Part shown: one piece after another, positions 1 through 64,000 of the stretch
Numbering within the stretch: the first letter of the stretch is position 1
Layout of the letters: each line of letters opens with the position of its first letter
Source of the DNA: Anthoceros angustus
Taxonomy: Eukaryota > Plantae > Anthocerotophyta
Assembly (NCBI GenBank): GCA_010909165.1
Contig: MU008177.1
Coordinates: forward strand, 124,001-188,000
Direction of reading: 5' to 3'
Length of the DNA stretch: 64,000 nt
Made by a program: the position numbers and the translations under genes
The notes under the pieces: model-generated
The model's database searches: none
What the model was told of the DNA's origin: nothing
What the model saw: the letters and a program-made list of their open reading frames with translations, nothing else

Positions 1-2213
1 GCGGTGTCACAATAAATACCGGAAACTTTATCTCTGAGGCAGTGAATAAGGCTTTGACCGGTTCCACTGCTGTTGCCAAGGTAGATTCATCGACAAAAGA
101 TCAGCGGTGTTCATCTTCCGTGTCACTGCATTTCCATTATCGAAACGTTTGATTTTCCTTGAGTTCTATCAGGGTTTAGCAAGTCTAACCATTGGTTTGT
201 CTTCTCTCGTTGCAGAGATACGTCGCAGACCTCGGCAATGCTTGGCCAGTACTGGTAGTGTGTGGTGTGATCGCCCCGTTTCTGCTCTCTGTGGCTTGGC
301 TGCTCTTAATTCGGTACTTTGTGGGAGTGGTGGCCTGGGTAACAATCGCTCTCTTCAATATCCTGATGATTATCGTCACGGTCTTCTTCTACATCAAAGG
401 TTCTGCCTTGTTCTTCCATCTGAGAGTCGCTGTTGTACTTACTGCATTTGAATTTGGGAGAGGGGGGAGGGTGCGGGGTTCCTATGACAGGGACACTAAA
501 TCGTATTTTGGGTTGTACAGCTGGATGGATCGGTCACGACGCAGTTTCTGCAGTAATAGGGAGTAATGCAGCCGACGCTCTGCCATTAGACGCCTCCTCA
601 ACGGTAGCTAGCCTGTACATCTGGCAGATTTTGGCCGTTGCTCTATTGTACAGCACCTTAACTGTTCTGCAAACTCACTGTTGTGCAGGAGCAGAAGCAC
701 TTGAAGATTGTTGCCGTCATAATGACTATTATCACTGTGCTAACAATTTTGATCACAATCGTCCTCATCAGGCGACTTGTTATTGCCATAGCTGTCATTA
801 AGGTAAGCAGATGGTGAAGTTAAGTAGCAGCAGATGAAAAGCACCTATGCGCTAGCGTAGTGACTCTTACGAATGCATGCATGTGTGCAGGTTGCAGCCA
901 AGTCTCTTGGAGCTATCCCCACTCTCACCATCTACCCAATCATTCCTTTCGTCGGAACTTTTGTGTTTGGCATTTACTGGGTGGTAGCTGCTCTGTACCT
1001 CTTCAGTGCTGGGACTGTTCGGCAGAACAGTTGCAATGGCGGCTGCCAGGCCTACAGCCTGGCCACGGGGACTCTCAGCAGTGAAGGATGTTGCGGATAC
1101 GAAATTCACTACGCCAAGAACATAGGATGGGCAATTTTCTACCACATATTTGGTTTTTTCTGGACCGTCCAGTTCATCATCGCATGCTCTCTCACCACCA
1201 TTGCTGGAGCAGTCGCTGCCTACTACTGGTCTCGGGGGGAGATCTCGGTTAGTCATCCAGTTCCCAGCAATCCCAGATTTTCCAGTTCCTGATTGGTCTG
1301 TCCTTTTCTCATCTCTGTCGTCTTAATGACTGCAGATTATCTCCGACTTCCCCTTACTGAAGTCTGCAAAGCGGGTGCTCCGTTACAGCCTGGGATCCAT
1401 GGCTCTGGGTTCCCTTGTGGTTGCTATAATAGAAATGATCCGCTTCATCCTGGAATGGATCCGCACCAAGCTCAAAGCATTAGAGGCAGCTCCTGGGGGT
1501 TGCTGCATCACCGTACTGTGCTGCTGCGCTCAGTGTTGTCTCGGCTGCATCGAGTGGACCGTAAAGTTCATCAACCGCAATGCTTACGTTGTGGTAAGAT
1601 AACAATGCAACCACCCCCCACATCATTCACGGCGCATGTCGTGTACTTTAAACGCCAACTAACTCATCCGTGTCCGTGACGGCTGCAGATTGCCGTGACC
1701 GGAACCGGCTTTTGCCGTGCTGCTGGCAGGGCCACCTCCTTGATCATCAGCAACATCCTCCGAGTGGGGGTAGTTAACGTGATCGGCGATGTCATGCTCT
1801 TCATCGGCAAGATCACCGTGAGCCTTGCTGCAGCCGTGTTCGCCTTCCTCATGCTGGATCAGCACCGGTTCAAGTCCGGCAGCAACAAAGTGTCGTCCCC
1901 TCTCTTCCCCGTCCTGGTGACCACTCCTTCCTTGCTTTTCCTGCTCCGCTCAGGATTATGATCCAGGTTGTTTTCCTTATGAGTTAACCCTAAACCTCGC
2001 CCCTTGCCATTGCAGTTCTGCTGGCTCACCGGATACATCGTAGCAGCCATGTTCTTCGCAGTGGTGGAGATGGCCATCGACACAATTCTGCTCTCCTTCT
2101 GCGAGGACTGCGAGGAGAACAACGGCAACGCACTACACGCCCCGCCCCTGCTCATGGACACTCTGAACCAGCACAAGCTCCTCTCGGACGACATTCAACG
2201 CCAGCAACTGTAA
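1..2213 (+). CDS. CTL1: Choline transporter-like protein (CTL/SLC44 family), multi-exon, 5' part outside window
   Basis: Spliced ORF pieces RYVADLGNAWPVLVVCG...YIK|AGWIGHDAVSAVIG, VAAKSLGAIPTLTIYP, IACSLTTIAGAVAAYYW, RYSLGSMALGSLVVAIIE...KFINRNAYV, IAVTGTGFCRAA...RVGVVNVIGD and AMFFAVVEMAIDTILLSFCEDCEE match plant CTL1/CHER1; GT-AG introns; stop TAA at 2211-2213. Confidence 0.93.
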
Positions 2214-3214
2214 CCATTTGCCACTGCCGCTGGGTAGAATTTTCTGCACCCGGTACCGGCCTTAATTACTATTTTTTTGTATATTCCGCGTCAGTAAAGT
2301 TGTTCTCCCTCGTCCCAGTCCACTTGAAACATAAGTGCGTCCCAAGCGCCTGCTGCCCCACATGTTCCACGGGCGGCGTCCAGGCCATGTGCTTCGTGAG
2401 AAAGCGTGAGAGCGAGCTTCCTCGGAAGCATCCCCCGGCCCCACCCTGGCGACAACCGGATTCCCGTGCCTCGCCACCTCACGCGCGTTTCCGGCTGTTT
2501 CGTCTTGTCATTGCATTTTTTAAGTAAAACCTCCCAGAAATTCACACCAGTTGTTTCTCGTACATACATACCTCCCACATGATAGTTCAACAGCGGTCCA
2601 TCTAATAAGCCTCCATGACATGCAAGAGAACTTCATTCCGCCCCTACTGCTCTCTTTTCTGCTTTCTCTACTATTATTGGATGGAAAGATGTATCACCCA
2701 GAGTATTATTAATAAATATATTCTTCAGAAAATATTTGAAATAAATTAATATTTTAATGATTAGCATGGGTCATCTCTTTGCTAGGAAGAGATGAGTCAT
2801 CTCTTCTTAGAAGCCTCCAAGTAGCACATATGTAGTAAGATACTTCTTAAAATTAATTTTTTTATTAAATATTTCTTATATAAATTATCAAAATATAAAT
2901 TATATAAAATTTAAAATTAATGTAAAAGAATTTGGTAAGAAACGTGGGAAAAGGTGGCACAAAACACCGGAGGAAACTGGGGCTATCAACTCACCTACGT
3001 ACAAGTAGCTTGATACGTGAATTATATGTAGTCAAAGAGGTAGTCGTGGGTGTGAATGGGTCGTATTTACCGTGTAAGATATGTATGTATTGATCTAACG
3101 TCGGGTCCCTCAGGGGCGAGTGAGTGCGAGAATCGGGCTCAAGTAGGTGAAAGACGGGGTGTGGTGCTCATAGCGGTACATTGTGGCGACGTCCACCTCA
3201 CCGGAAGCAGCGAG

Positions 3215-3222
3215 GGTCGGGC

Positions 3223-3254
<32 letters not shown>

Positions 3255-3256
3255 TC
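3215..3256. repeat. (CGGGGT)n microsatellite upstream of the MYC gene
   Basis: About 5-6 copies of CGGGGT/CGGGT read directly. Confidence 0.85.
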
Positions 3257-3677
3257 AGCGTCGGGGCCAGGATCAGGGTTGGAGCCGGGTCGTGAGCAGG
3301 TGCGAAATGTCGAGGGTTGGCAGCGGCGTCCCTGCTCCGCTCCTGCTCCTGCTCCTGCGTCTTGTGTGTCTTGCCATGCCGTGCTGCCATGGCTGCTGCG
3401 TGTTGAGTGAGCAGCACAACATGGAGCATTGCACCCGATCCTGCCTGCACGCCGCGGATGGTGACGAGCAGGGCTTCGGCTGAACCCTGAACGAGCAAGC
3501 CGAGCTCCGCCATTCTCAGGTATGCTTTCACGGCCAAGAAGGGCCTGCCGTGGCTCGTGAGCTCGGTTGTGGTGTTGGCTGTGTTGCAGCTGGCTGACGG
3601 TGTTGTTGTGTGGACTGGGGGCTGCAGGGAGGTGATCCGAGGGTAGGGCGGGGGCCGAGGAAGGGAGGCAGGGCACG

Positions 3678-5675
3678 ATGGATGCGGCGAGGATAGGGAG
3701 CTGGGACGACATGATCCAAGAAAGCTTCTGGGCCGGCTCGGTGGACACGGGCGGGGATCCGGGGCCGGACGAGGCCAGGGAATCGCCGGTGCAGCTCAAG
3801 CTGCGGGCGCTGATGGAGAATGTGTGCGACGCGCGCTGGACCTATTCCATCTTCTGGCAGCTGACGGGGGCAGGCACGGCGCCCGGCCAGCGGACGCTGG
3901 GGTGGGGAGACGGGGAATTGCGGCGGAAGGAGTCGGACATGCAGACGGAGCGGACGGTGGACAGCGAGCAGCAGGCGGCCAGAGTCCGGGTTCTGCAGGA
4001 GCTGGAGCTGATTGTGAACCGCGGGGTGCGGGATACCAGCCAGGACCTGTCGCAGGATTTTGTGTCGGATACGGAGTGGTTCTTCCTGTACAGCATGTTG
4101 CAGACCATTGCGGAGGGGAGCTGCGTGCCCGGGAGGGCTTTGATGAAGGCCAGCTATGAGTGGCTCAACGAGCCGGCCAACCCGGAGCTGTGTGACCGGG
4201 CAAGGTTTGCGGAGATGGCGGGCTTGCAGACTATTGTGGCTTTGCCGGTGTCGCATGGGGTTGTGGAGCTTGGTTCTACCGAGCGCATCTTGCCGGATGC
4301 GGGGTTTATCGATAGGGTGGAGCAGCTGTTTGAGAGAGGGGATGCCCGCGCGGCCTGGCAGGTCGGGGACTACCACATGCCGCCTGCGAATGAGGAGGTG
4401 GAGACGCTGTCGTACCTCAACTCGGACTTCTTTGGGAATGGAAACGGGGTGCCTCAGGCCATGTGCCACCCTAAGGAGCACGACTACAACCAGCAGCAGC
4501 AGGTCAGGCAGTTTCCGGCCCAGCAACAGGTGATGACGGCTTCTGCTGCTGACGACTTTTTTGGGGAGTATTTTCCCTTTCTGAATTCCATGGGCATGGA
4601 CATCCCCACCTTCCACCAGAACCCCTTTGCCATGCCTGAACAGAAGGGATACGGTGTGCCGCAGCCCAGGATACATGTCGAGATACAGGCTCACACTCAG
4701 TGTCCGCTGGGGGCCGGTGAGATTCTGAACCCGACGGCGGCTGTGGTTGCCCGCGCACAGCCGCTGTCGCTCAAGCCTGAGGTGGCTCCTGCCCAGAATG
4801 GGCTGCACATGTTGCAGGACAAGCCTCAGCATGTGAAGCAGCAGTACTCCGAGGGTTTGGGGCTCCCCTCTGCCACCAACATGGGCTCCAGCATTGAACC
4901 GGATCAAGAAATCGACTCTGAGGCTGAGGTTTCCTTCAAGGAATCTGTGGAGAGCAGTCTCATCAACGGTCAGAAGCCTCCGCGCAAGCGAGGTCGAAAA
5001 CCGGCTAACAACAGGGAGGAGCCTTTGAACCATGTGCAAGCTGAGAGGCAGCGTCGTGAGAAGCTGAATCAGCGCTTCTATGCTCTCAGGTCTGTGGTGC
5101 CCAATGTTTCCAAGATGGACAAAGCGTCCTTGTTAGGTGATGCCATTGCGTACATCAAGGACTTGCAAGCCAAGTTGCAAGATTCGGAGGTCAAGATCAA
5201 GACTTTGCAGACGCAAGCGCCGCCGCAGATGGACAAGGCAGCCATGGATGCGGCCTCCAAGGGTGATCAGGAGGCTGGGAACACTGGAGCAGTACCCGGT
5301 GGAAGGTTGATGTCAGTGAGCAATCGGGTTCCACCAGATCAGAAACCGTCCATTCAGGTTGACATCTGTGGTATGGAGGTGTTCATCAGAGTTCGGTATC
5401 AGAGGGAAGCGTATCCTATCACACACCTGCTGTCAAGCTTGCAAGACTTGCAGTTGGACGTCAGAGATGCAAATATTTCTACTGTGGACGGCTCCACCGT
5501 CCATCATGTTGTGTCAGCCAAGTTGAAAAAGGAGCATGAAGAAATTAAGAAAGAACTGTTTGTGGAGGCTCTGGACAGAGCATTTCAGTTTACTCCCTTG
5601 CCTACCAAGCCAGACAATGGGAGCATTGGCAACAGCAAGCAACCTAGTACAAGATTTGCAGAACCTCAGAGGTAG
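3678..5675 (+). CDS. MYC2: MYC2-like bHLH transcription factor (subgroup IIId/e), intronless, 665 aa
   Basis: bHLH-MYC_N motifs ([46 protein letters not shown]) plus [54 protein letters not shown] bHLH and an ACT-like C-terminus. Confidence 0.95.
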
Positions 5676-6506
5676 ATATTCTGTCAGCGAACATAAAGTG
5701 GTGTCCTCCTCCTTGTAGAAAGAGTGCCTTGTCTAGTCGGGTGCTGAAGTTAGCTGTAGAGAGAAAGATGGAGTTGACCCTATCTCTTGTATGATGCAGG
5801 AGGCCTGTACACTAAGCGTACTCTGTAAGATGGGTGGGATAGCATCCGTTTAGTGGTGCCTGCAGAGGGTGAGGAGCGTATGCTTCTCAGGCTTATGTTC
5901 CTCTTGCACCTACTGGGATACAATTTATTCAGGGTGCGTGGTAGGTAACAGGCCTCCGAACTTGTAAATCAGCTTGTTGCTCCTCTTGTTTCAGAAGAGG
6001 AAAGTTTGCCAGCCTTCGAATTAAATTTATTTTGCCTCTCTCTTGTGCGTGTGTGCAACAGATTCATCTACTGGGGGAAACCACCTACAAACGGGGGCAC
6101 ATGTGCCAATTCATGTACAAAGGGGCTAAGCTGGGGGATGTATCAGTTGGTGGTTTGTGGGCATCTCTCGACCTATTCAAGGCTATATGTAAGGGAAACT
6201 TTTGGCACATGTAGACAATTATATGGAGGGTAGAATGTCGTACGCAGGGTCGGAGCATGATCCCTGTATAACAGAATGCGCTGCTACTTGTTGGAAAGTG
6301 ATCATGTAACATAACACATCTGAATATCGGCTGGGTAGTTGAGACGGGGCAATTCTTAGGTGGGGGTGGTATGATGTTAGATGAAGCCAATGGCAGGTCT
6401 CGCGTGTGGGACAAGGTTCTGGGGCAATAAATGCTACCCACAAGTCTCAGACTCTCATCAAACCCACACCTTATGATGATATCAGGATGGAAAAGCTTGA
6501 TACCAC

Positions 6507-9274
6507 TTATTCCCAATGCTCACCCTCACTCTCGTTACCCACTTTATTATCCCCTATCCTTGCTCTCGCTGTTACTTGGAATGCCGGAATTTGCAACGCG
6601 AAGCGACGTGGAGAGTCGGTCGTGTATTCCCCCACCGGCTCGCTCACTTGCAGCCGCTCCGACAGGACCCGAGTGACGACCGTCATAGTCGGGCGCGCAT
6701 GGCGGACGGCGGCCAGGCAAGCCGCGGCCAGGCGCAGCAGCAGGTGCAGGTCTGGCGCGTAGTACAGCCCCTCCAACCGAGGATCGACGACCGAGTCCGC
6801 GGCCGCCCGCCCCGCCAACCAGGGCGCCGCCCAGACCGTGAGCATCCGCCCGTCCAAAAACGCCGGTCGCCCGCTCACCAGCTCCAGCAGCAGCACCCCG
6901 AAGCTGTAGACGTCGCTCTTGGCGGAGCACAACCCGGACTCCTCGTAAGCCGGGTCGATGCACCCGGGGGATCCCCGCACCAGCGTGTGCTGCTCGGACC
7001 CCCCCGTGTTGTTGCTACCCGGCGTCGGCCCGGCCGAGGCCTTGGACAGCCCGAAGTCCGCCAGCTTCGCCACGCCCCACTTGGACAGCAGCACGTTCGC
7101 CGATTTCACGTCCCGATGCAGCACCTGCGGGTTGCACCCGTGGTGCAAGTACTCCAGCGCGCTTGACACCTCCAACGCCACCTTCATCCGGCACCTCCAC
7201 GGCAGCACGTTATCCGGCTGGTTGTGCAGCCGGTCGAACAGGCTCCCTCCTTCCAGGTACTCGAAAACGAGTGGCCATGGCTCTGTATTTGTCGTTGGTC
7301 AGTGCATGCAAGACAGTCAGTCGGCAAAGACCCTCGCGTGGGAGGAGGGAGGTTCAGACAGAGTTCGAATCCGGGTCGCGCTCCGCTTACCAGCATCCGA
7401 GCAGTAGCCGATGAGATTGACGAGGTAGCGGTGATGGATCCTCATGAGAATGCTGGCTTCCTTGACGGACACATCCGCCTTGGACTTGGCCTTGCTGGCG
7501 GTGTCCACCCGACTCACCTTCACGGCTCCGAGGCTCCCGTCCGGGAAGGTGGCGCGGTAGACGACGCCGTAGCCCCCGGCTCCCACCCGAGTGCTGAAGC
7601 CGTCCGTGGCCTTGTCCAGCTCCTTCCACGTGAAGGGGCGCACCTTGGACATGGCCACGGCGTCGTCTGCCGCGCCCGAGAGCGGGGGCTTGGATGTGCT
7701 GCCGCGGCAAAACCGCACGGCACAGCACGCCAGGCCCAGCAGCAGCACGCCGAGGGAGGCGGGGGTTATGAGCAGCAGCAGGAGGAAGGCGGGGTGGCGG
7801 CGGGCTCGGGAGGCAGGGTGGTTGTTGAGGTCCGGGGGGGAGGCAACGATGGCGTTGAGCCTGACGTCGTCGATGGCCGGCCCGCACTGCGAGGCGGTGT
7901 CGGATTCTAGGGCATCCCTGGAGAAGGCGATGACGACGGGGTTGGCCAGCGTCGTGAGGTTGAGCCGGCGAGAGGTCCAGCCCATGGTGGAGTCGGTGTT
8001 CTTTCCGGCGTCGTAGGTGAAATTGGTATGGCCTTGCGGCACGGCGTTGTAGAGCTGCACGCGGAGGTGGCGCAGGGTGGAGTTGGGGCAGTGGGTGTCC
8101 GAGCGCGGGTGGCCGGACATCTTGAACGTGAGGGTGAAGTTAGAGTTGGGCGGCAGGGTCAGGGTCTGCGAGATGGCCGCCGACCCGTAGCCGGCCATGG
8201 CGCAGCTGAGGTGGATGGAGCTCTCCCCACTGGACGCATACCACTTCAACTGCTTCACGTACTCGATGCACAGGTTATGCAGCGGATCGGAATCCCTGTC
8301 CAAGGAGGCGTTCAAGTGCGCCGCCATCTCCGCGTCCCGCACCACCTGCCATGACCTGATGGGGAAGAGCGTGAGCCGGTCCGCGATGGTGAAAGAGCCC
8401 TGCCCCCTGTCCACCCGCACCGTCGTGTGCTCGAAGCTTCCGTCCCGGATGAAGTTGATGGTAGGATCGGGACTCGCAACCGGCACTACCTCATGCGACT
8501 GCAACTGCCACACGCACACACACGCACACACGGGCACAAAACAAACGTTGTGAATCCACACGAATTCCGCTTCCGCACAAGGCCGCGGGAGTACACCAAA
8601 CGGAACGGCGGCATTACCTGCGGCACGGAGGAATAGGCGTAGTAGCTGTCGACAGGCAAGACCCTGAAGAAGGAAGTGAGCGAGCTGTTAGGTTGCAGAA
8701 ACAGGTGGTACTTCCCTCCCCCACCACTACTGTTACCCGCGATGAGCAGCGGCTGGGACCAAGAGATCCCGCTCTGCACCGACCCATCATCCAGAAAGTG
8801 CCACTGCTGTGCCTGCGAGCCCGAATTGCACGCCCGGAGCTCGAGCTGGAACGGGAACGGATCGCCCTCGCCCTCGGGGCGGGGCACCCCGGCCACGCAC
8901 ACGTCGGGGCCGGTGATGTTGGCGTGATCCCGCATAACGATGGCCCCGGACTGCTCCCGGGACCCGGAGACGTAGGTCCATACTTCGTTGGGCTCGAACG
9001 CCCAGCAGGGGTAGATCCCGACCTTCAGCTTCTGGTAGGTGGTGAGATTCGAGGGATGCGGTCCCGTGAAGGCGTTGAGGCAGAGGCGGCAGACGGGGAG
9101 CCCGCTCGACTCCTCCGGCTTCCCTAGGATGATCCACGACCGCTGCCCGTCCGAGTCCGCGCTCACCCCGCTCCCGATCGCCGTGGCGATGGCCGGGACC
9201 CGGGCCCGGGCCCCGGCGCACAGCAGCAGCGCTGCCAGCAGCAGCGCCGCGGCCCAGCTCCGCATCGTGCCCAA
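6507..9274 (-). CDS. Receptor-like kinase: signal peptide - ricin-B-type lectin - DUF642/choice-of-anchor-C galactose-binding-like domain - TM - RD Ser/Thr kinase
   Basis: Exons ~9274-8618, ~8498-7391 and 7282-6507 with compatible phases. Signal peptide (WAAALLLAALLLCAGARA); QxW-like repeats (LCLN...C...NEVW; VCV...LRAC...AQQW); DGSFE...ISQTL...MGW...CGPAIDDV domain; TM; kinase motifs GAGGYGVVY, AVK, HRDVKSANVLL, DFGLS, GCIDPAY, DVYSFG. Confidence 0.88.
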
Positions 9275-10184
9275 TGCTACGCCTAGCCGCGCGGCTCAAC
9301 TAGCGGACTCCGGCCGGGGGCCGGGGTCGTCCAGGCTGTTGCCTCGGACAGCGGACGGCACCGGGGATGGACCCGAGGTTCTTGCGTTGCTGCGCGGCCA
9401 AGTGTCGTTAAACACCATGAAACGACAGACGCTGTCGACGAACAACCTCACAACATTGCTCCTGCCTTTTATCTCGTCCAAGAGATTCAACTTGGAGTGA
9501 TTGGCCAGCAAGAGGGTAGGGACTTCATCACCTGGGCTTCTTTCAACCAACACGCCAGTGTGCGTGCGCTTCCTGTGTTGGTGGAAATCGGGTGCCAGTC
9601 AGAACTGCGCACATGTGATACACTTCCTGCAATGGACAGCGTGGGATCGCTAGCCGGTTCGTTGTTCATTCCAGAAAATGTGTGAATGTGTGAATTCCCA
9701 CCTGACCCTTTCCTCTTGCATCCTGAAAGCTGTGTTTCCATCTGCCAACGAATTAAGCATACACACCTTATGTGGAATCACACGCGTAATTAGAATTTAT
9801 CACGAAAACATCTTGTACACAACAATGTCCCTAGGGGATCTGAATATCTGCGCAGAGAGAGGGCGAGGGCGAGTTGCAAGAGGAGCGTTTGCCTGCAGAG
9901 CAGGGCCGATGGGGCTGTAATGACGAAGCACCTTCAACTACGGCTCACCTCAGCTTCTCGAATTTGTCAAGGTGAGTTAAAAGGTACATATATGAACATA
10001 TGAACAATTTGGGCAGCTGCCACGATGCTATACCCTATGTGCGGCAACTCGCCAAAAAAAAACCTAGAAGCACACACAGGTCCGTAGGGACATAGGATGT
10101 TGGTTGGCTATGCCACGGACACATCTTTCAGCTGTTTGGGGCTGCATCCTTGTCAAGGTTGCTCTTCTGTCGCGGTTTCTGCTG

Positions 10185-11935
10185 TTCATGCGGGTTCATA
10201 ACCCCGAGGGTTTCGGCTTACCCAATTCCACTCATCACGGCACATATCTGCAATACCATATTGTGCCCTGGACCACGACATAGGTTTTTAACCCAGGGTC
10301 AGCCAGGTGCCCTCGAAATTTCCCCAATTTCAAACAACACTTGTAGCCAACTTACTTCCCACCCAAGCTCCGTTTCCGCCTTCCCTGTAGTCACAAATAT
10401 CTCAGCAACAGCCAATGGTAGTCGATCGCTTATTCTGATGGGAAGTTTCTGTGTGCAACAGTCAATTGAAATTTCACAATCAATCAAAACGGCCAGTATG
10501 GAATACCGATCTAGTCACACGGCATCACAGAAAGAAATAGTCCCGCCGCATACGGTGGAACTATTTTCGCATGTCATGCATGACCACATCGGTTGGGGCT
10601 GCGGCCCCCCGGTGTCCTGATGTGGTCAACCTATCCCATGGTACTTTTCTTCTTTTGGGGTTAGGGTTGCGTTGAGGTCATTTGCGTTGCCGTGCCATTG
10701 CAGCACGCAATATGCTATGTCCGCGACCGCGGCATCCACAATTTGTTAGGGTTGTCTTGGGTGAAGCCGCGCATCAGATGCAATTGCGTTGCTGCGCTCA
10801 TCGTCTGTGTTTGCGCGGCCGAAAGTGTGTTTGCCCTTACGCAAGGTCATGTTTGTTCGCATATAGGTCTGCAACGCTTCCTAGGCCACACACGGGGTGC
10901 AAGCCACATAGCACCAACTACCGAAACAAGCTTGTAAAGCAACAGAGAAGGGCTTTCATGAAAATCAGACACATACAATGCTTGCACCCAAAAAGCTTGC
11001 AGTGCACAAGCGCATGCCCAAAGGGCCCATCGGACTACATGGCCGCCCATGCCATCGATGCCACAACATTGACAGAGCATGCATATTCTACCGATGGTCT
11101 CGCCAGACAGTGAGCGAGAGCGCGAGCAGTGAGCGAGAGCGCGAGACCGCGAGATCGAGGCCATGAGCAAATGGGAACCGTGCACACGGGCCATACTTGC
11201 GAACTAAAATTTGTGTATGTATGTCTTGCCCGCATGTTTAACATGTATGTGTATTGATGGGACCGAAACCCTAAAGAATACATTTGCATGACACAATCGG
11301 GACACCAGGGATATGAACGTGTGATACAAAGTTTTTTGCCCGCATACGAACGGCACAGAAGCTGATGTGGCACGTATTATAAGTGTATTATACGTAAGTA
11401 TCTAAAAGATGCCGTGGCATATTCCCGTAGCGTACACCGAAAAAAAAGAGAGTCACACACACGCTCCCATGTGACTAGATCGGTATTCCATAGGCCAGCT
11501 CACGATGTGTAGCATAGAATTGTCGAAAGACCCAGATGGAAACATACAGCGCCAGACGCTTTCTCGAACGCTACCACCAATTCCACAACAGACGTGCCAC
11601 GTCCAGTTCCCAGGCTGTAAATAGTGCAACCTGTGGTTTTACACAACAAAATGAGTAAACGCAAACACAATGACCTTCCTACCCGCCATTCGCCAGTTCC
11701 GCAATTGAAAAGCCGAGGCGTTACCAGCGTGAGAGGTGGAGAAGAGTTTGTGCAAGGCTGCACTGTCCCAAGTAGCCACATCCACCACATGAATGTAGTC
11801 TCGAACCTAAGTTTCATCAGAAGCAGCTAGTGCTGAGTATATATCAAGCGACACTAGCCACGAAACACAAAAAATTCCACACTCACCCTGTCCCGTCTCT
11901 CGTGGGGTGGTCATTCCCACAAACTAGTACTTCCG
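10185..11935 (-). pseudogene. UGE: 5'-truncated UDP-glucose 4-epimerase (UGE/GalE) pseudogene
   Basis: Five exon remnants with GT-AG borders: RPEVLVCGNDHPTRDGT (~11935-11888), [11 protein letters not shown]...AALHKLF (11806-11725), [26 protein letters not shown] (11630-11548), KLPIRI...AEIF..TGKAETELGW (10448-10356) and AQYGIADMCRDEWNWVSRNP (from 10267). Single-base phase errors occur at two junctions and conserved residues are altered. Confidence 0.85.
10497..11492. mobile_element. Non-autonomous DNA transposon, perfect 23-bp TIRs, 6-bp TSD (IS3EU-like)
   Basis: TATGGAATACCGATCTAGTCACA at 10497-10519 and its exact reverse complement at 11470-11492; GGCCAG direct repeat at 10491-10496 and 11493-11498. 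It lies in an intron of the UGE pseudogene and has no coding capacity I can recognise. Confidence 0.88.
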
Positions 11936-11944
11936 GCCTCGTGG

Positions 11945-13469
11945 AGCGCCTCGGCCTCGGGACGAGGCTGCTTGGGCTTTGTTCTTGTTTCTCCCTCGGC
12001 ACAGCCTCCATTGCTCTCTTATGGCAGATTTTCCGGGCATCGCGAGCGTCTCATCTTTGCCGATTCTAGGCGGGGAATTGGGAAGTTTTGTAGGCTAAAC
12101 TCTGCGAAGGTGGATCGTGTTCGTCCAAAACCCGCAAAGGCTCGTCTCAAACGGTGCCTCCTACGGGGTCGCACTGGGGAGTATGCTAGGGCTACTTGGG
12201 GTCTTCGCCCGGAGTCGGTAGCAAATGCTTCCGAGAAAACCATCGCCGCTCTTCGCACCCGGGCTCTGGGACCCCATTTCGCAGGGCATTCGAGACTTCG
12301 TCCCTTAAGAGCTCTTTTGTCTCGATAGGATGGCCTTCGGCCGGGCCCTTACCATAGCCCCACGCCTTTCTTTGAGTGCCTATCTGGAACAGTCTATGAC
12401 CACTCCGAGACCATTTTATTGCAGAGGACCCTTTAGCAGCTTTTCTGAGCTATTTCTTTTAGTAGCTGCTGTGGTGAGGGAGGAGATAGTCTCCTCTTCA
12501 GATTTCTCAAGTTTAAGGTGCGAGCAGGTTGCTGGCTATGGAGAGGCCCACCCCTGGAGTGCGCCCTATCGCTGTTGGGAGGCGTTCTTGCGACTTATTG
12601 ACCTTAGCATAGCCATCCAGCTCCGAGAGGAGTTCCAGGCCCATCTCAGTCCCGACCAATTTGGAATTGTTACTCCGGGGGGTTGCGAGTCTGTGGCATT
12701 TGGGGTGGAGGCCATTCTTGAGACCTATCCGGATTGGGTCGCTCTTCATGTTGACGTCGAGAATGCCTTCAACACTTTCTCTACGGCGGCTATCTTTGAC
12801 GAGCTCAAGGTGTGGGAGGACCGGTGGCTGGCTTTATCCCCTTTGCCCGCTCCTTTTATGGGTCTCCCTCCAACTCCTACTACCAACATAGGCCCCCGGT
12901 GGAGGGGGTTTCTATGTTAGAATCGCGACGGGCACAACGCAGGGTGACCGTTTAGGGGATGCGCTTTTTGCTATGGCGCACTTCAGGGCCCTGTTTTTAA
13001 CTACCTCCTCAGTGTGGGAATGCCTGTATCTGTCAGTGGTTGACGATACCCATATCCTGAGGCCTGGGGACAAGATTAAAAAGGCTTTGGTTTCTTCTTC
13101 TCGGCGCTCTCTCAACTTGGCTTGAAGGTCAAGATCTTAAAGTGCAAGGTCTAGTCTCCGTCGGGTGTTTCGCCCTCTCTTCAAAGCCGGAGGGAGACAT
13201 TGCTTTTCCGCAGGGGCTTCGTGTTCTTGGCGTCCCAGTGGGACCTCCGGCTTTCGTTCAGGAATTTGTGGGTGCGGCTTTGATGGAGAATTTGGCGCAC
13301 ATTGATGACCTTTCTTTTTCTGCTTCACGCGCCGGTCTAGGTTCCTTTTCCGTACGATACCTCCCTCTTCGACTTTCTTGTCCCGCCTGGGAGCTTCTGA
13401 CAAAAGGATAATAGAGGCTTTGGGTGATATCATCGGCCTGGGCACCTTCGAGTGTACCGCCGAGGATTT
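11945..13469 (+). mobile_element. Degenerate non-LTR retrotransposon fragment (reverse transcriptase, CRE-clade-like)
   Basis: Frameshifted RT motifs across frames: LSPDQFGIVTPGGCESVAFGV...VALHVDVENAFNT, GTTQGDRLGDALFAMA, (Y)LSVVDDTHIL, LRVLGVPVG..AFVQ. Confidence 0.8.
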
Positions 13470-13955
13470 CACTACAAGAATCGCAGGTATTTTACAATGC
13501 ATTTTACAACGTAATTTACAACCTCACGTTGTAAAAATGGACATTTATATGTTTGTAGACTGGCAGCTTAGCTAGGTTGTAAAATTGCTGACGTGACAGG
13601 GAAGATTGCCACGTCATCAAGTTGCTCATGTGGCGGCTAGCAAACCGGGCGGGTAAGGTATCTGGGTAGCCGGTTTACAATGCCATTTACAATGTTGGGC
13701 TCGTTTACAACTTAAGTGACAATGCTATTTACAGCGTGGCTGCCTTGTAATCTAGGTTGTAAAGTAGGTTGTCGGTACGAGGTTGTAGTCTGACAACTTA
13801 ACTAGGTTGTAAAGGTGGGTCTATTTACAACTTATTTTACAATATATATGACAACCTCATTTACAATCTTCGTACACCCTTACTTTATGACCTAGAGTAC
13901 AACTTTAGTGACAACGCCGTTTACAACGTTGTTTACAACCTCGTTTACAAGGTTA
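13470..13955. mobile_element. Truncated CACTA (En/Spm) left end with subterminal TTTACAA repeats
   Basis: Begins CACTACAAGAA (13470-13480), followed by more than 15 copies of TTTACAA/TTGTAAA in both orientations. No matching right TIR found. Confidence 0.6.
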
Positions 13956-15132
13956 TGCTGCTAGATTCTCCTTCCTGGAATTGAGGAACTAATCATCAGA
14001 ACTTGTAGCCCCTTGGTGAGATGCTGAAAGCAGGGATTGGAGAGGAGTCAACTCCCGAGGGACCCATCCACGATGACGAAATAGATCCCTCAAAATGTCC
14101 AACCCAAGTTCTTCAACAAATTGTGCCCAACAAGGAGCAGAGCTCAATCCAAAAATTGACAACCTTTGACGAACTCCTAGGCAAATTTCTTGAGATTGCT
14201 TGCTCTCTGGCACCTTTCAAGGTGCCTATGGGATCTCTTTCCTCTTGCCATGATTGCTAGTGAGGAGATGGAAGAATTGCATCTTGCACGAGAACGAAGC
14301 GAGCAAAAGGCGTAGGATTGCGACGTGGAGGAGAGGCCGTGTGCCTCTCCTCCAGCAACTTAAATCCATTTAAAAGCGTGACATCTTTTGATATCAGTAT
14401 TCTATTTCAAATACCAAACGTGCCAACAAGGAAGAGTGGTAGATGTCCCATTTGAGATAAGAACTGTGCATAGTAGATATCCCATTTGAGATAAGAACTG
14501 TGTAATTAAGCACCCTAGGCTCGGATTAAGATTGGGATAGTGACCTTATGAAGAGTTCAATTTTTTTTTTTTTTGGTGAGGGTCTAGAACCTATTATTCT
14601 AACTATAAGAGTGCATAGACTAGGTTTTCTATTCTGGTCTATACCCCCTAGCGATGGTATTTGATAACAATAAAAGCCTATCATACACACTACAAGCAGT
14701 GACAATCTCTTCATCAGATGTGAGGAGAGAAAATGCCACGTTGAGCCCCATGGATCTACATGATATGTAGATCCATACCAAGTTAGAATTGCATACGCGG
14801 AAGCGATTGCATTGAAGATGCTTTCTTAGCAATTTATTAAGGTGGTTACAAGGTAGGCCTTAAGTAGCGGTTTATGAAGGGGTGTGTTCTTTCAACTATC
14901 CTGCTAGTTGACTACCTATGGTTTAAAGCTAGGTGTAGTTAGACTAACCAACGTGATACATAACTACATGGTCTACCTTATTTCTAACTGACCTCTATGA
15001 AAGGGCTATGGGACGAAAGGCACTGAGGAGACCTAAGACGCATATGCCCGCCCTGTTGACTCCCTTGTTGGTAAGGCTGTACTTCAGTACCTTCAGGATC
15101 ATGCTAGACGTAGTCCGGGCCACGGTTTTTGC

Positions 15133-16991
15133 TTGGGGGTCGCCACGGGAAACCAACCCAAGGAGCCTCGAGGCGTTGGAGATAGAGAGCTCCCCGGTAC
15201 CAGAGGAAGAACAGGCTCAGAGGACGCCCTTGCCTCGAAGGGAACCGCCACGGAGTGCGCCTACATGGCATGTACGGTGCTCACGAGGGCCCTACGCCTG
15301 CGCTGTAGTAGTACCTTGAGGTCCCCCAAAGGTGCCGGGTCCCATTGTCAAACCGCCACGACTCACGACTACGATGACGCTCACGACCACGGCGGCTACG
15401 GAGATTCTGCTCCAATGGGACCTACTACAAGAGGAGATACTCCAAGGACGCAGGATGGGAACGGCCCTAACGATGAGATCCCCAACCGTTTGCCCCCTCC
15501 CTCGCCGACGAAGAGAGGCAAGCGCGCGAGCTCGAGGATGCTGTCCCCATCCAGGAAGCACCAAAAGGCGAGGAAGCCGTCGCCCCATGAGGACCTAGAC
15601 TTCCAGGACTTGGTTGGAGCTCCGAGCTCCGTTTGGTGGCAAGGAGGCAGGTAACTTGCCCTAGAGCAAGGACAGAAGAGACACAAGCCCCCACCCACCA
15701 TCACTCACGAAGGGGATTCCTTGGACAAGGCGTAGTGGAAGGTGCTCCAAACCCAGGCCAACTTTGAGGCACACTTGAAATGGGCCTTTGGCGCAGCCTT
15801 CGACAAGACGTGAGAGCTGGAGGCCATGCACCTACGAATAAAGGAACAGCTGGACAATCTGTGCCAATGCAATGAGCAGATTGAGGTGCTCGTAGAAAAG
15901 GGTCGTAGTCTGAAGGCAGCCGTGGAGGCCAAGGATGGGGAGCTGACTCCACATAGGGGAGAGTTGGCGGAGCTACGAGCGGACCCCAGGCCCTCGGAGG
16001 AGGAGGGGCGTCTGCGCCAAGAGCTGAAGATGGTGGAAGGGTGACTGACCAAAATGCGTCAAGTCAGGGACGAGGTCTACGCCGCCAAGGAGATGCAGGC
16101 TAGGGCGGAGAGAACACATGCATACAGGTAGCTCTGGAGGCATAGAGGAAGGAGTCCGTTTGGCTGCGTAGTGAGTGGGACGCAGCCAACAAGCACACAG
16201 TAGATCCAAGCAAGAAGGAGGAGGAGAGCGCAAGCGAACTAGCGGCGCTGCAGAGGGACAACGTACGTGCCGATGGAGATGGAAGAGGAGAGATCGATGG
16301 AGAGATCGACCGGCTCACGCGGGATTTGGCACAATTGCAGGAGACAAGGCGCCAAGAGAGGAGGAAGAACCGAGCATGAGCCCTCCGGCTGTTGGGACTG
16401 GCGGAGATAGCAACGGGGGAAGCCCGCCTCGAACTGAACAAGGCCAGGGTGGAGGCGGAAGCGTGGAAGGAAAGAGCCCATCCGACCACAGAGTGGAGGC
16501 ACCAGTACCAGGAGCTGGTGCGCAAGGTGGATAAAGCTCTGGAACTTGTCAACGAGGACCTCATCTACTACAGGACCCAAATAGAGAAAACTATTCGAGT
16601 CACTTTCGAGGAGTTGACGGAGGAAGGTTCCGGAGATGGTGAACCGGGAGGGAGAGGTGTTGGCTGCGGTTACGACGATGGCGATGACGATGAAGGCGGG
16701 GGAAACCCTGCCACGCACCGTCGTAGTCCGCACAGGGCAAGACCGGGGGCTACAGGAGAAGGGCCATCAGGTCGAGACAGCGGAGACAAGGGGCCGACGG
16801 GGAGGGGGGAAACGTCGGCAGCCACAGTGCCTCAGACAAATGAAGGAGCTGGGATGCTTCCGGAGGTGTCCAAGGGCATCGCCGAGTTCGCAGTACCATC
16901 ATCGGTGGGGTTGCAGGTACCCCGAAGGATACCTGAAGAGGAGCCACCACAAAGAGATGATGGAAGCCTCAAAAGCTTAAAGACTTATTGA
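15133..16991 (+). pseudogene. Fragmented coiled-coil-rich ORF(s), probably TE-derived
   Basis: Successive frames give E/K/R/L-rich heptad-like segments (LRIKEQLDNL..., ARLELNKARVEAEAWKE...YQELVRKVDKALELV) broken by stops and frameshifts. No intron structure and no recognisable domain. Confidence 0.3.
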
Positions 16992-17478
16992 ATAATATGG
17001 AGCTAAGGCAACACACATATAACACTAAATGAACTCTTGATAACTAAGATCCAAGGGGCTATGGGCTATGGGTCAAGCAATATTGAGGCTATAAGATATG
17101 GGTTAAGCAGGGATGATGAGGCCTCAAAATGAGAGAGCATTAAGAGAGAGGCTTCGTAGCGAGTTGCGTGCTGAACCTTGGGCAACATGGGCTAATTCTC
17201 CACACAAACAAGCATCGCATGATTTCCAGAGCATGTGGCACCCACCACCTATCCATCCTACATGCCTGCTTCTCCCATGCCCTAGTGAGATCGGTCCATT
17301 GTACCATCCGATTCCACCCTTACAAGTGTCGTGTGTCCAGGTCGGAGTGCAACCAAAAGTGTAATCGGAGGATGGTTACCGGTTGAATATTAATGAACAA
17401 GTTGGAGAGTGTACAACTCGACTTACATGCTCCACTGCTTGGCAAGGCCCAGATGGATAGTACACCATAAGGCACTCA

Positions 17479-17652
17479 ATTGATGGTCTAGGTTTTTAGT
17501 GTGTTGGAAAGGCATTTTCTTTTCTTTTCAGAAAAAATAAAAAATAAAAATATAATAGATAAAGTATTTTATTTTATTTTTATTCCGAAAACAATAGTAT
17601 ACACAATCCAAGAAAAGACCTTGCCGATGCACCAAAAATCTAGACCATCCAA
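17479..17652. mobile_element. Small foldback/MITE-like element
   Basis: ~33-bp imperfect inverted repeats (TTGATGGTCTAGGTTTTTAGTG... / ...CACCAAAAATCTAGACCATCCAA) around an AT-rich core; no TSD resolved. Confidence 0.45.
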
Positions 17653-17693
17653 TCAGCATGCAAGTAGTAATTAATATGGCATTCGTTTCTTAA

Positions 17694-17859
17694 GGTTGAA
17701 GGGTTTCTACAAGATTCTTTCATGTTTCGACCAAGATATAATGTTCAAATTTTCACCTGTTTTTCTAATGTGGAGGGGTTGAAGGATTTCTACAAGATTC
17801 TTTCACGTTTCGACCAAGATATAATGGTTCAAATTTTTACCTGTTTTCCTAATGTAGAG
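17694..17859. repeat. Two ~83-bp direct repeats
   Basis: GGTTGAAGG.TTTCTACAAGATTCTTTC..GTTTCGACCAAGATATAATG... repeated at 17694 and 17777. Confidence 0.85.
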
Positions 17860-17956
17860 CGCAGAATTCTCCACAATATGCAACCTTAACATGATTTTAT
17901 ATCATTCATTTTTTGTCCGGGAAGAAACAAAAAGGAGGGGCAAAGTTCTAGGGTTA

Positions 17957-18540
17957 AGATGGGAACGAGGATAAGAACAACCAATTAAGCTTTTCAAAGC
18001 CCCTTCATCGTTTCAATTGAAATGTGATGGCCAAGGTGTGGAGAACATAAATAAAACAAGATAGGAACGAGGATACGACCAAGCACTTAATCTTTTCGAA
18101 GGCCCTTCATCATTTCAACCTGATGGCCGAAGTGTGGATAAGGGCTGGTAGTTTTACATTTCACCGCTTCTTTCAGAGGGAATATTGTCATGGAATTGGA
18201 TCTGTGAACACATCAAGGTAAGGAGATTAATCTTATATCTTACATCCGTATATTTTACAGTCCCCAATTGTAGCACGCTCCTTTAATCTCTTCTCATTCT
18301 TCACATCTAACGAAGAAACATCTGACTCCTCTGCACTTGCGAATCACCTCGGGCTGCCAAAACCTCAAACATGGGTTGGAAACAAGGATGCTAAGGTGGT
18401 AACGAAATTACTCTTATACTTACATTATATTATACAGTCCGCAATTGTGGCAAATTCCTGAACCTAACTCCTATGGGCTTGCGAGTCACCTCGGGCAGCC
18501 GAACCCCCGAATATGAGTTGCGAACAAGGATGCAAAGGGT
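17957..18540. repeat. Diverged local duplications downstream of CYCLOPS
   Basis: GGAACGAGGATA...CCCTTCATC.TTTCAA occurs twice (~17960, ~18063); TACAGTCC.CAATTGT...TCACCTCGGGC...AACAAGGATGC occurs twice (~18250-18390, ~18430-18535). Confidence 0.6.
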
Positions 18541-18709
18541 AAAGCAGATGAAGCTCCCTGGTCAACCCATGATGACATCACGGTCTTCATCCCAGACATA
18601 AAGCTGTCTCTGCTCAAGAATCAGTCAGAAATCTATATCGTCTCGACATGGTTAACAGACTACGGGTATAACAACAAGTCACCAACTTGACAGAAGAGGA
18701 GAGCCGATG

Positions 18710-21700
18710 TCATGGGGTACAAGAATCTCGACTAGATGTTGCACGGTCAAGCTCCTCCTGTAACTGCTTCTTGTCATCCAGCAATTCCTTATTCTGCTTC
18801 TCGAGCTCTTCAATCTGTTTCGTCTGATCGGAATCCTTCCTGTCCAGATACACGAGATCAGAGCTAAATGCCAGTTCCCCTCTAGTTACAAATTAGTGAC
18901 AAGATGATGAGTTGACAAACCTATTCATGAAGGCAAGATTGAGCTTCAGAGACCGAACTTCCTTCTCCAGAGCTTCAGCACGTTTGATGACTACTTGCAC
19001 GTCAGCAGGAATGTAGCACCTTCCCTTTGCCTCCGCCATCCTGCCCCCACCAAAACGACTCCCTTAGACACACCCTCATCACTGTTCATTGTCACAGCAG
19101 TGCACAAGAGAGCAAAACTTACTTCCGCTGACGTTCCACTCGCCTTTTCTTGGTTGCATCATCTATCTGATCTGTTTGGAGGCCTACAAGACAGATGCAG
19201 GATTGTCAGTTTTGACGAATGACTCAGAACAATAGCAGGTCTTTGGCATCAAGACTTCGTCTTCAAAGAAGTTGCACCTGACCGACCAGATGATGTTATT
19301 GAACCCGCCCGTTGCAGTGAAGGATGGTCTGGCTTCTGTTCATTCACCAAGGATAGTGATGAGAGGTCATAATCAAAAGAAAAAAACAAGCTGATATGAT
19401 TCAAGCTGGCGGATCACCTTGGGTTTCAGATCGTGGTTCCTTCGACTTTCATTTGGGACGCCTTGACTTGTATCTGCGGCATGAACATGCAACTGTTAGA
19501 GCCTCTAACACTTACCCCGAAGATCAACTAGCAGTCAATATAGAACAGGGGTCATGAGTTGCTTACTATGGACAGATATTGGACTAAGATGGTTCCCATT
19601 GGATTGGGCATGTGCCTGCCGCTTGGCAGGCTGGTCAACAGAGCCAACTGCCATTCGCTTTAAGGACTGATTCTGTCCACCAGCTTGGGTGTTTGCTTGA
19701 TTGAGTGTGGAGACAGTCTGGCCCGAGTTACAAGGCCCATCTGCACTAACAGCAGTTCCACACCCTGAAGATCCACTTGGTGATGGACCGTGTTGGTTGG
19801 GTGATGGTATTGGAATGCCATTCTGGTGCAGACCAGGTTGAAATATCAGCAAAGAAATCAACTTGCACAAAGCCTGATAACAATCACTAGGTCAGCCAGA
19901 TCAACCAAAAGACAGCTCCATACCAGTCCATTTGCTGTTGGCCCTTCACCATACGACCTGTTAGGAGAGTTAACTAGCTGGATCCCAATTTCATTTCCTA
20001 CGTTCCCACCATTCGTCTGACGACCATCACTTGCAGTGGTGTTCCTTGGTCTTTGCAGCTGCCTGTTGAATGAGTTGGGATCTTCAGGTTTCATTTCCTC
20101 ACCTTCACCACTGCCATTGTTCTGGAGACTGGCATTTCCAGAAACACTACAGGAGATAGCGGCAGATGAAATGCTGCTAGGATCACCATGGTTAATTCCA
20201 GGCACAGGAGCTGGCTTCGCTTCCAAGGTGTTCATACTTCCATTCAAAACAACATCTCGCATGTTAGACTGCTGTTTCTTCTTCTCGATGCTCCCCTTAA
20301 GCAGCCCGACCACTGCAGATATCTGGCTCTCTCCTGCATTACTCATAAACTGACCAAGCCCAGGACCATTGAAACTACTGCTGGTGGTCAGTGACGCAGA
20401 AACTGGTGAGCTCATGTTGAGGGTCTGATAGTACAGAGGTGACTGGGCCGAAGTCTCCATGGAAGGAAGCATCTGCTGACTGGGGGTCAGAGAGGTGGCG
20501 GGATGCAGAGATGAGATGCCAGTCTCCTGATGTTGTGGCTGGGCGAGCTGGCGGTGAAGCTGGGACGTATCATACTGCCCCGGCTGCTGCTGAAACTGCT
20601 GAAGATGCGGTTGAGGTTGACGGTTTTGGGTTGGGGGTGGTCGGCTTGGGTTGTGATTCAATCCTTCGGGTGGGTGGTTATGACCAAGGTGGGCATGGTG
20701 GTGAGTTGGAGGCGCCGGCGGTTTGCCATGGAATGAGGTGCTACGGTTATTCCATACCGTGCCCACGGTTCCATGTTGCTGATTAAGCTGGTCAGTAGTC
20801 GCATGGCTAGCAAGTCGTTGCAGAGATTCTGCAGTAGGTGGAAAAGGCAGTCCTTGCATTTCGGCTAATTTCCTGTCGCAAAAAGAGGAAACAGCACAAG
20901 TAATGAGCACTTCTACTTCCAGTTCGCACAACATAAACCAGGAGAGAGAGAGCAACAGCTTGCCTGAGTTCAGAAGATCTGCTGCGAGTCATGATTGGGG
21001 ACGGTTGCTGAAACCATGGGACGTTCTGAGACGGGCAAACATGAACAACTCCACAATCAATCAAAGAATCACCTTTAAATAATAGAAACCACACAAGACT
21101 ATCCTCATCGACTCCTCACTTTTAGCTCATTCAAACGATCGGCGAGGTCTGAACCACACACATTACCTTCAGAGCTGCTACATTTGTTGGTGGCTTGCCT
21201 CCACTTCCGTTCCTGAATGCCCCAAGCAGAATCCCTGCATTAGTCTGAACCGAAGCCTCAACACCATTCAGTTGATAGCAGGTGAAGGGGCCGGAGATGT
21301 AGCCACCTGGTAGATGTCTTTTGCTGATACATATTATCCCCGAACACAGTTTCGTCACTGTAAACGGGTTGGTTGAAGACAGCATACTCGCTACTCTCAA
21401 TCCTAGGCATCACATGTCCGTTTTGCTGGGCTAGCAAGGCTGCCAACTCACTTGACATTCTGTCAAATCAGCACTTGTATCAGGAATTCACATTACCTTG
21501 CAATTACTAATGCAGTTTGAGGATGAATACCTGCGGGAGGTCATCCGAGAGCTATCTGGAGCAGGAGACTGATGCACGCTCTGTTCATGGAACATCCGTG
21601 CACGGTTTACTACACGACAAAATTAAGCCCAGTGAGCAGCGATGCGACATCGATAAGACCCAACGCCATACCTGGTCCAGGGAGGTGTTGCGCAGTTCTG

Positions 21701-23409
21701 CAGTCCTGCATTACTCATAAACTGACCAAGCCCAGGACCATTGAAACTACTGCTGGTGGTCAGTGACGCAGAAACTGGTGAGCTCATGTTGAGGGTCTGA
21801 TAGTACAGAGGTGACTGGGCCGAAGTCTCCATGGAAGGAAGCATCTGCTGACTGGGGTGGGAGAGGTGGCGGGATGCAGAGATGAGATGCCAGTCTCCTG
21901 ATGTTGTGGCTGGGCGAGCTGGCGGTGAAGCTGGGACGTATCATACTGCCCCGGCTGCTGAAACTGCTGAAGATGCGGTTGAGGTTGACGGTTTTGGGTT
22001 GGGGTGGTCGGCTTGGGTTGTGATTCAATCCTTCGGGTGGGTGGTTATGACCAAGGTGGGCATGGTGGTGAGTTGGAGGCGCCGGCGGTTTGCCATGGAA
22101 TGAGGTGCTACGGTTATTCCATACCGTGCCCACGGTTCCATGTTGCTGATTAAGCTGGTCAGTAGTCGCATGGCTAGCAAGTCGTTGCAGAGATTCTGCA
22201 GTAGGTGGAAAAGGCAGTCCTTGCATTTCGGCTAATTTCCTGTCGCAAAAAGAGGAAACAGCACAAGTAATGAGCACTTCTACTTCCAGTTCGCACAACA
22301 TAAACCAGGAGAGAGAGAGCAACAGCTTGCCTGAGTTCAGAAGATCTGCTGCGAGTCATGATTGGGGACGGTTGCTGAAACCATGGGACGTTCTGAGACG
22401 GGCAAACATGAACAACTCCACAATCAATCAAAGAATCACCTTTAAATAATAGAAACCACACAAGACTATCCTCATCGACTCCTCACTTTTAGCTCATTCA
22501 AACGATCGGCGAGGTCTGAACCACACACATTACCTTCAGAGCTGCTACATTTGTTGGTGGCTTGCCTCCACTTCCGTTCCTGAACAAGCCCCAAGCAGAA
22601 TCCCTGCATTAGTCTGAACCGAAGCCTCAACACCATTCAGTTGATAGCAGGTGAAGGGGCCGGAGATGTAGCCACCTGGTAGATGTCTTTTGCTGATACA
22701 TATTATCCCCGAACACAGTTTCGTCACTGTAAACGGGTTGGTTGAAGACAGCATACTCGCTACTCTCAATCCTAGGCATCACATGTCCGTTTTGCTGGGC
22801 TAGCAAGGCTGCCAACTCACTTGACATTCTGTCAAATCAGCACTTGTATCAGGAATTCACATTACCTTGCAATTACTAATGCAGCACATGTCTGAGGATG
22901 AATACCTGCGGGAGGTCATCCGAGAGCTATCTGGAGCAGGAGACTGATGCACGCTCTGTTCATGGAACATCCGTGCACGAAGAGAATTTACTACACGACA
23001 AAATTAAGCCCAGTGAGCAGCGATGCGACATCGATAAGACCCAACGCCATACCTGGTCCAGGGAGGTGTTGGCAAGCATGTTCTGAAACAAGTCATCGCT
23101 GCTTATTCGATTCAGCGCAGGGGAGCCCATGAACCCTTCAATACTCGGGGTGGACGGGACCACCATGGTCCCATCCATCAAGTTCTGCAGGAAAATCTCT
23201 TCACTCGTTCCCCTGAAATACCCAGAGGAGTCCTGCGAGGGACCTGCCTCCCCTCTGCAGGACTGCATCTCCACGTGATGTTGGTACCCGTTGGACCCAT
23301 TCTCCACCAAAGAGTCACCGTGATTGAACGAGGATTGAGCTTGGGCAGCTCGCTTGATCTCATTAGAAATGCTCCTCGTTATCCTCCGGTTCTCAAACAG
23401 AAAATCCAT
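18710..23409 (-). CDS. CYCLOPS: CYCLOPS/IPD3, CCaMK-activated transcription factor of the common symbiosis signalling pathway (contains an internal duplication)
   Basis: Diagnostic motifs after splicing: TSEEIFLQNLM..PSIE..RISSDDLF; SRRMSSELA; WFQQPSPIMTRSRSSELRKLAEMQ; C-terminus DATKKRRVERQRKMAEAK...IPADVQVVIKRAEALEKEVRSLKLNLAFMNRKDSDQTKQIEELEKQNKELLDDKKQLQEELDR; stop TGA at 18712-18710. Confidence 0.93.
20332..23071. repeat. Near-identical ~1.36 kb tandem duplication inside CYCLOPS (20332-21690 and 21704-23071)
   Basis: The two copies can be read side by side and differ only by a few small indels and substitutions; 13-bp linker at 21691-21703. Confidence 0.95.
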
Positions 23410-24790
23410 GGGACTAACACTCCACCAAGCCTTGACAGAGCTGGCTGGCTAAAGCATCTCACAAGCATCCCTGCATGCCACCATCCTCCTCCATCCCACC
23501 AGCCCGCGGATTCCCCCCCTCCAGGCTAAATCACATGCCCTTCTCCGCTGCCCACAACAGTGGCAACTGCACCAGTTCCTCGCAGCCCCGACGCTGAGCA
23601 GCCCAGCTCTGGGTACGGCGCAACAGTGCAGTCAAACTGAGGCCGCTGCATCTGCATCTGCAATCCGCATGCCCCACGACGGCACGCAGCCGTCTCCCCC
23701 GTCCTGCTGACACAAAAGAAGCTTCTGCTCCTCCCCCGACCCCCACGTTATAGATTCCCCACAACACCCTCCGGCTACATCCATTGCTCTCTCTGCCCAG
23801 GCTCCAGGCGGGGCCCTGCTCTGCTCCAGACTGCTCCTATCCCCGAGACACGTACATTCCATCCCCAGATTACGTACATACAACATACAGTACAAGGAAA
23901 CACCAATTCTACGTACACAAATTTGTCGGGATGCGGACAGGCCCTGGCCCGGCCTCCCGCACAGCCTTCGGGGCTCATCCGACCAAAAAGGGGCGGGCAT
24001 CGCGAGAAAGGCCAGCATTGGATCTCGGAATGTTGGTGCCGCGGCCCCGGCCGGGAAGGAACCGGCACCCATCGAAACCTCGGGTCAGGTCAACCCGGGT
24101 CGCGGGTCAAGGGTTAGCAGCCGGCGCCGGTTTGGCTACCGAATATATTTGCCGTCCAGGGTGTCCGTATGTTTGCCGCCAAGATACGCGGGGTCAACCT
24201 CAAACGCTGATTTCCGCGTGTGAAAAGCACCCCGGGCTGAGATGCTCGCGCACCTCAAAAGGTTGCGGCTTGTCGGTTGCGAAAAGTGGAGGTGGAACCA
24301 ACCGCATCCTAGGCGACGTGGGACCAATCGCGTTGCAGAACAGTGTCCAGCTACATGTACATTCACACCTGCTGTTTTCCTCGGCTTTGTCGGTTGCGAA
24401 AAGTGCAGGTGGAGCCGCATCCTAGCCCACGTGGTACCAACCGCATACGAGCATGGCATAGTAATAGAGTTAAGATGCGCATCTTAATGCTGAATGGCGA
24501 TTTGCTTATAGAATATCATTTCCTAATGGTTTTGATTGATATGCTACGCCCGTCCATGCTTCGCCCATCTATTACGCTAGGTTTCCATGTAGCCCGGACC
24601 CTGAGCTTTTTTTCCGGGGATTTTTTTCCTGGTTACATGTGAACGATACCGGAACTCATGACCGACAGTTGTCAAGTGCCTGAAACGGGTCATCACCGGT
24701 TCAGTACAACGGGCTGGCCTTGGGCTGTTCGCGATCGAACTCAAGTGTCGCTATGGACTTTGACAAAGCTCGGCAAGTTTCATGCTCAAA

Positions 24791-24890
24791 AAGCAGCTAC
24801 GTTTTAGGTTGAAGCAAGCAGCTACGTTTTAGGTTGAAGCAAGCAGCTACGTTTTAGGTTGAAGCAAGCAGCTACGTTTTAGGTTGAAGC
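24791..24890. repeat. Perfect 25-bp tandem repeat x4 (AAGCAGCTACGTTTTAGGTTGAAGC)
   Basis: Four exact copies at 24791, 24816, 24841 and 24866. Confidence 0.97.
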
Positions 24891-24907
24891 TCAGGGATTG
24901 ACAATCT

Positions 24908-26265
24908 ATGGCCAATGTGGAGCAAATGGTCGTCTACGGCGTAGCCCTTGCTACACTAAATGTAGTACGAGACTTGTTTTATTTACTGAATTACTTTGAG
25001 GGGAGTAGTGATGCTGCCATCACCGATTGCGGGCTATCTTTAAGATCTGTGAGCATGGATGACCAGCGACTTCTAGATGATGCGCTTGATAACATTGTTC
25101 TTCCATGTCAACAATTGGAGGCTGCTCTTGCAATTGCAGCCCGCACAAGACAATTACCAAGGGAACAGGCATTCAATTATCAACGTACTATGTGAAATCC
25201 CGAGTACAGGACATGTGGACTTTATACCTTCAAGTGGCACAAGAGGATCCAAAAAGGTTTGCCCGTTTCTATCGATTCCCATGGGCAAACTTTACGTACA
25301 TCTGCAATCTAGTTCATGACGTTCTTGACCCGACTCCAGTTCCTGGATTTGTGAACATCCCCGGGAGGATTATCTCTGTGCAGAAACAGGTTGCCATTGC
25401 CATAAGGAGACTGGCCACAGGTGATAGCTTTGTCTCTTTAGGTGAAAGCTTCGGAGTGGGACCAATCGCCGCATAATTACTCACCGTTTTGTCAAAGCAA
25501 TCATACAGAAGGCGAGGCATCACCTTGCCTGGCCATCAGCAGGTCAATTGGAGGAAGTGAAGGCAGGATTCTTTGAACGACATGGCTTCATGAACTATTA
25601 TGGTGCCATCGATGTGACCCATTTCCGGCTGGAACTACCTGTAGGAGAAAACCAATGGGAGTGTCGAGGAAGATACAAAGATTTCACAGTCGCAATGCAG
25701 GGTATCGTAGGCCCTAATAAGAAGTTCTTAGATGTAGTAACAGGCTGGCCAGGAGCTACAAATGATACGAGAATTCTATACAACTCAGAGTTTTATCACC
25801 AAGTCAATGCAGGTGCACGGCTGAATGGACCATCCATATTCGTGGATAACGAGGAAGTGCGAGAGTATGTCATCGGAGATGCTGGCTACCCTTTGCTTCC
25901 ATGGTTGATCATCCCCTTTCCTGGTTGAGGTTTGATGGCAGACAAAGAGTCTTTTAACTTCAAGCTATCCTCTTCTCGTATGGTCGTTGAGGACGCTTTC
26001 GGAGAAAAAGGTTTGGCGGATACTAGGTAGGAAAGTGTGGCGAGGCAACATCAACTACTTCAATGCGTTGACTTATGCGTGTGTGTTACTGCACAACATT
26101 CGGATAGATCGTGGTGATGAGATAGATCCAAGACTGTTAGCAGGCGAGGAGGACGATGAAGAAGATGGCATGCATCGAAACTTCATAGCAACTGGCCCCG
26201 GTAGTGCCGAAGGTCACGGGTTGAGAGACATCTTGATCACGAGCAGAGATGAACTCATGAACTAG
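24908..26265 (+). mobile_element. PIF/Harbinger DDE transposase (HARBI1/DDE_Tnp_4), disrupted
   Basis: RFARFYRF...QVAIAIRRLATGDSF..LGESFGV; YGAIDVTH; AMQGIV...FLDVVTGWPGATND.RIL.NS; YVIGDAGYPLLPWLIIPF; FNFKLSSSRMVVEDAFG; ACVLLHN. Several frameshifts and an in-frame stop at 25926-25928. Confidence 0.9.
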
Positions 26266-26319
26266 AAACCATACGTTCAATCCTTTGTTGTTGAGAAATA
26301 AATGTTGTGTAGGTTCTAC

Positions 26320-27494
26320 CTACCCTTTCTTGATATGGGCAGCCTCTATGATAGCTGAACTAAGACTTCGGATCCCAAGAGATATGTCGGTCATTGCCTG
26401 GACCACTCCACGCCCAAATTCAAAGTTAGCTTGCAATCTTTTCTCCTCGGTACACTCATACACCTCAAGTTTCCTTTGCTCCATTGCTGTAATGGATGCT
26501 ATCTTGTCACGCTCTAAGTCTAAGAGTTCCTTATGCCGTTGTTTCCGATACTCCTCAGCTTCCCTCATGGCTTCCAGTTTTGCAGCATGATTCTCCTTCA
26601 TCATGGGCACCAATCCAGTGATGGTGGAGTCCTTCGATGTTTTCCTCTTTTTACCTTTCCAGGTTGAGGCATGTTCTTGCTCCTCGTCGTCTCCAAATAG
26701 TTCTGCCTGCACTTGGGGGTCCAGCTCAGGGCAACACTCAGAATCTACTTGTCTGATATTACCCGAGCTCCCAGTACCACTGTTTAGTTTAGTGCTATCA
26801 AAAGTCCCATGGGCATTGATTGCCTTGTTGCAGCAGAACACATACATGGCTTCATACACGGTCCGGAGGAAGGCTTTGGGCAGCTTTTGAGCAATTCTCT
26901 CAGCCTTCTCCATATTCCAATAGCTCGTCACGAATTGTGACCAGGTCGCTCCCAATCTTGGACTTTATTGAAGTCCGTCATGAGAGCTTCCCAGCGATCA
27001 CGGCATTGCTTCGCCGTCCTGTAAACTTTATGGCTTGCACATGAAGTTGAAATTACCACCCATCTTGTGTTGGCAGGAGTCATCTTTTCTTTCCCGTCCC
27101 TGTGCTTCATAACATCCTCCTTCCGTACAGAAACCAATACGATCAATTCAGATTCGTCCCGCCTTTTCCCCATGTTATCTTCGTCAATGAGTGATGAATC
27201 ACCTTGATTTAAAGCTTGAACCCTAGACCTTTTCTTGCCCTCGGCACGATTGGGATTCACAGACGGGTTCTGAGGACCTTGGCTTTCCAGCTCAGTCTGA
27301 AATTGTGGCCTCCAAGCTGCGGAATAGCTAGGACCTTGTAAGTGTACTGCTACATTATCCCCAGTGTGGGTTTGGAGGAGCAAAGGGCCTCCTCCCTTGC
27401 TTATGCTCAAACCTGGAGCTACACCATAAGACAAATGTTGAGATTGATACACGTTTCTGTTAGCAATGTCTTCACAATTTGTAGCATGCTTCAC
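26320..27494 (-). mobile_element. Myb/SANT (trihelix) DNA-binding ORF of the same PIF/Harbinger element, frameshifted
   Basis: ELIVLV.VRK...RWVVIS..C...RTAKQCRDRWEALMTDFNKVQDWE then SYWNM..ER..QKLPKAF in another frame (shift at ~26930). Tail-to-tail with the transposase, as typical for Harbinger elements. Confidence 0.85.
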
Positions 27495-27845
27495 ACTTGA
27501 TACCTACCGGTATGCTTGGCACATTGAATCCAAATGAGGTCTTGGTCAAGTCGATAGCGAACAAAAGAGTCCATCTATACAATGCGGTAGCCTGTCCTCA
27601 ACGCTAGAACGATTCATGTAAAGAGGGCAACTTGCAGCGGTCATGGAAATGGCAAAATAACGGGCGATTCCTGCTCCCATATGACATCCAACCCGGATTG
27701 TATATAATGCCGTTCCGTTATTTCAGACGGCACCAACCAGCATGGCGGGTACTCTGGTCGGAGAAATCCAAGTGTACCTAAAAATAAACCCGGCCAAAAC
27801 CTCCGACTTGGAGTGCTCAACCCGGCCGTAAACCATTAATGTTCA

Positions 27846-28165
27846 TTGTCTTTTGTACAACGTGGCTGGAAATCCTCCGGACGAGTTACATGGGAACCTA
27901 GCATTAGAGAGCCTCTTCAACACCAACATGCAGTTGTCATGGTCATCCATTATCTTGCTAGAGAGTTGTCGCCTCATATTGTTGTAGATATATATGGGGT
28001 AGGAGCTTCGACTCTGGTTCAATACACTATTATAATTTCAGAGATACTAAGCAATCATGAAAAATTATTTCCCAGCAGATTGGTTCATTGGATAGGGATG
28101 TAATTACAGCAAACAATATTGAAGTTCAAGCAACTCACGGGTCTTCCCAATATAGTTGGAGCTAA
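27846..28165 (+). mobile_element. Second Harbinger transposase fragment
   Basis: AVVMVIHYLA...IYGVGAST...I.EIL followed, after a stop, by LKFKQLTGLPNIVGA (GAID region), then truncated. Confidence 0.6.
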
Positions 28166-28234
28166 AGATAGTCCATCAAAAACGAAACCCTTCAAAAACG
28201 AAACGCTAGGGCGCATTTAACAAAAGTTGTGCCA

Positions 28235-28851
28235 GGCTAGGCCTAAATATCGGTTCGCCAGGGTACGGCCTGGCGAACCCACATGCCATGCCATGAGCAT
28301 GGCCTTCCTCTCCCTACTCCTCTCTCTCTTATCTATGCAAACCCGTGACCGAGCCACCGAGAGCAACGGGAAACTAATTCAAGTTCCGCCGCCACGATTG
28401 TCGTGGCACCCCGCTGGCGACATCGCCTTGCTCGCCGTTCGTTTCAGTTGAGAACGAGAGCGGAAAGAGCGCTCTGCTCAAGCAGGGCATGCGGTAAGAG
28501 TTGAAAGACCGAAGGCTGGGGAGGATGCACGTATACTGATCGTGTTCAAGTGATGGATGAGGTTATAGCGCATTGTCCTTTTGCAGTTCAAAGGCCTGAT
28601 GGAGGGAAATTTTTTTTCAATGACACTGCGTGACGAGTTCGACTTTGTATCGTGCCAGAGTATAGCCGCAGTATTTAGGACGACGGGAACTTGAATTAGT
28701 TCTCCTTGCCCCCCGTGCCTTGCCCCCGTGGCCCGGTCGCGGGTTGGCACGGATACGAGAGAGAGGGGCAGGGGAGAGGAAGGCCATGCTCATGGCATGG
28801 CATGTCGGTTCGCCAAGCCGTACCCTGGCGAACCGATATTTAGGCCTAGCC
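28235..28851. mobile_element. Non-autonomous Mutator-like (MULE) element with ~150-bp TIRs and a 9-bp TSD
   Basis: TIR GGCTAGGCCTAAATATCGGTTCGCCAGGGTACGGC... at 28235 and its reverse complement ending at 28851; GTTGTGCCA duplicated at 28226-28234 and 28852-28860. Confidence 0.92.
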
Positions 28852-28881
28852 GTTGTGCCACACAGTTGCAACACGTTTCGT

Positions 28882-31800
28882 TCAGATAAAGTCGTGGACA
28901 ACTTGGGCGAGGTCTAGGACAACTTCCGTGATCAAGTCACCAGTTGAGACAGTTTGATTGTCTACTTGTAGACCATGAGGTGGAGAGTCATCTGGACCGA
29001 CCGATTTTAAATCTGCTTGGGATGCGCTGATCCATTTTTGCAAGATAGCATTCACCTGGTCAGGAACTTCATCATGGGGGCAGTGACCTGGGAGGGTGAC
29101 AAAGTTGGGGTGAGATAGTTCACTTGCATCCCATGGAAGCAAATGGTGAGAGCGAGACGATGATAAATACCTGCATCCAGGATTTTGACAGTGACGTTCT
29201 TGCAATGGGCTTTGAGTAGGCTGGCCCTGAGTGGGGAGTCACTGAGGGGATCCTTCGCTCCCTGAAGGATCCGAGCAGGTTATGCGTTGTGTTGCTTTGA
29301 GACACACACCAAGGATTAGGGTTTTTAAAAGGCACCTGTATGACCAGAACCTTGCCGCTGAAGCGATCCAAGAAGAAGTTGACAGGCAGCGGTGGCTGCA
29401 GGAAGAAAATGCTCTCCAGGACAGTGATTGCTCCCGGGTCGTAAGACTGGTCCTGTTGTTAAGTCCTCCCTCCGTGAACATCTGGTGTGGAAGTTTAAGA
29501 ACATCGTACAGAGGTAAAGGATACAGCCCGTGTCACTTCCTGAGCTAGCCAGCCATCTGCCCTTGCCGTGTTCTGGTTCACGTAACCAAGAGTGATGAAC
29601 TGATCAGCGGATTTCTTAGACGGCCATGGGAGAACATACAGATTATAACATGCATACCACAGGGTAACATCTTCGCAACAGCTTGTTGGAAGAGTTCCGG
29701 AGATAAAACATCAGCAACCGAGCGCCGGCCCATGCTAGCTGTGACTTGCTCCGTGGCTGCAGTGAAGGGGAAAATGTGTTAGCAATGCCTCCTGGAAAAA
29801 TGATTTCGTGCCTGTATGAACGTATACTCTAGCATCCGCTTGATGAGAACTTCACCTTTCGGTACTTAACGCCTTGATAATTGGGAATCACTTTGCCCGC
29901 AGGACTTATCAGCACCAGGGACTTGACAAGCTGCGGCCACAGTCCAGCAACTACGCTGACGGTGTATCCTGCACACAAGGAACTAACTCGAAACTATTTC
30001 AGAAACCATTCCGTGCATCGTAAGGTAATGAATGCATTCACAAGCTGTCGTCTCTACCTCCGATGGAGTTGCCAGCCAAGACAACTGGCTCGCCCACCAC
30101 CTCTGCGATGAAGTCCCTCACAAGCTCAGACCAGAAGAGCTCGGTGTACTTCACATTGGGCTTTTCTGATCTCCCAAAGCCGAGCAGTGTCAGAGCCCAG
30201 ACTCGGTTGCCCTTGTTTGCAACCTCTTGGACATTATTACGGTAATGCTCCCAAAAGGCCCCAAAACCATGCAGGAGAACAACTGCAGGCCCCTCCTTGC
30301 CAGCATGCGTGTACTGCACAGCCACGGTAAAGGTGAGGGATATGCCCTAGGGCAATAATTGACAGTGGGGACATGACCTCGTGCATTGGTCTTGCACAGA
30401 AGTCTCTCAGATCGAACACTTGAAGGAATGTGAGTACCTGCACCAGAAAGTTCCGCCACTTCCAAGTTTTGGCGGCCAGGCCTCTTGCATGTCCCTCGGC
30501 TTGGCTGTTCTTAGCAAGACGTTGGTACCACTAGAAGATACAAATGCATAGCATAGTATTAGCCATCCCTTGTTTACCACTCATGCACAGACTTGCCTAG
30601 CCATGTTCTGCAACCGGTGCTGTTGTCTCAGAGCTGCAGAAAGCATGAACTGAACCGATGAAAGCCCTCCTAGCAACACCTCAATAGATTTGGCATCTGA
30701 AACTGCTGCAGCAACTGTGAAAGTCGAGAATCCGAAAGGAGATAGCCTTCCCCCAAGCCGCTCTTTCTCATATTGAACAGCCTCGTGAAAGACTCTCCTT
30801 AATGAGAGTGTGCCAAGTCCCAGCGCAGAACCAAAAAGACTTCGAAAAGACGCTCCTGGTCTGGACTCCAGTGCCCATATACCCTCATACATCCTACACG
30901 GCAACCACGATCGCTGAGGAAGACAACCAAAGTCGGCTCCAAAGGAAATGCACGACTTGGGACATAGAAAGCCACGTGAACCCAGACAAGCGAGCAGCGG
31001 TATCGGGGTCATTTGAGCAGACCTTTGCCAGTCATCCCGTGCAGTTGGCTCCAAGAATCTGAGGTACCCATTGAGAGCATTCGCTGCTCCTGCAGCACCA
31101 CCAGTAATCACATATCCTTCAGTCCTGGTGGCAGTGTCGATTGACTGCTTTCTCTGTTCCAGTGCTGCGTAAGGGCTAGCCAATATATATTTCTCTCGCC
31201 ATTCAAGAAGGCTCCGAAAAGGCGAAGCCCCGGCCACTGGAGATGATCCATTTGACGGTCCGCCCTCAACCTTCAGAATGCTCTCCGGGGATCCAAGCTC
31301 AGGTGACCATGCTCCTTGCTGGGAGTTTGTCCTCGTGCAGCTATAAACTTCTTCCAAAGAAGGGAGTCTTCCTGAAAACGGCCAATCCAAGACTCTCACT
31401 GTTTCACGAAGTAAGAGAAGAGACAACAAAGACACGGTTTTTAGCACATGATCTCAGCTTTACCCTTGTCTACACCCTTAGGCAAAGGGGGCAAGGAAGT
31501 CGGAGGATCGATAGGACGACTTGGTTCGACCCGGGACTTCTCGAAATCCTTGAAGCTAACAGAAGTCACATCCCCATCCTGGACAATCAAGAATCCTGGA
31601 CATGAGAGCCCAAGGTATGGAAGTACTGATGTTGCAGCAACACCTGATAAAGCTGCTTCGACACACCAACTGACAGCAGACCTCGTACAGAGAGGCCGTC
31701 CATTGAGATACAGAAAGCTCGCCCCGCAGCTTCGTTGACAGGCCCCCCCGGACTCTCGACACAACTTCCTGCCATGTCTCCTCCACTTCCTCTTCAAAAA

Positions 31801-32493
31801 AGATGTCCCGAGCACCTGTCTGTTCACCATCTCCAATCATCCACCCCCCTTTCCTTCCGCTCACAGCAACCACAAGCCCAACGCAATGCACCATAATAAC
31901 CAACCTGCTGAGCCAGCTCTGCAATGGCATCCGCCGAGCTCCCAACCCGAATCACCAGGTCCGACCCCACAACCTGCAGAGCTCGCTGCAGATAAACAAC
32001 AGCGTCGTGCAGAGCCTCAAGCACAGAACCCGACCATCCTGCCAGGAGAGTGTGCACAACAAAATGAAGCCCGTGCCCTCCTGAACGCAATCACTGCACA
32101 TCTTCAGCTGAACCACTGACCAGCCAGAAGCAGAGGATCAAATATGTACACCGGCACAACAGCGTCATACTGAGCTGCCGCTGCCCGCAACCCGGGGTGG
32201 TCATCCGTCCTCAGGTCGTGCTTGAACCAGACTATACAGGCTCCCTCCTTCCTGACAGCTGCCACGCCCTCGCCCCCTGGTATAAATGCAGCTCCAGCTC
32301 CAGCCGATGCACACGCAGCCTGGAAGCGTCTCGGCGAGACGTGTGTGCCTCTCAGGCACACACTGCTCCATTGCCGCGCTCCTGGCTCTCCAAGGCCATG
32401 GTAAGAGCATCGACCAATGCGAAACGGCTGGGCACTGGCAGCCACAAGGATTCTTGGGGCAGCACACAGGACCGGGACCATCTGGCTCACCAT
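28882..32493 (-). CDS. DNA-photolyase N-terminal domain + alpha/beta-hydrolase fusion protein (At4g25290-like), multi-exon
   Basis: Transit-peptide-like N-terminus, WFKHDLRTDDHPGL..A...VVPVYIFD, then GPAVVLLHGFGAFWEHYR...TLLGFGRSEKP...GNSIGG and a C-terminal GHCPHDEVPDQVN. Confidence 0.88.
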
Positions 32494-32724
32494 CCTGGCC
32501 CGGTTGCTGGGCAGTAGCTACAGCACGTCCGGCATCCAAGCAAGCTGACAGAATTCACCCCGTGTCGGAACCTTCACCCAGAGGCCGGAAACTGGGCGTC
32601 GTCGGCGTAATCTGCCCTCTCTCTTTCAACCTTCCTCCACCCAACCAGGATTTCGGATTAGATTTGGTTCTGGAGATACTTCCATCCACATCCGAAGCGA
32701 CCGGATGCATTGGAGGCCGGGGCG

Positions 32725-34076
32725 ATGGCGGAGCTGAGGGCGGTGCTGCCGCATTCCAACCGCGGCCTGCACAGGGTGCAATGCGAGGTTCCTCTGGGGA
32801 CGCCCCAGCTGGTGTCGCTGCGGCGGCACCGGCAGCAGCAGCGGCGGGGCCTGGAGGTGCGGGCTGTGGCTGTGGCTGTAGCGCAGGTTCAGGACTTGCG
32901 CAAGCAGATTCTGGAGGAGGAGGTGGAGAGGAAGAACTTCCGCATCCGGGAGGTGGATACCACTGAGGCTGCGGACTGGCACGCGGGCACCGTGCTCAGG
33001 GTGGCTGAGGTGGTACCGGGCGTGCGGGCCGTGACGCTGGAGACGGAGTGTTCCCGGGAGGTCAGTGTCTGTTTGTGGGCTGTGATGGAAATCTGCATTG
33101 CTGCATTTGTATTGCAGCATTGGCTGATCCCAGGCTGGAAACGGCGGTGTCTGCAGCTGGTGAAGCGGGCCAACGCCTACATGAAGCCCGGGCAGCTGGC
33201 CCAGGTGAGGATCGGGGAGGAGGTCGTGACGGTGGCCTCGTCCAGCCCCCCGTTCCCCAAGGAGAACAACGAGCCCGTGCTGTACAAGGTCCGGGGGGAC
33301 ATTCCTGCCGGGACCACCAAGGTTCCGCAGTTCTCCATGTCTGTCCTCGCTCCTCTGGACCTCCATGTGCAGGAGACGACTGCTCGGGCCTTGTACAATG
33401 TGAAGGAAGGTGGGTAAGGTTGCTGGTTTGCGAAGTTGCTGATCAGAATCCCGTTGTTGCTCGCACTCAGTGACATGGTTTTGCGGGTGGGCTGGCAGGG
33501 GACGAAGTGCAGGTGGGGCCATTTCTGCCCACGGGGCTGGACCTCAGGCCGGTCATGTTCATCAACCGCTTCTCCACTCTGCTCATCTTCGCACAAGGGG
33601 ATGGGATTGCGGTGGCCCGAGCCATGATCGAAACCCAGGACGGGAATGTGGGCACCTTGAACTTGACCCTGCGGCAACAGACGAGGCTGTTCTACTCGGC
33701 TCCCCAGCCATCTCTGATTGCCTACAGGGTATGCTCGGACACTAGTCTATGCCTTTGAGTGGGTTATACCGCTTTCGTTTTCCTGCTGCCTGCGTAGTCC
33801 GGGGGATTCTGATGAACTGCTTGGCTTCAGGAGAAGTTCGACGAGTGGGAAGCCAGGAAAGTGGACATCCGCACCACAGTGGACACAGATGCCGGGGAAG
33901 CCTGGGACGGGTTTGTGGGCTCCTTGAGTACGTTGTGGGACGAGGATGACATCGAGTATGATCCCGAAACCACCGCTGCCCTGGTCTGCGCGGAGAAGGA
34001 TCAACGAGAAAGCATCAAGTCTCTTCTCACAGAGGCTGGCATCCCTAACCAGCAAGTTGCTTTCTGGGAAGCCTGA
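32725..34076 (+). CDS. Ferredoxin-reductase-type FAD/NAD(P)-binding oxidoreductase (pKIWI502-like), likely plastid-targeted
   Basis: Spliced pieces DWHAGTVLRVAEVVPGVRAVTLE, AYMKPGQLAQVR..EV..ASSSPP, ALYNVKEG|DEVQVGPF..GLDL, LLIFAQGDGIAVARAMIE, RLFY, EKFDEWEA...YDPETTAALVC. Confidence 0.75.
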
Positions 34077-34848
34077 ATCCGGGACAACCACCCTGCCCTT
34101 TCTTGTCTGACGCTCCTCGGAGGTGCGGATGAGATTGCTCTTTAGAGGCGCGCATTGTAGGTGCGGAGGGAACTAAGGAGAGTTATCTGATACACTTGCG
34201 GCCATGATAGGTTCCTAGACGAATGCTTCTCCCTGCACTTGCCCTTTTGGTCAGTCCAATTCAAAGCAACCACGTTACATGCACTGCACTGCCTGCACCG
34301 TTTTCTGTGGAGAAGTCCCGCTTCAGAATTGTCTCCCAGGAGGACGTCGGGGATGTTGTTCAAGGTGGTGGTGGCGGAAGAACCAGCCCCGGCATCATTA
34401 ACATCAGCACCCTCCTCAATGGCCAAGAGCTTCTGATTTCGAACACAGCGGGAAGGTAAAGCCACTGCAGATTTGTCAGGTTCTGCGTATATTATTTATA
34501 TCAAATGGTCTGAATTCCAAGGGGATAAGAGTAGACGAGTAGATACTGCTGCCGAGACTCAGGTTTTCCCAGGTTCTCAGGAATGGCTGTTATGGGTAAG
34601 CGATGCGTGGACATACATATACATATGTGGTGGATGATGCATCATGGCAGCTGGGTTCTCGAGGCTCGAGGGACGGAGGGACAGAGGGACACGGCTCAGC
34701 GTTTCGTCTGCCCGGTGTGACGTACTGTATTTCCATTTAATTCCTTCCACCTTCCTTATCGGGGCAGAAGCCTCGGAGAGTTGGTTCGGTCACCGGTGGT
34801 ATCTAGGTTTGGCCCCGCGTCGCTGGAGGGCGTGAGCACAGATCCGGC

Positions 34849-36741
34849 ATGGCTATGGCGAGGACGAGGGCCTGCTGCACAGCAACGTTGTGCCTCGCGC
34901 TTGTGCTGGTCTCTTCTGCCCTCTCGGCAGCTCAGGTGCGTACGCACGCCCCTCCATTCACGCCTTCAGAAGCGATATATGGCTTTCTCTGTTTGTTCTT
35001 GCTGGGAGGAGATCTAGCCCGTGAGCTGCACCGGGGAGAGTCCGAATGTCGGGTTTGCTCGGCCTTGTGTATTATGAGATTTTGTGAGCCTGGTTTCTTG
35101 GCTGATGAAACGTTTTACGCTTCTGTGTTGTGGAAGCTGGCTTTGTGAGGCCATCTTTGTAGACGCTGCAGCAGTAGTTTGAGTGCTGAGTGGAGAGTAC
35201 TATTGCTATAAAACATGACCGAATTGCACGTAAACGATGGGAAAATTGTCACGCGGTTGAAGGATTGCACCGCATGATTTCACGTGTGGATCTGCTATGT
35301 CGCCTTGGATGTGCTGCGGCTTGTCACTCGAGGTGGCATTGCTGGAATGTTCTGTGTGACGTCGTCAGCTGATCTGATTCTTTCCTGTATTGCCGTGGGC
35401 GATGATGCCCTGTACATCTAAGCTCATGGATTTGCAATGGTTGTGCAGGCTAAGAGTAAGGAAAACTTGGAGGAGATTACCCACAAAGTCTTCTTTGACA
35501 TTGATATCGATGGCACCAGAGCTGGTGTGTTCTTTCCTCCGTCTCAGGCTGCAAGATGTTGTGTACTGAAGTTTAATTTAAGTGTGCTTGGCAATGTCGG
35601 TAACTTTGAATGAGGTTTGGGCTTTGCAGGGCGGGTGGAAATTGGGCTCTTTGGCAAAGCTGTCCCCAAGACAGTGGGTCTGTTCTGCACCCTTCACGTT
35701 TCAGTAACGAAAAAGTTTGTTTTTGTGCACTCCTCGTTTGATGTCGAGCAGCTGATGGTGATCGTGTTTGTGGTTCTTTCCCGTGCAGAAAATTTCCGTG
35801 CTCTGTGCACAGGTGCGAGTCACTGAATCCGTTAGAGTTTATACAAAAGGCTGTCATCCTATTCGACGTTGCTGATTCGGAATTATGCTGCTGCAGGTGA
35901 GAAAGGGAAAGGGTTGATGGGCAAGAACCTCCATTTCAAGGGGAGCGTGTTCCACCGAATTATTCCGAGTTTCATGATCCAAGGTGGTGACATAACACAT
36001 GGGAACGGCCGAGGTGGAGAGTCTATCTTCGGCGAGAAGTTTGCAGATGAGAACTTCAAGCTGAAGCATACTGGAGCAGGTATGATTCCTCGTCCTGACT
36101 CTGCCCTCTCCCAGGTTCTGCTGTCAGCTCGTGCTCATGTTGGACCCTGCCAATCCTGTGCAGGTATCCTGTCCATGGCAAACGCTGGACCCAACACCAA
36201 TGGATCGCAGTTCTTCATCACCACCGTCAAGACTAGCTGGTGAGTCAAGACTGCACCCGATCAACTCCCGGACAACCAGTCAGTCTCAGGGCCCGTCCGA
36301 AAGTAGGGGGAAGGGTCTTAGCGCAGTACGTAATCTGAGACGCTGTTGAGTCAGTCGAAGATGATCGTACTTTCCACTTGTACAGGTTAGATGGCCAACA
36401 TGTTGTCTTTGGGAAGGTGACGAGCGGTATGGATTTTGTTTACATGGCCGAGGGGGCCGGCAGTCTGAGTGGACACCCCAGAAAGACTGTCAAAATTGTT
36501 AAGTCCGGGGAGATCCCTCGCAGCAAGTGGAGACGTAACAGGCCTGGCCTGGTGTCGGTGTGAGTCGGTGACATCTCTGTTCTGTTGTCTGTCCGTTTGA
36601 AGGTTGGATGGCAGGCATGTGGTGTTCGGGAAGGTCATCGGCGGCATGGACGTTGTCTACAAAGTGGAGGCAGAGGGCACTCAAGGTGGAACTCCAAGAA
36701 AGACCATCTCCATCGCCGACAGCGGTGAACTACCTCTATAG
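34849..36741 (+). CDS. Secretory-pathway cyclophilin (PPIase) with two alternative last exons (stop at 36563 or 36741)
   Basis: Signal peptide exon; [61 protein letters not shown]. Last exon A (36386-36563) and last exon B (36603-36741) both begin LDGxHVVFGKV in the same phase. Confidence 0.93.
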
Positions 36742-37673
36742 AAAGGGCGATGAATTGTTTTTTATTCGGACCAACGTCTGTTTCGGGACGCAATGACTGT
36801 CCCAAAATGCTTCTCTTCATCCCGTAGAAATATTACTCAAAATGAAAGGATCCTCCTTGCCCAGTTGGCGGGATCTTGCCTGGCAGCTTTCGCTCCAAAT
36901 CGATGTCTTCCAAATCGACCTCCTACTCCAGGTGTGGACCATGGCGGAGAGGATTCAGCTTCGCGCCGCAACAGGACGTGCTTTAAATAGCAAGTGAACT
37001 CCATGAGCTTCTCGCCGCACCTGGTTCCGGCAGCCTGATCCGCGGAGCAACTGCTGCTACCATCGCTACTCCCGCCGTGGCGCCAGGCTCGTGAGGCTCA
37101 TGCAAGCCAAGCCTTTTCTCATTGCACCGATCCGCCTGTAGGGATCTGGAGGTGGGAACATTCTCCACAAGAGCCAGCACATTTGTGCAAAGCAGAGGAC
37201 GGTGTGGAACCGGGTTTGATGGAGAGGCCGCCTTGCCTTCTCCATCAATTCAGTGCTCTAGAGCCTCTTTGGAGGCGTGTCGTGACTTGGTAGGGCGGCC
37301 AGTGTGGAGCTCTTTGTGCGAGGAAGCACCGAAAACGGGCGCAGCTCCATGTCAGAACACAAATCTACCCGGCTTAGATGCTCGGCCACAGGTGGAGGAC
37401 ATTTTTGAGCTCAGGATGTTGCTGTATGGAATTTGTGCCAGATGGTTGATATTGATCTCTACGCATGAGCCGGAAGACTGGCAGCAGCGTTATGACGCTC
37501 GAATTCGATTCTTCTTCACAGGTCGGCGTCTTGCTATTTTTACCAGCAGAGACAGGAACAAGGCCAGGCTATGGTACTTGAGCAGTTGCAACACTTAGAA
37601 ATTGGTTCCAGGCTTTCGGGGAAAGTAGGAGGGGAAGCTGGTTCACAGCTTGCCGCGCTGACTGCAACCCCCG

Positions 37674-40600
37674 ATGCAGCTTTCCGCCATCGGGGCTTTG
37701 GCCCCTGTGGTGCTTCTATGTGGTTAGTACCTGGTTCTGAGTAATTATGCTCAAACGGCGCTACCAGTAGAACTGTTCGCAACGTTGCATCATTCACGCT
37801 CACTAGGTGGCATTGTATGCTAGAAAGTTTTTCGAGCAAGATAGTTGTGTCCGACGTTATGCATTAATTTCGTCTCTGATCTCCTGCCAGCCTCATTTTC
37901 GGGTTGGAGTTTGCTCTCATTTCTGTTTCTTCTGGCCTTTCTGGTTGTGCAATTCAAGTCCCAGCAAGGTATGTTGAAAGCTACGGTACTCTGCTTGGCA
38001 GCATCTTAGTGTTGTTGCGGTGCACTGGACGTTTTTGTATTATGATGTCTGTGTTGGCCACATATGCTTTGTGTGTTACTCAGGCCTGTATGCAAGGCCA
38101 AGACCCCTCCTTTGGATGTCAGTTGTGCTCCTGGCAACCGTTGTGATTGTTGCTGAAGGCATTATAGAGCTTGCGTGGGCTGTTTTTGGGGACACGTTGA
38201 GTTTTCTCGACTCCCCGTGGTTGAAGATCATTGGGTTTTCCAGGTGCGTGGGCGACCTCCTTCGGTTGTGATTTTTAAATTATGATATCACTTGTGCCCG
38301 GGAGAGCTCCTCAGCTAAAAAGTTCTCGTTACCTTGCACAAAAGTCATGGTTACTGCTTGCTACTTTGTAGGTTGAATCCGTGGGAGAGCAGCTCTGGCG
38401 TATTCCTGGCACTGTTTCCGCAGATTGCTGTAGCTGTGACAGCTGCATTTGCTCTTTACCATGAGCAGTACTTAAGCCATCATTCTCCTGATTCACGATG
38501 GGGTGAGTGCTTTTCGCCTATCGGTATAGATATCCAGGGATACTAGGCCTTCTCATTGTTACCCTGAATTTGCTGCATCGTCTCCCTGTGCCTTTCCCTG
38601 CCTACTCTAAAGAAAAGAGTGTCAGTTGAGCTCTGCTGAACCCAGCCTGAGGTTGGAGGTTGGATTTGTTAACTTCCCACCTTTCACTGTTCTTCTTGGT
38701 ACTGTTGGACATGCTAACGGTTCTCCCTTTGTCCAGCAGATGACAATGTTCTCTTATTCAAGACAACTTTGAGGAATTTCGTGCTCCCAGTGACTCTGGT
38801 TCTTGCTGGTGCTGTTCGACCGTCATGGATCTCACTCCCATATTTCATTTTCAGCTGTGTGGGGCTTCTGCACTGGTCTACTACCTGCACTGCTAATGGT
38901 CTTGCTTGGTACGTCGCTTGTATGTTGCAAACTGCTGCTCTTCTCACTTGAGATTGGATGTGCAAACTTGACTTTCTGAGATGGAAAGTGTAGGGGATGG
39001 ATGCCTGTGCTCTATTTCACGGGGATGCACATCATGCTTCTGTACCTCCATCAAGTCCCTCTACCTTTTCCAGACAGTATCTACGATGCTGAGGAGTATT
39101 TTGGCCTCTTTCGAGTTGCTGGCATGGGGTGGGCAGAGGGATTTCAAGTCTTCTCTCTGTTAGCGTTGTACATCGTGGTACACACTGCACTGCCTGTAAA
39201 TCATAGACTCGTGGAACTCACTTTGTTTGGAATGACAGTGTTTCTTAAATCATCATTGGTCTTACTTTGGTGATCATTTTGACCCCTGTTTCCTTGCTCC
39301 TGGCAGCTCTGTGTTGCTGTCAGTGACTTTCAAAGACCACGTCAACAACATTCAGCTGGTTCCCTCACTGACAGCCTGCTTCCAACGCAAATGCCAAACA
39401 TGCAGGGAGACCCAATGTAATGGTCAGATCTCAATTCCTGGAAGGTTTGCATGAACTGCTCTGGGTTCAAAGCTGTAGGTGCTTGGTCGTGCATGCCAGG
39501 GCCTGAGGTCTGAAGTGACTCTGTGTCTTCAGAGAGTGCATTAGTTGGTCAGGTCTTAGTTTTGGAGATGAAAGGGTTGCTGTGCTGTTTATTTGCTTTT
39601 AACCTCTGCTTGAGGATGCTAACTCTTATTGTCATGCAGACCGTCAAGACGTTGGGCAGTGGAGCAAAGAAGGCTAGCAGCATTTCATCATGCGACCATC
39701 AACTTTTTCACCTATGGGTTTCCTGTAGGCCTACCTTTATGTCCTCCCCTACTTCATTTGTATGTAATTTAGTACTTCGGACTGAATGGCCTGCCTGTCT
39801 CCAGATTTGTCTTGTGGCGCTGATATTTTGGAGCTTTGCTTATGCAAGCCTTTGTGCATTTGGGCTCCTCCTCTACGTGGGCTACATATTTTATGCCTTC
39901 CCATCAATCCATTGCCTGCGGCGGTTGAATCCTGTGTTACTGGGCTTCATTCTATGTTGGACTCTGTGTACATTTATCTTCAACGCAGCCTTTGACATTG
40001 TTCCTGATGTGGTAAGTTGCATGTTCCATCTGTGACCCTTTGTGGTCTTGCTCATAGAGTAAGTGTCTGATGCTGTTCTAGTTACAGACACTATCTGCTG
40101 GGTTGTTTGACTAGCCGGAATATCTTGTGAGCAGGGTACCAAAATTTGGAGTACTGTTGGGCTATGGCACTATTCTCATCCAGGACTATTTGTTCTCGCG
40201 CAATTTACACTAAGTGTGCTGATCGGAACTGACATTTTTGTTAGTAACAGCATCCTCAAGAACTTGAATGAGGCAGAAATTGCTCAAAATGATGACCCGG
40301 CAGCATTGGAAGAAGGTGAATACTTTGTGGTTTTTCATCTGCAAAGCATTTCAAAAAGGCTTATGCTATGTCACAAGGCCTGCCAATAAGTGTTCTGTAC
40401 AAAAAATCCATGTTTCAATTGTTCTCTCATTGACCAGTGCAAATGTTCTTTGTTTCAGACCGACAAGACATTACAGTACTGATTTTGGCTGTATTTGCAT
40501 GGTGTCTGCATAAAAGTGCTCACATAATCTCGCTGGTTCTCCTATTTGTTGTTGGGATGAAAAGTGGACTTCTTCATGCAATTTACAGTAAGTATCTGCT

Positions 40601-43600
40601 GACAGTTTGAACTCAGTTGATAACTGCATGTGAAGAATCCCTTTGTCATCTTGTACTAGAGAGCAGAAACTTGACAATTTTTCGTTTACCGCTTCGCTCA
40701 GCTTAGGTTTGTTTCTCATGGTATCTAATACAGTTTTGAAATTGTTGTGTCTGCAGTGATTTTCTTTATGATTTATCTGGTCAGCTCATCTGTGGTACGA
40801 AAAACCCGACAGCAGCTGATTTTCTTGTGCGAAATTCATTTTGCCATTCTTTATCTGCTCAAGCTGGAGTGGGTGTATAAAGCAGTTGAGAGCCAGGAGG
40901 TGTATTTGAAGCCTGTATTGTCACAACTTGGTAGGTCCACTACACGTGTCTCATAGTGTTTTCTTGGTCAAGATGGGATAAAACGCTCTTCATATGAACT
41001 TGTTTTAACTTGCGAATCATATCTAATTCTTGGCAGGTCTTTGGACTGAAGCCACGGTGGAAGACTTTGGCAGCATTGCTTTGTTATTAATCTTTACTGC
41101 AGTGCAGAATCATGGACTGAGAGTGTTGAGCTCGTTGTCGGCAACTGTTCAGCAGAGCCCTCAGTCCCCTCTTGGACTGGGCATCTTAAAGTACGGAAAT
41201 AGTGGTTCATTTCTCTTATATGTGTACGCAACACATAACGTTGGTGATTTACATCAAGAGAGTAATCATGGTAAGAGTTCATTTCTGTGTGTTGAGCACT
41301 GCATCATTGGTTAGGTGTGGGACCTAGTCATGGTCTAGTTCTGGTGCTTCATGTAGCTTTAAGTACAGTGTATATCCGAGAACCATGTCTGTGAACTAGC
41401 GACTTTGACACTCACTAATGTAAACTTTGTGATTGGCCGATCCAGTGCACTGGGTAACGAGACAGCTAGCAGCTATTGCAGAGACAGTGCGTGCAACGTA
41501 TCGGTCTATTGGGACTTACATTGTCTATGCAACAGTTCTGTTCGTGGTGTACAGCGTCAAACCAAATTACGTTGCATTTGGATATCTTTGCCTTCTGCTG
41601 TTTTGGATAATTGGTAGGCAATTTCGTGGGAGGACAGATGCTGCCCTTTGGCTTCCAATGATGCTGTTTGCGGGCGGTGTGTTTGTTCTCCGCTATGTAT
41701 TGACTGCCTTTCCAGATCTTCAAAAGTGGCTGTCACAATGGGTTGCGCTTTTGGAGGGGCTAGGCTTTGACCCAAATGCATCCCTGGTTGAGCACTTGTG
41801 GGATTCGTTGGCTATACTGTGTGTGATGCAATTGTACCGATATGAACGCATCCAGGAAGCCCTCCATCTGGAGGAACATGATGGGGTTGGTGACTATGTC
41901 AATCATGCCCATGGTTACATTGGGTTCTTGAAAAGGCTTCTGATTTTGCACAGTGGGAAGTTATTATCTATTGCAGTATTCTATGCCTCTATTACTCCTG
42001 TCAGTGCGACTGGGTTCTTGTACCTCATTATGCTATTGATCACTTGCAACATGTCAAAGAGTTCCCGAACCCCAGCACAATTGTTTGCTATCTATACTGG
42101 TTTGCTGATTGCCTGCGAGTACCTGTTTCAGATGTGGGGCAGTGAATTCGAAATGCTTCCTACTCAATCCCACGGGAAGTTTGCAGCTTGGCTAGGGTTC
42201 AATGCATATAAGAAGGGATTCTGGGGAATTGAGATGGGTTTGAGAAGCAAAGCTCTAGTATTGGTGGCCTGTATCATACAATATTGTACATTGGGCTGGC
42301 TGAATCACCTGCCAGACTCCCTGCGAGTTGATGAACCGTATGAGGAGCCATGTCTGCTATTCCTGCCCTATCCTCGAAGAGGTAAAATTGTCACCCAAGC
42401 ATCAGGATCTACTGAACCTTTGCTCAGAACTTTAGTTGATGGCAATGTGCATAAGTCTGAGTGCCGCCCAGAGCCTGCAACACCTGAACCAATGAGCCTA
42501 AACGTAGGAAGGAGTCACTTTGTATCTGTTGGAACTTCTGAGGTCAGCAAGAAGGAGTCAAGAAATGACTCAGCTGGGACTCCTAGCCGGTACTCTGTGA
42601 GCTCCCCATGGGGAAGCTCTAGAGATAGCCGCAAGTGGACCAAGAGGGCTATGCTTCTGCTTAAACAGGAGAGATATGAAGCACAGTGGAGGACCCTAAA
42701 AATATATCTCAAGCATGCCATTGAGCATTTTTGCCAGCTCTATGGTCTTGAGCTGACAATGCTTGTGCTGCTGGTTGCAAGTTTTGCGGTGCTGAACGTG
42801 ATTTCGCTGTGCTACGTGTTTCTACTGGGACTATGCATCATTCTGAAGCGACAAACGCTACGTGCAATCTGGCCATTCTTTGTTCTGTTTTTTGCCTGCA
42901 TATTGATCACAGAGTATGTGGTACTGGGAGGAGCCCCGCCAGCATGGAACATTCCCCCTTCTCTGGATGACACTAAGACTTGTGTTAATTGCTGGAAGAC
43001 GTGGCTAGGTATTGTTCTTCTCGAAGCTGTTTTCTGAACTTATCTTGTCTGATGACATCTCCATGGATTCTTAAGTTGGACAATTTCTGAATGAAGTTGA
43101 CGTGGCTTGTACTTGCAGGTCTGACAGTGGATGATCGACAAATGCTTGTCGCTCATTTCTTGGTTTTCATTGTCAGTTGCTTCCAGCTGCGAGCCAACCT
43201 GTCTGCAGGTGGTCTGGATATGAGATCAGTCCAGGCAACAGTCATCCCTGCAAGTGACAGACTAGCATGGAAAGAGATTTCCTATGAGACGACTGGGCAG
43301 TGGACATGGCTGGATCATCTCCGTTTCTTCTACTATCGGCATTTGCTTCACGTCGTACTTTTCCTGGTTTTTGTAACTGGGACCTTGCAGTATGATATTC
43401 TTCATTTAGGTTACCTGGCCTTTTCGCTAGTATTTTTTCGAATGAGGAGTACAATTATGGCAGAGCGGGACCGTATATTTCGCTTCTTGCGGATATATAA
43501 CTTTGTTCTTATTGTTGCATCACTAACCTACCAGGCACCATACTTTCCTGAAATTCATGAGAAGTGTACTATGCCGACTTGCTTGTATTACTTGGTGGGT

Positions 43601-46600
43601 TTTGTGAAGTATGATTATGGGCTGAAGGTTACTGCAAGGTCCGCTTTGGTGGATATCACCATTTTTTGCCTTGTGGGGCTTCAGGCTCATGTGTTTCGGT
43701 CACATGAATTTGAGCAAGTATTAAGATATCTTGAAGCCCAGCAAGTTGATGCAAGAGCTCATGCACATGAAGATAAGGCTGCATGGAAAAAAGAACAGCT
43801 TCAACGCATTCGTGAGACAGAGGAGCGGAACCAACGACGTCGAGCTCAAGTGGATAAAATCAAAACAGATATGCTTCATCTTCAAGTAAGACTGGACGTC
43901 TTAAACTCCGTTGGCAGATTTTCAGATGCCTCATCTCCAATGATTGAGCTTGCCGACCGCAAGCGACATGACCCTTCGTATCCATCAACTTCTGAACCAA
44001 TCAAACCTGATCTTAACACTCCGAGAGGTCTGGAGCGGATATCAGAGAGACAGTATTCAAGAGGGCAGGTGTATGATGGAGAATCTCCACCTTACAGGTC
44101 TCAGGGCGTTGAGCTCAACGAGGGGGACTTCCCTGTTATCAGGAAGAGAAGAATTGCTCGTATTCGCGAGGAAGAGAGTACGGATGACTTGCTCAGCACA
44201 GCCAAAATGGACCGAGCAAAGAGTGCTTTCACAGGTACACCTTTTAGTACAACCTCAGAACAACATGGTTCCAGCAATTCTGAAGTGGATGTCACCCCAA
44301 GAAGCCCTGCATTAACGAAATTGAGTAGCCCAAGGAGGAGAGAAGAGAATCACCAAAAGCAGGCCCTGCTGTCAGGTGTGCAATTGATTGGGGATGCTGT
44401 TGCCCAGATCCCTGCCTATGGGAGCAAGGGGATTGCAAATCTTGTGGATTATTTGAACCTTGAGACGATTGACTCTGACGAAACGTCCAGCTCATCAACT
44501 GAGGATGAAGGAAGATGTGACAAGCATGATAGACAGGAAATTCAGGCAGTCTCGAGCTTTGAGGAGGCGAAACTGTCTGATGGATCAGTACAAGCCAGAA
44601 CTGGTGCAACACCCAGCACATGGCACCGTCTCTTTGTATTGTGGTTGTACTTCTGGTCCCAGATAAACTTAAACACTGACGTCGTGTGCTACTTCTTCTT
44701 CGTGCTTGTGTATGTCTGGAATTTCAGCCTTCTGACCCTCGTATTCCCAGCTGCACTTTTCCTATATGCTTTGCTTGCCAATCCTGGTCCCAGTCAGTAT
44801 TTCTGGTTGGCCATGCTTATTTATACGGAACTGAACATCCTCGTTCAGTACTTTGTCCAGATATATGCCAACCACTTTGACGAACAGGTCATGCCGTTGT
44901 GGGTCCAGAAGCTGGGAATCTCAGCAACTAGGCAAAACTCTTTTGTAGTGAGTGTTTTTCCTCTTTTTCTGGTATATCTTGCAACTTTGATGCAAAGCTC
45001 CATCAAGGCAAGAGATGGTGAATGGATGGTGGTAAATGAAGATGGTGCCTTTGCCTCTGGAAGGCGCCTGCATGATCCAGGCCTGGAGCTGGAATATCCG
45101 GAAAGACTTTCGTTGTGGGAAAGACTTGCCAGTTGCTGGACAGGGGTGAGAGATTGGTTTTTTGCACTTGGTAGGGGTCTATTGCGATACTGGCAAGCTC
45201 TTATTCACGGATCAGAAGCTCCTCCACATTTTGTTCAAGTGTCCATGAACGTGAAGAAGTGGCCAGAATATGGTATTCAGCCCGAGCGAATTGAATCAGG
45301 TTTCAACAGGCTCTTGGCTGCTCTGCGGAAATTGGGAACAGATTTGAGTCTAGAAGAAGTGTCCTCGCACAAGAACTATGTAAGCAGAGTGCGTGTTGAA
45401 AGCATTGAAAGTAAGCCTGACAACCCAATGACAGCACTTGCTATCCTAGAGGTTATCTATGCTGCACCTCCAAAGGGTTCAACAGCTCCTGCTCACTACC
45501 AGTCACTGACCCCTGCAGCTGATGTTGCCTTTGAGTTACAGAGGGCTAAAGATGAAGGTTTAGAAGAAGAAACTGCCTTCCCACATGAAATCTTATCTGT
45601 TGTTGCTGGTGGCAAGCGAGAGGTTGATCTATATGCCTACATCTTCGGAACAGACTTGATCACGTTTCTCTATGTGGCTTTTTTTTACCAGTCTGCTGTA
45701 AAGAACAACCCGGAATTTTTCAATGTCTACCAGTCGGTTGATCAGTTTCCCAAGGAGTTTGTATTCGTGCTCATGGTTAGTATTTCCCAAGAAGTTCTCT
45801 TGATCTTGGAAGCTCAGACTACGTACCACAAGGTTCTCACTGCTTGTGGTTTTATTGTGGGTTGTGGATGCAGACTCTGTTTTTCATGATTGTGGTGGAC
45901 AGGGTTGTGTACCTCTGGTCTTTTGCACTGGGAAAGGTCATGTTCTACCTATTCAGCCTGGGGCTGTACACAATATATGTCACTGACTTTGTTTGGGGAA
46001 TTGACCCATCAGGAAATGATGACTGGTTCATGCCACTGCTTCCGTTGCGTGGCTTTTACCTGATGAAAGCTCTGTCATTGTCTTTTCAAGCCCTGCAAAT
46101 CAAGTATGGTTTACCACAGAAGAGCGCTCTGTATGGGCAATTCTTCACTCGGAGTATCAATCAGCTCAGCTGGTTTGGGTTCCGCGCTTACAGAGCATTG
46201 CCCTTCTTGTTTGAGCTACGATGTGTGCTGGATTGGTCATGTACAACCACAGCACTGACTATGTATGATTGGTTGAAGGTCTGTTGGTAACCTGTGAATT
46301 TTGCATTTGCTCCAGTATGCATGCAAACTACGTAACTGCTGACCGTCTAGAGCTTGTGACTTGGCTGCAGTTGGAGGACATCTATGCTAGTCTTTTCTTG
46401 GTGCAGTGTGACATAAAAATGGTTCGGCAACCACATTATTTGGGTCAAAAGCAGGGGATGAGGATCAAATTTTTAAGTGGTGTTTTGGTCTTCTCCTTCC
46501 TCATATGTGTGATATGGGCACCCATGCTGGTATGTCCTCTCAGGGTCCTGGATCTGTTGTCGTGGAACTGCCCTTTTCTCTGACTCTAATGATAGATTTG

Positions 46601-47761
46601 TCTGGTAGCTTGCTTGCCCTCAAACGCAGTGCGGCTGGATGTGCAGATTTACAGTAGTGGCAATCCCACCAATGGAGTGAATGCCATCTACGATACTCGT
46701 ATACATATTGAAGTGAGGACCACCGGAGGGAGGTTTACCCTCTATGAAACAGGCCTATGCCAAATACCATTTATGGAAGACGTGCTTCAAAGAGGATGGC
46801 AACCCTTTAGTAGCGATGCTCTTGTTGGCTATGAGATGCAAGATGTGCAGCTTATCTGCTGTGGTGCTGACTCTGATTTTCTTTGGGCTGTGCCTGCCCC
46901 ATCACTTAGAAACATGATAGAGAGCATAGATGATGAGTTTGAGCTTATCGCCTGGTGGGAGTTCACAAGAAACAGACCGAAGTCAAAGGAAATTGCAGTC
47001 TACTCATCACTGCTGTCGGACCCGCTTATGTTTTCAGATGAAGAGACAGTTACCGGCCTGAAAGAGACCCTGAAGGGGAATAGGAACTCCTTCTACATCA
47101 ACGCTACTTTTCCGAAGTACATGCGAATACCTGCCTCCGGTGAAGTTCATGATTTACTGGATGGTGTTATTTCGGAGACAATAAGTGGCAATCTTAGTCT
47201 TGTACATTCGGATGGTCATTCTTGGTGGTCATTCATCCGGAGTAATGTTAGTCAGGAGGATGGGTGTGGCAATATTCGAGGCCCATTAGCAATTGCAGTA
47301 TCTGAGGAGGTTCCAAGTAAGTTCCCGTTGTCATTGTCCCGCTGCGAGATGGGAACGGAGTCTGTGTGTTGACAAGATGCTTGTCTTGTGCAGCGGGTAT
47401 ATTTGGAGACACGCTGAGCCGATTCAGTATATGGAGCTTGTACATTACCTTTGTCCTAGCTGTTGGCCGCTTCATCAGACTTCAGTGTGCAGACATCAGA
47501 ATGAGGATCCCATACGAGAACTTTCCAGCATGTGATAGGTGACCACACCTTTTCCTACTCCCATCGAACATGTCTTGCATAAAGCTCCCGGCCCTGACTG
47601 AAGTTCCCTTGTCGCTCTTCTGCAGATTGGTTGCCATTTGCGAGGACATCTATGCAGCCCGAGCACAGGGCGAGCTGGCCTTAGAAGAGGGACTGTTCTG
47701 GACGCTGATCAATATTTACAGATCACCCCATGTCCTAATGGAGTATACAAAGGCTGACTAG
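37674..47761 (+). CDS. PIEZO1: PIEZO-type mechanosensitive ion channel, multi-exon
   Basis: N-terminus MQLSAIGALAPVVLLC|ASFSGWSLLSFLFLLAF; many TM exons; C-terminal Piezo motifs QTLFFMIVVDRVVYL, YRALPFLFELRCVLDWSCTTTAL, LEDIYASLFLVQCD, IYSSGNPTN, GLYITFVLAVGRFIR, AARAQGELALEEGLFWTLINIYRSPH. Start codon inferred by similarity. Confidence 0.95.
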
Positions 47762-48807
47762 AATCCGTGTGCAGGGCGCAGTAACCTGCTCGGTCTGCTG
47801 TCACAGGTAGCTCTCAGCCACCAAATCACGCGTTCTGCAGTGATTCTGTACCATGTATTTCAACGCCATCCATTGTTGTATGCGCATCCCTTTGTCTATA
47901 TTGCTTGGAATTCTGACCCTCGTCCCTGCATTCGCTTGGGTGACGCGGACGTGGAGTAGCCTCAACCCAACTACCCCCCCCCAACTTGCCTACCGTCAAG
48001 CTGTACCTGGTCCGCGTCATAAGTAAAGAACGTGTCTTTGTTCGGCAACCCCCGGGAATAACAGGTGTGGTCACATCGTCCCTCAGATTCCCGGACACCG
48101 CACATGGAGTGTCTCCGTACTTGACTAAATTCCGTGCCACCGTATGTCCTATTAATTCATTTCGCTTGAGTTAGATCGACAAACAAACGGAAACGGGGCC
48201 CACCCACCGAGAAACTGCAAATCGACAGTCTATACATGCATGTACGACTGCATCACGTTGTGCTGTTGTCTGTCCCCCTTGTATCAGAAGCAGCGGCCTG
48301 CGATACCGAGCCCGCACCAACCAGAGTCTCCTAGTCGGGTACACCACGAACTCTTCTTGTGTTTTCTCACTCCTCTACAAGCCTTCCTGGTGTCTTCTCA
48401 TTGCATCGATTGCATTCCTCTGCCCTTCCACTTGCCTCCAATCCCTCACACCCAGCTGCAGAAACGTGAACCCCGCCAAACGCAGCCGGCGGTCTCCTGA
48501 CTCATTTGACTGCTTTCAGACCTGGTCTGGATGTGTTGCAAATTGCTGACGCCACTCCCCTCTGCCATTGCCTTGCTCTCTCTCTCTCTCTCTCCTGGAA
48601 GAAAACAACTTTTCCCCCGTGTCATTACAGATGTGCATCCGTCATTCTGGGTCCTGCAAGTGACTGGCATGCTGCGTGAAGCTCGCTCACAGCTGTCTAG
48701 AATTGTATGACCGTTGCAGTGCCATGTCATTTCCAGTGCTAAGCAATGTGACCTTGTTTGATGTTTGATGCAGCTCACGAACGAGAGAGGCCCTGGCCAG
48801 CAGAATT

Positions 48808-51800
48808 ATGACAACAGAGTCCATGGGCTCCCGCAGCCCGAAACGGGGTGCTCCAGCTCCCCGTTCCCTCCTGGCGAGCCTGGCCATCCTCTGTGCTTTC
48901 TTCACCGCTGCCTCGGCCGTCATCGACCCGCAGGACCTGGCGACTCTCACACAGGTTGTAAAGGATCTCAATGTTCCGAATGTCACCCGGTGGGCGCCCG
49001 GTTCCGATCCCTGCACCACCTGGACCCACTACGCAACTTGTGATGCCACGCAGACGCGAGTCACGGGGCTTCTTCTCAACAGCTTGGGCCTGGCGGGTAT
49101 CGTGTCTCCGGCCCTGGGAAATCTCACCCGGCTCACCTCCATCAATTTGAGCAACAACCTTCTTCACGGGTCCATTCCGGAATCCATCGGATTGCTCACC
49201 AGTCTCAGCTTCTTGTCCTTGGGGCTTAACAACCTTACAGGGCCGATACCGGAGTCCATTGGGCAGATGACGGCATTGGTTAGCCTGTTTTTGGACAACA
49301 ACTTCCTGTCTGGGAGGATTCCAGCTTCCATTGGCAACTTGAGAACACTCACCGCATTGCACTTGTACTGCAACCATCTGGAGGGGGAGATACCACCCCA
49401 GCTTGGAGCTTTGTCACAGGTTACAGACTTCCAGCTGCATTCCAACAAGCTGACCGGCCAGATTCCGGCAGCTTTGGCCAATTTGACCAAGGTGATTGCC
49501 GTCAGGCTAAACAACAACCAGCTTTCAGGTACATCTAGCTATGACGAGGGCAGTGGGTCTACTGTCACAAATTTGAGCAAGTTCCCTCCAGAGCTGGAGT
49601 TCCATTTGTTGTCCAGATGCTTACTCAATCTCATGGATCCTGCTGATGACAGGCCCTCTCTACCTGCCGCTCTTGCAAGCTTGGGGCTCCACCATTAATG
49701 AGCTGCACCTTCACCGCAACTCGTTCTGGGGGAACATCCCGGCTCTGAACCAGACCAGCTTTCCCGTCTTGAAGAAACTCAACCTTGGCTTCAATAACCT
49801 CACCGGCCAGCTTCCAGTGTCCATAGGCTCTATGGCGTTACTCTCCTCCCTCTTTGTGGGCCACAATTTTCTGGAGGGCCTTGTCCCTGGAAGCTTCACG
49901 AATTTGCAGAACTTGCAATTTCTGGACCTGTCACACAATGCGCTGAATGGAAGCTTGCAGGGCCTTAAAGAATTGGGATTGCTGCAGGCACGACAGTTCG
50001 ACCTTACATTCAACAATTTCGATAAGACCGACTTCCCAAGCTTCCTTGTGCAGGAGAATAACACACTATTTAATTGCCTCGACTCAGCAGCTCCGCCACC
50101 ATCCGCAGCTGTTGCTTCGTCCTCTCACCTGGGGGAATTCTCTGGGGACTCAACCGCTGTGTCTCAACCCCTTCCTTCCCCCCCTCCAGGTTATTCAGTC
50201 TTGCAGTGTGTTCGCTACTTGCCGGGAGAAACCATGGGATTTGCGGTGAATGCAGGAGGCACCCAGCAGGTTATCAACACCGATCAGCAAGTGTTTAGCC
50301 CAGACGCTTCTCTCCTGTACAACATCACCACAGGGACCGAAGTTGAGAACTCCGTAGGACAGTGGGCGGTACAAATGTCAGGTGAACAAGGAGGAACATT
50401 TTCTACCACTGTGCAAGTGTCCCAGAATACCGACAGCGCAACGCTGTACCAGTCTATGCGCTGGTCTTCCCAGTACCTTGCCTACATTGGCAGGAACATG
50501 AGGAATGGCATCTTCCATGTCAAGCTCCACTTTGCAGAGATCGTTTTCAACTATCCTGGGTATCGGGTCTTTGATGTTGTGGTTCAAGGGGAGATGATCA
50601 ACGCATCACTGGACGTTGTTGCAGTTGCTGGTCCCCGAGCAGCCTATGTGATTGACTTGCACAACGTAAGTAATCTGCCAATTGATCTGCAAATCGAAAA
50701 ATGTTGCTTAGCTTTGTTTCTTGTCTCTGGCTGCTCGTCTGACATTGCGTTAATGAATCTGAACAGGTTTCAGTCGAGGATGGACTCCTCCGCATCGAGC
50801 TAATTCACGTATCTCCTATCAACCGCTATATCGACCCTAGCTTCGACGTGACGGACACAGGGCCGATGTTATCAGCTTTCAGCGTGCAGGCTGTTAGCCT
50901 AGATTTGACCCCATCTCCACCGATGGTTCCAGGTGGCCCGGGGATCCCAATCCCGCAGAATTCACCAGGAAAAGGGTCGTCAAAGAGCATCCCTTTGATC
51001 GTGCTGTCAGTTGTAGGTTCTCTTATGGTTGCAGTGGGCTGCACGCTCATTGCCTATTTCTGCTTCTTCAAAGGACGAAAAGACTCGGAACCACAACCCG
51101 TAGCAGCTGCTGCAAGTGCTCACAAAACAAGGCGCACAGCCGGGGGGAGTTCATCAGGAACACAGGTTGGATCGTAAGCCTTGATAACTTTCTTGCCTGA
51201 TTTGTGATGAGCTGCCCGCGCTGGTGTCGTTTGCTTGTGTCACATGGCGTCTCTAAGCTACAATTCATATCTTGAATATTAATCCATAGCATGAAATGAT
51301 CCCTAGCCATCCTACACCAAATCATTCCTTGTTAGATCTGTCGAGGACTTTTCGTCTAATCTTGCAGTCAAGTTGTGTCCTGACAACTGGTTGCCATTTC
51401 TACATCATATCACAGGTGTCTGCAGGAACCGGCAAGGTTCAGGACCTTAAAATCAGTATTCCAGAGGAAGGTAGGCCTGTAGAAACATCACACAAACCTT
51501 TGACACTGGCCACTGAAGTCCTGGCTTCTGAAGTCCTGGCTTCTCTTAGAGAAGCGTTGGCTCAGCAGCAAGAGCAGCTTGATGACCTGAGGCAAGAAAA
51601 TGCACTGCAAGCTGCTCAGATAACCTCTATGGAACGCACTATGTTTCGTTCCAGATCTAGAGGCCTCTCCAGATCTCTAGACGTCGATCCAGAAATTCGG
51701 CTTGAACCTAATTGACTTGTCTAGCATAGATTAATATACATTGACAGTGTGTCCTTTGCTGGGTGCACAACTTCGAGGGGGTCATTCTTATATTGCCGTC

Positions 51801-53474
51801 CCGATTATCTCTATGAGCATTTAGGAAATGAACTGAGTTTGTGATTTCTTCGCTCTGAATCACGCTCCGGCATCTTCGAGAATTCCAACTGTGAGAAGAA
51901 TCCTCTGACTTACAGAGTCGAGTGGAGAGTCTTGACTTGTGTGCAACCTAGCCTATTTGATTTAGTCCCAGCAGTTGTACATAGGTCTGCTTTACCCCAA
52001 CGGTGCATTACTCCTGATGTTTCTGTGCCAGGGATCCAGCACTCCCGATGCCCTGTCAGATATCGGCCCAACATTTTATACTTACAACGAGCTCTTCATT
52101 GCTTCAAACGGGTTTTCGGAAGCAAACGAGCTGGGACGTGGTGGGTTTGGGTCAGTCTACAAAGGGGTGTTTCCGGATGGATCGCTTGTGGCTATTAAAC
52201 AGCTGACAGTAGAGACTCAGCAGAGCAGAGAAGCTTTTCGAAAAGAGATTGCATTAATCTCCAGCGTTCAGCATCGGTAATGACCTAAACAACCTCCTTG
52301 TACAAGTCTGTTGATGCATGCCTACCACCAGGCTTTTAACCGTGTTACGACACTGTCACCTCTACTCCTGTTTATAGGAATCTGCTTGCCGTTAAGGGGT
52401 GCTGCCTCGAGTCTGAGCTTCCCCTTCTGGTTTGCGAGTATATGCCCAACGGCAGCCTGGACAAACTACTTCATGGACGACATTCCCGATCTCTGGACTG
52501 GCCGTCAAGACGAAATATTGCAGTCGGAGCGGCATGCGGACTAGCCTACCTCCATGATGAATCCAAGTACCGTATCATTCACTGTGACGTAAAACCTGCC
52601 AACATTCTGCTGGACAAGGACTTCAATGCCCGGATAGCAGATTTTGGTCTTGCAAGACTGTACGATGATAGCAACACCCATATCACCACCACTACGCTCC
52701 GGGGCACCAGGGGGTACCTTGCTCCAGGTAAAGCTTTTAACAGGCGTGCTGCTGCATACTCTGTAAACACACAGACTGTCCAGTTGAAATCCTTCTAACT
52801 TTCCGACATGACCAAAAGCAGAGTACGCCCTCCACCTCCAACTCTCAGAGAAGGCAGATGTATACTCCTTCGGCATCGTCCTTCTGGAGCTTGTGAGTGG
52901 AAGACGCCTTGTGGACCAGGACTTGCCCTCGGAGAAAGTCGTCCTGGTGGAGTGGGCTCAGCAACTGGGCCAAGAGGGCTCCTCCGCCCTGCGGCAACTG
53001 GTGGATCCAAGGCTCAGCCTCCAGTTCCCTGAAGAGAAGGAAGTACTCAACATGGCCACAATTGCAAACTGGTGCACCCAACCTGCACCCAGCTTGCGGC
53101 CCAAGATGCGGACTGTGTGGCTCATGCTCAACGGCACCATCGACATCCCAGAGCTCCCCAAGAACGGACAATCCAAAGGGGTAGCCGTCAAGCGCATACT
53201 GTCGGACAGCTCTGTCCTGCCCATACCGGATTTCGACCTTGGCAGCAGTACGGAGCTGCCTCAGGCCAGCTCCAACACCACTGCCTCCTCCTCCTCCTCC
53301 ACAACTCATACCACTGCCTCATCTTCCAGCTCCGGAGCAGCCTCCCAGTTTGTAGAACATCAGGAGACGCACCTTGCCAACCTCCTCTCCAGAGATGGTC
53401 TGGCATACTCATCTCGCCTGTCACATGCCCATCTTACATCCTACACTTCCCTACAGGCACATCGGGACAACTGA
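48808..53474 (+). CDS. LRR-malectin receptor-like kinase (LRR-VIII-2-like architecture), non-RD (HCD)
   Basis: Signal peptide, LRRNT (W..GSDPCTTW...C), LxLxxNxLxGxIP repeats, malectin (FAVNAGG...LYQSMR...VKLHFAEI...RVFDVVVQG...GPMLSAFSV), TM, and kinase GRGGFGSVYKG, AIK, HCDVKPANILL, DFGLA, GTRGYLAPE, DVYSFG. Confidence 0.92.
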
Positions 53475-53781
53475 CTCTGCGAGGCCAATGTTGCGTGGAA
53501 TTTCAAGAACGTGGGTCCGGCCGACCCCAACGTGGAAGGAAGTGATTCCGCTTGTAAACTACTCTCTGAGTTGTACAGAGGACGAGTTCAAATTCGAGTT
53601 CTGCGCCTGCTTATGGTGGTACTGACAGAAGACTTGGGTGACATCGTAGTTGCGAGGAAAGCGTCTAGAATTGTGGTGTCCGCGTGACTTGATCGGCCGT
53701 GCCTCTCCATACCGAGTGGCTACAGGAAGACCCACCATCGGGGATTGGCATCTCGCTCTAACCTCCAATTGCTGGAAAAAG

Positions 53782-55247
53782 ATGCTTCCTTTACTTGGCC
53801 TGGTGTTGTTCTTGGTGCTGCTGGTGTTTGGCGTGAGGAGATGGCGCGGCCCAGCTCAGCGTGGTCCTGTTGACGTCCCTGACTCTGACGAGGTATGTGT
53901 GATTGGAGATGGGGGAGAATTATGACGTGGGATTTTCGTGTAGCAAGGTGGTGACTGTTTGCGGGATGCGCAGGATGTGGGGAGGAGGGAGGCCGCTCCC
54001 AGTACTGCTGTTGCACGGGGGGCAGCAGGCAGGGGCACGCAGCGGATGCGAAGGAGACCAGGAGCGGCAGCAGCAGCAGCAGCAGCCGCGGCTTCTACTT
54101 CTGGTGCAGATGCTGCTCTCCTGCCGAGAACATGTTGTGGAGCTGTTTGTGTGTGTAGTCTACCCTAGAGCCGTTCGTCTGCTTGCAGGTGAAGCAAATG
54201 GAGACGCTGACGAAGAGGAAGAGCAGGAGCAAGGGGAAGGTGGATATTACGTGGCGAAAAGCGCTAGGAAGAAGGATGCGAAGAAGCAAGAAAACGCGGC
54301 TAGGAGGCAGGTGAGGATTTTGTTGTATGAGAGCATGGCATCCGGGCATGGGGTCCAGAATTTGCCTGCAGTCATTGTTAGGATACTGAGCTCTGTTTCC
54401 AGGCAGAGGCTTTGGCTAGAGAGAGCAGGCAGGAGAAAGCAGACCACTATGCAGAGATGCGACGAAAAAAGGATATGGAGAGGGAAGCCGAGGAGCTGCG
54501 TAAGGTATGGATACTTGCGCTATTGCAAGATGGTGCTTGCAATGCAGTTCTGCGTTTGTTGCTCACCAAGCGTGTGAAACAGGAAGAAGCGGCTCGACTG
54601 CAGAAGGAAAAAGACGAAGCAGCAGCCAATGAGGAGTTTGAGAAGTGGAAGGGAGCGTTTTCTGTAGAAAATGAAGGTACCCTAGCAGCGGAAGAAGCTG
54701 AGACACAAGGTCTTTTAAACGATTTTGTGGAGTTCATCAAGGTATGGAAATGCCGTCATGCCCTGATGACTTGTAAACCATGGCCAGCACAAGTTGCCTT
54801 GTGAGCTGACCTGTTGCCTGCATCCATACAGGAGCACAAATGTGTCGGCATAGAAGACTTAGCTGGAGAGTTTAAGATGAAGTCCCAGGATTGCATCAAC
54901 CGCATCCAAGAACTAGAGCAAATGGGTGAGTATTTATTTTGTTGCCCAAAGTTTCAAAGAATGTGAAATGACAATGCCCACACAGATATGAGCACTGACA
55001 GTTGCTCTTTCACTTCACAGGGAGACTATCAGGAGTGATGGATGACAGAGGAAAATTCATTTACATCTCTCCGGAGGAGATGCAAGCTGTTGCTGACTAC
55101 ATCAAGAGAATGGGAAGAGTGAGCATAGCCCATCTTGCACGCAAGTCCAACGAATTCATCGATTTACAGCCCAAGGCTCCTACTGCTCCTACCACAGACA
55201 CGGAAACAAGTGAATTGAAAACCGTTGTCAGTTCTCCGGTTTCTTGA
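53782..55247 (+). CDS. DDRGK1: DDRGK domain-containing protein 1 (UFBP1, UFMylation scaffold)
   Basis: N-terminal TM anchor, acidic coiled coil, [60 protein letters not shown]. Confidence 0.95.
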
Positions 55248-56359
55248 GCATTCCTGGAAGCTGTCTCAGAGAAACAAGCCAAACTTGGAGCCTCGGAATT
55301 TGTTGAGACACCGGGAGACTGAACAAGAACCTTTTGACAGTTATGTATCATCAAGAGAAATTACTCTCAAACGAATACCGAACAAGAAACGTGTTTTAAC
55401 AAATAGGGCTCAAGCATTTGAGTCACCAAAAAGCAGGCCTCAAAGCCATCGGAGCCTGGAGGCATCAAATTGCAAGCCTAAAAACTTTCTAATTCCTGAC
55501 GGATGTAATGAGGCATCAAGAGCCATTACTCTCTAACTAATCTCGGCTCCAAAGAAAGTCTCCAAGAGCAAGATTTCTAGGAGGAGAGATTTATCGCCAT
55601 CTCTGTAATGATCTAGCCTAGTAATTTTGATTCGGAAGCAGCTTTGAAACCAGCCAACTCTGTAAAGGTCTAGCCTAGAAATATTTGATTTGGAAGCTCC
55701 TTTCTGGTTACAGCTTCCGATTTGGAAGCAGCAGCTTCCGACATGGAAGCAGCGGGTGCGCATAGCTTGTCTGGGCAGAAAACCTTGGGAAGAAAGTGAG
55801 AATCATTCGGTCTGCTCCAGTAGCGTTTATTTAGGGTTTGGCTGCTTTGGTCAGGACTGTCATCAGAGAATCGCTGCTTTGGGCCGGGTGTTCAAACGTT
55901 TAGGGTCAGGAAGTGTCTTAATTTGGTGGTCCGGCAAGAGCGGATACCGGATACAGGTTGGTTTAAATGCTTTGGTTGGCGGTGTTGTGTCAAGCATGCA
56001 CTCAACTCAACAAGGCTGTGTACCTAGGGAGGAGGTAGTGTGCGGTCCCGTGGTAATGACAGCCACTTTGCGCTTGCGCGAGCGTAATTGTGGCTCAGCT
56101 GGTGGTGCTCGGTCCGCTTTGAGGGTTTGTAATCAGCTCCTTTTGAACGTGGGCTGAATTGGTGCTGGCAGGTGCGGGCACAGCTGCGGGAGCACGGGAA
56201 GGGGATGGTAGGACCGGCGCAGGGCTGGCTGTGGTGAGGCGAGGCGAGGCGAGGCGAGGCGAGGGGAATTGAGCGCTCGCGGGGCCGCGCGGGCGAGCCA
56301 GGGCAGTCACTGCCTGCAAGATTAGATTGTGGTGCAGGGCTCGGGGCCGGGAAGCAAGC

Positions 56360-57880
56360 ATGGCGGATCACGAAGCAGACGCCGACACCAAGCTGGCGCA
56401 CTTCCAGGATGTCACGGGCGTGGACGACATTGCTCTCTCGCTGCATATTCTGGAGGCGCATAACTGGGACCTGCATGCGGCTGTGTCCACCATGATGATC
56501 GACAACGTTCCCAGCGAGGTCAACCAGCGGGTGGCCTCGCCGGGGCCTGCCCTGGCCGGGGACATGGACTGGGATCACAACAATTGGCCTTCCGTGGGGG
56601 ATATGGAGAGTGACGCCGGGTTTGCGCCCTCGAATGGCAGCGATGATGTGGATGCTGTTGCGCTGGCGGCCCAGCCGCTGCAGAGAGTGCACTCCGGGTC
56701 TCTGCCGTTTGCTGCGGGGTTGGGGCATTCGAGACTCAGCTCCGCGCACTATGAGGGACTGGTGCCTGGTGAATTGGTAAGGGTTGGCCCCCGGGGAGTG
56801 GTGTGAGGTCTGGCAAGTTTTTGTTCGCTGGTGGGAGGTGTTGTTGTGCATGCTGGGTGGCCGTGGAGTTTTGTGTGTGTTGTGCTGCTTTTTGGTGAAG
56901 CTTTTGCATGGCGGAGTGGTGGTTTGTGGTTTTGATGTGGATCTACGGGTTTGGCTCATGGTGGCAGATTGAGGGACCAGGGACACCTGACGAGCTGGCT
57001 GGGGTACTGCGGGGATTCGTAGATGATCAAAGTGCTCTTCTCGCAGCAAGAGTAGAGGAGGAGGAAAGGCGGGTTAATAGACGCTTGAGGGAGAAGCAAG
57101 ATGCTGCTTTCCAGGCTGCTCTGCAAGAAGACCAGGTAGGTTATACCCAATTTCGATGCTTTATTGTTGGTTTATACAGGAGACAAAGGGGGTCACTCGT
57201 TGTGATCAATGAGTATTTTTGCTATTTTCTGTGGAGCAATTTTTTCTGTTGCTGATGAGCCGTGCTGTTGGGGGCACAGGAGAGGGAGCGAAGATTGCAG
57301 GAGGGAGTACACCTTGCTGCCAAAGCAGCAGCCGAGCAGGAAAGGAAGCGGAAGGAGGAAGAGGAAGCTGCAGCTCAGGCAGCAGCAGAAGCAGCTGAGA
57401 GAGAAGCCGCTCTGGAGAGGCGCAGGAAGGAAAAGGCTGCAGCTTTAGGTGCCGAGCCAGAGAAAGGCCCAGAGGTTACGCAGGTACTCAAACAACTTCA
57501 GTTCAGATGTGTAGGATGTGATGACGACTTCCCAGATGCCATGCCAGCCGTCCTGTCAGCTTGGGTTTACATTTGTGACCTCTCTGTGGGCTCTCAGCTT
57601 GGGTCTACATTTGTGACTTACTCTCTGTGGGATCTCTTGTTTGCAGGTTGTTGTCCGTCTGCCTAATGGTGAGAGAAAGGAAAGAAGATTCCATAACTCC
57701 ACTACAGTGCGCTCGCTGTATGATTTTGTGGACTCTGTAGGAAGCTTTCACGCCTCTAAGTACAGCTTGATCACAAACTTCCCCAGAAAAGTGTACGGCC
57801 CGGATATGTTGCAGGTGTCTTTGAAGGATGCTGCTCTCCACCCGCATGCAAATCTGTTCGTGCTGGTGGAAGAGAGCTAG
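56360..57880 (+). CDS. Plant UBX-domain protein, PUX10/FAF2-like but lacking the central region
   Basis: UBA-like N-terminus (KLAHFQDVTG...ILEAHNWDLHAAV), coiled coil (EEEERRVNRRLREKQDAAFQAALQEDQ), UBX (VVVRLPNGERKERRF...LYDFVDS...LITNFPRKVY...LHPHANLFV). Confidence 0.88.
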
Positions 57881-58509
57881 GGTTTTTGGCCATGGGTATT
57901 AGTTTGTGATATATAAGCAATTGAAAGGAAAGTTTCTCAGTTTCCATCACCTGAGAACGAGGCTTGTCGAAATGAAGGGGTCCGCGGCCCTGGGAGCGTC
58001 CAGAAAATCGAGTTGGGGTGGAATTGCTCTTTAGGTTAGACCGAAGTTAGACGAGTACCTACCTAGTTTCAGGGTCAAATTTTGTAGCATCGAACTATTG
58101 GCATTAAGCTGTTGGATCTTGTGGACAGTAGGGCATGGCACCTTCACATATCATACACGGCTTTCGGAAGTCACTTGATTATTCTGCTGGGTCATGGCTG
58201 CAAAGTATAAACTTATTGCAGTCGCTTCACGCCCAGCTGTCTCAGGTTGAAGTTTTTCTGTAGTCACGGTAGGGAATCTCAGGTTTAAGCTTTGGAGTAT
58301 TCTCACAATTAAACCGCTTCCGAGGTTGTCCACCACAGAGCTAAACACCTCCGTGTTAAGCCGCTTCGCAAATGCAGCACGAGGACAATCAGGACATGAC
58401 AGTATCACTGGATTAGCGCGCGATGCTGAGTGAAATGGATCTTCTAGGCAGGCACATGCACTCACACATTGTTAGGAGAGGACTGGTGAACAACACACGA
58501 GCGAGCAGG

Positions 58510-58569
58510 CACATAACACATAACTGGTAAGAGGACACATGACACATAACTGGTAAGAGGACACATAAC
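58510..58569. repeat. 26-bp tandem duplication
   Basis: ACACATAACTGGTAAGAGGACACAT repeated at 58516 and 58542. Confidence 0.8.
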
Positions 58570-59319
58570 ACAATGCTACTTAACACACTGGTTGGCCCAC
58601 TGGTGGACAATGCATGTTTACAAAATGTGGTGAATTGGAAGGGGCATGCCGGGATTTTGACAGCTTGGCCATAACAAAATGTGGAAGCTGGAACTGTCGC
58701 TGCAGTGAAGGAACAGCTGCTGAATAGTCCCAAGCAGGAGCCGCCGGCACTTTCTTGCAGTGTCCGCAACGCTGGGGACCGCAATCTTTGCCTGGCTCCT
58801 ACAAGAACGTACTTGGAAGACTCTTCTTAGCTTTCAAGTACCTTTCCTCGTGTTATGCACAGGGATTGTTGAATCACTGGCCTTCACTAAACTTGCACAC
58901 ACACGTCTGCAGGACACCGCTGCGGCTACTATGACCCAACATGTGGCGATGTATTTTGGTCCCGGTGACACAGGACCGCTCTCCTTCTGTGGACGAGTAT
59001 GTGGACAAGCACTAGTGCCTTTGAGTTAGGCAGGCAGCTTCACTCACAAATTGACAAAGGACTAATACATGGCATTCTAAGTAGCCACCTGCCTGGTGAA
59101 CATGTATGCAAACTGTATTGAACTGAAAGCTGCCTGGACGCCAGAGCCAGCATCTGTCCAAACTGTGCCCTCAGCATAATCCGCAAACACCACTGATCCA
59201 CTTGTGAGCGTGCTGCTACTTAATTGGGCTCCCTGGCACTGGAGACGGGGGAAGCAGCTTCCTGTTCAGGACATCTAGCTGAGGTGAGTCCACAAGGCCC
59301 GTCCTAGCCTGCTAGCCTG

Positions 59320-59510
59320 TTCTAGCACACAATGCTTCTGCATGGCCTCTTCTAGTAAACAATGCTGAGCAAAGTATGGCCTGCGTGGTCTGTTCCAGCA
59401 TAAAACGCTGAGCAAAGTCTGCCCTGCACGGTCTATAATTCCAGCATTGTCATTGCCTGTTCCAGCACACCATGCTGAGCAAATTCTGCCCTGCATGACC
59501 TGTTCAACAC
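59320..59510. repeat. Imperfect ~40-bp tandem repeats
   Basis: Recurring ATGCTGAGCAAA.T.TG.CCTGC...TGTTCCAGCA units (about 4-5 copies). Confidence 0.6.
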
Positions 59511-59939
59511 TGTGGTACCATTAAATGCTATGCAAACCCCTGGCATGCGCTTGAACAACATTGCACTTCGGAAACTACATACATTTGCATGCCCGGCTCC
59601 GACTCTCGGATTTTTTTGTCAGATCAGCGGTACATTACAAAATGTCTATTTTGCGTTTTCTTATATGTTTGTTTATGTAATCAAATTATCAAAGCGTGAA
59701 TGGACAATGTGAAACCCAATGAGCATGATTATGGTATGACTACTTTTCTAGTACAAGGTTTGAGTTACGCACTAAAATTGAAATTATTATTTTTTAAAGA
59801 AAAAACTTATTATCTATAATATAACTTCTCATTCACATATGTTTTATTGTGCATATTAGATCGTATGATGATAAACAGATCATTGAATTTGTTATTTTCT
59901 CCCAATACATCGTTTATTACAGTGATCTCGAGTTCAAAT

Positions 59940-60160
59940 AACATTTATTAGCAGAGTTCATTATGATGATGTCAAGTTCAAATGACATTATTAGCAGAGT
60001 TTATGAGGGTGATGTCAAGTTCAAATGATATTTATTAAAAGCTGTACAGGGTTCTAAATAATTTCCACTAAGAGAATCTCTTGCTGCATTAATGACATTT
60101 ATTAAAAGCTGTAGAGGGTTCTAAATAATTTCCACTAAGAAAATCTCTAGCTGCATTACG
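59940..60160. repeat. Local duplications at the GDSL 3' end
   Basis: ATTAGCAGAGTT...TGATGTCAAGTTCAAATGA occurs twice; TTTATTAAAAGCTGTA.AGGGTTCTAAATAATTTCCACTAAGA occurs twice, the second copy being the gene's coding end. Confidence 0.75.
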
Positions 60161-61920
60161 AAACATAGTCGTTGACGTTATCTGCACCGTTGTCTGCGAG
60201 TTTATATAACATCCCGCTAAATTGTATAAGCAAGTATCTTCCTCTTCTGATAATGTAAAATACATAAATTAATAATCTATTTTGAAATTCCAAAGCGAAT
60301 ACAATCAAATGAATGTGTTTCTACTAGTTCTTAATGACACAAATAATATTTTTTCATGGAATATGAAAGCAAAACAAATTTATCAAAAAAATGTACGTAC
60401 CATAATTCTGAATTGTAGACGTTGATGACATGGCTGTTCTTACAAAACTATAGTAATCTGCATGTATAAAATTGACGTTTGGATTTAGAGATTGCATAAT
60501 GCTAATCATTTGCATCAATTGTTGATTATGAGCTTCCACTGCAGTATTTAGTGCTTGCACACACCCATCTTGATCAAGCGGAGTGTAAGGATGTCTACTT
60601 CTTGCTGCTCGTCGTTTTACCAACTCAGAACATCCAATTGGAGGAATATTAATAAACATAAAGTTTGTACTAGTAACATTTCTAATAATATCCTCTACAT
60701 TAAGTTGAATCTCTTGGATGACATAAGGCACAACCAATGTTGTGAGGTTGTACGTAGACGTGTTGAGAAGTGTATATGATGCAAGATAATCGTTACCTCC
60801 AATTTCAAATATATATAGTCCTTCTTTCAAATCTTGCTCTTTTGGCAAGGGTTGGTTGTTCACTACATCTGCATATAAAATTTAAAAAGTAATAAATAAA
60901 ATTTCATTAAATATATTTGTAAAAAATCTAAAAAAATGAATTAATTCTCATGAAATATAAGATATATTAATACATTACCTTTAGCATCAAGTAGATTAAA
61001 CCTAAATTGATGGAACCAATATATTTCCATACCAAGATTATAAACCGGATTAATATTAGTGGCTGTAGCTCCAAAATATGCAAAACTTACACCACTCTTA
61101 GAATTCGGCCGGATCGTCTCCATATATGGAGCAGGATACGATAGACCCAGACCTAGTGCAAGAAAGTCACTCATACGATATTGATACTCATTAGGTTCCA
61201 CATTCACCATGTATGCTTCGATACTTTGATTATAAGAATAAGCATCTAAAGCTAACAAATTTCCATTATCCATTAATGAATCTCCGAACAGGAATATTGC
61301 TGGATAACATTTGCTTGCTTGCGAATTTAAACTTTCATGGAAGCCAGAACACAAATCTCCGTTGGCAAGTATCCATATAAATATATAAACAGGTAGCATA
61401 ATCTTGGATATTCGAAAAAGGTGCAAATGCTGCTTCATTGGGTCCAGAATCTTGGAAACCGGGATGGTAAGTAGGCCAGTTACTGTGCCATGGTGAAAAT
61501 TTCGGACGCTCCGCCTCGCCACAAACACGACGCTCAATGGTAGGATAAACGCGAAAATCTGCACGGGCGTGATCAGCAAACATCACAGATTAACCCTGAC
61601 AGACATAGCTCGGCCACAGAAACACTGACCAGCCCAAAACTCCTGGTGCAATGCACATGGCCATGACCAACATCCCTGGTAGCAGATAGAACGCTTACCA
61701 ACACGGTCCAGAATGCCACGGTGCTCGTCTGCAGTGGAAAGGAAACATCGTAGGTCATAAGCGTGTTGATATATCGATGACAAGGCTCGATAAAATACGG
61801 CATGATGCCGAGGAGTGTGAGCACCAAGAAGATGATCCCGGCAAGCAAGTGAAGCCCGGGCACATAATGAGACGAGTCTTTCCGCAGGCCTCCGGGCGCA
61901 TTATCCTTGAAAGTGTACAT
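60089..61920 (-). CDS. Chimeric gene: lipid phosphate phosphatase (PAP2/LPP) N-terminal TM segment fused in frame to a GDSL/SGNH lipase-like domain (475 aa predicted)
   Basis: Exons 61920-61699, 61558-60979, 60868-60401 and 60246-60089, all GT-AG, total 1428 nt in one frame. LPP-like IEPCHRYINTLMTYDVSFPLQTSTVAFWTVL|IFAFILP...RRSVRNFHH; GDSL blocks FLFGDSLMDNGN, FAYFGATA, EIGGNDY, NIPPIGC, ADYYS. Confidence 0.78.
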
Positions 61921-62612
61921 GGTTACTGCCTTATATCAATCAGCTGCAGCGACAGGCAAAAATACAAAGCCAAGCAATGACGATTCAAACTCCGAGTCCT
62001 CGCAGCAGACCTTCCTTCATGCACAATCGGAGCCGGCCAGTACCTGGTTCGACGGCCTTGAGTAATTGCTTCAGCTCAGCACGCGCAACTGGTGTTAACA
62101 ACCTTCGCCAACGGCAGGAGCCTGCGAATCCAGCTGCCAAAGTCCCGAGGAAAGAGATGGAGAATAGCGCATTCCGGAACCGAGGGAGCGGTGGAGTATT
62201 GTTGGAACCGCGTCATCACCCGGGATGGATGTGGGGGTCCTGGAATGAACAAACCCGCGTCCGAACATTCTAGAAACCCTGCTGCTGGGGAACATGCTCC
62301 TCCACGTTCCGCTGCAGAACGTCGATCGTGGTTCTGCGAGCGTGAGGAGAAGAGGCGTATCCTTTGTACCAGGCCCTCATTTGGGAGGGCTGGCTGGTGT
62401 GACTTTTTTAGGGCTTGGAAAAGTAGGGGGCAATCCAGTCTTATCCGAACTCTAATCGAGCCTAATCGTTAGATTCTCCTGGGTTGCAGGCAAAACATAG
62501 GCGCCATAGCCAGTTCGTATTTCTGCTCACGCTCGCCAGCCACCGGAGCAAACACTCCCGAGGCCTGTGCCATTGTCGGGGATTCGGGAGGAAGGAATTA
62601 AATGGAAATACA

Positions 62613-62783
62613 TTTCACAGCAGCAAACGAAACGCCGAGCGTCCCTGGAGAACGTCCAGAGGACCCAGCTTGGATGGACGCATCATTCAGCACATTCATC
62701 ACAGCAGCAAACGAAACGCTGAGCGGTCCCTGGGGAACGCTACGAGGTCCCAGCTTGGATGGATGCATCATCCAGCACATTCG
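62613..62783. repeat. Two ~85-bp direct repeats
   Basis: TCACAGCAGCAAACGAAACGC.GAGC...CCCAGCTTGGATGGA.GCATCAT.CAGCACATTC occurs twice. Confidence 0.85.
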
Positions 62784-63086
62784 AATTCATACATGCAATA
62801 ATATTGCGTAGCCTTGACGTACGTAGACTGGTAGAGGCAGTCGTTGCGAGGGGCTGGTGAAGCTGAGTTGGTAGCAGCGACGATAGGGACTCTTGTCCCG
62901 TTTGAGTTTGAATTCCGACCCTCCAGATCTCTGTATGTGCAAGGAAGGTGGAACTCCGATCGTCGGCTATAGTATCTTCCAGCCAAACGGTCAGAGGGTG
63001 AGGAATGTATCTGAATTCGAAGTTGACAAGAGAATTGCAAACCTTCAGCGGCTTCGAGTTCCCGCCGTTTCCAAAGTTCCAAGCTC

Positions 63087-63500
63087 TTGGCCATGGAGGA
63101 GCGCGATGCTGGTGCTGGTGCTGGGGGTGGTGCTGGTGCGGGTGCTGGTATTGGTACTGGTGTTGGAGCTGGTGCCACTGCTGGTGCTGGTGCTGGTGCC
63201 AGTGCTGGTTCTACCACCACCTTCGACGATCTTTGTGATGACGTCCTGGAAATCATTCTGGAGCAGCTTTCTGCGGCACAGCTTCGGCGAGCTCGGACCG
63301 TAAGCAGGAGGTTCGATCGAGTAGTGTCTATCGTGAGGCGACGTGTGGTGGCACCGCTGCCAGCGCCGGGCCAGCTCTCCCAACTCGACCACTTTGATGA
63401 CAACGTCCTGAGAAACATTCTGGAGCGAGCGCTGCCTTCCCCGGCAGAGCGTGCGCGAGCTCGGACCGTGTCCGAAAGGTGGAACCGACTACTGTCCTGA
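63087..63500 (+). CDS. Small protein (137 aa): Gly/Ala-rich stretch + two F-box-like motifs
   Basis: TFDDLCDDVLEIILEQLSAAQLRRARTVSRRFDRVV and HFDDNVLRNILERALPSPAERARARTVSERWNRLL fit the F-box consensus (LPxEILxxILxxL...LxxxxxVSKxW); N-terminus encoded by (GGTGCT)n. Confidence 0.65.
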   Translation: MAMEERDAGAGAGGGAGAGAGIGTGVGAGATAGAGAGASAGSTTTFDDLCDDVLEIILEQLSAAQLRRARTVSRRFDRVVSIVRRRVVAPLPAPGQLSQLDHFDDNVLRNILERALPSPAERARARTVSERWNRLLS

Positions 63501-63597
63501 CGTACAGGCTCCTACAGAATTGTCCCGGGGATCCAACCCGATGGCGAGGTGTTGACAAGACGGTGCCTAGCCAATGCTCGTGAGGCTGTAGATGCAT

Positions 63598-63925
63598 CCC
63601 GTCGGATCTAGATCTGTAGTCCTACACATTGTTAGGGCATATTATGGCTTCGTCGTGCTCGGCAGGGCACGAAGTCCCATGACCATGCGACTCCATCATC
63701 TTCAAGCTTCTGGATCACATTCACGTCCAAGACAACATCGGACAGGCAAATCTATTCTACTCCCGTCGGATCTAGATCTGTAGTCCTACACATTGTTAGG
63801 GCATATTATGGCTTCGTCGTGCTTGGCAGGGCACGAAGTCCCATGACTATGCGACTCCATCATCTTCAAGCTTATGGATCACATTCACGTCCCAAGACAA
63901 CATTGGACAGGCAAATCTATTCTAC
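63598..63925. repeat. 164-bp tandem duplication (2 copies, near-identical)
   Basis: CCCGTCGGATCTAGATCTGTAGTCC...GGCAAATCTATTCTAC at 63598 and 63762. Confidence 0.93.
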
Positions 63926-64000
63926 CTGCTCTTCTCGTGTCGTGTGCCAAGCTGGTGAGGCTCCACAAGCCCTAGCTTGTTGGCCAACAACATACCGCAC

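Follow-up and report, generated by a model that had tools for sequence, protein, structure and literature searches.

The question raised by this locus is whether a single hornwort gene joins a ricin-B-type lectin domain and a DUF642 domain to a membrane-anchored kinase, as was proposed in a first-pass annotation of the 64,000-nucleotide stretch of DNA analyzed here (the window). The gene lies on the minus strand in the region 9274-6507, as do all features given below, and three ORF pieces join through canonical GT..AG introns into a predicted protein of about 845 aa. The locus and its splicing had been read correctly, but the start had been placed at 9274, where a TTG merely opens the ORF; translation likely starts at the ATG at 9265, and the model now has three exons. 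Exon 1 (9265-8618; 216 codons, ending in phase 0) is defined by its translation and by the GT donor after 8618, and carries the ATG, the signal peptide, and the N-terminal ricin-B-like module. Intron 1 (8617-8505; 113 nt, GT..AG) contains a GT/GC-rich simple repeat, and a second in-frame acceptor is found 6 nt downstream of the first (8498 vs 8504). Exon 2 (8504-7391; 371 codons plus one base, ending in phase 1) encodes a linker, the DUF642 domain, the transmembrane (TM) helix, the juxtamembrane segment, and the N-lobe of the kinase. Intron 2 (7390-7283; 108 nt, GT..AG, phase 1) falls within the kinase domain, following its 'GYC..' strand, and splits a GAG codon. Exon 3 (7282-6510) encodes the kinase C-lobe, with the HRD, DFG, DPxY, and DVYSFG motifs, and the C-terminal tail, and it ends at the stop codon TAA (6509-6507).

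Whether this model describes a working gene was examined with public transcript and genomic contigs aligned to positions 6300-9500, which came from run X1 (organism A), run X2 (organism B), and runs X6 and X8 (organism C). In the contig comparison, the simple repeat at 8493-8537, which covers the acceptor of intron 1, was masked. The X1 contigs showed 0 mismatches to the window, so organism A is probably its source species. One of them, of 1784 nt, covers 6300-7282 and 7391-7810 with an exact joint at 7282|7391, and because intron 2 is precisely missing from it, run X1 contains RNA. The match of a second X1 contig covers 9306-8618 and ends exactly at the predicted donor of exon 1, and the 26 letters that this contig carries past 8618 do not match the intron. 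Organism B is a related species, the orthologue of which differs by about 7% in exon 3 and by up to 14% in the exon 1 region. A single X2 contig of 2395 nt (about 90% identical) spans 9413-8671, 8487-7399, and 7285-6879 and is without intron 2. Between its exon 1 and exon 2 matches it has 106 nt, compared with 183 in the genome; this is 36 nt (12 codons) above the 70 nt expected after splicing, and the frame is therefore kept. Intron 2 is likewise missing from X6, with equivalent joints in X2 and X6, whereas both introns are retained in the X8 contig from the same organism, which looks genomic. The gene is thus real, transcribed, and spliced.

The indels listed for the orthologues measure 12, 3, or 2+1 nt or occur as compensating +1/-1 pairs, sizes which indicate that the reading frame has been kept in two related species besides organism A. 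The sample of codon changes comprised 40 of the 319 differences detected, and the 36 changed codons scored in the kinase region were synonymous in 23 cases and non-synonymous in 13. It could still be supposed that the model joins two genes, a secreted lectin-like exon 1 and a separate DUF642 kinase, or that it describes a decaying or functionless locus. The contigs of organism A were reported to include none bridging intron 1, a contig of low depth (3.9x) covers intron 1 in unspliced form, and coverage is far lower at the 5' end than at the 3' end. However, the X2 contig bridges exons 1 and 2 in frame within 9413-6879, with the gap shortened as described, and the X1 match stops exactly at the predicted donor. 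The open frame is intact across three species with synonymous changes in excess, and the same collinear order recurs on L001, a contig from another plant that is discussed below. We consider both versions of this alternative very improbable. That exon 1 might be a separate gene was an objection which the first-pass annotation had raised against its own reading, and it is ruled out by the X2 contig, which extends from exon 1 as far as exon 3.

The architecture of the encoded protein is that of a receptor. Domain searches were run exon by exon. The signal peptide (9265-9203) comprises about 21 aa ending in A-R-A, after which cleavage would occur, and it is clear from its hydrophobic core over residues 5-23 (KD19 of 1.82). 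The TM helix (7796-7719) is placed at the hydropathy maximum of exon 2 (KD19 of 2.49 at residues 240-258), and basic residues come next. All nine N-x-S/T sequons for N-glycosylation are located ahead of this helix, in the predicted ectodomain. Pfam Pkinase was matched at 25.7 bits in exon 2 and 82.2 bits in exon 3, and the GxGxxG, VAIK Lys, HRD, DFG, DPxY, and DVYSFG motifs were all located; with its catalytic motifs complete, the domain is predicted to be an active RD kinase. The closest solved kinase structures in the PDB are those of SYMRK, PBL2, FERONIA, BRI1, BIK1, and BAK1, followed by IRAK1/4, and this order of plant RLK/RLCK before IRAK places the domain in the RLK/Pelle family. Judged from these sequence features, the predicted product is a single-pass type-I RLK/Pelle receptor kinase of the RD type. 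Hydropathy, Pfam, and motifs thus agree with the first-pass annotation that one gene encodes a signal peptide, a TM helix, and an intact RD kinase.

The position of the kinase within the RLKs is less definite. In the word search, the best database kinases over both lobes were the SPARK-domain RLKs P0011 (from Taxus) and P0012, with 39-43% identity, and an identity of about 40% to SPARK-RLKs is too low, without a tree, to assign the kinase to a subfamily. None of the L-, G-, and C-type lectin, LysM, malectin, WAK, and SPARK ectodomain families was matched by Pfam in exons 1 and 2, even at E<=1. This is in agreement with the earlier view that the receptor stands outside the standard lectin-RLK classes.

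The membrane-proximal module of the ectodomain (8465-7851) is confirmed by profile evidence as one DUF642 domain, which is galactose-binding-like. It was matched by Pfam PF04862 with 44.9 bits against a gathering cut-off of 27 (E of 1.4e-11) over profile positions 37-156 of 157, and about 50 aa are inserted behind its N-terminal DGxFE motif. It was also matched by NCBIfam TIGR04362, which describes the bacterial DUF642 subtype choice-of-anchor C, with 50.6 bits, below the curated cut-off of 120. The nearest ESM-atlas clusters were 100% DUF642 (score of 0.96, 176 shared features, recognition of 2609), with the DUF642 clusters of Streptophyta ranked first and bacterial ones next. The raw bit scores of the two profiles are similar (44.9 and 50.6), and a plant DUF642 domain rather than the bacterial choice-of-anchor C subtype is suggested by the ESM-atlas neighbours. 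The DUF642-like domain of the first-pass annotation is therefore borne out by Pfam above the gathering score and by NCBIfam and ESM-atlas in agreement. The domain had no match in a sequence search of the PDB, and in a word search with the DUF642-containing region 1-260 of exon 2, none of the candidates of 204-649 aa scored. A word search with the 414-aa ORF gave kinase matches only and no DUF642, and no DUF642-bearing relatives of 228-725 aa were found in the word searches.

The N-terminal module (9145-8645) contains Cys residues and is beta-rich, and its identity has to be assembled from several lines of evidence. Pfam Ricin_B_lectin (PF00652) matched it with 17.3 bits (E of 0.0055), under the gathering cut-off of 29, and its weak PDB matches were RIP-II B chains in all 16 cases. 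Among 1.84 billion representatives, two true ricin-B proteins, P0004 and P0006, were matched at E of 4e-6 and 2e-5. In the ESM-atlas, the module came next to ricin-type clusters with a score of 0.95, at a low recognition of 2042. A homologue, P0003, itself matched Ricin_B with 20.8 bits (E of 4.5e-4), and when a profile was made from the module and P0003, six of its eight weak PDB matches were R-type lectin domains, of which those from GalNAc-transferases aligned with the alpha region.

The significant part of this signal can be located precisely. It all traces to one 25-aa repeat, Cys-x7-QQW followed by DDGS (8848-8771), which hhalign and the repeat matches identify as a canonical ricin-B subdomain repeat and the only one in the module. 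Against true ricin-B domains this beta repeat reached an hhalign probability of 93% (E of 2.7e-7), and its matches extend to all repeats in P0004 and P0006. The alpha segment has Cys-x6-EVW, an ExW variant in the right register, and 5 of 100 shuffles reach its hhalign score. For the gamma segment, the hhalign tests on sub-alignments gave no significant match. The internal repeat test of alpha and gamma against beta was not significant, and a repeat HMM trained on 12 subrepeats from true ricin-B domains recovered the beta repeat alone. In a global MAFFT alignment, the Cys and Trp of alpha, beta, and gamma are nevertheless in register with those of true ricin-B domains. The QxW-repeat beta-trefoil of the first-pass annotation is thus upheld for one canonical QQW subdomain with significant support, while its second subdomain is marginal, its third is undetectable, and the Pfam score is 17.3 against 29.

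The modelling by AlphaFold and Foldseek that had been suggested as a check bears neither way on the fold. AlphaFold2 with a 2-sequence alignment of the module gave an all-beta but unreliable model with a pLDDT of 29.9. With four true ricin-B domains added, the model was again all-beta and unreliable (pLDDT of 39.5, pTM of 0.33), and Foldseek on this second model returned noise only.

Two other identities have to be weighed for the module. Following the top match of the large search, it could be taken as a CARDB/Ig-like domain, for the CARDB-repeat proteins P0001, P0002, and P0005 appeared there at E of 1e-10 to 1e-5. These scores, however, are sums over 6-12 repeats that contribute 2-7 bits each on one 40-aa stretch, and the ricin-B repeats match the same stretch with 16-20 bits each. 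With such very weak repeats summed and no match of Pfam CARDB to exon 1 at E<=1, we rejected this identity, the chance of which we put as extremely small.

The other alternative deserves more consideration. The module might be a lineage-restricted, disulfide-bonded, beta-rich domain which is not a lectin, which carries one QxW-like motif, and the ligand of which would be a protein or peptide, such as a pectin methylesterase (PME) or its inhibitor. That statistical support is limited to a single short repeat fits such a domain, as do the sub-threshold Ricin_B score, the low confidence of the fold models, the low ESM-atlas recognition, and the length of the module, which at about 165 aa exceeds the 125-130 aa of a trefoil. 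PMEs are also known to interact with the DUF642 proteins of seed plants (PMC13516882). Against it, the independent weak signals all indicate R-type lectins and nothing else, the alignment puts not one but three sets of Cys and Trp in register with ricin-B, and a lone trefoil subdomain would be unable to fold. We regard a non-lectin domain of this kind as possible but rather unlikely. The module is in our opinion probably a strongly diverged ricin-B beta-trefoil, in which the middle subdomain alone keeps the canonical Cys...QxW.

The distribution of the two-module architecture was approached through the relatives of the N-terminal module. The protein encoded here is itself absent from the collections searched. 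The module gave nine matches in the library of 1.84 billion representatives, of which P0003 is the only full-domain relative, 28% identical over 146 aa. P0003 alone was returned by a 5.8-billion word search with the profile of the module, and no relative was found in the metagenome contigs scanned with it. P0003 is encoded on L001, a 5-kb Logan contig (run SRR33208280; about 48% GC). It is followed there by a DUF642 domain, a TM segment, and the N-lobe of a kinase, in the order found in the present gene, and the kinase intron is identical to intron 2 in position and phase. One frame change lies within the DUF642 part of L001, and with this and the uncertain splice sites after its first exon, the copy is not necessarily intact. 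L001 is from a clearly different plant genome of lower GC. The receptor had been proposed as lineage-specific; this is only partly right, since the same architecture is present in another plant. Having P0003 as its one detectable relative among billions of proteins, the module recommends itself for structure determination.

It had also been stated that ricin-B and DUF642 domains are not normally found in receptor kinases, which is overstated. A 2025 paper on fern immunity lists DUF642, in a passing mention, among the domains of unclassified fern RLKs and RLPs and cites a Taxus DUF642-kinase in InterPro (PMC12512272), and a survey of ricin-B/CBM13 modules includes protein kinases, without detail, among the enzymes associated with them (PMC11212257). 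On the other hand, no ricin-kinase combination was found in the lectin-evolution and lectin-RLK literature checked, and in the available part of the RLKdb preprint there is no ricin term and the sole DUF mention is DUF26. A receptor class with ricin-like and DUF642 domains together is not described in the literature searched. The double-ectodomain design is unusual but not wholly unprecedented among RLKs.

Taken together, the data are probably best explained by an expressed type-I RLK/Pelle receptor with a DUF642 domain and a likely ricin-B-type module, which would sense carbohydrate. The DUF642 domain, and probably also the trefoil-like module, would bind a carbohydrate, which may be microbial or may belong to the plant's own wall, where pectin or hemicellulose is suggested by the DUF642 proteins of seed plants. 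Once bound, the ligand may bring about association of the receptor and then phosphorylation by the kinase, a role that would be analogous to that of the wall-sensing RLKs of the lectin, malectin-like, or WAK type. The protein can reasonably be viewed as a candidate sensor of carbohydrates, either from the wall or from microbes. Seed-plant DUF642 proteins have been linked to pectin methylesterification and to PME binding (PMC13516882), and with PME as an example of a protein bound by them, a ligand other than a glycan is conceivable here.

A wider proposal can be made, which we put forward tentatively and consider doubtful as a whole. The gene may found an undescribed class of RLKs with double carbohydrate binding, by an R-type trefoil and a DUF642 domain. 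This class would be of ancient origin in land plants, with a small family in hornworts and members in one or more further lineages but none in seed-plant proteomes, and it would read wall pectin or galactan or the glycans of cyanobacterial or fungal partners. That a CYCLOPS gene is located elsewhere in the window does not count as evidence of a link to symbiosis. RLKs diversify through ectodomain swaps, and knowledge of them comes mostly from seed plants, in which DUF642 has no known receptor role. In an expressed and conserved hornwort receptor, DUF642 is placed on a signalling kinase, outside the wall-protein family that was still called spermatophyte-specific in a 2026 review (PMC13516882). 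The gene thus offers a handle on what DUF642 binds and on the ways in which early land plants keep watch on their walls or partners, and it is of interest chiefly as a way into the function of DUF642 and the diversity of hornwort RLKs.

We compared the receptor with the known systems that it resembles in part. With the R-type lectins, including the B chains of ricin, abrin, and mistletoe lectin, the lectin domains of GalNAc-transferases, and CBM13, it has the Cys...QxW signature in common. It differs from them in its sub-threshold score, its one canonical subdomain, and its longer module. A toxin A chain is absent, and the gene does not encode a toxin. The nearest kinase domains in the word search were those of the SPARK-RLKs of the ARK1/ARK2 type (PMC8237591), but no SPARK domain is present here.

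The DUF642 proteins of seed plants, such as BIIDXI (At4g32460) and TEEBE (At2g41800) from Arabidopsis and DFOT1 from rice, share the Pfam family with the membrane-proximal module, with a pairwise similarity too low for phmmer. They are extracellular and N-glycosylated, as is predicted for the ectodomain here. However, they are soluble wall proteins, and they carry two DUF642 domains in tandem, whereas in the hornwort protein a single DUF642 domain with an insertion is attached to the membrane by a TM helix that leads into a kinase. The DUF642-kinases of ferns and the Taxus chinensis protein A0AA38CBH3, which are known from brief mentions, have no N-terminal ricin-like module reported, unlike the receptor described here. 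They are like it in the fusion of PF04862 to an RLK-type kinase, in land plants other than angiosperms.

The classes of LecRLK, LysM, malectin, and WAK receptors are defined by ectodomain families which were not matched here, and the protein belongs to none of these classes. Its layout is nevertheless analogous to that of the L-, G-, and C-type LecRLKs, the LysM-RLKs, CrRLK1L/FERONIA, and the WAKs, in that an ectodomain that binds carbohydrate, putatively so in the hornwort protein, is joined through one TM helix to an RLK/Pelle kinase.

The receptor kinase gene, on the minus strand, and a gene for a MYC-type bHLH transcription factor, on the plus strand (window 3678-5675), form a convergent pair. 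The bHLH gene is an intronless ORF of 665 aa, the product of which matches the bHLH-MYC_N (140 bits) and HLH (48.6 bits) profiles and has an ACT-like C-terminus. The transcript contig of the kinase gene from X1, a run of organism A, continues for approximately 590 nt beyond the stop codon toward the bHLH gene (window about 5919-6510), and a 3289-nt contig of organism C (record 14 of X6) runs leftwards from the 3' exon of the kinase gene and reaches the bHLH side. These contigs suggest that the 3' UTRs of the two genes are long or overlapping. Within the kinase gene, the 3' end of intron 1 is occupied by a GT/GC-rich simple repeat (window 8493-8537), and because this repeat was masked in the mapping of transcript contigs, the acceptor of the intron was hidden.

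A second RLK/Pelle-type kinase gene, comprising at least three exon pieces, is present on the plus strand (window 51981-53153). It shares 32-42% identity with the kinase of the DUF642 receptor, and a search of this gene for similarity to the ectodomain of that receptor found none.

In the distant homologue on L001, a Logan contig from another plant, the N-terminal module and DUF642 have an in-frame stop between them, and one frame change occurs within DUF642 (contig positions 3500-3575 and 3985-4122). No obvious canonical splice pair was found around the stop. The two interruptions could be due to short introns or to misassembly, or this copy could be a pseudogene.

The activation segment of the DUF642 receptor kinase carries the motif G-C-I-D-P-A-Y (exon 3 residue 107, window 6960). 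The usual form in plant RLKs is G-Y-I-D-P-A-Y, which is matched by the orthologue from organism B, whereas the DUF642 receptor kinase has C in place of Y.

Follow-up and report, generated by a model that had tools for sequence, protein, structure and literature searches.

The window analysed here, a 64,000-nt stretch of the genome of the hornwort Anthoceros angustus, contains a gene for a putative secretory-pathway (ER-type) cyclophilin. Its six shared exons (34849-36239) encode, as read from the sequence, a signal peptide and most of the cyclophilin domain, and two paralogous terminal coding exons, here called A and B, follow them in tandem. The gene was modelled with seven exons in any one reading, the GT-AG boundaries of which give a single uninterrupted reading frame, and the joined exon translations were used in local BLAST searches and trees. 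The features of the locus are as follows.

34849..34935, + strand: exon 1, with the start codon and a predicted signal peptide (GT-AG model; N-terminus alignable to the Nothoceros protein P0003)
35449..35524, + strand: exon 2 (model; length and boundaries the same in the second hornwort contig, L001)
35630..35677, + strand: exon 3 (model; comparison with L001)
35789..35812, + strand: exon 4, a 24-nt microexon (ENFRALCTG) (model; shared by L001, the moss-like contig L008 and L013, the CYP21-1 gene of Cajanus)
35897..36079, + strand: exon 5, core of the cyclophilin domain (Pfam PF00160, E 1.6e-9; model)
36164..36239, + strand: exon 6, the last shared exon, with donor TG/gtgagt at 36239/36240 for both acceptors (model)
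36240..36385, + strand: proximal intron of 146 nt, excised for the A isoform (last ~45 nt partly conserved with L001)
36386..36563, + strand: exon A, alternative last coding exon of 58 codons plus TGA at 36561-36563 (sequence; Pfam; L001; Nothoceros P0272)
36564..36602, + strand: spacer of 39 nt between A and B, which holds the pyrimidine-rich tract and the AAG acceptor that serve exon B (~62 nt in L001, not conserved)
36603..36741, + strand: exon B, canonical last coding exon of 45 codons plus TAG at 36739-36741, of the CYP19-4/CYP20-1 type and followed by the 3' UTR

Two homologous ends for one cyclophilin domain

As an initial annotation of this DNA had proposed, a single donor at the end of exon 6 (...ACT AGC TG/gtgagt, with the slash at the splice site) faces two acceptors of the same phase, ttgtacag/G at 36385/36386 for exon A and gtttgaag/G at 36602/36603 for exon B. 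The acceptors lie 217 nt apart, the first G of either exon finishes a TGG codon (Trp), and the intron of the B isoform (36240-36602, 363 nt) includes the proximal one. Upstream, the N-terminus of the encoded protein is hydrophobic, and the corresponding N-terminus of the Nothoceros protein is modelled as a helix.

The same annotation had described exons A and B as intact yet diverged paralogues within one gene, and the sequences agree: both frames are open, and their products are identical at 26 of 44 residues (59%; BLASTP E 5e-19). Each exon taken alone matches PF00160 (E 6e-6 and 27 bits for exon A; E 2.3e-7 and 31.6 bits for exon B), at scores that, like that of exon 5, exceed the gathering cut-off of 21.7 bits, and both align to positions 117-157 of the 159 positions of the profile. 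Either exon can supply the final ~45 residues of the domain. In exon A these comprise strand beta7, helix alpha3, a loop and strand beta8, followed by a PRSKW tail and a lineage-specific extension of 10 residues; the tails of the two endings differ (...SGEIPRSKW... in A versus ...SGELPL in B). The extension stems from the loss of a conserved stop after KW (TGA to AGA), from which the frame of the window's exon A runs 10 codons further, and may indicate that constraint on the tail has begun to relax.

The residues that we take to form the cyclophilin active site (R55, F60, Q63, N102, F113, W121, L122 and H126 in CypA numbering) are present in the model sequence. Since both endings keep the Leu and His that the LDGxH motif contributes to the active site (LDGQH in exon A, LDGRH in exon B), both isoforms are expected to be active as prolyl isomerases while differing in surface and tail. 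Isoform A of Nothoceros aligns with solved cyclophilins from end to end without gaps (E 2.6e-75), and its AlphaFold2 model reaches a pLDDT of 90.5 overall and of 93-98 across the part encoded by exon A.

Transcripts, relatives and selection on exon A

That A and B are alternatively joined to the same upstream exon is borne out in a related hornwort. A single Trinity gene of Nothoceros aenigmaticus, from a de novo assembly and known here as protein sequences alone, has isoforms i1 (P0272, 211 aa, with the A-type end ...SGEIPRGKW) and i3 (P0003, 208 aa, with a B-type end) that are identical over residues 1-163, and each of these proteins carries one ending only. By extension, Anthoceros angustus itself probably splices both forms. 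We thus consider it probable that the locus is an ER-type cyclophilin gene with two old and diverged copies of its last coding exon in tandem, which are alternatively spliced, most likely through a choice between 3' splice sites in the last intron. In this scheme, the spliceosome would pick one of the two acceptors that follow shared exon 6. Use of the acceptor at 36386 would yield an mRNA that reads exon A up to the stop at 36561-63 and leaves the B sequence untranslated in the 3' UTR, while use of the acceptor at 36603 would remove exon A with the intron and yield an mRNA that reads exon B; the gap of 39-43 nt between A and B is presumably too short to be spliced. The resulting proteins would have the signal peptide and roughly three quarters of the cyclophilin domain in common and would diverge over the last ~45 residues of the fold and in the tail; they may also differ in their partners or in their retention within the secretory pathway.

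A different product would arise if exon A were a cassette exon. Its stop sits within a perfect consensus donor, GT/GTGAGT (36559/36560), that formally permits an in-frame splice from A to B and thereby a 268-residue protein in which the C-terminal quarter of the domain is repeated. However, the intron would measure only 43 nt, less than the minimum usual for plant introns, and L001 lacks such a donor, its exon A stopping right after KW. Isoform A of Nothoceros likewise ends at KW, and no fused A+B form was found among the cluster members. We therefore regard the cassette arrangement as extremely improbable.

The same layout was sought in other bryophytes, as the initial annotation had suggested, and was found in the second hornwort contig L001 as well as in L008 and L010, two contigs of a moss-like lineage. 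In a tree of the shared exons, the window, L001 and Nothoceros group together (100/98), and L008 stands beside Sphagnum (93/74). All five A exons that we have seen have an open frame (5/5). The orthologues of Riccia, Sphagnum and Diphasiastrum have a single terminal exon, which is of type B, and the copies of Physcomitrium, Ceratodon and Calypogeia are intronless. A word search with exon A gave a single match, which led to L001; one with the A-part of P0272 gave nothing useful. A-type isoforms are concealed in clusters represented by B-type isoforms. Among 49 cluster members from mosses only B-type endings were found, and a metagenome scan for the motif MAEGxGSxSG returned only two chance matches to proteins other than cyclophilins. 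An ORF with ...SDSGEMPKHSW in the last intron of the Sphagnum gene (L007:6403-6564) was considered as a possible decayed A exon and rejected as evidence: at the DNA level 11-33 of 200 shuffled sequences scored as high, and it does not resemble the L008 A exon. Around the gene, the neighbouring ORFs of the window gave no Pfam matches, and the genes that flank the L001 copy are absent from the window, so that synteny lends no support.

Comparison of these copies indicates that exon A is under purifying selection, as judged from substitution patterns. Between the window and L001, exon A retains 88% amino acid and 85% nucleotide identity (pN 0.081, pS 0.371; Fisher p 1.6e-4), so that per site replacement changes are 4-5 times rarer than silent ones; the introns of this pair are barely alignable, and pS is saturated (0.73-0.77) in the shared exons and exon B. 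Between L008 and L010, the domain part of exon A differs at 3 of 132 nt, all of them silent, with 44/44 domain residues identical, while the introns differ by 11-16.5% (p 6e-6 versus exon A). In both pairs, of which the window and L001 represent deeply split hornworts, the nucleotide sequence of exon A is better conserved than that of exon B. The window and L001 agree exactly in the acceptor context, TGTACAG/GTTAGATGG.

These data bear on the idea that Anthoceros angustus makes only the B isoform, exon A being a duplicate that is unused or decaying and its intact frame a leftover. Exon B is indeed the canonical and much better conserved type of the family, it is the only one in the Riccia, Sphagnum and Diphasiastrum orthologues, and the window's exon A has lost its ancestral stop. 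A decaying sequence would nevertheless be hard to reconcile with a nucleotide conservation above that of exon B in the hornwort and L008/L010 pairs, with dN well below dS, with the shared acceptor context and with the A-type mRNA of Nothoceros, and we judge this explanation very unlikely.

The silent sites of exon A are themselves unusual. Synonymous changes between hornworts are few (pS 0.32-0.37 versus at least 0.73 elsewhere), and residues conserved between the window and L001 use the same codon in 29 of 37 cases in exon A and in 15 of 36 in exon B (p 0.002). This excess of synonymous conservation would also fit a role at the RNA level, and in one reading the A splice form would be mainly regulatory, with the proximal acceptor diverting pre-mRNA from B and exon A conserved for enhancers or structure in the RNA. 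We find such a mainly regulatory role very unlikely, given that replacement changes are so much rarer than silent ones, that the domain residues of L008 and L010 are all identical despite three silent changes, that the frame is open in every A exon seen, and that the A product models as a complete cyclophilin. Moreover, silent sites of exon A are near saturation between hornworts and the moss-like lineage, and the motif MAEGxGSxSGHP is still kept.

Affinities and origin of the two endings

The assignment of exon B to the CYP19-4/CYP20-1 type is unambiguous. It is 84% identical to the B-type endings of the lycophyte Diphasiastrum, the liverwort Riccia and other plants and 82% identical to that of Physcomitrium CYP19-4, and exon B scores far better with the B-type HMM than with the CYP21 HMM (103-106 versus 65-69 bits; 102.8 versus 65.6 bits for the window's own exon B).

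The likeness of exon A to CYP21-1, which the initial annotation had put forward, stood in part. With an exon-A profile, the best database matches are terminal exons of the CYP21-1 type (~80 bits, versus ~66 for the B type), and a 50-column tree of terminal exons that includes the tail places hornwort A exons with CYP21 (99/97). When the C-terminal PxxKW tail is omitted, this grouping is gone: the five A exons, a moss-like one among them, form their own clade (97/94) apart from CYP21 (95/97). Scored with HMMs, exon A reaches 78 bits for CYP21, 70-73 for the B type and 74-76 for a general eukaryotic profile, a lead of 2-8 bits for CYP21, and the moss-like A exon scores best with the general eukaryotic cyclophilin HMM. 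AU tests rejected none of the groupings compared (A with CYP21, A with B, or all A together). At the level of motifs, exon A shares GAG, SG(H/K)PRK and SGEIPRxKW with the CYP21 signature ...AIEGGAGTYSGKPRKKV.IADSGEIPKxKWDEE and lacks its extra Gly and acidic tail. The six shared exons are of the CYP19-4/20-1 type, and the upstream exons typical of CYP21 (HRIISGF/PGF..., FPDENFKIKHSHAG, MANSGPDSNG) are not present in the gene. A fusion of paralogues, also raised in the initial annotation, is disfavoured, given that the upstream exons common to both isoforms do not resemble those of CYP21.

Two accounts of the origin of exon A deserve weight. In one, to which we give somewhat less than an even chance, exon A goes back to an old tandem exon duplication, at or before the split of hornworts and mosses, and its likeness to CYP21 reflects retained ancestral features or convergence. 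The separate clades obtained without the tail and the best score of the moss-like A exon on the general HMM fit this account, as does the occurrence of a PxxxW tail in an unrelated match, P0201; the tree with the tail, the ranking of database matches and the shared GAG, KPRK and EIPxxKW motifs speak against it. In the other account, which agrees with the inference in the initial annotation of an alternative-exon locus that later split, the gene with A and B is the ancestral state of land plants, and vascular CYP21-1/2 and CYP19-4/20-1 arose by whole-gene duplication and reciprocal loss of a terminal exon. Besides those same tail-inclusive results and the motifs GAG..SG(K/H)PRK and SGEIP+xKW, this account draws on A exons in two bryophyte lineages, on the Cajanus CYP21-1 gene with its identical seven-exon structure, 24-nt microexon and last-intron position, and on the shared part of CYP21, which nests within the land-plant ER-cyclophilin clade on a long separate branch. 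Yet the clades separate without the tail, the HMM preference is small, CYP21 has one extra loop residue and the AU tests decide nothing, and we consider this second account possible but rather unlikely. No B-like relic was found within 4 kb of the Cajanus CYP21-1 locus, L014 is a stand-alone gene of the CYP21 type, and a look-up of CYP21-1 in the ESM Atlas yielded no taxonomic range. Should the ancestral-state account be true, CYP21-1/2 and CYP19-4/20-1 would be splice isoforms "frozen" into separate genes, and hornworts and the moss-like lineage would have kept the alternative splicing.

Known systems and significance

The closest relatives of the gene are CYP19-4 (CYP5) and CYP20-1 (ROC7), which likewise combine a signal peptide with a single cyclophilin domain and its catalytic motifs; compared with members of this group from mosses, liverworts and lycophytes, the window's shared exons and exon B show 75-85% identity. 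Arabidopsis members of the CYP19-4/CYP20-1 type are predicted or shown to reside in the ER or secretory pathway (PMC6358970). Unlike the hornwort gene, their examined orthologues are single-ended or intronless, and an A-type ending has not been described for them. CYP21-1 and CYP21-2 share the seven exons, the 24-nt microexon and the position and phase of the last intron (Cajanus L013) with the hornwort gene, and their terminal exon has LDG(E/Q)H, GAG..SGKPRK and SGEIP+xKW in common with its exon A, but they are stand-alone genes with strongly diverged upstream exons (HRIISGF...), one more residue in the loop and a tail of DEE(R).

In its splicing, the gene resembles cases of tandem-duplicated homologous exon substitution or mutually exclusive exons, which have mostly been described in animals (PMC9741552, PMC8373072, PMC9013439), in that an old homologous pair in tandem contributes, at least in the Nothoceros proteins, one exon per protein and the alternative exon is highly conserved, including at silent sites. 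It differs in that the pair is terminal with no common downstream exon. Alternative 3' splice sites can suffice for the choice, and the unused copy would then stay in the 3' UTR or the intron. The term "mutually exclusive exons", used by the initial annotation, is apt insofar as the exons are homologous, in tandem and of the same phase, but it is loose because exon B is terminal: the pair is not internal, both exons end in stops, and B is the last coding exon. Alternative last coding exons or alternative 3' splice sites are better terms. Systems in which the splice isoforms of one lineage correspond to paralogues in another have been reported, as subfunctionalisation of splice forms (PMC4417111, PMC4494069), including Marchantia CLU (bioRxiv 10.64898/2026.03.13.711532). 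The present case is alike in that one bryophyte gene has two isoforms, of which B corresponds to a distinct angiosperm subfamily and A resembles a second, and unlike them in that the correspondence of A and CYP21 is insecure and any functional partition putative.

We found no published description of a hornwort cyclophilin with two endings in the literature, and to our knowledge well-supported plant cases of a choice between homologous tandem exons are few. Few kinds of alternative splicing have a clear function at the protein level, and the alternative use of homologous exons duplicated in tandem is one of them; the gene described here is probably a rare plant example of an old gene that chooses one of two exons. 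For annotation, hornwort gene models probably give only one of the endings or fuse or split exons A and B. What is exchanged here amounts to a quarter of an enzyme fold that is well understood, and selection has maintained this module in at least two lineages of bryophytes. Because both Anthoceros and Marchantia can be transformed, the role of the C-terminal face and tail of ER cyclophilins can be asked in what is a compact, testable system. If the link to CYP21 is true, the gene would also provide a dated plant example of splice isoforms that were replaced by gene duplicates.

Two homologous last exons in one cyclophilin gene

A direct reading of the region, together with a gene model that follows GT-AG boundaries, gave six shared exons, followed by a common donor (TG/gtgagt at 36239/36240) and two same-phase acceptors, each leading into its own last coding exon.

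Exons of the cyclophilin gene (window positions; exons 1 to 6 are open in frame in the GT-AG model)
34849-34935, exon 1
35449-35524, exon 2
35630-35677, exon 3
35789-35812, exon 4, a 24-nt microexon (ENFRALCTG)
35897-36079, exon 5
36164-36239, exon 6, the last shared exon
36386, acceptor of exon A (ttgtacag/G)
36603, acceptor of exon B (gtttgaag/G)

The shared exons form a single open frame for a hydrophobic N-terminal signal sequence and the cyclophilin domain up to the end of exon 6. Translations of the two downstream exons match those of the initial annotation exactly, exons A and B are identical at 26 of 44 residues (59%, E 5e-19), and in database searches with the exons queried singly each matched the last quarter of the Pfam cyclophilin domain PF00160 above the gathering threshold. 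On these sequence grounds, the presence of two terminal exons is confirmed far beyond chance.

The microexon keeps its position in hornwort, in the moss-like contig L008 and in Cajanus CYP21-1 (L013:7372-7407); exons of 24-nt size are easy for annotation to miss. Intron 5 (36080-36163) is 84 nt long, in frame and without stops, so ORF-based gene callers read through it; P0001, P0004-P0007, P0015 and P0025 (124-143 aa) are read-through artefacts from plant genomic contigs, among many such database "proteins".

Hornwort transcripts with both endings, and their conservation in bryophytes

Queried with the stop-free stretch 35836-36240 (exons 5-6), the databases returned thousands of cyclophilins, the closest full-length match being P0003 (85% to the window's B-type model), which a cluster look-up assigned to the hornwort Nothoceros aenigmaticus. 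P0003 (isoform i3, 208 aa) and P0272 (isoform i1, 211 aa) belong to one Trinity gene and one 90% cluster. Since their residues 1-163 are identical and are followed by a B-type ending in P0003 (...SGELPS) and an A-type ending in P0272 (90% identity with exon A of the window), the precise exon 6-A and exon 6-B joints are both present in a hornwort transcriptome. These isoforms stem from a de novo assembly and are known here as protein sequences alone; a chimera of two loci is an unlikely source for them because two other hornworts share the same genomic layout. A third Trinity isoform, P0002 (i2), has a B-type ending, lacks the signal peptide and first 76 residues and starts with ME..STFLAGEKG, so its reading probably begins in a retained intron or at an internal start.

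With exon A as the sole query, a word search found one protein, P0121 (88% identical), from the 44-kb Logan contig L001, which carries the same gene with the same exon lengths (exon A at 6009-6156, exon B at 6219-6357) and, in a tree built on the shared region, groups with the window and Nothoceros (support 100/98). The two source species are by their sequences deeply diverged, with introns that are scarcely alignable and saturated silent sites (pS 0.77 in shared exons, 0.73 in exon B). Exon A has pN 0.081 and pS 0.371 (Fisher p 1.6e-4) at 85% nucleotide identity, and conserved residues use the same codon at 29/37 positions in A versus 15/36 in B (p 0.002) and 21/54 in exon 5. By this excess of pS over pN, the low pS itself and the codon sharing, exon A is under protein-level purifying selection with additional silent-site constraint, the usual pattern in regulated alternative exons.

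Exon 5 (35897-36079 versus L001:5487-5669) differs extremely at silent sites (pS 0.97), a value that indicates strongly shifted codon or GC3 usage from one of the two hornworts to the other, not elapsed time alone. In a comparison of L001:1-10101 with the window, the genes flanking the L001 locus (SNAPC1-like and PPR) have no counterpart across the whole 64 kb, so the cyclophilin neighbourhood is not conserved between them.

A full-library profile search with exon A also found P0133 and P0273, from contigs L010 (ENA) and L008 (Logan), both with the shared exons, an A-like exon, a spacer of ~840-900 nt and exon B. In the shared-part tree L008 adjoins Sphagnum (93/74), so its source would be a moss-like plant. 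When L008 is compared with L010, 3/132 nt differ in the domain part of exon A, all silent, versus 11-16.5% in introns (p 6e-6) and 6.5% in exon B; the exon A tail after ...GELP evolves at an intron-like pace.

The Riccia, Sphagnum and Diphasiastrum orthologues examined have exon B and no exon A; they retain their introns. Intronless copies look like retrocopies of B-type mRNAs:

Intronless CYP19-4-like genes
L003:3001-3615, Physcomitrium patens
L011:2501-3118, Ceratodon purpureus
L012:2501-3175, Calypogeia fissa

The Sphagnum orthologue holds, within its last intron, an ORF (L007:6403-6564) reading ...HPVIISDSGEMPKHSW, which is reminiscent of an A-type ending; as a relic of exon A it was discarded, its DNA similarity being not above shuffled controls, and it may be chance.

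Affinities of the two endings

The initial annotation had likened exon B to CYP19-4/CYP20-1 and exon A to CYP21-1, and the first assignment holds: exon B is clearly of the CYP19-4/20-1 ending type by sequence score (103 bits with the B-type HMM versus 66 with the CYP21 HMM), with 84% identity to B-type endings of lycophyte, liverwort and other plants and 82% to that of Physcomitrium CYP19-4. The second stands in part. The best library matches of the exon-A profile are CYP21-1-type terminal exons and proteins (~80 bits, with Cajanus CYP21-1 and a CYP21-1-like protein of Tanacetum among them; ~66 bits for B-type endings), exon A and CYP21 share E/Q in LDGxH, GAG..SG(K/H)PRK and SGEIP+xKW, and hornwort A exons group with CYP21 in a tree of 50 columns (99/97). 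However, without the tail after SGE(I/L), the five hornwort and moss-like A exons form one clade (97/94) and CYP21 its own (95/97), the two not being joined; the HMM advantage of CYP21 is small for hornwort A, 2-8 bits, and absent for moss-like A. AU tests rejected no grouping (A with CYP21, p 0.46 and 0.34; hornwort A with B, p 0.13; A with all B, p 0.09; likewise all A together). Hornwort and moss-like A exons thus probably go back to a single old origin, and a specific link between A and CYP21, resting largely on a short tail motif, is plausible.

In Cajanus, the CYP21-1 gene matches this seven-exon layout down to the microexon and the place of the last intron, and it holds no B-like relic; the match is consistent with a shared ancestral gene, by a route of descent that it does not decide.

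Splicing and possible roles of the isoforms

The arrangement is most simply read as a choice between alternative 3' splice sites in the last intron. Use of the proximal acceptor would give the A isoform and leave exon B in the 3' UTR, with no obvious nonsense-mediated decay because the A stop lies in the last exon; the distal acceptor would give the B isoform. Joining of A to B would be prevented by the short gap, 39-43 nt in the window and ~62 nt in L001, a normal plant intron being longer. In L001 and Nothoceros, a stop immediately follows ...KW (TGA in L001); in the window (36531-36563), this TGA is changed to AGA and a 10-codon extension ends at a TGA (36561-63), merely 39 nt before exon B, within a perfect consensus donor (GT/GTGAGT). 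An in-frame A-to-B joint over a 43-nt intron is therefore formally possible in the window; the L001 gap contains no donor. In the moss-like lineage, where the gap is long, separate polyadenylation after A may also occur.

In both isoforms the LDGxH motif keeps its catalytic Leu and His. Isoform A of Nothoceros can be aligned gap-free with solved cyclophilins, and its confident model reaches pLDDT 90.5 (93-98 over the A-encoded part), although the underlying alignment consisted mostly of B-type members. Helix alpha3, the loop after it and the tail set the two isoforms apart; it would be a reasonable guess that they have different partners or are retained differently in the secretory pathway. 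Arabidopsis CYP19-4, CYP20-1, CYP21-1 and CYP21-2 are all predicted to be ER/secretory, with differing stress responses (PMC6358970).

Full-text literature searches found no description of this two-ending arrangement. Alternatively used tandem-duplicated homologous exons are a known kind (PMC9741552, PMC8373072, PMC9013439), as is the interchange of splice isoforms with gene duplicates (PMC4417111, PMC4494069), with CLU as a Marchantia case (bioRxiv 10.64898/2026.03.13.711532). The feature is real and conserved, very probably functional, and represents a new, well-conserved plant case of tandem homologous-exon alternation, with the terminal-exon twist as its special feature.

Follow-up and report, generated by a model that had tools for sequence, protein, structure and literature searches.

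An in-frame chimera of lipid phosphate phosphatase-like and GDSL-like gene fragments at an AT-rich island in the hornwort Anthoceros angustus

A gene model on the minus strand of contig MU008177.1 of Anthoceros angustus reads without interruption from the N terminus of a lipid phosphate phosphatase (LPP) into a GDSL esterase/lipase, and the question it raises is whether evolution has produced a new membrane-tethered GDSL-like protein here, as the first-pass annotation had claimed, or whether fragments of two genes have come to lie side by side by accident. The DNA analyzed (positions 124,001 to 188,000 of the contig; 64,000 nucleotides, referred to here as the window and numbered from its first letter) contains four exons at 61920-61699, 61558-60979, 60868-60401, and 60246-60089, all bounded by GT..AG. 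Their lengths (222 + 580 + 468 + 158 = 1428 nt) add up to exactly the 476 codons that had been claimed, including the TAA at 60091-60089. Each of the three introns begins with GT and ends with AG, their phases are 0, 1, and 1, and no stop occurs within any exon translation. Likewise, the frame said to run stop-free from the LPP part into a signal-peptide-like stretch is unbroken through exon 2. The intact splice sites speak against an accidental chimera, as does the openness of the frame: the GDSL exons are open across 140 and 155 AT-rich codons (chance 1e-5 and 4e-6), and the LPP part is open across 113 codons (chance about 0.01). Any decay of this locus must accordingly have begun recently, unless selection still acts on the frame.

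The identification of exon 1 (61699..61920, minus strand; 74 codons, GC 51%, GC3 0.68) as a diverged LPP/PAP2 N terminus covering TM1 and the first lumenal loop was borne out by HMMER, by tblastn against the LPP locus L001 and the ORF P0003, and by hydropathy and composition. Searched with HMMER against 1.84 billion representatives, exon 1 gave four matches, three of which align as LPP N termini; these include a plant tandem LPP (6.5e-8) and P0003, an ORF 47% identical to exon 1 whose locus L001 carries an intact LPP. Intron 1 (61559..61698, minus strand; 140 nt) has a host-like GC content of 52% and follows an FW.V. motif; in L001, exon 1 ends in the same motif followed by GT, so the intron does lie at the site of the first LPP intron, as had been proposed. 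The start of exon 2 (61433..61558, minus strand; GC 50%) contains the rest of TM2, the cytosolic HH loop, and a weak TM3/C1-lysine remnant. In a local alignment to L001 exon 2, it prolongs the LPP match through the HH motif with a score of 39, compared with 19 ± 4 for shuffled sequences (1 in 1000 reaching that score). Beyond GLL, in the ILDPMK stretch, the TM3/C1 match is marginal (about p 0.05), and the stretch is insufficiently hydrophobic to score as a membrane helix. The alignment proposed for TM1 to TM3 thus holds for exon 1 and for the start of exon 2 through the HH motif but is only marginal at TM3/C1, where the first lysine of motif C1 alone may survive.

What follows this point in an LPP is missing. 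With P0001 and the L001 gene as queries, tblastn and tblastx found none of the motifs C1 (K......RP), C2 (PSGH), and C3 (SR.....H...D) anywhere in the 64-kb window, and Pfam PAP2 had zero matches at the locus, in agreement with the reported absence of C2 and C3. The remaining LPP exons were found neither downstream of the AT-rich island described below (54-64 kb searched) nor elsewhere in the window, and no synteny was seen between L001 and the window.

The GDSL part begins in exon 2 (60979..61399, minus strand; GC3 0.26) with an internal ATG, a signal-peptide-like hydrophobic stretch, and blocks I and II, and continues in exon 3 (60401..60868, minus strand; GC3 0.27) with block III (GGNDY) and the PIGC, GC..LN, and ADYY motifs. 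A clade HMM built from 92 proteins matched exon 2 at its positions 25-132 (1.2e-11) and exon 3 at positions 179-298 (6e-21), and Pfam Lipase_GDSL matched exon 3 with 1.3e-11 and 45.5 bits (cut-off 23.6). The nucleophile Ser of block I lies in an FGDSL motif that aligns with block I of the clade HMM, and the oxyanion-hole Gly (block II, G.SFA..GATA) and Asn (block III) align with both the references and the HMM. The angiosperm clade references, to which the GDSL part is 32-37% identical, were those returned by a search with a two-row alignment; the list of matches to the At1g28570-like clade includes the names sinapine esterase and guard-cell-enriched GDSL lipase. Both GDSL introns lie in phase 1 within one to three residues of introns 2 and 4 of the single reference gene compared, the Arabidopsis-type P0123 gene on L002. 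Intron 2 (60869..60978, minus strand; 110 nt, 12.7% GC) splits an Asp codon as G|AT, exactly as intron 2 of the P0123 gene does, and intron 3 (60247..60400, minus strand; 154 nt, 22.7% GC) lies within three residues of intron 4 of that gene. By intron positions and phases shared with this one gene, the GDSL part belongs to the plant lineage and not to a fungal, bacterial, or viral one.

The full GDSL/SGNH fold that had been claimed is not present; only blocks I-III were found. The conserved GR.S.GR segment is missing from exon 2 in the alignment, and the C-terminal quarter is absent: clade HMM positions 300-390 had zero matches in any frame of the island or of the whole window, and the block V D..H motif with the catalytic Asp and His is absent from all minus frames of 59620-60420. 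Exon 4 (60089..60246, minus strand; 52 codons plus TAA) is an open frame in which neither Pfam nor the clade HMM, in any frame, found GDSL similarity, and by blastp coordinates it falls about 35 residues short of the GDSL C terminus. By eye, an alternative frame of exon 4 places ..DYVS just ahead of ..NAARD.., as if about eight codons with W-D-G-.-H had been deleted; blastp and the HMM are blank for this lead.

The two halves meet where base composition changes sharply. The GDSL part lies in an AT-rich island of about 1.8 kb (59610..61420; 32% GC in a window of 50.6% GC) with sharp edges at the composition change-points 59610 and 61420, and the host surroundings, including the LPP piece, have about 50% GC. 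It sits in the interval from a UBX-domain gene ending at about 58190 to an F-box-like gene starting at about 63087. GC3 is 0.26-0.28 in the GDSL exons compared with 0.59-0.68 in the LPP exons, and intron GC is 13% and 23% in the island compared with 52% in LPP intron 1; the two halves differ in compositional history. Between them lies an AT-rich linker of 11 codons (61400..61432, minus strand), with the change-point near 61420. The island carries its own leader, ATG (61399), and signal-peptide-like stretch, and this AT-rich leader begins about 20-35 nt upstream of the ATG. The linker most likely represents this 5' leader of the GDSL gene, read through in frame, and the frame is continuous because a leader of about 11 codons chances to be in phase and stop-free, for which the probability is about 1/3 x 0.32 = about 0.11 (roughly 1 in 9).

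An abrupt change in composition at both edges is also what would be seen if the contig had been mis-joined or had taken up a contaminant during assembly. As shown by read-derived contigs (X1), both edges of the island are bridged (contigs at 58000-59912 and 60613-61570): these independently built contigs extend over the edges by 130-300 nt at a depth of 13-14, which equals the depth of the flanks. The mis-join near 61440 that had been named as a possible refutation was not seen, since an X1 contig crosses this junction at flank depth. No X1 contig covers 59913-60612, which could be taken in favor of an artefact; however, this gap falls on the tandem repeats and on the stretch richest in AT. 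Small indels are the only differences between the X1 contigs and the window, which is likewise compatible with an artefact. We consider an assembly artefact very improbable. The small indels (at 61219, 61107, 61062, and 60627) fall within exons, so that the exact frame is without independent confirmation, a point that also weighs against reading the chimera as accidental.

The 3' end of the island is rearranged. A 67-nt tandem duplication (60024..60157; two copies, 94% identity) covers the last 22 codons and the stop codon of the gene model, and a tandem repeat of 43-44 nt (59923..60037; 2.6 copies) lies immediately 3' of the gene. Further, an inverted and truncated second copy of a piece of GDSL exon 2 lies on the plus strand at 59661..59765 (blastn E 1.5e-14, matching 61249-61145). 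This copy is 73% identical, is interrupted by an in-frame TGA, and ends abruptly at the left edge of the island; its differences are spread evenly over the codon positions (9/11/8). It also forms, with exon 2, the sole long inverted repeat, which is internal to the island.

We next consider where the island came from. In-place decay by cytosine deamination of the RIP type was rejected: CpG is not depleted (observed/expected 0.77, not below the flanks), the exon-2 copies differ by 16 transitions to 13 transversions, and the neutral flanks, including LPP intron 1, have about 50% GC. Hallmarks of a transposon-borne captured fragment were sought as well, and neither terminal inverted or direct repeats nor a target-site duplication were found at the edges 59610 and 61420. 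The island could instead be foreign DNA, gained by horizontal transfer from a plant of much higher AT content or brought in by a virus or mobile element; the alternative is that the GDSL copy is native to the hornwort and stems from an AT-rich compartment of its own genome. The sharp edges, the distinct dinucleotide signature (TA observed/expected 0.88 compared with 0.62-0.66 in the host), and exons and introns more AT-rich than those of the Arabidopsis-lineage GDSL gene point in this direction, as does the lack of CpG depletion or of a transition excess indicating decay in place. On the other side, no close relative was found, the best match being about 33-37% identical to angiosperm GDSLs, and scans of metagenome and viral contigs with exon 3 gave zero relatives. 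A loose contig end at 60628 seems to us to come from a diverged paralog within the same sample, and the edges carry no terminal repeats or target-site duplication. We regard a foreign origin as unlikely.

In the protein collections, no protein containing exon 1 was found, nor was a stand-alone GDSL model of the locus within the lengths searched (candidates of 117-371 amino acids in one collection); the full 475-amino acid fused model lies outside the length limits of these word-index searches. In them, a 212-amino acid ORF across the junction had no match at E<=0.01, and exon 3 returned one cotton fragment only; as most full-length GDSLs were also excluded by length, these blanks carry little weight. 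A PDB sequence search yielded only a match at an E-value of 0.82.

With regard to expression, the only run that we guess to be RNA (X2; one sample, contigs only) has no contig on 59288-63500, and the neighboring gene is covered at a depth of 179. One contig-level run that is only guessed to be RNA gives weak evidence of silence, and one sample cannot establish absence. In Anthoceros agrestis, heterochromatin-marked genes, a GDSL lipase among them, reportedly show no expression in gametophytes but are expressed in sporophytes (PMC10952607). Both points count against reading the chimera as accidental.

Alternatively, the GDSL-like gene might be expressed alone from the ATG at 61399 as a secreted, probably non-catalytic protein; the LPP fragment would then belong to a long 5' leader or be no more than a relic upstream. 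The presence of an ATG of its own with a signal-peptide-like hydrophobic stretch behind it, the AT-rich leader that starts shortly upstream of this ATG, the conservation of blocks I-III in the open exons 2 and 3, and the intact splice sites all fit such a gene. However, the island contains almost no native upstream sequence, and the LPP fragment would therefore have to supply a promoter; in addition, block V is missing, X2 has no contig at the locus, and no such protein model appeared among the candidates of 117-371 amino acids. Expression of the GDSL-like gene alone is, in our judgment, a doubtful proposition.

A functional fusion would use the LPP-derived part as a two-helix anchor that tethers or delivers the GDSL-like domain to the lumenal or apoplastic side. 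Hydropathy allows such an arrangement: if the former signal peptide acted as a third helix after TM1 and TM2, the GDSL part would be lumenal, and the membrane-tethered protein of the first-pass annotation is permitted. A topological conflict had been considered as an argument against the fusion and was dropped, since the TM3 remnant lacks hydrophobicity and this signal peptide could supply the third helix instead. This sensible topology counts against an accidental chimera and for a fusion, as do the unbroken 476 codons with canonical splice sites and an LPP part that is strongly diverged yet still open. On the other hand, the catalytic motifs are gone from both halves, the linker is most likely a read-through leader and the 3' end is rearranged, X2 has no contig at the locus, and the exon 1 search of the 1.84 billion representatives revealed no homologous fusion. 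The claimed fusion stands as a chimera in the DNA that splices in silico and has a feasible topology; that it functions as proposed is improbable.

Overall, we conclude that the locus is probably a real juxtaposition of two gene fragments that came about by accident, and not an evolved fusion enzyme; it would be a chimera of the pseudogene type or, at best, a non-catalytic orphan gene of recent birth. The first fragment, the 5' end of a diverged LPP gene, comprises exon 1, intron 1, and about 40 further codons; it ends at the first lysine of motif C1, right beside the 1.8-kb island. The second fragment, the island, is a piece of a plant-type GDSL esterase/lipase locus that brought along a leader remnant, the start codon and signal peptide of the gene, blocks I-III, and two introns placed as in plant GDSL genes. 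It lacks the C-terminal quarter, to which the catalytic Asp and His belong, and beyond its end lie the tandem duplications and the inverted, stop-containing exon-2 fragment. We infer that the locus arose by rearrangement, through an insertion or illegitimate joining in which the rest of the LPP was lost.

A new lipid enzyme architecture is not upheld, and the locus should carry no annotation as a bifunctional or membrane-tethered lipase, because both catalytic centers are missing and the X2 run gives no sign of expression. We also entertain, as a long shot, a young expressed gene (e.g. one specific to the sporophyte or to reproductive tissue) whose GDSL-like domain, catalytically dead, is carried into the secretory pathway by the LPP-derived membrane anchor, the island belonging to a genome-wide class of AT-rich islands, of foreign, viral, or unusual-compartment source, that bring diverged plant-type genes into new contexts. 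If so, the locus would be a visible case of new-gene birth through the fusion of fragments. As an accidental chimera, it offers a clean and datable example of how a truncated host gene and a gene fragment of alien composition can fall into one reading frame by chance, and the origin of AT-rich, gene-bearing islands is a more interesting question than this single locus itself.

Compared with plant LPP/PAP2 proteins (the Arabidopsis LPP1-4 type, P0001, and the intact L001 gene), the first half shares TM1, a lumenal loop with IEP.HR, TM2, the cytosolic HH loop, and the position of the first intron, but it comprises about 113 codons only, at 32-47% identity, and is devoid of C1-C3 and of Pfam PAP2. 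The second half resembles the At1g28570/At1g28580/At2g27360-like GDSL clade in its signal peptide, blocks I-III, and PIGC, GC..LN, and ADYY motifs; it differs in its low identity (32-37%) and in the loss of GR.S.GR and of the C-terminal quarter including block V. The Arabidopsis-type GDSL gene has introns 1 and 3, which are lacking here, and the exons and introns of the island are far more AT-rich than those of the Arabidopsis-lineage gene (GC3 0.27; introns 13-23% GC). Chimeric gene-fragment loci and pseudogenes of plants arise by illegitimate joining or by element-mediated capture. The present locus differs in that the island edges showed neither terminal inverted repeats nor a target-site duplication nor any further hallmark of a transposon. 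With the chimeric gene-fragment loci of plants at large, the locus has in common that truncated pieces of two unrelated genes adjoin, that local duplications and an inverted fragment mark the junctions, and that the reading frame across them is fortuitous.

The gene model on the minus strand at 61920–60089 consists of four exons, at 61920–61699 (exon 1; 74 LPP-like codons), 61558–60979 (exon 2; an LPP-like start and then the GDSL part), 60868–60401 (exon 3; GDSL-like) and 60246–60089 (exon 4; ending in TAA), which sum exactly to the 476 codons (1428 nt including the stop) counted in the first-pass annotation. The sequence reads GT..AG at the borders of all three introns, which have phases 0, 1 and 1, and translation gave Asp and Glu as the split codons at the exon joints. 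The exons were analyzed singly, each on its own, and exon-wise translation revealed no stop inside any of the four. We consider the locus to be, more likely than not, a real but accidental chimera of a truncated, diverged 5′ fragment of a lipid phosphate phosphatase (LPP) gene and a 3′-degenerate, AT-rich piece of a GDSL lipase gene.

A HMMER search with exon 1 against 1.84 billion representative proteins returned only four matches, three of which align as LPP N termini; of these three, a tandem LPP from a plant scores best (6.5e-8, 32% identity), and another is the ORF P0003, with 47% identity to exon 1. The contig bearing P0003 (L001; ~50% GC) holds an intact multi-exon LPP gene with the catalytic motifs C1, C2 and C3, and no synteny between L001 and the window was found. 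We note that this intact gene (L001:3412–5000, Logan contig SRR33208241) has at least five exons and an N-terminal loop motif, IEP.HRYIN, that is the nearest match to window exon 1. In that gene, too, exon 1 runs up to FW.VP and GT comes next, so the claim that intron 1 occupies an LPP-equivalent position stands. The proposed likeness to TM1–TM3 holds for exon 1 and for residues 1–26 of exon 2, which extend the match to L001 exon 2 (score 39 versus 19 ± 4 for shuffled sequences, 1/1000 reaching it), but not securely for the stretch that follows (the supposed TM3 and C1 lysine), where the match is marginal (p ~0.05) and the hydrophobicity too low for a helix score. In agreement with the reported absence of C2 and C3, exons for C1–C3 were found nowhere in the window, and Pfam PAP2 has no match at the locus. 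Because the match is N-terminal only and C1–C3 and PAP2 are missing, the LPP piece is a diverged 5′ fragment of ~113 codons.

Pfam Lipase_GDSL matched exon 3 at 1.3e-11 and exon 2 weakly, and a clade HMM derived from 92 full-length angiosperm At1g28570-like GDSLs matched exon 2 over HMM positions 25–132 (1.2e-11) and exon 3 over positions 179–298 (6e-21). Alignment to the clade HMM placed motif blocks I, II and III in these exons, which also carry the PIGC, GC..LN and ADYY motifs of the At1g28570-like clade; reference GDSLs share no more than 32–37% identity with them and, unlike in At1g28570-like GDSLs, block I of the window GDSL part is not followed by the conserved GR.S.GR segment. Both GDSL introns are of phase 1 and lie 1–3 residues from introns 2 and 4 of the gene for P0123 (an Arabidopsis-type GDSL on the Arabidopsis-lineage contig L002, used as a single reference gene), and the first splits an Asp codon as G|AT in both genes. 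These shared intron phases, positions and split codon show plant descent of the GDSL gene. A full GDSL/SGNH fold, as had been claimed, was not recovered: exon 4 has no GDSL similarity, HMM positions 300–390 find no matching frame in the AT-rich island holding the GDSL part or across the window, and the D..H motif (block V) is absent from all minus frames of 59620–60420. The Ser-Asp-His triad thus lacks its Asp and His.

The island measures 1.8 kb at 32% GC, against a window mean of 50.6%, with change-points at 59610 and 61420. GC3 is 0.68 in exon 1 and 0.59 in the LPP part of exon 2, and intron 1 has 52% GC; the GDSL exons have a GC3 of 0.26–0.28 and introns of 12.7% and 22.7% GC, more AT-rich than the introns of the Arabidopsis-lineage GDSL gene (29–37%). 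The shift falls inside exon 2, directly where LPP similarity stops, and AT-rich DNA begins ~20–35 nt upstream of the internal ATG 61399, which leads straight into a hydrophobic, signal peptide-like stretch (hydropathy) that the open frame enters without a stop, as first described. The simplest account of the 11-codon linker is thus a read-through of the leader belonging to the GDSL gene itself; the computed chance of an in-phase, stop-free linker is ~0.11. The position of ATG 61399 would also suit a stand-alone secreted GDSL-like protein starting there, which we regard as unlikely. More doubtful still is a true fusion protein, as the first-pass annotation had it: hydropathy makes its topology feasible (TM1, TM2, the former signal peptide as third helix, and a lumenal GDSL part), but such a protein would be catalytically dead at both its LPP and GDSL sides. 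What survives of that proposal is the arithmetically exact exon model, the open frame and the real junctions, without the full fold; both catalytic centers are missing. Two smaller AT-rich patches (2549–3094 and 17368–18018; 33–35% GC) hold no convincing coding ORF and are probably intergenic or promoter DNA.

Contigs were built from the reads of X1, a sequencing run of the same organism and possibly of the sample behind the window assembly. Those over 58000–59912 and 60613–61570 cross both island edges at a depth of 13–14, like the flanks, which rules out an assembler mis-join and makes it very improbable that the chimera is an artifact; the gap between them (59913–60612) is the site of repeats and the most AT-rich DNA. 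At twelve listed places in 59247–62233, X1 and the window disagree, nearly always because letters are absent from X1, and the flanks show no substitutions. Eight of these lie in homopolymers of 5–7 and four in non-homopolymer sequence of the GDSL exons, in CG or CAG/CTG contexts (61219 and 60627, 1 nt each; 61107 and 61062, 3 nt each). The missing letters look technical, possibly reflecting methylation-related base-calling in one data set. At 61219, we would trust the window over X1, since its length agrees with an inverted copy of exon 2 and with an open, homologous frame.

This inverted copy (59661–59765, plus strand; 73% identical to 61249–61145, E 1.5e-14) has an in-frame TGA, differs from exon 2 evenly across codon positions and is cut off by the island edge, and the island is accordingly a broken fragment of a locus with at least two GDSL copies. 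Further, a 67-nt tandem duplication (94% identical) covers the last 22 codons and stop of exon 4, with a 43-nt repeat array 3′ of it. No terminal repeats or target-site duplication were found at the island edges. The island is unlikely to have decayed where it lies through cytosine deamination, as its CpG observed/expected (0.77) is not under that of the flanks, transitions and transversions stand at 16:13, and the neutral flanks are still ~50% GC. The sharp edges and different dinucleotide signature say that the island DNA evolved in another compositional setting. Word-index protein searches and metagenome and viral scans, all of limited reach, gave no close relative. A loose X1 contig end at 60628 carries 20 letters that are, by eye, ~75% like the window just before 60628, a possible sign of a diverged GDSL paralog at another place in this sample. 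We would tentatively assign the island to a class that is recurrent and may be native, in preference to a one-off horizontal transfer.

X2, a run taken as RNA by guess only, gave no contigs on 59288–63500. The blank in X2 is a weak sign that the locus is silent; in A. agrestis, certain genes with heterochromatin marks, a GDSL lipase among them, are reportedly off in the gametophyte and on in the sporophyte (PMC10952607). X2 does hold transcripts from this neighborhood, since a 3.5-kb contig of depth 179 covers the 3′ end of a multi-exon gene at 56327–58191 (plus strand), with a UBA-like start and UBX-like end by eye in ORF translations. Between this gene and the island, 58552–59500 contains PPR-like ORF fragments and a 43–67-nt repeat array (59315–59505); many X1 and X2 contigs match it at only 90–95% identity, with joints and loose ends, indicating a multi-copy, transcribed family. 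On the other side lie an ORF with two F-box-like motifs (63087–63500, plus strand), preceded by a 12-nt Gly/Ala-coding microsatellite (63095–63224) where X1 contigs are seemingly cut (63098–63213), and a near-perfect (97–98%) tandem duplication of ~164 nt (63597–63925).

The chance of open GDSL exons over 140 and 155 AT-rich codons is 1e-5 and 4e-6, and that of an open LPP part over 113 codons is ~0.01. Such long open frames oppose simple long-term decay, so the joining event is young or some constraint still acts. Overall, a truncated, diverged LPP 5′ fragment would have become joined by accident to a 3′-degenerate GDSL piece, making the locus one more gene-fragment chimera of a kind already known.
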